Source: Promethearchaeota archaeon (lineage in GTDB: Archaea; Asgardarchaeota; Lokiarchaeia; Sigyniarchaeales; SOKP01). Taken from it: DNA of 12,079 nucleotides. The translations under genes and the position numbers were made by a program. Positions within the stretch are counted from its first letter, which is position 1; every line of letters starts with the position of its first letter. The stretch lies in assembly GCA_019057795.1 (NCBI GenBank), contig JAHLWS010000083.1, positions 1 to 12,079 of the forward strand, written 5' to 3'. The notes beneath the pieces were generated by a model. That model did no database searches. It had not been told where the DNA came from and saw only the letters and a list, made by a program, of their open reading frames with translations. Shown here piece after piece: positions 1 through 12,079 of the stretch.

Positions 1-156
1 AGTATTGGTATGAGTATTGCAATGAAGTATAAGGTTGAAAAGCTGTATTATCTTCAATTGTGGGGTCGAGAATATCAAAATCAACCATATATTAAGATTC
101 CTTTAACAAATCAGAAATTAATAAACATTATGGAGTTAACACTTAAACATGGCTAA
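1..156 (+). CDS. 3' end of a probable small CARF-like (Rossmann-fold) protein, 5'-truncated by the window edge
   Basis: Frame 1 is open from base 1 to TAA at 154-156 (SIGMSIAMKYKVEKLYYLQLWGREYQNQPYIKIPLTNQKLINIMELTLKHG*) and overlaps the next ATG by 8 nt. The small-residue helix followed by a 'KLYYL' strand resembles the segment after the D-x-T-x-G-x-K motif of CARF folds. The diagnostic motif itself lies outside the window, so the family call is inference. Confidence 0.5.
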   Translation, partial: SIGMSIAMKYKVEKLYYLQLWGREYQNQPYIKIPLTNQKLINIMELTLKHG

Positions 157-1213
157 TAGAATTTCAGAGTTTGTTTTAAAGCTAGAAGAATTACCAATAC
201 TTTTAAATGTTCTATATTTAAAAGCTAACGATTGGTTTCATATTTACCCATATATAATAGAAGAGAACACTTTCAGTGTCACTTTAGAAAAGATAGTAAA
301 AATAACTAGGCTAATAAACAAATCTAGATATCAAGAAATAATAACCGAAAAACAACTATCAGATTTTCCAAATATAGTACCAAAATTTGAAGTTTTACGA
401 GGAATCTTAATTGCCTCTGGATTCTTGAAGATGAAGAACTGGTCAACTATTCTGGAAGAATTAGAAAAAATAAAATTAATCGATCCATTGAAAGGAGAAC
501 GGCAGGCTTTCATTGGGTTGGATACTAATTGTTTCATAGATAGAATTTATTCTGTGTTAAAACATTCCTATAAAACAGATATTTCAAATTTTTATTTCGT
601 ACTATCAAGAATAATTAGAAACGAATTAATGTCAATGAGAACCATATCTAACACGCAATTAGACGATCTTAGAGAGAGATATACAAAAAATCATGAGATC
701 TTTAAAGAATTTTGGAACGGAGACAATCTTTATACGCGAACTCGTCATCTTGGTTTAGTAGAATTTAATAAATTAAGAAAACAATCTAAATGTTTAATTA
801 ATGATGGTCTAGACATAAATGAATCGAGAGAATTTGATTATCAAATAATCGAGGATTTTAGAAATCAAATATTAAAGCAAGGATATAATTTGCTCCTCTT
901 AAGTTCTGATAAGCAATTTGCTGACCAAGCACGACAATCAGGTATTAATAGCATATATCTTGAAAGACTACCGCTGGAAGATATGCCAAGGCAATTCTCT
1001 GGAACTTGGTCCATGTTATGTGATTTTCTTTATCTTAATAGCGTATATTTTGGAGCAATACATCTTGTTTGTAAAAAATATAAAATAAAAATGTTTGGAA
1101 TATGGAGAGGCAAAGGAGCAACAGAATGGGATTCTGAATCAGTAAAAATCTGGATAGGAAGTGAAAAGCTCTCAAACTTACTCGACCAACAACTAACTAT
1201 TGTAAGGACATGA
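149..1213 (+). CDS. PIN-domain ribonuclease with N- and C-terminal extensions (354 aa)
   Basis: Canonical PIN acidic tetrad: FIGLDTN (D125), RNEL (E159), EFDYQII (D230), LLSSDKQF (D254). Confidence 0.85.
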   Translation: MANRISEFVLKLEELPILLNVLYLKANDWFHIYPYIIEENTFSVTLEKIVKITRLINKSRYQEIITEKQLSDFPNIVPKFEVLRGILIASGFLKMKNWSTILEELEKIKLIDPLKGERQAFIGLDTNCFIDRIYSVLKHSYKTDISNFYFVLSRIIRNELMSMRTISNTQLDDLRERYTKNHEIFKEFWNGDNLYTRTRHLGLVEFNKLRKQSKCLINDGLDINESREFDYQIIEDFRNQILKQGYNLLLLSSDKQFADQARQSGINSIYLERLPLEDMPRQFSGTWSMLCDFLYLNSVYFGAIHLVCKKYKIKMFGIWRGKGATEWDSESVKIWIGSEKLSNLLDQQLTIVRT

Positions 1214-1269
1214 ATAAGTATTTATCGTTTGATGTTTGCCTAAATGAAGATCAATCATAATAATTTCAA

Positions 1270-1289
1270 ATAAGGAATGACTTCCTTAT
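1270..1289. terminator. Perfect 8-bp hairpin between convergent genes, possibly a bidirectional terminator or processing site
   Basis: ATAAGGAA-TGAC-TTCCTTAT lies in the 125-bp gap between the PIN stop (1213) and the cas7-insertion stop (1339). No long U-tract directly follows it. Confidence 0.4.
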
Positions 1290-1338
1290 GACTAAAATTT
1301 TACAATCCATTCCTAAATAATACTTTCATAATTAATTA

Positions 1339-3414
1339 TTATATTTTTTCAATGTTTTGAGCCTCTAAACCTTTCTCCCCTTTTCCAAGAACAAATTCGA
1401 CTTTATCTCCTTTATTTAACAGCTTATTACCAAAAATATTTTTGGAGTTCATGTATACATCTTTTCCTCCAATATCTGGAATGATAAATCCATAACCTGA
1501 TTTTTCGTTATAAAATTTTACTGTTCCCTTTAAAATATCTCCAATATTGGCATTTTTTCTATTTTTATTCTGATTCTGCCTGTCTTTATCGTATTTAAAC
1601 AATTTAGGATTATTTAGGTCAGTAGGTATTGATTGGTGGATAATGTGCTTAAATGGGCTTCCAGGAGATATTGCACGATTCGACATAAACCATTCGTAAT
1701 TAAGATCGCTCCCAACATTAGATGGGTATTCAACATTAGATGGTGCTTTCTCAAAATTGGTTATTTTCATGTACATCGATAGAACTTTTGGATCACATCC
1801 TAAGAGTTCGGCTGCATCTGCATTTTGAAAGGTCCTAGTCTCATCTCGAATTGTTGCCGAATCTACAATTTCGTAATTTATGGCATCATCATATAACGAT
1901 ATTTTCCTAACTTTAATATTATCTACTATAATCTTGACGCTACCGAGCCCTAGTGGTTTTCCCATCCCAATTTTATGAGCATTTTCCTCGTTATTCCCTA
2001 TCTCTAACGTCCAAATCAATTTCTTTAATTCTTCTTCTTTAACATTGTTAAAATACACCTTGAATATAAAATTATTATTTGATCGTAGAGCCCGTATCCC
2101 TACATTACGATCTGATCTTTCTAGAGTGCGGGGAATTTCGCTTATTTTATGATGCCAGTAGAATTTTCGTCCGCTAATCTCCGCCTTATATCGTCTAAAC
2201 GGGACAAGATCTTTTTTGTAAAAACCGGCGTAATCGTAATTCCATATTTGAGCCTTTATCCCATCTTCTTGACTTGGTTTTAATAAATAAAACTCTGTCG
2301 ACGATAATTTGGGTGAAGCAAGTTCCTTCAATACCTCGGCAACAAAATAATCTTCTGCACTAAACTCTTTTGTTGATATAGCTGGCGTAAATCGAACTCT
2401 TGAGGCGAGTTGGTCGTTTTTGCTTGTAAATCCAAATAAAATACATGCAGGGCATAACTGTTTAAGTGAAGAACAAGGTACGTAATCTTTAATGATGGTT
2501 GTTAAATTACTATAGAATACTTCCCTACCAATCTCAGCAAGGTTTAAATATATTTTTGAGTTATATGATTTGTAATATACTAAAGCTCCATCCAAATCGT
2601 TAATCTTGTTCGCTTTTATTCTTCTGTATCCAGTGTGTTCCTTTTTCTTAAATGCTAAATTAACCGTCTTATCATTATATAACCTAAAATTAACTAGGAG
2701 ATTCTCTACGGCCTTCTCTTCAATATCGATTTGTGGCTTATTAAGATTTTCGACGAATATAGATTCATTTGCCTTTCTATCGATATCTTCTCCGTGGTGA
2801 AAGTATCCTTTTATCTCATTATCATCAAATCCCGTAAAATATCTATCATGGTTTGCTCTAAAGCGAATTTCCTGCCCTTCTTCAAAATTTGATATCTCCC
2901 GTTTATATCTAAACTTATCCATTTTATACTTAATACAGGGTATTATCTTCCATCTACCATCTTTTGTGTGAATAACTTTTCCAGGATCTCCCGGTTTAGT
3001 TACTCGTTTATATAATTTTTTTTCGTGATCTATCGCTGATAAGCACGAATTTGTGAGCAATTCAAAAGAGCTGCGAATCATCCCTCTTAATTCACTTGAA
3101 GGAATCACGGGATTTTTAGGTGGTAATGGCTTATCATCGCTAATGTTTCGAAGATCTTCGTTCGAATAGAATTCAAGGCTATTTATTTGTTCTCCTTTGT
3201 CAGTTTTTAGATTAAATCGATTTACGTTAGATGTATTGGGTATGAATATTGGGCTTTTTGTTAAAAGAGTACATTCAATCCATCCCGTTAATAAATCTTT
3301 TTCATTCTTCAAATTTTCGAAGATGTGGTTTTTATAGCAATTTTTTTCTAAAGGAATAAAAACATAAGGATTTACGAACGTTTCTTTAGATTTGACTATT
3401 ACTTTTTTACCCAT
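1339..3414 (-). CDS. cas7: Type III-D Cas7-family RAMP with large insertion (TIGR03986-like), fused to a C-terminal cold-shock domain
   Basis: FVNPYVFIPL; LTGWIECTLLTKSPIFIP; PVIPSSELRGMIRSSFELLTNSC; zinc-type CxxxxxxCPACILFG; LASPKLS; GRKFYWH; glycine loop KIGMGKPLGLGSV. Last gene of the effector operon, with SD GGAGGTG at 3421-3427. Confidence 0.93.
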   Translation of the reverse strand: MGKKVIVKSKETFVNPYVFIPLEKNCYKNHIFENLKNEKDLLTGWIECTLLTKSPIFIPNTSNVNRFNLKTDKGEQINSLEFYSNEDLRNISDDKPLPPKNPVIPSSELRGMIRSSFELLTNSCLSAIDHEKKLYKRVTKPGDPGKVIHTKDGRWKIIPCIKYKMDKFRYKREISNFEEGQEIRFRANHDRYFTGFDDNEIKGYFHHGEDIDRKANESIFVENLNKPQIDIEEKAVENLLVNFRLYNDKTVNLAFKKKEHTGYRRIKANKINDLDGALVYYKSYNSKIYLNLAEIGREVFYSNLTTIIKDYVPCSSLKQLCPACILFGFTSKNDQLASRVRFTPAISTKEFSAEDYFVAEVLKELASPKLSSTEFYLLKPSQEDGIKAQIWNYDYAGFYKKDLVPFRRYKAEISGRKFYWHHKISEIPRTLERSDRNVGIRALRSNNNFIFKVYFNNVKEEELKKLIWTLEIGNNEENAHKIGMGKPLGLGSVKIIVDNIKVRKISLYDDAINYEIVDSATIRDETRTFQNADAAELLGCDPKVLSMYMKITNFEKAPSNVEYPSNVGSDLNYEWFMSNRAISPGSPFKHIIHQSIPTDLNNPKLFKYDKDRQNQNKNRKNANIGDILKGTVKFYNEKSGYGFIIPDIGGKDVYMNSKNIFGNKLLNKGDKVEFVLGKGEKGLEAQNIEKI
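1342..1536 (-). other. CspA-like cold-shock (OB-fold) domain at the C-terminus of the Cas7-insertion protein
   Basis: ILKGTVKFYNEKSGYGFIIPDIGGKDVYMNSKNI...LNKGDKVEF...GEKGLEAQNI matches the CspA pattern (GTVKWFN, RNP1 GYGFI, RNP2-like DVYMN, GxKVEF, KGxxAxNV). It is in frame with the RAMP through a polar linker (KDRQNQNKNRKNAN). Confidence 0.92.
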
Positions 3415-3961
3415 TTATTACACCTCCATTATTATTCAAAATTTGTACAAGACGGGCGTCGTAAAACTTAATCATACCACCCTTATCAAAATTGAAATAA
3501 TTTCGAACTTTAAATTGGATTGGTAAAGGTTCGTTGTTTATATCTCGAGGAAAACGGATTTTCATGCCTCGATGTTCTTCTATAAGTTCGTTTTTGTTCT
3601 CAATACTGACTTTCGTACCCCACATGATATGGGTTTCTTCGTAAACATTTATGTCTCCTTCTACTTCATCATCGATTCGTAACCTCCACTTGAAATCACC
3701 TCCATACTTCCATAAATGAAGCTCTCCGCTCACTGAAAACATTCTTATTTCTGTTACATAATCTAAGGTAAAATGCTCGTCTCCTAAAACATTAATTTCA
3801 TTATTCACAATTGAGCCAATATATACTTGGTTGTATTTAAAAACAATTAAAAAACAATTCCCACCGAGCTTTTCTTCACATTTTTCCAAGAGAAACTTCT
3901 TTAAATCTTTACCTTCTTCGTAATTTTCTTTTATTTCAATAGATTTAATTGTCCTTATCAT
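3407..3961 (-). CDS. csx19: Type III-D signature subunit Csx19
   Basis: 184 aa; motifs EIRMFSVSGELHLWK, WRLR, IMWGT, VRNY and terminal DARLV; positioned between cas7-cas7 and cas7-insertion as in III-D operons; SD GGGAGGAG at 3972-3979; 8-nt overlap with the next gene. Confidence 0.9.
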   Translation of the reverse strand: MIRTIKSIEIKENYEEGKDLKKFLLEKCEEKLGGNCFLIVFKYNQVYIGSIVNNEINVLGDEHFTLDYVTEIRMFSVSGELHLWKYGGDFKWRLRIDDEVEGDINVYEETHIMWGTKVSIENKNELIEEHRGMKIRFPRDINNEPLPIQFKVRNYFNFDKGGMIKFYDARLVQILNNNGGVING

Positions 3962-3980
3962 AATTTTTTAACTCCTCCCA

Positions 3981-5363
3981 CTACACTAATTCATCTGCTA
4001 ATGATTTGAAATATTTTTCAAAAATATCATTGAAATCATTGTTAATATCTTTAATATCTTTAGTATCTTTAATATCATATTCCTCTGCGTTAAGTTTAAT
4101 CTTAACGCCTTCTAAAATACCCCGCCCAATATTGGAGCCTCCTCCAACAGATTGAAGCCCATGCCACAGTTCTTTAATACCCAATAAGACTATCCCTTTC
4201 TCATATTCTTCAGCATCATTTATCCAAATATTTAATTCGATATTACCGCCAAATGTTGCTTTTTCTGTGAAAAGTGCTGTATCTACGGCTCCACCAGTAA
4301 ATCTGTCAATTTTGTTACGTGTATAATTAAGAGGTATACTTTTATCAATAACGCTTTCATTAATAAAAAGTCTTGATTTTTGGGCACGAAGATCGTAATT
4401 AGGCTCTTTTTCTCTCGTTTTCGCATATCCGAAAAGAGGCTCCATAATTTTTTTAACTTGCTCGATTTTATCGAGCTCTCGAGCAACCTGGATTATTGCA
4501 TTTCTTAATGCGCCAACCCATGAAGTGCCAGAAACAACAGGTTCACCGTTCGAACTCAAATGCGCTACATCTTCTTCTGATGGGTCCGGGTTGGGAGCTC
4601 TAATCAACAATGAATGTGGAATTTTGAATTTTACACTTATATGAGTTTTGTTTTGAATCGTTTTAAGAGAGTTTGTTAAATTATTAAGCTGAATATTTCC
4701 CTCTTTAAAAGCCTCCCAGTCAAAGTTCAGCCAATTATCCCGATCTTCTGCTTTATCCATTAAATTAAGTTTCAATATTTTTATGTCAATTAACTCTAAT
4801 TCTCCAAAACCACGAGCAGTTTTTGCCCCTATGCGAATGTTTCCATTAGTAAATCCTTCTAACACTAAGAAAAGTATATTTTCGAATTTTGAAACCATTT
4901 CATCGTTGTCTTTATCTTTATTGCCCCGAATTGTCAATTCAATTCTAAATCGACAAGAAGCTCCTGGTTCCATTATTTCATAATTATATTTTGCAGTATT
5001 TTTAGCAGTTTTCGTGAAATAGTCGATTGCAACTCCATCTCTAATGTTTACAACACATTTTTCAATATTATCTCCATCGTAAAATGTAATTAAACTTTGC
5101 CTAGATTCTTTTTCTCTTTCTCCAAAAATTTGTCGAATTAATTCGTGTTCTCGATCTTTATCTTCCTCGAGAATTGAATCAAGATAATGTCTCGTTGGTC
5201 CAGCAATACCAGAAGCGGGAATAAAAACTTTATCGTACCAATCCCTACTTATGTCTTTATCTGAATTTGATTCTTCACCACAACCAAGAACTAAGGGAGA
5301 TTTAAATATTAACTTCCCCTTCACGTAATATTTATAAATAACTACATCTTCTATATCACTCAA
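3981..5363 (-). CDS. cas7: Cas7-Cas7 (double Csm3-like RAMP) fusion
   Basis: Two RAMP repeats. First: SPLVLGCG...SDKD...FIPASGIAG...IFG...IRDGVAID...IGAKTARGFG. Second: SLLI...EEDV...VSGTSWVGALR...LFG...TRNKIDRFTGG...VGGGSNIGRG. TTG start with SD GAGGTG at 5371-5376. Confidence 0.92.
   Translation of the reverse strand: MSDIEDVVIYKYYVKGKLIFKSPLVLGCGEESNSDKDISRDWYDKVFIPASGIAGPTRHYLDSILEEDKDREHELIRQIFGEREKESRQSLITFYDGDNIEKCVVNIRDGVAIDYFTKTAKNTAKYNYEIMEPGASCRFRIELTIRGNKDKDNDEMVSKFENILFLVLEGFTNGNIRIGAKTARGFGELELIDIKILKLNLMDKAEDRDNWLNFDWEAFKEGNIQLNNLTNSLKTIQNKTHISVKFKIPHSLLIRAPNPDPSEEDVAHLSSNGEPVVSGTSWVGALRNAIIQVARELDKIEQVKKIMEPLFGYAKTREKEPNYDLRAQKSRLFINESVIDKSIPLNYTRNKIDRFTGGAVDTALFTEKATFGGNIELNIWINDAEEYEKGIVLLGIKELWHGLQSVGGGSNIGRGILEGVKIKLNAEEYDIKDTKDIKDINNDFNDIFEKYFKSLADELV
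4042..4077. repeat. In-frame 9-bp tandem repeat (4 copies of TTAATATCT) encoding DIKDTKDIKDI
   Basis: ttaatatct ttaatatct ttagtatct ttaatatca read directly from the sequence. Confidence 0.85.
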
Positions 5364-7617
5364 TCTTTCTCACCTCTCGAGTCTTGAGAATTAAATTTGT
5401 AATAAATGAACTGCAATAAATATTATAAAGTTCTGTAGTTTTTCTGGAATAATACTTAGTGATTTCAAGATCTTCAAATATCTTAGCAACTTCTGTATTT
5501 TTAAAGGAATCAAAATCGACTTGATCGTTTGAGAGTTTTTTTAATAATTTATTGAAATCTTCTTCATTTACTTTCTTGTTCTTTATATATAGCTCCTTTT
5601 CAACCTTTTTTAACTGATTTAGGGCATTATCTTTTAAGTGTTCTAATTTTTTATTAAATTCATTAATGGAATTCGATGATTTTATAAAAATAAACAACCG
5701 TTGTAGAAAAGAACCCGAAACCTTAATGCGATTATACTTAGGACTGTTAATTATATCAAATACTTTCTTGTTTATAGTGGATTTTAAAGATTCCATTAAG
5801 CAAAATTCTATAAATTCCCTAAGTAAATTAATATTTTTTAAAAGTAGGACGTCTCTACTAGTTTTTTTTTCGAGATTTACTTTTTCGATATGAGAAAACC
5901 CATGTGTATTAACAGACACTTGCCCATATCCTTCTGAAGTTCTCAAGCCAAAAGCGAATTTATCCAATTTTCCAATGTTAAATTTTTGACCATCCTTTCT
6001 TTTTAAGACAATTACTGATCCTGCTGCTAGGGCTTGCCCTTGAATCTTAGGTAACCCCCATGTTGTATTATATCCTCCAACTTTTGTGAATTTCAAATAC
6101 GAATTTTGTATATCCGTTTCGTTTATATTAATTCCAAGTGCTTTTTCGATCTCTTCTATCAGAATTTCAGGATCTGGAGTTAAATGTCCACCATCGTTTG
6201 TTAAAATCATATCAGATGTTAATGTTATAACCAACTGATCAGTACCAATGTTTTGAATTATCCTTTCATATTTTTCAACAGATTTTACTTCAAGAAGACA
6301 TTTACCATATTGAGCGGTTTTAGATTTCCCTACATATATAACCAACTCTTTAGGAAGTATCTCAATTATATTTCTTAAATCCTTGAATTTTCCAATAATT
6401 TGACCTTTGAAATCAAAGTTAGGTTCTAACACATCGTAGTGAAAATAAGCACCAGTAATATCAACTGGCTGGCCTTCACTTTTAATAGCATGTCCTATTT
6501 TACGATCTCTAGGTCTTCTATTATGACTTTCGATTTTCGTCGATGGTATAAAATTTTGCATCATAGAAGAGTTAATATTAGAAAATCCACCGAATAGCTC
6601 CGTTTGGATGCCTTTTTCTCTATCCATTACTATCTCCAAGTCAGGTTCATATGAAAGATCAAAATACCTTTCTTTTCCTTTTTCTCTTACTATAGAGAAA
6701 GGGACTGGATGAAAAATATTGCCATCTACACTCGGATAGAAATTAGTGAAGTTAACTTTACCAGAGAGAAATATGTTTCGAAATTCTGGATTAGTATGTG
6801 CATTGGTGCTTAGACTTTTCTCTTTGATATAAATTCTCGCTAGTGCTCCAAGTATATAACTACCCCTTATAAACAATTCGCTTGTTTGTTGACCGTTTAT
6901 TAAATTAGACACTAAAAGTTGTTCTTCATTCGTGAGGTTAAGGTTAATTACGCAGTCGTCTTCATCACCAAACGCTTTTAATTCCACTTTATCGCTAGAG
7001 TTATTTTGAATCTGTTGATCAATTACTTCTAAACTAATTTCACCTAATCCTCTTGTTCTTGAACTGCCGAAATTTTTAGTAATATTACAAATCTTTTTAA
7101 AATCCTCTTTAAATTTATTAAACTCATTAACTTCATCGATATCAACATCTATATTGAAATGAAATTTTAAATCTTTCCTTAAAACGCGTGAAATTCTTAA
7201 TGAATTTTCTTTTGATACAAATTTTTTCCTCATCACAGAAGTTTGTGTTCTATTATAAGAAAAATATTTTTGAACTGAGTGTTTATCATAGATTTTTGAT
7301 AATTTAGAGTATTCTTGACAAAAGTTTAGAAAATCACGAAAAATTTTGTATTTCCCCATGGTTCCATTTGAAATCCTAAAAATCGTCTTCGAAGCACCCT
7401 CAGCGCCAAAAATTTTATCAATTTCATTGTTATTTAACATTTTCCAATCTGCTAAATCTCTTGCTGAGCTTATTATAATACCTTTTATCCTTTTGGCAGG
7501 AACTTCAGGTAATCCAAATTTGTCAAATAAGACGTCTCTATCAACAATACCAGCTTCACTTTCTCCCGATCCCGGTAAAGCATCGGATAACAATTCTAAG
7601 GTTAATTTTAATTTCAT
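5356..7617 (-). CDS. csx10: Cas7-Cas5-Cas11 fusion (Csx10-like RAMP with N-terminal Cas7 and C-terminal helical small-subunit domain)
   Basis: N-terminal Cas7: LLSDALPGSG...VDRD...GLPEVPAKRIKG...IFG...FGSSRTRGLG. Central Csx10/Cas5 part: FIRGSYILGALA, FYP...PVPFS, VGKSKTAQYG, VGGYN, AAGSV, GLRTSEGYGQV. The last ~160 aa are helical and charged, and the Cas11 call for them is inferred from position. ATGA overlap with cas10; SD GGAGGAG at 7626-7632. Confidence 0.88.
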   Translation of the reverse strand: MKLKLTLELLSDALPGSGESEAGIVDRDVLFDKFGLPEVPAKRIKGIIISSARDLADWKMLNNNEIDKIFGAEGASKTIFRISNGTMGKYKIFRDFLNFCQEYSKLSKIYDKHSVQKYFSYNRTQTSVMRKKFVSKENSLRISRVLRKDLKFHFNIDVDIDEVNEFNKFKEDFKKICNITKNFGSSRTRGLGEISLEVIDQQIQNNSSDKVELKAFGDEDDCVINLNLTNEEQLLVSNLINGQQTSELFIRGSYILGALARIYIKEKSLSTNAHTNPEFRNIFLSGKVNFTNFYPSVDGNIFHPVPFSIVREKGKERYFDLSYEPDLEIVMDREKGIQTELFGGFSNINSSMMQNFIPSTKIESHNRRPRDRKIGHAIKSEGQPVDITGAYFHYDVLEPNFDFKGQIIGKFKDLRNIIEILPKELVIYVGKSKTAQYGKCLLEVKSVEKYERIIQNIGTDQLVITLTSDMILTNDGGHLTPDPEILIEEIEKALGININETDIQNSYLKFTKVGGYNTTWGLPKIQGQALAAGSVIVLKRKDGQKFNIGKLDKFAFGLRTSEGYGQVSVNTHGFSHIEKVNLEKKTSRDVLLLKNINLLREFIEFCLMESLKSTINKKVFDIINSPKYNRIKVSGSFLQRLFIFIKSSNSINEFNKKLEHLKDNALNQLKKVEKELYIKNKKVNEEDFNKLLKKLSNDQVDFDSFKNTEVAKIFEDLEITKYYSRKTTELYNIYCSSFITNLILKTREVRKIE

Positions 7618-9236
7618 TTTAATATCTCCTCCATTTGTGGTAAATAATAATCTAATAATTCTAAAGCATCAAAATACGGAGTCATATTTTCATGGAATAT
7701 TTTAACGATATTTTGAAATGGAGGAAGTTTAACTTCTCTACTATCCATTCTTAATAGGAAATGATCCACTTCTTCTTTGGAGGCAGTAAGGAGTTGCTGT
7801 AATTTCTTTATTTTAGACCTTGGCCATTTATCTGCGGCACTAATAAATCCTTGAATTAAGCTTTTGAGATTTATCCATGAATACTTATCAGGTAAATTGG
7901 AATCCCCAACAACGGCCCATGGTCGCCATAGTAAATTATTTTGTTTGTAAATCATTTCTTTAGTTTTTAATTCTTTAGGAAGAGGAATTCCCTGAATTCT
8001 ATATTGAGTTTTTCTCGTTTCACTCAAATCTGACGTAAAACCAGATTGAATGACATGAAAATCAAGCCAAAAACCTCTATTAGAAAGATTATTTTTCTCT
8101 TGAATAATTTTACCTTTTTTTTTCGCTGATTTACAGAGTTCTTCTGCCATGGTATAGGCTCTATCAAACGGAAAAGTCGTTTTTACAATCGCAACTCCTG
8201 CGCTGGCAGAATGTGGGATAATTTTACCAAGAATCTTAATTTCTAACTTAGAAAGCTTTTTTAGAAATAAAGCAGCTAAATTTATTCCTAATTTTCCATT
8301 GGTTATGAAAGTAATATCATCTCCTTTTAAGATTATTGGTCTTATAGGTAATTTTACTTTAGAATTTTCATATTTCAGGTCAAAATTCTTTTTAAATTCA
8401 TTATTTTCCAATGAATTTATTAAATTTTTAATAACTTGTTTAAGTGCTTCTTTATAAATTTCGTTAAGTCTCCTCGAAAATTCACTCATTCTGTAGAGCG
8501 ACAATTCGTAATCTTTAATGGACTCATTTAACAATTCATGTATCGTTTTACCTACATTATCTCCATCAATATGAACGATAGAAATATAATTCTCTCCAGT
8601 TTTTTGCCCTAAATCCTCCAATCTCAAAGGAAATTCGTAATTGTGAAAACCTTTTAATAAATCTTTAAAATGATTTTTATCATTATTATCTCTTTTTCTT
8701 TTTGTAGGTAGCGAAAGATATTCGTCATTTTCTTTAAATTGAACGGGTAAACCACTGCTCAATTCAGCTTTTGTTATTCCAATTCCTAATAGGGGGGTTG
8801 TCTTGACGAAGGAATTCTTTTTCTTTACAAGTTTTTTAAATATGTTGTTATAATCCAGACTAAAGTTATTCAAAAAAGTTTTTTCATAGGCTACGTTAAA
8901 GCTAAGTAGCCCCCCAGAGAGTTCTAAAACTTTTTCTGACAATTTTTTAGTTATTTCTTTTGCTTTATCTTTGTCTTTAAAAACAATTAAGGCATTTCCG
9001 CCCCCCAAATATACGATTACCGCTTCATGCTCGGCCCAATTTATTCCTTCTCTTTTAATTGCTTCTAAAGTATTAGTACACTCTAATTTGATATATTTCT
9101 TTAACAAATCTTCAGAAGCATTTTCAACGATTATCGAGCCTCCTAAATTTTCTTTTAACCGGTTTGTCGAAAAAATAAAGTTTTGAATTCCGGTTATATC
9201 ATATATTGCAAGTGTTTTTTCCTCACTCATGATCAT
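7614..9236 (-). CDS. cas10: Cas10 large subunit, type III-D, lacking the HD nuclease domain; Palm2 motif KGDD
   Basis: Begins directly with AIYDITGIQNFIF...LKENLGGS; Palm1 VYLGGGNA; Palm2 IVHIDGDNVG and RPIILKGDDITF; SAGVAIV...PFDRAYTMAEELCKSAK; WLDFH. Only 540 aa. The real start may be the second ATG (9230). Confidence 0.95.
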   Translation of the reverse strand: MIMSEEKTLAIYDITGIQNFIFSTNRLKENLGGSIIVENASEDLLKKYIKLECTNTLEAIKREGINWAEHEAVIVYLGGGNALIVFKDKDKAKEITKKLSEKVLELSGGLLSFNVAYEKTFLNNFSLDYNNIFKKLVKKKNSFVKTTPLLGIGITKAELSSGLPVQFKENDEYLSLPTKRKRDNNDKNHFKDLLKGFHNYEFPLRLEDLGQKTGENYISIVHIDGDNVGKTIHELLNESIKDYELSLYRMSEFSRRLNEIYKEALKQVIKNLINSLENNEFKKNFDLKYENSKVKLPIRPIILKGDDITFITNGKLGINLAALFLKKLSKLEIKILGKIIPHSASAGVAIVKTTFPFDRAYTMAEELCKSAKKKGKIIQEKNNLSNRGFWLDFHVIQSGFTSDLSETRKTQYRIQGIPLPKELKTKEMIYKQNNLLWRPWAVVGDSNLPDKYSWINLKSLIQGFISAADKWPRSKIKKLQQLLTASKEEVDHFLLRMDSREVKLPPFQNIVKIFHENMTPYFDALELLDYYLPQMEEILK

Positions 9237-9440
9237 TCCTTCTAATTAATTCTTTTCCTTAAAAGCTTAAGATTAATTTGACTTCTTATCAATTTAACTT
9301 TTTTAACGGATAAAAAATCATTCTTAATTGGATATTGTCAAAAATATATATGTAATAATCTTTCTTTAATTACTTAAAAATGTTTTTTTTGATTTTTTTT
9401 CGCTCACGAATAATATATTATCTCCCTCATATTTAAATGT

Positions 9441-9518
9441 ATCTCATTGCTATGTGGGAAACCACATAATGCTTTTATCCTATAACGCACTGCTTTGTGA
9501 GATCGCTTCATAATAGCA
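9441..9518. other. Two adjacent stem-loops in the cas6-cas10 intergenic region (candidate structured RNA or solitary repeat-like element)
   Basis: TATGTGG-GAAA-CCACATA (9451-9468) is a perfect 7-bp stem. TGCT-TTGTGA-N7-TCATAA-T-AGCA (9491-9518) is an imperfect stem with one G-U pair on the plus strand. Function is unknown. Confidence 0.45.
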
Positions 9519-9647
9519 AAAACGTTTTAAATACTAAACAAAAGCTCTTAAGATCGCACTCCCTAAATAATTGATCTATAAAAGATTAATATATTAGCTA
9601 CACAAACACACAATAATATGAGAAAATAATTCTATATTCTTCTATTT

Positions 9648-10475
9648 TTATGCAACAGAAAGTATAAAATTATGACCAAATCCTCTGGTAGTACGAGAAC
9701 CTATTCCAGTATATTCTGATAAATAAAGAATTTTCCACATAATTGATTTTTCAAGAGGATTCCCACCGATCTTAAAAGTAATATTACCAATTCTACCTTT
9801 ATATGATATTACTTCGCTTTTGTTTTCTTTATTAGTGAGATAGCCTGTGGATTCACGAGTATAATCTTGAACTATTATTAAATAGGGATATAACTGAGTA
9901 GGTTCCAGGTTTACGATCCCTAACTGTTTAAATTTCTCACATTGGAAGTTTAGGAAGGCTTCAATTGTAAAATTTTCCAATCTTTTTTCTTGAGCGTAAT
10001 AGAAAAAAGTTGGAGTTTCCAATCTCACTGTAACTGTATTGAGGGGATCAGGAATTTCATTTAAATTGCCTTCATGAATATTGAGTCTTTCAATAATTAC
10101 ATTTAGTGCATCAATTTTAAAAAGTTTATTTTGTACAGTGTAACTTTTTATTAATCTTCCAATTTCAGGGTCGATTGTTTTTATAAAAAAGTGCCCTCTT
10201 TCTCCCTTTTTAACTTTAACAAATCCTTTTATTTCAGATTTGGGCTGTTTTCTCTCGAAAGTAAGGTAAGAATACGTCCATGGTCTCACAGTTGTAGATA
10301 GATGAATTTTTCGAGAAAATTGGGGGTCCATTTCAAAAAGTAGATTATAGATGGCACCGTAAATTTTTGAATGATTTCTTAATGGAATTTGAGCGTCTTT
10401 CTTAGCAACAACTGAAAATTTACATTTGAGAAGCGTAATATTTCTTCTCATCTTTATTCTATTATTATCTTGCAT
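9648..10475 (-). CDS. cas6: CRISPR-associated endoribonuclease Cas6
   Basis: IYGAIYNLL...FSRKIH...RPWTYS; LETPTFF; YKGRIG; C-terminal glycine-rich loop YTGIGSRTTRGFG. The start could be the internal Met (MRRNITLL). Confidence 0.93.
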   Translation of the reverse strand: MQDNNRIKMRRNITLLKCKFSVVAKKDAQIPLRNHSKIYGAIYNLLFEMDPQFSRKIHLSTTVRPWTYSYLTFERKQPKSEIKGFVKVKKGERGHFFIKTIDPEIGRLIKSYTVQNKLFKIDALNVIIERLNIHEGNLNEIPDPLNTVTVRLETPTFFYYAQEKRLENFTIEAFLNFQCEKFKQLGIVNLEPTQLYPYLIIVQDYTRESTGYLTNKENKSEVISYKGRIGNITFKIGGNPLEKSIMWKILYLSEYTGIGSRTTRGFGHNFILSVA

Positions 10476-10557
10476 GTTATGTGCTATTTCTCTTGTTTAA
10501 TCATTAGCGATAGGAACGATTCGATTTAAATTATTTAAATGGATATCATTACTTAGC

Positions 10558-10596
10558 CTATTATCTATTATCTATTATTTATTATCTATTATCTAT
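10558..10596. repeat. 7-bp tandem repeat (CTATTAT, about 5.5 copies)
   Basis: ctattat ctattat ctattat ttattat ctattat ctat; it includes the TAG stop of the CARF gene (10593-10595). Confidence 0.9.
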
Positions 10597-11270
10597 ATTA
10601 CTGTGTGATTCAAATCTAAACCTTTATCTTCAAATATTTTATTTGTTATCCTAAGAGGGTTTTGAATTGTTTTATAAACTTCCGTTCCTGGCACTGGCCG
10701 TCTTAATTCTCTATCAAATTTCTCATGATCTATATATAAAATATCTGGACCATCAGGCCCTAAAGCAAGTGCGGCTATACCACATGCTACACTCATAATC
10801 TTTGTCCCTCCAGTTATATCCAAACCAATTTTACTAATATCTATTCTCTTTTCTTTATTTAAATATAATAGACCTAATCCTATAAGGTCTATGGAATTTT
10901 TAAATGAATTTTTTTTCATAATTTCACGCTTACATTGAATAAATTTTAGTCCAGTTTCATCAATAATTTTATTCAAAGTTACCTCAGATTCTTTAGTATA
11001 AATAAAAAATACGCCCGTTGGATTATTTACTAAGATATTTAAAATTATAGGTTCATGTGAAAACCCTACTGTAAAAATTAATCCATCATACTTTTTAAAA
11101 GAATTTTTTGACCTGGCACTCAATACAAATTTCTTTTTGCTTAGATTCCATATCTCGTCCATAAGAGAATCTGTATCCTCATTCTGTTTCTTTAATCTTT
11201 TTAGTTCAATATATTTATTCTCGAGTTTTGAGTTTAAATCTTTAATAACTTCTTTATTCTCTATTGTCAT
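10593..11270 (-). CDS. Stand-alone CARF-domain protein (TIGR02710-like CARF without effector domain); possible ring nuclease, sensor, or truncated effector
   Basis: GLIFTVGFSHEPIILNI, FFIYTKES, LDITGGTKIMSVA, YID...RRPVPGTE...NP. About 55 aa of helical N-terminal extension; the protein ends about 20 aa after the CARF fold. Confidence 0.85.
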   Translation of the reverse strand: MTIENKEVIKDLNSKLENKYIELKRLKKQNEDTDSLMDEIWNLSKKKFVLSARSKNSFKKYDGLIFTVGFSHEPIILNILVNNPTGVFFIYTKESEVTLNKIIDETGLKFIQCKREIMKKNSFKNSIDLIGLGLLYLNKEKRIDISKIGLDITGGTKIMSVACGIAALALGPDGPDILYIDHEKFDRELRRPVPGTEVYKTIQNPLRITNKIFEDKGLDLNHTVI

Positions 11271-11300
11271 TTTTTAGGTTTTTGCATTTTAATTTTTTTT

Positions 11301-11310
11301 AAATATATAA
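11301..11310 (-). promoter_or_regulatory. Possible archaeal-type TATA box for the CARF gene
   Basis: TTATATATTT on the minus strand 31-40 nt upstream of the ATG at 11270, with no SD motif. The region is very AT-rich, so support is weak. Confidence 0.25.
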
Positions 11311-11507
11311 CATATTATGCGTGAAAATTTTTAAATAATTTATGAGTGTTTAAATTTTTAACTTATAAAACTACTTCATAATTAATTAATTTATATTTAT
11401 TTACAGAAATTTTACTAACTAAGTAAAAAATTAACTACTAACTTGTTCGTTAAAACCTAACAAATAAAGAATAGGAATATTGTTAAAAATTAAATTTGAT
11501 TTTTGAT

Positions 11508-12077
11508 TTAAATCCAGATTATTTTTCTCCCACTGAAATAACAACGCCTAAGGTTATATTCTGTGCTTAGATTTAAGAGAGCGATAGAAACCGGTTTTGT
11601 ACCACCTGTTATCTCACATACAATTTCGTAATTTTTGATCTCTTCTTTTAAAATCTTTTCTAACTCTTCATAAATTTGCTGATAATTTTCTCTTAGAACT
11701 TTTTGATAATCGAATTCTCTCACAACAGTTTCAATTTCTTCGTATTTGCTTTTATCTAATTTTCTAAACTCCTCGTGGTAATCTGGGCTTGTAAATAACA
11801 CGTATTTTCTCGGGAGGATACTAATCTCTTCAAAAGCTGCGAGAATGTCATTGAACAGCGTAGGAATTCCTAACCCACCAATAAGGCAAATTGGAACAGT
11901 TTTTTTATAATAGTTCCTTAATGGCTGTCTTGCGACTCCGTTTAACATATAAGACCCTCTATCCGTTTTTTCTAGCATACCATCTTTTACTAATCTTTTA
12001 AGATGATGATCCGCGCGTTTTGACATGTTTTTATTAATAAGATAACTACTAATTTCATTGAATTCGTAAATTTCTTT
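11508..12077 (-). CDS. Winged-HTH plus C-terminal CARF protein, putative ligand-responsive transcription regulator; probably 5'-truncated by the window edge
   Basis: The frame stays open upstream of the ORF-track Met at 12026 to the window end (KEIYEFNEISSYLINKN-MSK). HHLKRLVKDGMLEKTDRGSYML is a typical wHTH recognition helix and wing. CLIGGLG, YVLFTS and CEITGGTKPVSIAL are CARF motifs. Confidence 0.8.
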   Translation of the reverse strand, partial: KEIYEFNEISSYLINKNMSKRADHHLKRLVKDGMLEKTDRGSYMLNGVARQPLRNYYKKTVPICLIGGLGIPTLFNDILAAFEEISILPRKYVLFTSPDYHEEFRKLDKSKYEEIETVVREFDYQKVLRENYQQIYEELEKILKEEIKNYEIVCEITGGTKPVSIALLNLSTEYNLRRCYFSGRKIIWI

Positions 12078-12079
12078 GC

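Follow-up and report, generated by a model that had tools for sequence, protein, structure and literature searches.

Overlapping CARF and PIN-module genes beside an Asgard archaeal type III-D CRISPR operon: a likely two-subunit ancillary effector

Background

To our knowledge, all characterized CARF-type ancillary nucleases of type III CRISPR systems (Csm6/Csx1, Can1/2, Card1 and Cami1) have their sensor and their nuclease on a single chain. Can the two instead be specified by separate genes? The question is raised by the window considered here, namely the whole stretch of 12,079 nucleotides that was analyzed from contig JAHLWS010000083.1 (assembly GCA_019057795.1) of a Promethearchaeota archaeon, which opens with a pair of overlapping genes pointing towards a type III-D operon. 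A first-pass annotation of this DNA had proposed that sensor and PIN nuclease are here coupled but made as two polypeptides, with a link to type III CRISPR, and fold comparisons, a model of the complex, the linkage to cas genes and the existence of fused forms all uphold that proposal. We consider it likely that the pair represents the two subunits of a single CRISPR ancillary effector, a putative heteromeric, cyclic-oligoadenylate-sensing PIN RNase that is a split variant of the CARF+PIN architecture.

Gene organization at the contig end

The start of the window is the end of the contig, and the 5' two thirds of the upstream CARF gene fall outside it. What is retained is a frame open at its 5' end, with 51 codons closed by a TAA at 154-156, followed by the PIN-module ORF with its ATG at 149:

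1..156 (+), 3' end of the CARF gene (51 codons and stop); whole gene about 165 codons, judging by the relative from the metagenomic locus L029
149..156 (+), the 8 nt common to both ORFs, where the PIN-module ATG overlaps the last CARF codon and stop (ORF calls)
149..1213 (+), PIN-module gene, 354 aa, three domains; counterpart of SiRe_0806 residues 148-414 (model and Foldseek)
1339..9236 (-), type III-D effector operon: RAMP with cold-shock domain, Csx19, Cas7x2 (Csx7-like), Csx10-type fusion, Cas10
1339..3414 (-), TIGR03986 RAMP with cold-shock domain, last gene of the III-D operon

The overlap implies translational coupling of the two genes. Beyond a spacer of 125 nt the next gene lies on the minus strand and closes the III-D operon, making the pair convergent on that operon. 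These coordinates bear out what had been noticed at first, i.e. an unlisted ORF end at 1-156 that overlaps the PIN gene by 8 nt, and a pair that converges on the III-D operon. K-mer and tblastn searches found the rest of the CARF gene, its 5' part, on no contig of the same genome bin. A further contig (C29) begins at exactly the same base as the window contig (C83) and is identical to it over 141 nt, from which we conclude that both break at an assembly branch point. Neither a CRISPR array nor an intrinsic-terminator-like site was detected in positions 1-1500 or in the rest of the window; a CRISPR array follows on contig C3, which abuts the right end of the window.

The upstream gene encodes a CARF protein

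The L029 relative (L029:1961-2455) is a complete stand-alone CARF protein of 165 aa, and the 51 residues of the window are identical to its residues 115-165 at 49 positions (96%). A profile of this CARF family, here termed A2, matches the fragment encoded by 1..156 with an E-value of 1e-17. The structural model of the L029 protein (pLDDT 93) matches CARF domains with Z-scores of 13-16 overall: the best match is the CARF domain of SiRe_0806 (chain residues 1-138, Z 16.4, rmsd 2.2 A, 138 aligned positions, 23% identity), and Cad1, Can2, Card1, Sis0811 and Crn1 are matched at Z 14-16. Against solved structures the A2 profile recovers 9jxw, deposited as a 'PIN domain-containing protein' (E 1.5e-5), and it also matches Sis0455 (E 3.7e-8) and Sso2081/Crn1 (E 3.3e-7), which are the closest characterized proteins by sequence. 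Among 21 CARF members of the family the curated models CARF_Card1, Cas_NE0113 and Cas_APE2256 are hit by 15, 12 and 6 respectively, with the L029 protein itself scoring 23.6 bits against Cas_NE0113 (cut-off 23). Thus the earlier assignment of the upstream ORF as a CARF protein holds by way of its 96%-identical relative, on both fold and profile matches, and the fold search of the full upstream ORF that had been recommended returns a CARF fold for the full-length L029 protein.

Two ligand loops, GWS11 and DMTPGRK111 (D105-K111), are kept in the relatives and lie outside the truncated CARF gene of the window; because its own gene is truncated, we infer the loops of the window protein from the 96%-identical relative. 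Residues in these loops are equivalent to Ser11 of Crn1 and Lys106 of Sis0455 (PMC10018336). In the CARF alignment T107, P108, G109, R110 and K111 are each conserved in at least 90% of the sequences. The L029 protein and most of its orthologs have Ser11, whereas Gln takes its place in L016, L034 and L005; the GRK-loop Lys is conserved.

The downstream protein is a three-domain PIN module

The model of the PIN-module protein (pLDDT 91.9) points to the following organization:

149..463 (+), N-terminal alpha/beta domain, aa 1-105 (model)
185-220 (+), helix aa 13-24 with the near-invariant N20, main predicted CARF docking site (complex model)
464..991 (+), PIN nuclease domain, aa ~106-281 (fold matches and tetrad)
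521-523, 623-625, 836-838 and 908-910 (+), catalytic codons for D125, E159, D230 and D254 (conservation)
992..1210 (+), C-terminal domain, aa 282-354, with a conserved G317-x-W319-x-x-K322...W327 motif
1187-1210 (+), last helix, aa 347-354, which together with W287 contacts the CARF subunit in the complex model

PIN domains align to model residues 105-293 with Z-scores of 7-10.7, the matches including 3i8o (Z 10.7), an archaeal Hjm-like PIN (Z 9.2) and SMG6 and Nmd4 (Z 7.7), with VapC at Z 5-6. The four acidic residues occupy the canonical sites after model strands 1 to 4. They are invariant in 21 homologs, and across 124 cluster representatives D125 is present in all 124, E159 in 122, D230 in 119 and D254 in 123, in agreement with the initial observation of an intact catalytic tetrad. 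At the sequence level the PIN_4 model gives E 0.072 and 13.8 bits for the window protein, below its cut-off of 21.9, and matches 5 of 21 homologs (best E 6.5e-6). Of the 112 representatives without a gap at position 20, 106 have N20; so do 11 of the 12 fused forms. A Pfam AimR match on the N-terminal domain (E 0.0014, below the cut-off, in 1 of 21 homologs) was set aside as noise.

The entire protein, residues 1-354, superimposes on residues 148-414 of the SiRe_0806 chain (Foldseek E 1.5e-6; Z 16.9, rmsd 3.5 A, 250 aligned positions). This counterpart emerges by fold comparison only, as sequence searches of solved structures with the PIN-module profile or with the fused homolog P0126 returned none. 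Taken with the CARF match, the two halves tile a fused archaeal CARF+PIN protein of the SiRe_0806 type, and their pairing is conserved.

The two-gene arrangement is conserved

The split junction is seen again in a dozen divergent loci, where the genes overlap by 8, 17, 4, 1, 0 or -3 nt, so that an assembly artefact can be discounted for the 8-nt overlap; a junction of 8 nt is likewise present in L029, L013, L010 and L022. The differing junction geometries in divergent loci also rule out a frameshift or pseudogene origin of the split. Wherever 500 nt or more of upstream sequence is available, which is the case for about 20 distinct loci, an A2-family CARF ORF lies directly 5' of the PIN module on the same strand; the adjacency holds down to 23% PIN identity, and the two-ORF split is kept in about 20 loci. 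Of the 150 cluster representatives listed for the PIN module, 108 stand alone at full length and 11 are fusions with an N-terminal A2-type CARF, the latter scattered over the PIN-module tree in a pattern that requires at least 8 parsimony changes. The two-gene form is accordingly the commoner one in metagenomes, and the family has repeatedly fused with CARF.

A predicted CARF/PIN-module heteromer

Modeling of the heterocomplex, another of the checks suggested at the outset, gave a positive outcome, with an ipSAE of 0.83 as against 0.00 for the best of 3 controls, for a complex that was modeled as 1:1 rather than 2:2 and in which the predictor may merely echo the domain packing of the fused homolog. 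In the calibration of this score 58 of 80 solved complexes attained that mark, as did 2 of 110 mismatched pairs. Three runs share 100% of the contacts, with a partner pLDDT of at least 85. On the CARF side the predicted interface maps to a C-terminal segment:

61..111 (+), codons of the CARF C-terminal docking segment: W135, E138, P143 and I145-N151 (predicted interface)

P148 of this segment is invariant in 21 sequences. On the PIN-module side the predicted interface comprises residues 13-24, 46-48, 142-143, 287 and 347-354, and the modeled contacts avoid residues 125, 159, 230 and 254. The CARF protein and the PIN module are hence predicted to form a defined heteromer.

CRISPR context and distribution

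To the far side of the III-D operon the window contains:

9648-10475 (-), cas6
10593-11270 (-), CARF-only gene
11508-12077 (-), wHTH-CARF gene, cut

The two CARF genes are further signaling components of the same locus, and the nucleotide signal presumably originates from the neighboring III-D operon. The Cas10 of that operon is unusual in having a KGDD motif and lacking an HD domain; since, in addition, a III-D2 system makes SAM-AMP instead of cyclic oligoadenylate (PMC13294483), it is uncertain which signal this complex would emit.

Elsewhere the pair adjoins III-D, III-B and HD-Cas10 type III loci, cas1/cas2/cas4 or Csx1, in Asgard archaea (Promethearchaeia, Helarchaeota) and other archaeal MAGs. 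Within the class the module is present in 11 of 161 genomes, and the Cas10 palm2 domain is found in 6 of the 11 genomes with the module vs 15 of the 150 without it. Cas10 was not detected in 5 of the 11, some of which are incomplete MAGs. A paralogous module on contig C77 (also G008) is located in a non-CRISPR defence island. The first-pass annotation had looked to co-occurrence with cas10, and to the pair's position relative to type III loci, as tests of its proposal: cas10 is enriched in the genomes with the module, and the pair is in most loci a neighbor of type III or other cas genes.

Proposed mechanism and alternatives

In the mechanism that we favor, the two genes would be co-translated via the 8-nt overlap and the C-terminal strand and loop of the CARF protein (IKIPLTN) would dock into the groove that the PIN module forms with its first and last helices. 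The resulting heteromer would be stable and, as cyclic oligoadenylates are bound by CARF dimers, probably 2:2. Upon detection of foreign RNA by the type III complex Cas10 would make a cyclic oligoadenylate, for which cA4 is the best guess; its binding to the CARF dimer may then cause a change that crosses the non-covalent interface and switches on the PIN active site (D125/E159/D230/D254), and the active PIN would degrade RNA and thereby arrest the infected cell. The identity of the ligand, RNA as the substrate, the nuclease activity and activation rather than inhibition are what we infer from these comparisons. There is also some chance, though a distinctly smaller one, that the split is itself functional, with ligand on the CARF dimer releasing or re-docking the PIN module ('antitoxin release') or with the CARF subunit being exchanged between effectors.

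The affinity of the CARF subunit to Sis0455 and Crn1 raises a further alternative, which we regard as rather improbable: that the small CARF protein serves chiefly as an off-switch, degrading cA4 in the manner of the ring nuclease Crn1, with the PIN module as a separate accessory nuclease, or that the heteromer limits itself by destroying its own activator. Its size and stand-alone architecture are as in Crn1, the key Crn1/Sis0455 residues Ser11 and GRK-loop Lys are present in the L029 copy, and many members of the CARF7/Crn1 family are thought to be ring nucleases. However, the close orthologs in L016, L034 and L005 that have Gln in place of Ser11 keep the pairing with PIN, and the profile alignment with Crn1 ends at about residue 120, the C-terminal part being the predicted docking segment. 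Moreover, a pure off-switch leaves unexplained the obligate adjacency, the repeated fusions with the PIN module and the confident model of the complex. As an added activity, ring-nuclease activity is compatible with the two-subunit effector that we favor.

Two other explanations dispense with the nucleotide signal, and both appear very improbable, the second slightly the more so. The pair could be a type II toxin-antitoxin system of the VapBC kind, a label that the first-pass annotation had entertained, in which a labile antitoxin blocks the PIN protein and the proximity to cas genes reflects shared defence islands. As in VapBC, a small gene for the partner comes first and its end overlaps the PIN nuclease gene; type III-D2 loci are known to harbor VapBC-like modules, and the paralogous pair outside CRISPR loci and the 5 of 11 module genomes with no detected Cas10 point the same way. 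Yet the partner here is a CARF protein, complete in its fold and with its ligand loops conserved, that lacks an antitoxin-type DNA-binding domain, and the PIN protein has 354 aa and two extra domains, VapC being only ~130-150 aa long. Further, the predicted interface lies off the active site, leaving the catalytic tetrad uncovered in the model, repeated fusion of antitoxin and toxin is unexpected for a labile-antitoxin mechanism, and the fused homolog SiRe_0806 was solved in complex with cA4. The toxin-antitoxin label is accordingly disfavored. Alternatively, the PIN module might be an RNA-processing or regulatory enzyme, acting for instance in the turnover of crRNA or mRNA alongside a CARF-like protein that has lost ligand binding and plays a structural part, and not an abortive-infection effector. 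PIN-like NYN nucleases have RNA-processing roles in type III loci, the best PIN fold matches include the RNA-surveillance PINs SMG6, Nmd4 and Rrp44, and the fused CARF-PIN protein ST0035 displayed no cA4-induced RNase activity; against this stand the near-invariance of the CARF ligand-loop residues (T107 to K111) and the patchy spread of the module over the class, which suits defence and not housekeeping.

If the split proves functional through such release, re-docking or exchange of subunits, this would be the first type III ancillary nuclease to be regulated across a dissociable protein-protein interface, and the split form would be the dominant natural state (108 stand-alone vs 11 fused representatives), with repeated fusion events. 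An interface between two polypeptides is separable, mutable and titratable, and would make a clean system for following how a CARF ligand signal reaches a catalytic domain. The pair also brings type III signaling modules to Asgard archaea, where it flanks different type III cassettes.

Comparison with known systems

The closest known counterpart is SiRe_0806 of Sulfolobus islandicus (PDB 9jxw, apo; 9jxx, titled as a complex with cA4), likewise archaeal and deposited under the PIN domain name given above. Its residues 1-138 correspond to the CARF subunit and 148-414 to the whole PIN module, including the extra flanking domains, but it is one polypeptide as opposed to two genes here and the identity is only 17-23%. 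A literature search with SiRe_0806, Sis0806 and 9JXX found no paper on its function. The CARF+PIN families Crf10/Crf11 (CARF_m3) are entered as archaea-specific sensor-effectors and predicted RNases in Supplementary Table 2 of Makarova et al. 2025 (PMC12669027). Going by their descriptions, these families and the proteins ST0035 and Msed_1167 (cluster 104 of Shah et al. 2018) resemble the present pair in combining a CARF domain with a predicted PIN RNase, in being archaeal and in accompanying type III cassettes; they differ in being described as fusions, the passages concerned making no mention of a two-gene form. With CARF and PIN in two ORFs, and this split conserved in about 20 loci, the pair is a variant rather than a member of these fused CARF+PIN effectors. 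Such proteins have been catalogued yet are biochemically almost untouched: the sole reported test that we found, on the fused ST0035, was negative, cA4 cross-linking weakly and inducing no RNase (PMC6546367).

Crn1 (Sso2081) and Sis0455 share with the CARF subunit a stand-alone CARF of similar size and the equivalents of Ser11 and the GRK-loop Lys; however, Crn1 acts alone, whereas the present CARF has a predicted docking segment of its own at the C-terminus and is obligately paired with a PIN-module neighbor, and Ser11 is not universal. Cami1 (CARF-RelE), Csm6/Csx1 (CARF-HEPN) and Can1/Can2/Card1 (CARF-nuclease) follow the same logic, in which a CARF domain senses the Cas10 product and switches on a toxin-type nuclease, but all of them are fusions of sensor and nuclease, and their nuclease domains have other folds.

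Organization of the locus and domain architecture of the paired proteins

The window, which is an entire contig (C83) of 12,079 bp and 30% GC, begins within a CARF gene whose stop codon lies beyond the start of the PIN-module gene, and the two ORFs therefore overlap by 8 nt. Downstream of this pair, on the opposite strand, is a complete type III-D effector operon, followed by cas6 and then two CARF genes. The features, with the first two taken from an ORF scan, are:

to 156, + strand: 5'-open frame, 3' end of the CARF gene, stop TAA at 154-156
149 (ATG) to 1213, + strand: PIN-module ORF, 354 codons
1339-3414, - strand: TIGR03986-type RAMP with a C-terminal cold-shock domain
3407-3961, - strand: Csx19
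3981-5363, - strand: double Cas7
5356-7617, - strand: Csx10-type fusion
7614-9236, - strand: HD-less Cas10, 540 aa

The cold-shock domain (CSD, E = 3.6e-14) of the terminal RAMP also occurs in a 726-aa marine-sediment relative (L010:1849-4029), so the RAMP-CSD fusion is a conserved feature rather than a one-off. Contig C3 abuts the right end of the window (124-nt overlap at 99%) and carries a CRISPR array of at least 14 repeat copies (G000:C3:4740-5875), about 1-2 kb past the window's right edge; therefore the locus is not array-less, despite its appearance within the window. A further contig, C19, consists almost entirely of CRISPR array.

The 5' part of the CARF gene was absent from all contigs of this assembly in k-mer and tblastn searches. 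A metagenomic contig (L029) with a PIN gene 93% identical to that of the window encodes, just ahead of that gene and with the same 8-nt overlap, a complete 165-aa ORF whose last 51 residues match the window's CARF tail at 49 of 51 positions. The model of this protein (pLDDT 93.1) displays a CARF fold, and its best structural match is residues 1-138 of SiRe_0806 (Z 16.4, rmsd 2.2 A, 23% identity), followed by Cad1, Can2, Card1, Sis0811, Sis0455 and Crn1 (Z 14-16). A profile of 21 CARF members recovered the solved proteins Sis0455, a ring nuclease (E = 3.7e-8), Sso2081/Crn1 (E = 3.3e-7) and SiRe_0806 (E = 1.5e-5), and Pfam CARF models matched most of the 21. The alignment of the family shows two conserved ligand loops, GWS11 and DMTPGRK111, upstream of the 51 residues encoded in the window; they contain the counterparts of Ser11 and Lys106 in Crn1/Sis0455 (PMC10018336). 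The CARF-like assignment, made in the first-pass annotation from those 51 residues, is borne out by the fold, the profile and Pfam matches and the ligand loops.

The 354-aa PIN-module protein is confidently modeled by AlphaFold (pLDDT 91.9) as a three-domain protein, in which a PIN domain is flanked by extra domains of ~105 aa at the N-terminus and ~70 aa at the C-terminus. The central part (about 105-293) matches many PIN domains (Z 7-10.7); curated sequence models barely see it, with PIN_4 scoring E = 0.072 on the window protein and matching 5 of 21 homologs. The catalytic residues D125, E159, D230 and D254 are invariant in those 21 homologs; a wider set of 124 cluster representatives (≤50% identity) retains them in 124, 122, 119 and 123 cases, respectively. 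The intact tetrad, the overlap and the orientation of the pair toward the III-D operon had all been correctly described in the first-pass annotation. The entire model, extra domains included, aligns to residues 148-414 of SiRe_0806 (Z 16.9, 250 residues, rmsd 3.5 A; Foldseek E = 1.5e-6), which was crystallized with cA4 (PDB 9jxw/9jxx) and bears the deposition name 'PIN domain-containing protein'. Therefore the two products together tile SiRe_0806 and meet near its residue 140.

Pairing, fusion and predicted interaction of the CARF and PIN proteins

Profile searches of all fetched loci showed that the PIN-module gene is immediately preceded, on its own strand, by an ORF of this CARF family at every locus with 500 nt or more of DNA upstream. 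This holds for about 20 distinct loci, down to 23% PIN-module identity, with gene junctions of 8, 17, 4, 1, 0 or -3 nt. A paralogous branch (C77 of this genome and genome G008) has a CARF with an added wHTH. Judged from these comparisons, the pairing is obligate and ancient. An exhaustive representative search recovered 165 relatives (E ≤ 0.001), and the 150 of these for which architectures were counted comprise 108 stand-alone full-length PIN modules, 11 N-terminal fusions to this type of CARF, some with an intervening wHTH, and about 30 fragments. In metagenomic data, most members of the family thus appear to be of the two-gene kind. Domain order in the fusions is the gene order of the pair, and the fused forms are scattered on a midpoint-rooted FastTree tree of 124 sequences (at least 8 parsimony changes, indicative only).

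The complex of the two proteins, predicted in three runs from their family alignments, passed with an ipSAE of 0.83, whereas the best of three control complexes scored 0.00. In a benchmark, 58 of 80 solved complexes attained this mark, as did 2 of 110 mismatched pairs. All three runs share 100% of contacts, with partner pLDDT of at least 85. The model supports, but does not show, binding, and the predicted complex may mirror the domain packing of the fused relatives. Modeled contacts involve CARF residues 135-151 (including the invariant P148; encoded at nt 61-111 of the window) and helices at 20-24 and 58-65, and PIN-module residues 13-24, 46-48, 142-143, W287 and 347-354. Of the latter, N20 is kept in 106 of 112 aligned representatives; among fused forms, 11 of 12 have it. 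This interface leaves the catalytic tetrad uncovered.

Genomic context

Cas genes adjoin close and distant members of the pair. Its neighbors are type III-D in the window and L010, a type III module whose Cas10 (850 aa) is of the GGDD/HD kind in C29, L013, L016, L018 and L041/L042 (in the last, the pair lies within the operon, with RAMP genes on one side and cas1-cas2 on the other), and III-B at L040 and the fused L048. L011 has cas1/cas4 and other CARF genes nearby, and L027, L030 and L031 have cas6. In Candidatus Helarchaeota Hel_GB_A (L020:3213-12017) the pair is followed by a CARF-HEPN gene resembling Csx1 and, beyond it, a type I-D-like module made up of Cas3 helicase, HD large subunit, Csc2 and Cas6; type III genes are lacking within 10 kb, and a search of this 82%-complete genome detected no Cas10 palm2. 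Exceptions to the linkage are the C77/G008 paralog, in a methylase/DUF499/helicase defense island, and a small number of contigs that are short or uninformative (L035, L045). Of 161 same-class genomes, 11 have the module, 21 have Cas10 palm2 and 6 have both; Cas10 palm2 is thus found in 6 of 11 genomes with the module versus 15 of 150 without, a comparison that is descriptive only because the relatives are non-independent and the MAGs incomplete.

Contig C29 of this genome, whose copy is 88% identical to the window's at the protein level and is covered by the tests described here, shares both flanks with the window (window 1-1239 with C29:1-1239; 11505-12079 with C29:13540-14114). The pairs are 93% identical in nucleotides (the first 141 nt entirely) and the wHTH-CARF genes 96%; the intervening type III module differs, being III-D with a 540-aa KGDD Cas10 in the window and multi-RAMP with an 854-aa GGDD Cas10 in C29. 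Either a strain-level cassette swap has occurred inside the MAG, whose contamination is 7.5%, or the two loci are paralogous.

The paralogous module at G000:C77:35650-44700 (= L043:8652-17699), likewise present at G008:C24 (L044), combines two CARF-wHTH genes and a PIN module that shares 27% identity with the window ORF with an Upf1-like SF1 helicase (AAA_11/AAA_12, 863 aa), a 372-aa protein without assignment, a PLD nuclease and an RNase III-like protein. It adjoins a DUF1156 methylase, DUF499 and a helicase/NOV_C gene, and no cas genes were found at it. Because SMG6 and Nmd4, to which the PIN fold bears a resemblance, act with Upf1 as their partner in eukaryotes, the pairing of PIN with an Upf1-like helicase in an Asgard archaeon is curious.

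Functional implications

The simplest reading is that the pair constitutes a heteromeric version of an archaeal CARF+PIN ancillary effector, in which a CARF dimer would sense a Cas10 product and, once ligand-bound, activate the PIN nuclease across a non-covalent interface. The first-pass annotation had proposed either a split type III effector or a toxin-antitoxin pair. The former is supported computationally by the tiling of SiRe_0806, the pairing, the fusions, the complex model and the cas linkage. A classical toxin-antitoxin mechanism is unlikely because the partner has a CARF fold, CARF-PIN fusions are recurrent and the modeled interface lies away from the PIN active site. Besides its effector role, the CARF subunit may have ring-nuclease activity.

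By analogy, SiRe_0806 suggests cA4 as the ligand. The adjacent Cas10 lacks an HD domain and has KGDD in place of GGDD in its Palm2 motif (window 8316-8327, - strand), which is relevant to the second messenger made by that complex; a III-D2 complex has been shown to make SAM-AMP (PMC13294483). Because the pair is also found beside canonical loci with a GGDD Cas10, C29 of this genome among them, a cyclic oligoadenylate is still the best guess.

CARF+PIN proteins were noted earlier (Makarova 2014, Shah 2018) and, in Supplementary Table 2 of the current CRISPR classification (PMC12669027), appear as the archaea-specific Crf10/Crf11 (CARF_m3) with PIN as predicted RNase. Published biochemistry is thin: ST0035 showed weak cA4 binding and no induced RNase activity (PMC6546367). 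The pair is a variant of a type III accessory effector of an already known kind: Crf10/Crf11 are described as fusions and SiRe_0806 is a single polypeptide, whereas the form in the window is encoded by two genes and is probably heteromeric.

Follow-up and report, generated by a model that had tools for sequence, protein, structure and literature searches.

The window analysed here, 12,079 nt of DNA, is the whole of contig C83 (about 12 kb) from a metagenome-assembled genome (MAG) of a Loki-type Asgard archaeon, and both of its ends are therefore assembly breaks. The following features were recognized in it:

1..156, + strand: CARF_m1 sensor, 3' end (last 51 codons and stop) of a gene of ~165 aa, seen in the translation; the remainder lies off the contig
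149..1213, + strand: PIN subunit, 354 aa (PADLOC CARF_m1--CARF_PIN, positions 169-454 of 465, E 8e-35)
1339..3414, - strand: Cas7-insertion, a TIGR03986 RAMP protein of 691 aa with a C-terminal cold-shock domain (TIGR03986 E 2e-70, above cut-off; PADLOC Cas7_IIId E 1e-142)
3407..3961, - strand: Csx19, III-D small subunit, 184 aa (TIGR03984 E 1.9e-24, above cut-off; PADLOC Csx19 E 5e-28)
3981..5363, - strand: Cas7-2x, two fused Cas7/RAMP domains, 460 aa (PF03787 over two stretches, E 6e-35; PADLOC Cas7_IIId E 1e-115)
5356..7617, - strand: Cas7-Cas5(Csx10)-Cas11-type fusion, 753 aa (PADLOC Cas5_IIId E 9e-156, over residues 4-748)
7614..9236, - strand: Cas10 without HD domain, 540 aa, with HIDGD and KGDD in Palm2, presumed cyclase (PADLOC Cas10d E 2e-132; PDB 8s9t chain C E 2.4e-18)
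9648..10475, - strand: Cas6 crRNA-processing endoribonuclease, 275 aa (PF21350 and PF10040, above cut-off)
10593..11270, - strand: CARF-only protein, 225 aa (PADLOC CARF1--CARF_HEPN, CARF part only, E 1e-27)
11508..12079, - strand: wHTH-CARF protein (CARF_m5), cut by the contig end (PADLOC CARF_m5--CARF E 1e-41)

Sequence and structure comparison assigned the effector operon to subtype III-Dv, all five effector subunits and Cas6 being present in the window. As in the III-Dv system of Synechocystis sp. PCC 6803 (PDB 8s9t; PMC11026444), a Cas10 lacking the HD domain is encoded together with a Cas7-Cas5-Cas11 fusion, Cas7-2x, Csx19 and Cas7-insertion (TIGR03986), and four of the window subunits match chains A, C, D and E of that complex. 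The fusion subunit corresponds to chain A ('Cas7-Cas5-Cas11', E 1.5e-8), its putative Cas11 part being indicated by full-length collinearity with the PADLOC model, while Cas7-2x corresponds to the chain D protein of the same name (E 4e-15); for Csx19 no sequence match was found in the PDB. The Asgard locus differs from the cyanobacterial one in its archaeal host, in its accessory gene set, in the Palm2 motifs of Cas10 (KGDD and HIDGD versus GGDD and HADGN) and in the cold-shock domain at the C-terminus of Cas7-insertion. This domain (residues 628-691, nt 1342-1533; PF00313 E 3.6e-14) belongs to a protein matching both 8s9t chain E and CspA-type structures, and the III-Dv complex armed with a cold-shock domain, as originally predicted, was thus confirmed. 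The same fusion occurs in contigs L023, L048 and L049, whereas in the closest relative, L032, the domain is decaying and may therefore be dispensable; a literature search for a cold shock domain with Cas7 returned no paper. The Cas6 gene, unnamed in the earlier inventory, encodes a protein 53% and 49% identical to the Cas6 proteins of contigs C29 (see below) and L023, respectively.

The Cas10 protein had been regarded as atypical on account of its KGDD motif and missing HD domain. Both features are real (no HD family was matched, and the matches start at the Palm1 region), but KGDD proved normal for the family: in a motif census xGDD was present in 117 of 120 homologues, the residue preceding GDD being most often N (60), followed by K (16), G (15) and S (12). 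In the KGDD/HIDGD pair the two Asp residues are retained and only the first Gly of GGDD is replaced; the Cas10 of Loki's Castle, 74% identical, carries the same motifs. The conservation of GDD and of the upstream HxDG(D/N) across the family suggests selection on catalysis.

Searches of the window revealed no cas1, cas2, CRISPR array, HEPN nuclease or fused nuclease of the Csm6/Csx1 type, as anticipated from its sequence. The 30-nt repeat of this genome has no copy in it, even with up to 3 mismatches allowed, a hairpin-like element at 9441-9479 is by eye unlike either genomic repeat, and neither Rfam nor tRNA scanning gave a match in the window. The expectation that missing parts may lie just outside was well founded. 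Comparison of the contigs showed that C83:11956-12079 equals C3:7073-6950 at 99%, i.e. the two are joined through a 124-nt overlap with one mismatch, and contig C3, adjoining the right end, carries the start of the wHTH-CARF gene, a Crn2 ring nuclease gene and a CRISPR array. Another contig, C29, contains cas1 and cas4. The absences are hence products of assembly breaks. In C29, flanks 93-96% identical to those of C83 surround a different III-D cassette with cas1-cas4, whose Cas10 has the canonical GGDD and zinc-finger cysteines. Inspection of the flanks thus supplied an array and a ring nuclease, yet it also showed that the accessory genes are not specific to the III-Dv module, since the same genes bracket another cassette.

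Up to three CARF-type modules were predicted in the window and three were found: the tail beside the PIN gene, the CARF-only protein and the wHTH-CARF protein. The last of these is 217 aa long when complete, with its first 28 codons on C3 (N-terminus at C3:6868-7071) and a full-length copy on C29. It combines a CARF and a winged helix as do the Csa3-type transcription factors, but in reversed order (wHTH first, whereas in Csa3 the CARF domain precedes it), and belongs to the PADLOC family CARF_m5. On C3, outside the window, its gene is paired divergently with crn2 across an intergenic region of 361 bp, an arrangement that sets this crn2 apart from the known Crn2/AcrIII-1 genes and that recurs in C29, L020 and L021. 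The Crn2 protein (113 aa, STIV B116-like; PF08960 E 9e-21, 74 bits versus a cut-off of 26) resembles the Crn2/AcrIII-1 (DUF1874) ring nucleases (10.1101/778746): it has the DUF1874 fold with a conserved His and retains the GH motif in alignment with AFV3-109 and STIV B116.

The CARF-only protein has a CARF domain of the Thermus Csm6 type with an N-terminal helical hairpin. Its family profile matches T. thermophilus Csm6 (TtCsm6; PDB 5fsh, also 8jbb and 8jh1) at E 2e-64 for 5fsh, TtCsm6 is the top Foldseek match (TMq ~0.7), and the residues K157 and Y179, invariant in the family alignment, align with TtCsm6 K137 and Y161. Most of its relatives are proteins of 440-520 aa with a Csm6 HEPN domain (PF09670, RNxxxxAH motif). 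Unlike TtCsm6, the protein lacks the 6H and HEPN RNase domains: its chain stops at residue 225, past the CARF domain and without the C-terminal HEPN motif (R-x4-6-H), and no HEPN match was obtained anywhere in the genome. It cannot, therefore, be a nuclease of the Csm6 type, and we consider it a candidate ring nuclease or buffer for cyclic tetra-adenylate (cA4). The possibility that it is a freshly truncated Csx1/Csm6 pseudogene was rejected, given the intact short orthologues in two other contigs, L034 (228 aa) and L049 (227 aa), with 51-54% identity.

The left end of the window carries the most distinctive part of the locus. The CARF tail differs in 1 of 51 residues from the C-terminus of the protein encoded at L022:83-580, which matches PADLOC CARF_m1--CARF (E 1e-39) and also positions 1-154 of CARF_m1--CARF_PIN; the full genes in L022 and L023 match CARF_m1 models at E 1e-33 to 1e-39. 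In the PIN protein a core (approximately residues 119-273) with D125, E159, D236 and D254 invariant among 21 homologues is flanked by N- and C-terminal docking domains; its AF2 model (pLDDT 90.5) matches PIN structures at Z 7-11. An exact-sequence look-up of this protein gave no match, and AimR, a weak match below the cut-off, was discarded as its identity. The CARF_m1 stop codon lies past the PIN start codon, with an overlap of 8 nt, so these are two reading frames and not one polypeptide. In every locus examined a CARF_m1 gene of 160-166 aa stands directly upstream of a PIN gene of ~350 aa (a length common to ~20 of ~20 PIN homologues), with overlaps of 8 nt, 4 nt or ~17 nt (the last with an approximate start) or with the two genes directly adjacent. 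The arrangement is kept at PIN identities as low as 42% and across the Loki and Hel lineages, and a second, diverged split pair resides on contig C77, distant from cas genes.

The closest single-chain counterpart of this pair is SiRe_0806 of Sulfolobus islandicus (PDB 9jxw/9jxx), a fused CARF-PIN protein for which our literature search found no paper. It shares with the Asgard proteins a CARF_m1 sensor bearing a (D)xTPGRK(F/Y)M motif and a collinear order of linker, PIN and C-terminal domains, but here two genes encode the protein, the division falling at the CARF/linker boundary, and identity is ~17%. In a VIA-align comparison with SiRe_0806 the PIN model gave Z 16.8 and rmsd 3.4 A over 249 residues (model 2-354 on chain 149-414); CARF_m1 and PIN map to SiRe_0806 residues 73-134 and 149-414, respectively. 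Complex prediction, in which the CARF partner came from L022, a close relative, as no more than the last 51 residues are present in the window, yielded an ipSAE of 0.82 for CARF_m1:PIN versus 0.00 for the best of 3 controls. Among solved complexes 58 of 80 attained that mark, as did 2 of 110 mismatched pairs. At least 95% of the contacts agreed between runs, the partner had a pLDDT of at least 85, and CARF residues 135-151 fell within the predicted interface; the alignments were built in this analysis, and the outcome may owe something to the SiRe_0806 structure of 2025 or to what is generally known of CARF and PIN proteins. The sensor and the nuclease are thus probably re-coupled through binding of CARF_m1 to PIN. 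The original prediction, which saw sensors uncoupled from effectors, is not supported for this pair, whose genes overlap or abut and whose products are collinear with a fused protein and predicted to bind each other. Likewise, the "CARF-like" neighbour of PIN and the "free" PIN RNase both exist, but they form the same module, as there is only one PIN gene. What stands is that the effector role, the removal of the signal and, probably, regulation are distributed over separate proteins.

It might be argued that the pair is instead a dissociable module of the toxin-antitoxin kind, in which the CARF protein inhibits a PIN toxin and is released or titrated upon a signal, sensor and nuclease acting in trans as previously proposed. 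The small upstream gene overlapping the PIN gene is indeed reminiscent of a VapBC operon, and both the conservation of the split in Loki and Hel lineages and the second pair located away from cas genes would fit. However, the upstream protein is a CARF domain with no antitoxin fold, lacking the small DNA-binding antitoxin component of VapBC, the model shows an extensive interface, predicted with confidence, and collinearity with a CARF-PIN protein made as one chain favours a permanent complex; we therefore consider this explanation improbable.

The signal itself is most probably cA4, as judged from three pointers: (i) SiRe_0806 was crystallised with cA4, according to the PDB entry title, (ii) the CARF-only protein matches TtCsm6, solved with cA4 and A2>p, and (iii) the Crn2/AcrIII-1 family is specific for cA4 (10.1101/778746). 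ST0035, the sole fused CARF-PIN protein found tested in the literature searched, showed weak cA4 binding and no induced RNase activity (PMC6546367). A different view is that the III-Dv Cas10 makes no cyclic oligoadenylate (cOA), being inactive or producing another messenger, so that III-Dv only cleaves RNA and the CARF, PIN and Crn2 proteins serve the GGDD Cas10 of C29, around which the near-identical flanks are repeated. It is favoured by the Synechocystis III-Dv complex, for which cOA synthesis was not demonstrated (PMC11026444), and by the related III-D2 complex, which produces SAM-AMP instead (PMC13294483). On the other hand, the apparent selection on Cas10 catalysis throughout the family speaks against it, as does the presence in L023 and L049 of CARF genes beside III-Dv with no second Cas10 in the 22 kb examined of each (contigs of 27 kb and 36 kb), and the genes annotated in the window, L023 and L049 include no CorA. 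We regard this view, too, as unlikely.

The association of III-Dv with the accessory genes could also be spurious, i.e. the result of assembly or binning, if a single MAG had been put together from the contigs of different strains. Contamination of the MAG is 7.5%, and C83 and C29 begin at the identical base and share 141 identical nt, forming an assembly fork whose upstream node is absent from the bin. A two-strain MAG may lie behind this pair of contigs; a genome-wide self-comparison revealed short dispersed repeats only and no long duplicated contigs. Nevertheless, every window gene lies on one contig, and the same adjacencies occur in independent assemblies. Loki's Castle (L023) carries on one contig the III-Dv operon with the cold-shock domain, Cas6, a CARF1-family protein and the CARF_m1 and PIN pair, in L032 III-Dv lies beside PIN, and in L049 a CARF-only orthologue adjoins a III-Dv operon whose Cas10 is only 39% identical. 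An artefact is thus highly improbable, and recurrence of the gene set in other genomes, proposed as a check, was seen in Loki's Castle as well as in further Asgard contigs.

Taken together, the locus would rather probably be the core of a Loki-type Asgard III-Dv system wired to the cOA pathway, with cA4 the likeliest messenger, and acting in the following manner. The crRNA-loaded complex would bind a foreign transcript, whose capture or unwinding may be aided by the cold-shock domain of Cas7-insertion, the terminal subunit, and Cas10 would then produce cA4. This would bind CARF_m1 seated on the N- and C-terminal helices of PIN, in effect a non-covalent SiRe_0806-type protein, and turn on the PIN RNase, leading to growth arrest. 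Crn2 and the HEPN-less Csm6-type CARF protein would degrade or buffer cA4, while wHTH-CARF, encoded divergently from crn2, may couple its level to transcription.

The locus represents an immune system of a known kind in a variant that recurs, notable for a putative alarm-triggered RNA-cutting enzyme made from two genes, and it leaves the known logic of type III immunity unchanged. Most work on type III signalling has concerned proteins in which sensor and effector are fused. A natural split into CARF and PIN would make it possible to study allosteric activation subunit by subunit, and the pair would offer a tractable handle on PIN-type CRISPR effectors, barely characterised in the literature found. 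Asgard archaea are the closest archaeal relatives of eukaryotes, and two different effector cassettes within near-identical signalling genes represent a clear case of modular exchange in their defence islands. A bolder and less probable reading is that a free-standing CARF_m1 cA4 receptor docks onto or unlocks a separate PIN RNase, as a two-component effector with at least two diverged copies in the genome, that the cold-shock domain adds RNA capture as a new function of the effector complex, and that an RNA-sensing cassette (III-Dv or unfused III-D) and its signalling flanks may be independently exchangeable within one Asgard population.

The identities of the locus components are well supported. 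Gene calls combining six-frame ORFs with four profile libraries resolve the window, which is contig C83 in full, from a MAG of 4.95 Mb (87 contigs, 7.5% contamination), into a single plus-strand gene pair and a single minus-strand gene row.

Genes of the window
left edge to 156, plus strand: CARF-tail ORF, entering at the edge
149-1213, plus strand: PIN protein, 354 aa
1339-3414, minus strand: Cas7-insertion protein (TIGR03986) with a C-terminal cold-shock domain
3407-3961, minus strand: Csx19
3981-5363, minus strand: Cas7-2x
5356-7617, minus strand: Cas7-Cas5(Csx10)-Cas11-type fusion
7614-9236, minus strand: Cas10, 540 aa, no HD
9648-10475, minus strand: Cas6
10593-11270, minus strand: CARF-only protein, 225 aa
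11508 to contig end, minus strand: wHTH-CARF, first in transcription order

Four of the subunits match their counterpart chains in the Synechocystis III-Dv structure 8s9t. The gene inventory of the original prediction was right, with the qualifications that there is only one PIN gene and that Cas6 had not been named. No array, cas1, cas2, tRNA or Rfam family was found within the window. Between cas6 and cas10, the 410-bp gap (9237-9647) contains a small minus-strand hairpin at about 9441-9479, previously described as repeat-like, which by eye resembles neither of the two CRISPR repeats of this genome.

The Palm2 domain of Cas10 carries KGDD, with HIDGD ahead of it. This had been considered atypical, but a motif census of the best 120 homologues (31-100% identity) places it within the normal range of the family: NGDD occurs in 60, KGDD in 16, GGDD in 15, SGDD in 12, AGDD in 6, EGDD in 4, DGDD in 3 and IGDD in one. 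Every member of the clade with at least 74% identity has KGDD, the copy from Loki's Castle among them. The first glycine of the motif is thus not conserved in this HD-less family. Since GDD is kept in 117 of the 120 homologues (the other three have KGDE, NGDE and NGDK), it can be argued that catalysis is under selection. In Synechocystis III-Dv GGDD is retained, and cOA production has been named as needing study (PMC11026444). A related complex, III-D2, synthesises SAM-AMP, which serves a CorA effector (PMC13294483).

The stop end of the CARF-tail ORF and the PIN start share 8 nt (ATGGCTAA). PIN homologues number about 20 among 5.8 billion clusters, their named sources are all Asgard or sediment metagenomes, and the full-length ones are all about 350 aa. 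In every locus fetched (L019/L023, L020, L021, L022, L027-L030) a gene for a 160-166-aa protein lies directly upstream of the PIN gene, overlapping it by 8 or 4 nt, or by about 17 nt in L027 (where the start is approximate), or abutting it. In PADLOC this protein matches CARF_m1--CARF; in the fused model CARF_m1--CARF_PIN it covers positions 1-154 and the PIN protein positions 169-454. Of the 51 residues encoded by window positions 1-156, all but one agree with the C-terminus of the full-length CARF of a close relative (L022). From end to end, an AlphaFold2 model of PIN (pLDDT 90.5) aligns with residues 149-414 of Sulfolobus islandicus SiRe_0806 (Z 16.8, rmsd 3.4 A, 249 residues aligned; PDB entries 9jxw and 9jxx, the latter titled 'in complex with cA4'), and the CARF_m1 profile weakly matches residues 73-134 of the same protein (E 0.0085) via a shared TPGRK(F/Y)M motif. 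Because both proteins map onto SiRe_0806, which is a single chain, the pair represents a clean split of a CARF-PIN protein over two genes. The acidic residues D125, E159, D236 and D254 are invariant in the PIN family.

Complex prediction with the window PIN and the L022 CARF was run three times and gave an ipSAE of 0.82, the best of three controls scoring 0.00. Of 80 solved complexes 58 attain this mark, and of 110 mismatched pairs 2 do. The prediction used our own alignments and may draw on a similar structure released in 2025. At least 95% of contacts are common to the runs, the partner pLDDT is at least 85, and the first and last PIN helices are placed against CARF residues 20-26, 58-65 and 135-151. 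The prediction supports binding between the two proteins. Sensor and PIN probably act as one enzyme, given that their genes overlap in a conserved manner, that a fused homologue exists and that an interface is predicted. The modular signalling circuit proposed originally is correct in outline, but its description of sensors as uncoupled from effectors was overstated. The only fused CARF-PIN tested in the literature searched, ST0035, showed weak cA4 binding and no induced RNase (PMC6546367), so the effector role of the family is putative. Another contig of the genome, C77 (35651-38247; L039, L040), encodes a Csa3-like CARF (221 aa) followed by a second, diverged CARF_m1 (284 aa), whose gene overlaps that of a PIN-like protein (362 aa); the contig has no RAMP (PF03787) or Cas10 Palm2 (PF22335) match.

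For the CARF-only protein, most of the best 150 of 334 relatives with E up to 0.001 are 440-520 aa long, and those checked have Csm6 6H and HEPN domains, the alignment consensus finishing in RNxxxxAH. A search with the profile of this family hits Csm6 of Thermus thermophilus (TtCsm6) at E 2e-64, and TtCsm6 is also the top Foldseek match of the AlphaFold2 model (pLDDT 93.9; TMq about 0.7, 22-23% identity) across the N-terminal hairpin and CARF; the window protein shares these parts but lacks the RNase part. Its K157 and Y179, invariant in the family, align to TtCsm6 K137 and Y161; PDB titles describe TtCsm6 structures with A2>p, of the K137A mutant, and of the Y161A mutant with intact cA4. We infer a cA4-binding module that shed its RNase and probably cleaves cA4. 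A fresh truncation is ruled out by intact orthologues of 228 aa (54% identity), inside contig L034, and 227 aa (51% identity), in L049, where it is the divergent neighbour of a III-Dv operon with a Cas10 of just 39% identity. In L034 a MYG1/DHH-like phosphoesterase gene (10844-11758) directly follows the orthologue and is a possible trans partner. The Loki's Castle locus (L023) has instead a 449-aa paralogue (474-1823) with an unrecognised C-terminal half, lacking any family match and showing by eye a roadblock/LC7-like stretch, which makes it a candidate CARF effector.

The suggestion that missing parts lie just outside was borne out past the assembly breaks, by Crn2 and an array on contig C3 and by cas1 and cas4 beyond the right flank on contig C29. 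Window positions 11956-12079 match the end of C3 (99%). The opening 28 codons of wHTH-CARF are encoded there; the full 217-aa protein has no other domains. At a distance of 361 bp C3 carries a divergent gene for a 113-aa STIV B116-like (Crn2/AcrIII-1) protein (PF08960 at 74 bits, GH motif retained); cA4 is the specific substrate of Crn2 enzymes (10.1101/778746). A CRISPR array follows, in which a 30-nt repeat occurs at least 16 times; the reverse complement of the repeat finishes in ATTGAAAC. The related loci L023, L027 and L031 are likewise flanked by arrays of this repeat family.

C29 shares its start base and first 141 nt with the window contig, remains 93% identical until just past the PIN gene (positions 1-1236 in both), and is 96% identical over wHTH-CARF (C29 13540-14114, window 11505-12079). 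Between these flanks lies an unfused III-D cassette, unlike the III-Dv cassette of the window.

Features of C29
between flanks: Cas10, 854 aa, GGDD, zinc-finger cysteines
between flanks: III-D subunits (several Csm3-type, Csx10, Csm2)
between flanks: Cas6 (own copy), PHP protein
past right flank: Crn2, cas1, cas4

A 51-nt remnant of the Cas6 3' end is present at C29 13441-13491. The arrangement suggests either cassette exchange or polymorphism between strains, the two contigs being paralogous loci of a single genome or alleles from two strains; self-comparison of the genome shows short dispersed repeats only. The closest relative, L032, has a third arrangement, III-Dv (94% identity), PHP and then PIN (96% identity). 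PHP-domain phosphoesterase genes adjoin Asgard III-D loci at L011 (C29) 1319-2224, L032 2572-3459, L048 10618-11586 and L034 1308-2291, and might act on cyclic-phosphate products or the messenger. Elsewhere in the genome, contig C68 carries a type I-B system, which has a 37-nt repeat of its own. C19 (L013), a contig of 6.8 kb delimited by arrays of the two repeat types, carries a 1225-aa ORF (2092-5769) with no PADLOC match. Csm6-type HEPN has no match in the genome.

The spread of III-Dv Cas10 and PIN is patchy, as for a defence island. A search of 36 same-genus genomes did not find the Cas10, and elsewhere in the order it turned up in one genome only (39% identity), plus a fragment; PIN is present in 2 of 60 relatives searched. 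Named sources of PIN, Cas10 and Cas7-insertion homologues include Promethearchaeota, Promethearchaeia, Helarchaeota and Loki's Castle sediment metagenome. The gene set does recur: L023 has, on one 27-kb molecule, a CARF1-family protein, Cas6, Cas10 (KGDD), Csx19, 744-aa and 458-aa fusions, Cas7-insertion with cold-shock domain, Cas4, arrays and the CARF_m1 and PIN pair, and the III-Dv operon with cold-shock domain is found again in L048 and L049. L049, from a Promethearchaeota MAG, has two tandem Cas7-insertion genes with cold-shock domain (10001-14384; 708 and 722 aa) within one III-Dv operon. The domain is present in about 15 of the best 120 Cas7-insertion homologues; five of these have a named source, and they are Asgard, archaeal or sediment-metagenome records. 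In L032 (2150-2430, against window 1330-1640) a 68-nt insertion, which could be an intron or simple decay, splits the domain from the Cas7-insertion body, and the domain has a premature stop; it can therefore be lost.

Three independent components, the SiRe_0806-like sensor, the TtCsm6-like CARF and Crn2, point to cA4 as messenger. In the most likely circuit, whose activities we infer throughout, target RNA would bind the III-Dv complex, Cas10 would produce cA4, and this would switch on the heteromeric CARF_m1:PIN RNase; Crn2 and the HEPN-less CARF would clear the signal, and wHTH-CARF would relay it back onto transcription.

What the first reader, a model, noticed from the sequence alone, without database searches (positions are those of the whole stretch)
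1339..1580. Cold-shock domain fused to the terminal Cas7-insertion subunit
Seen: a full-length CspA-like domain follows the RAMP in frame after a polar linker. Known: cold-shock domains bind and melt single-stranded RNA, and in the Synechocystis III-Dv complex the Cas7-insertion subunit sits at the crRNA 3' end involved in target seeding. Inference: this complex may carry a built-in RNA chaperone that captures or unfolds structured targets, or aids crRNA 3' maturation. RNP2 is diverged (VYMN versus VFVH) and the CspA Trp is replaced by Phe, so specificity may differ. RAMP-CSD fusions may exist in databases, but I know of no functional characterisation.
Basis: partly seen in the sequence, partly recalled or inferred. 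Interest (0 to 1): 0.78.

Follow-up and report, generated by a model that had tools for sequence, protein, structure and literature searches.

The report
Cold-shock domain on CRISPR head subunit
An Asgard archaeon's RNA-targeting CRISPR complex (type III-Dv) carries a real cold-shock RNA-binding domain on its last subunit; this optional add-on has been gained and lost several times in the family, was grafted back on in this lineage by gene swapping, and probably helps the complex catch single-stranded RNA, which nobody appears to have tested.

Summary
The fusion is real. Window 1339-3414(-) is one 691-aa ORF: a TIGR03986 Cas7-insertion subunit, a disordered ~10-residue linker, and a full CspA-fold domain (residues 629-690). 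It lies in a complete III-Dv operon of a Lokiarchaeia genome. The identical protein is on two other assembled contigs, so misassembly is unlikely.

The gene is a recent chimera. Its Cas7 core is 94% identical to relatives with no cold-shock domain (CSD). The CSD comes from a different, 51%-identical fused allele found in near-identical operons. Sister loci hold the same core unfused, either clean or followed by an orphan CSD with a premature stop. Family-wide, CSD tails need at least 6 gains or losses (11 counting S1-like tails), so the domain is an optional accessory.

Best reading (about 45%): a tethered ssRNA-binding/unfolding arm at the seed end of the complex. In this sub-lineage the binding face is partly eroded and constraint looks weak. 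Precedent: CSD-Cmr6 in a solved III-B complex (9arw), already noted by this scan on other DNA. No paper on the III-D fusion was found. New variant of a known kind.

The parts
1339..3414 (-). Cas7-insertion (TIGR03986) + C-terminal CSD fusion gene, 691 aa
1345..1530 (-). Cold-shock domain, residues 629-690 (structured from about 627); derived from fused allele class A
1552..1584 (-). Polar, disordered linker (residues 611-621): the basic tail of the CSD-less allele B
1553..1554 (-). Recombination junction: allele B sequence ends at 1554, allele A (CSD) begins at 1553; 65 bp shorter than the unfused sister loci L001-L003, which removes the stop codon
1585..3414 (-). Cas7-insertion core (Cas7 + INS + C-terminal extension), allele class B; 94-99.5% identical to L001/L048/L047, 51% to L009
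1696..1698 (-). Y573, equivalent of the seed-stacking F767 of Synechocystis Cas7-insertion
   Evidence: PMC11026444
3407..3961 (-). csx19
   Evidence: TIGR03984 86.2 bits, cut-off 35
3981..5363 (-). cas7-2x (two RAMP domains)
5356..7617 (-). cas7-cas5(csx10)-cas11 fusion
   Evidence: Cas5_IIId model 4-748; Cas11 part inferred from position and length
7614..9236 (-). cas10 of III-D type, short, no HD hit
   Evidence: Cas10d 440 bits
9648..10475 (-). cas6

Best explanation
This is the terminal (Cas7-insertion) subunit of a type III-Dv effector with an optional, flexibly tethered cold-shock OB-fold. SHOWN: fold, frame, operon, flexible linker, recombinant origin, recurrence, dispensability in sister loci. 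INFERRED: (1) the subunit caps the crRNA 3' end and holds the seed, as in Synechocystis; (2) the CSD hangs off the C-terminal extension about 50 residues after the seed-stacking aromatic, so it works at the seed pole, where the target's 5' flank lies; (3) it binds single-stranded RNA with little sequence specificity through its aromatic face, raising local target concentration and keeping the seed-adjacent stretch unfolded, which speeds seeding on structured transcripts. It tunes efficiency and is not needed for assembly or cutting. In this sub-lineage binding is probably weaker than in CspA (H33, F34 and Y42 lost).
For: Full CspA fold. K10, aromatic 11/12/18/20/31, D29 and K60 kept. Y573 = F767. 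CSD tails recur: at least 6 changes on the core tree, 5 forced by well-supported branches; 11 with weak CSD or S1-like tails; one 97%-supported distant clade mixes CSD and S1-like tails. Among Lokiarchaeia, 3 of the 7 genomes with TIGR03986 have a CSD tail, one on both of two tandem copies. Purifying selection on the CSD in the P0008/P0010 pair equals that on the core (dN/dS 0.21 vs 0.19, p 2e-5). Once unfused, the CSD took a nonsense change (L001-3), whereas re-fused copies stay open across 14 substitutions. Convergence: CSD on Cmr6, a crRNA-3'-end subunit of III-B (9arw_H, E 3e-10; position from established knowledge).
Against: No functional data. About 90% of the 150 nearest family representatives have no such tail, and 75-95%-identical relatives do without it. 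In the window's own sub-lineage dN/dS is 0.47 (p 0.06) and 0.61 (not significant; few sites), and RNP2 is eroded. The same C-terminus also collects unrelated passengers (AAA ATPase, GmrSD-N, helical tails), so it may simply tolerate fusions. The host already has three free Csp genes. The position of the CSD relative to RNA was not modelled.
Confidence: 0.45

Rival explanations
1. Near-neutral passenger in this lineage: the last gene of the operon is swapped as a cassette, the junction fell in frame by chance (about 1 in 3), and a once-useful CSD is now drifting.
For: Three states in operons 89-96% identical; dN/dS 0.47-0.68 for this CSD type; loss of H33/F34/Y42; unrelated domains also fuse here.
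Against: The fold and five aromatics are intact; the RNP2 change is old (shared with P0007, dS about 0.35) and the frame stayed open; the orphaned copy decayed but fused ones did not; strong constraint in sister fused lineages.
Confidence: 0.22
2. crRNA 3' maturation aid: the CSD holds the repeat-derived 3' tail of the Cas6-cut crRNA and shields it or presents it to host exonucleases, as Csm5 recruits RNase R/PNPase in III-A.
For: The subunit caps the crRNA 3' end. The linked array repeat begins U-rich (GTTTTATTTT...), the kind of ligand Csps favour (own knowledge). Csm5 precedent (PMC9762709, PMC5389561 abstracts).
Against: The CSD-less locus L048 has the same U-rich repeat and CSD-bearing L083 sits by an A-rich repeat. 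Synechocystis makes a single 37-nt crRNA in E. coli with no C-terminal CSD.
Confidence: 0.13
3. Protein-facing role: the OB-fold shields the seed head from anti-CRISPRs, or docks the complex on ribosomes or RNA polymerase to meet nascent transcripts; head-gene swapping is an arms-race signature.
For: The Cas7-insertion core is the one gene exchanged wholesale (51% vs 89-96% for neighbours). The window's CSD has a patch of clustered amino-acid changes. One genome keeps two heads 37% identical.
Against: The conserved positions are those of the nucleic-acid-binding face. No partner is known.
Confidence: 0.12
4. Assembly chimera of two co-occurring strains.
For: The gene is a mosaic, and the MAG is 7.5% contaminated.
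Against: Same junction in three other assemblies from three runs, two haplotypes; the two alleles share no long word at the junction.
Confidence: 0.02

Closest known systems
Synechocystis PCC 6803 type III-Dv Cas7-insertion (PDB 8s9t chain E; PMC11026444)
   Same: Same five-gene order, TIGR03986 family, same fold (Foldseek E 8e-28; INS Z 11.5), seed-stacking aromatic kept.
   Different: That protein has an uncharacterised, flexible 112-residue N-terminal domain and ends about 18 residues after the core; ours has no N-terminal domain and a C-terminal CSD. 17% identity.
CSD-containing Cmr6 of a type III-B complex (PDB 9arw chain H; 9z7q, 9z7v, 9z7x)
   Same: A cold-shock domain fused to a Cas7-family subunit of a type III effector (profile hit E 3.3e-10, residues 4-65).
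   Different: III-B, N-terminal fusion, different subunit; independent origin inferred. No paper on it was found in the library.
CspA/CspE-family cold-shock proteins (Pfam PF00313)
   Same: Five-stranded OB fold, RNP1, most of the aromatic face.
   Different: Tethered, not free; W11F, H33N, F34S, no Y42; net charge +2 against -5 for host Csps; does not nest among the host's free Csps in a short, low-resolution tree.
Type III-E Cas7-11 Cas7.4-INS-CTE and III-D2 Cas7x3 (7wah, 9wxh)
   Same: Homologous Cas7 + insertion + C-terminal extension.
   Different: Fused to upstream Cas7 domains; no C-terminal CSD detected.
CSDs in CoCoNuT type IV restriction systems (PMC11090510)
   Same: CSD-like OB folds as accessory, gained-and-lost domains of predicted RNA-targeting defence proteins.
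   Different: Unrelated McrBC scaffold; function there is also predicted only.

Membership tests
Type III-Dv effector | Gene order cas10, cas7-cas5-cas11, cas7-2x, csx19, cas7-insertion | tested here: met
   order as in PMC11026444
Type III-Dv effector | Terminal subunit of family TIGR03986 with INS domain | tested here: met
   238.8 bits vs cut-off 161; INS model matches 8s9t_E Z 11.5, rmsd 3.3, 161 aligned
Type III-Dv effector | Seed-stacking aromatic in the C-terminal extension (F767) | tested here: met
   aligned to Y573
Type III-Dv effector | Cas6 and a CRISPR array with an ATTGAAAC-type handle | tested here: met
   cas6 in window; array on contig C3, whose end overlaps the window end by 124 bp at 99%; linkage inferred from that overlap
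Type III-Dv effector | crRNA-guided RNA cleavage and second-messenger synthesis | not testable with these tools
   needs reconstitution
Cold-shock domain (PF00313) | Profile score over the gathering cut-off, full length | tested here: met
   52.8 vs 27 bits, positions 2-65 of 66
Cold-shock domain (PF00313) | Five-stranded OB barrel | tested here: met
   TM 0.89-0.91 to CspA/CspE/CspB
Cold-shock domain (PF00313) | RNP1 motif | tested here: met
   GYGFI
Canonical CspA-type RNA chaperone | RNP2 motif VFVHF with His33 and Phe34 | tested here: not met
   VYMNS; only the first aromatic is kept
Canonical CspA-type RNA chaperone | Named Csp equivalog (CspA, CspC, CspD, CspE) | tested here: not met
   33-54 bits against cut-offs of 115-152
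Canonical CspA-type RNA chaperone | Binds and melts ssRNA; cold induction | not testable with these tools
   needs binding and melting assays
Retron Se72 (type V) CSD effector | Score over cut-off and a retron RT alongside | tested here: not met
   41 vs 82 bits; no RT among the window's ORFs

The most novel reading that the evidence does not exclude
Type III effectors have repeatedly and convergently put an interchangeable OB-fold (CSD or S1) on the crRNA-3' pole, in III-D (C-terminus of Cas7-insertion) and III-B (N-terminus of Cmr6), as a built-in RNA chaperone that overcomes target structure. In Asgard archaea the seed-bearing head is a swappable cassette, sometimes in two versions per operon, and selection re-grafted the CSD after it was lost. 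Such a module could be moved onto Cas7-11-type RNA tools.
Probability: 0.3. Interest if true: 0.75.

Novelty: new variant of a known kind. Interest (0 to 1): 0.52.

Why it matters
RNA structure limits every RNA-targeting CRISPR effector, and how type III complexes reach folded transcripts is an open question. This locus gives a ready natural experiment: nearly identical Asgard operons with the same head subunit fused, unfused, or followed by a dead CSD. If the CSD speeds seeding, it explains a recurring accessory of type III heads and offers a graftable part for compact III-D/III-E tools. If it does nothing, it is a clear case of domain accretion by cassette swapping.

Tried and rejected
Junction scan of JGI metagenomes: no match. 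The search for related loci in genome contigs: nothing. Complex prediction of CSD with the core: no verdict, score 0.08; not used either way. Coevolution (232 sequences) did not place the C-terminus relative to the seed pocket; too noisy. U-rich repeat vs CSD: no correlation. CSD tree with host Csps: 72 columns, cannot count captures. INS domain as a cold-shock-like barrel: only Z 3.5-4.1 to RNase R and Unr CSDs, inconclusive. S1 identity of the beta-rich tails: Atlas scores 0.80-0.83, leads only; no Pfam support. The Synechocystis N-terminal domain was not among the best 60 hits of my CSD profile; not excluded as an OB fold. Paper searches for the fusion found none; subscription journals are mostly missing. 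Kato 2022 is not held; a guessed PMC id was an unrelated paper. The careful tree timed out; FastTree was used, so deep forks are soft and gains cannot be told from losses.

Full report
OBSERVATION. Window 1339-3414(-) is a single 691-aa frame. It scores 238.8 bits on TIGR03986 (cut-off 161) and carries Pfam CSD at residues 629-690 (52.8 bits, cut-off 27). The AlphaFold model (mean pLDDT 93.6) has a confident CSD joined by a linker with pLDDT under 50 at 613-619. Foldseek matches the core to Cas7-11 and to Synechocystis III-Dv chain 8s9t_E, and the tail to CspE/CspA/CspB at TM 0.89-0.91.

CONTEXT. Upstream lie csx19, cas7-2x, a cas7-cas5-cas11 fusion, a short III-D cas10, cas6 and CARF genes, the III-Dv order of PMC11026444. 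The host is a Lokiarchaeia (Promethearchaeia) genome: a genome of the same family, G152, encodes P0020 = TXT67222.1, named Promethearchaeota. Contig C3 overlaps the window's right end by 124 bp at 99% and holds a CRISPR array about 1 kb further on. The genome has three free Csp genes besides.

NOT AN ARTEFACT. Reads could not be checked. The identical protein is on Logan contigs of two runs, and a third run holds a different haplotype, P0123, with the same junction.

THE GENE IS A RECOMBINANT. The nearest homologues (P0001-P0004, 94-75% identical) are 624-628 aa and end just after the core; the fused ones (P0005-P0010) are only 48-53% identical. Against locus L009 (fused allele A) the window is 91-96% identical in cas10, cas7-5-11, cas7-2x, csx19 and the PIN gene, 84% in the CSD, but 51% in the Cas7-insertion core; against L001, L048 and L047 (allele B) the core is 94-99.5% identical. 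Three states of allele B exist: clean and CSD-less (L005, L048), stop codon followed by allele A's old linker and a CSD with a premature TAA (L001-L003), and fused in frame by a junction 65 bp shorter (window, L045-L047). Identities to outgroup loci suggest that B is the resident allele and A came in from an L006-like lineage (core 81% vs 66-69% for neighbours); this direction is inferred. Either way a CSD-less core gained the domain recently. The window and P0123 differ at 4 sites in 608 core codons but 14 in 64 CSD codons, so the CSD part has been exchanged again since.

HOW WIDESPREAD. Of 161 genomes of the class, 7 have TIGR03986 over the cut-off. CSD tails occur in the window's genome, in both tandem copies of G152 (37% identical to each other) and in one copy of G156; none in G154, G063 or G039; G022 is cut by its contig end. 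Among the 150 best 50%-cluster representatives (of 2,597 at E under 1e-30), 5 have a CSD over the Pfam cut-off, 3 a weaker CSD hit and 6 a beta-rich tail that looks like an OB fold, two with S1 leads. This sample is biased towards the query. On a 230-row core tree the strict CSD label needs at least 6 changes (5 forced by well-supported branches) and any OB-like tail 11; one distant clade (support 97) mixes CSD and S1-like tails. Distant fused genes checked also sit in III-D operons. Other passengers at the same end include AAA ATPases and GmrSD-N.

SELECTION. CSD dN/dS is 0.21 for P0008/P0010 (core 0.19; p 2e-5), 0.47 for P0005/P0007 (core 0.31; p 0.06) and 0.61 for window/P0123 (not significant, 14 changes). 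The family keeps the domain under constraint where motifs are canonical; the window's type is looser.

MECHANISM. In Synechocystis the Cas7-insertion subunit cradles the six 3' crRNA bases that seed target binding, with F767 stacking on U(32). F767 aligns to Y573 here, so the C-terminal extension touches the seed and the CSD follows about 50 residues later on a flexible linker. Since the crRNA 3' end pairs with the target's 5' side, the nearest free ssRNA is the target's 5' flank, or the crRNA 3' tail before trimming. The tail idea found no support: a CSD-less locus has the same U-rich repeat. The most likely role is a low-specificity ssRNA-binding arm that raises capture and keeps the seed-adjacent target unfolded (about 45%). 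All of this step is inference. Rivals: drifting passenger (22%), crRNA maturation (13%), protein-facing or anti-anti-CRISPR role (12%), misassembly (2%).

WHAT IS KNOWN. It is a III-Dv member on every feature tested, and a CSD by profile and fold, but not a canonical Csp (RNP2 not met). So CSD on a Cas7-family subunit is not without precedent, and databases already label some homologues 'CSD domain-containing'. No paper describing the III-D fusion or testing any such CSD was found. The scan had not recorded this III-D fusion on other DNA.

VERDICT. Real, recurrent, optional and uncharacterised: a new variant of a known kind.

Noticed in passing
L085:10030-14410 (G152:C15): A Lokiarchaeia III-Dv operon ends in two tandem Cas7-insertion genes, 37% identical, each with its own CSD: possibly two alternative heads for one complex.
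   Followed up: partly
P0016, P0027, P0037 (AAA ATPase tails); P0048, P0084 (GmrSD-N tails); P0137, P0147, P0157, P0079 (helical tails): Other Cas7-insertion proteins carry unrelated C-terminal domains, some of defence type. Loci not read.
   Followed up: partly
window 1241-1258 (-): First codons of a PHP-family gene (MIDLHL) survive after the CSD; the gene is whole in L001, L047 and on contig C29 but deleted here and in L009.
   Followed up: partly
G000:C29 (1-1239 and 13540-14114 match the window's ends at 93-96%): A second type III locus (separate Cas7 genes, 768-aa Cas10, cas1, cas4) has the same flanking PIN and wHTH-CARF genes: two effector cassettes in one chassis, or two strains in the MAG.
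   Followed up: partly
window 10593-11270 (-): The 225-aa CARF gene is half the length of its 449-aa homologue in L006, but G152 has a similar 227-aa stand-alone form, so the short form may be stable.
   Followed up: partly
window 149-1213 (+): 354-aa gene matching the nuclease part of CARF-PIN models, with a separate 165-aa partner upstream in L009/L047/L048 (weak Cas_NE0113 hit): a split CARF-PIN effector.
   Followed up: partly
window 2479-3021 (-), INS domain: The INS domain has weak structural likeness (Z about 4) to RNase R and Unr cold-shock domains; the head may already hold an OB-like barrel.
   Followed up: partly
L013:1474-2901 (G000:C5): The host also has a DEAD-box-like helicase with an N-terminal CSD.
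   Followed up: no
PDB 8s9t chain E residues 1-112: The unresolved N-terminal domain of the Synechocystis subunit may be a positional analogue of the CSD tail; its fold was not determined here.
   Followed up: no
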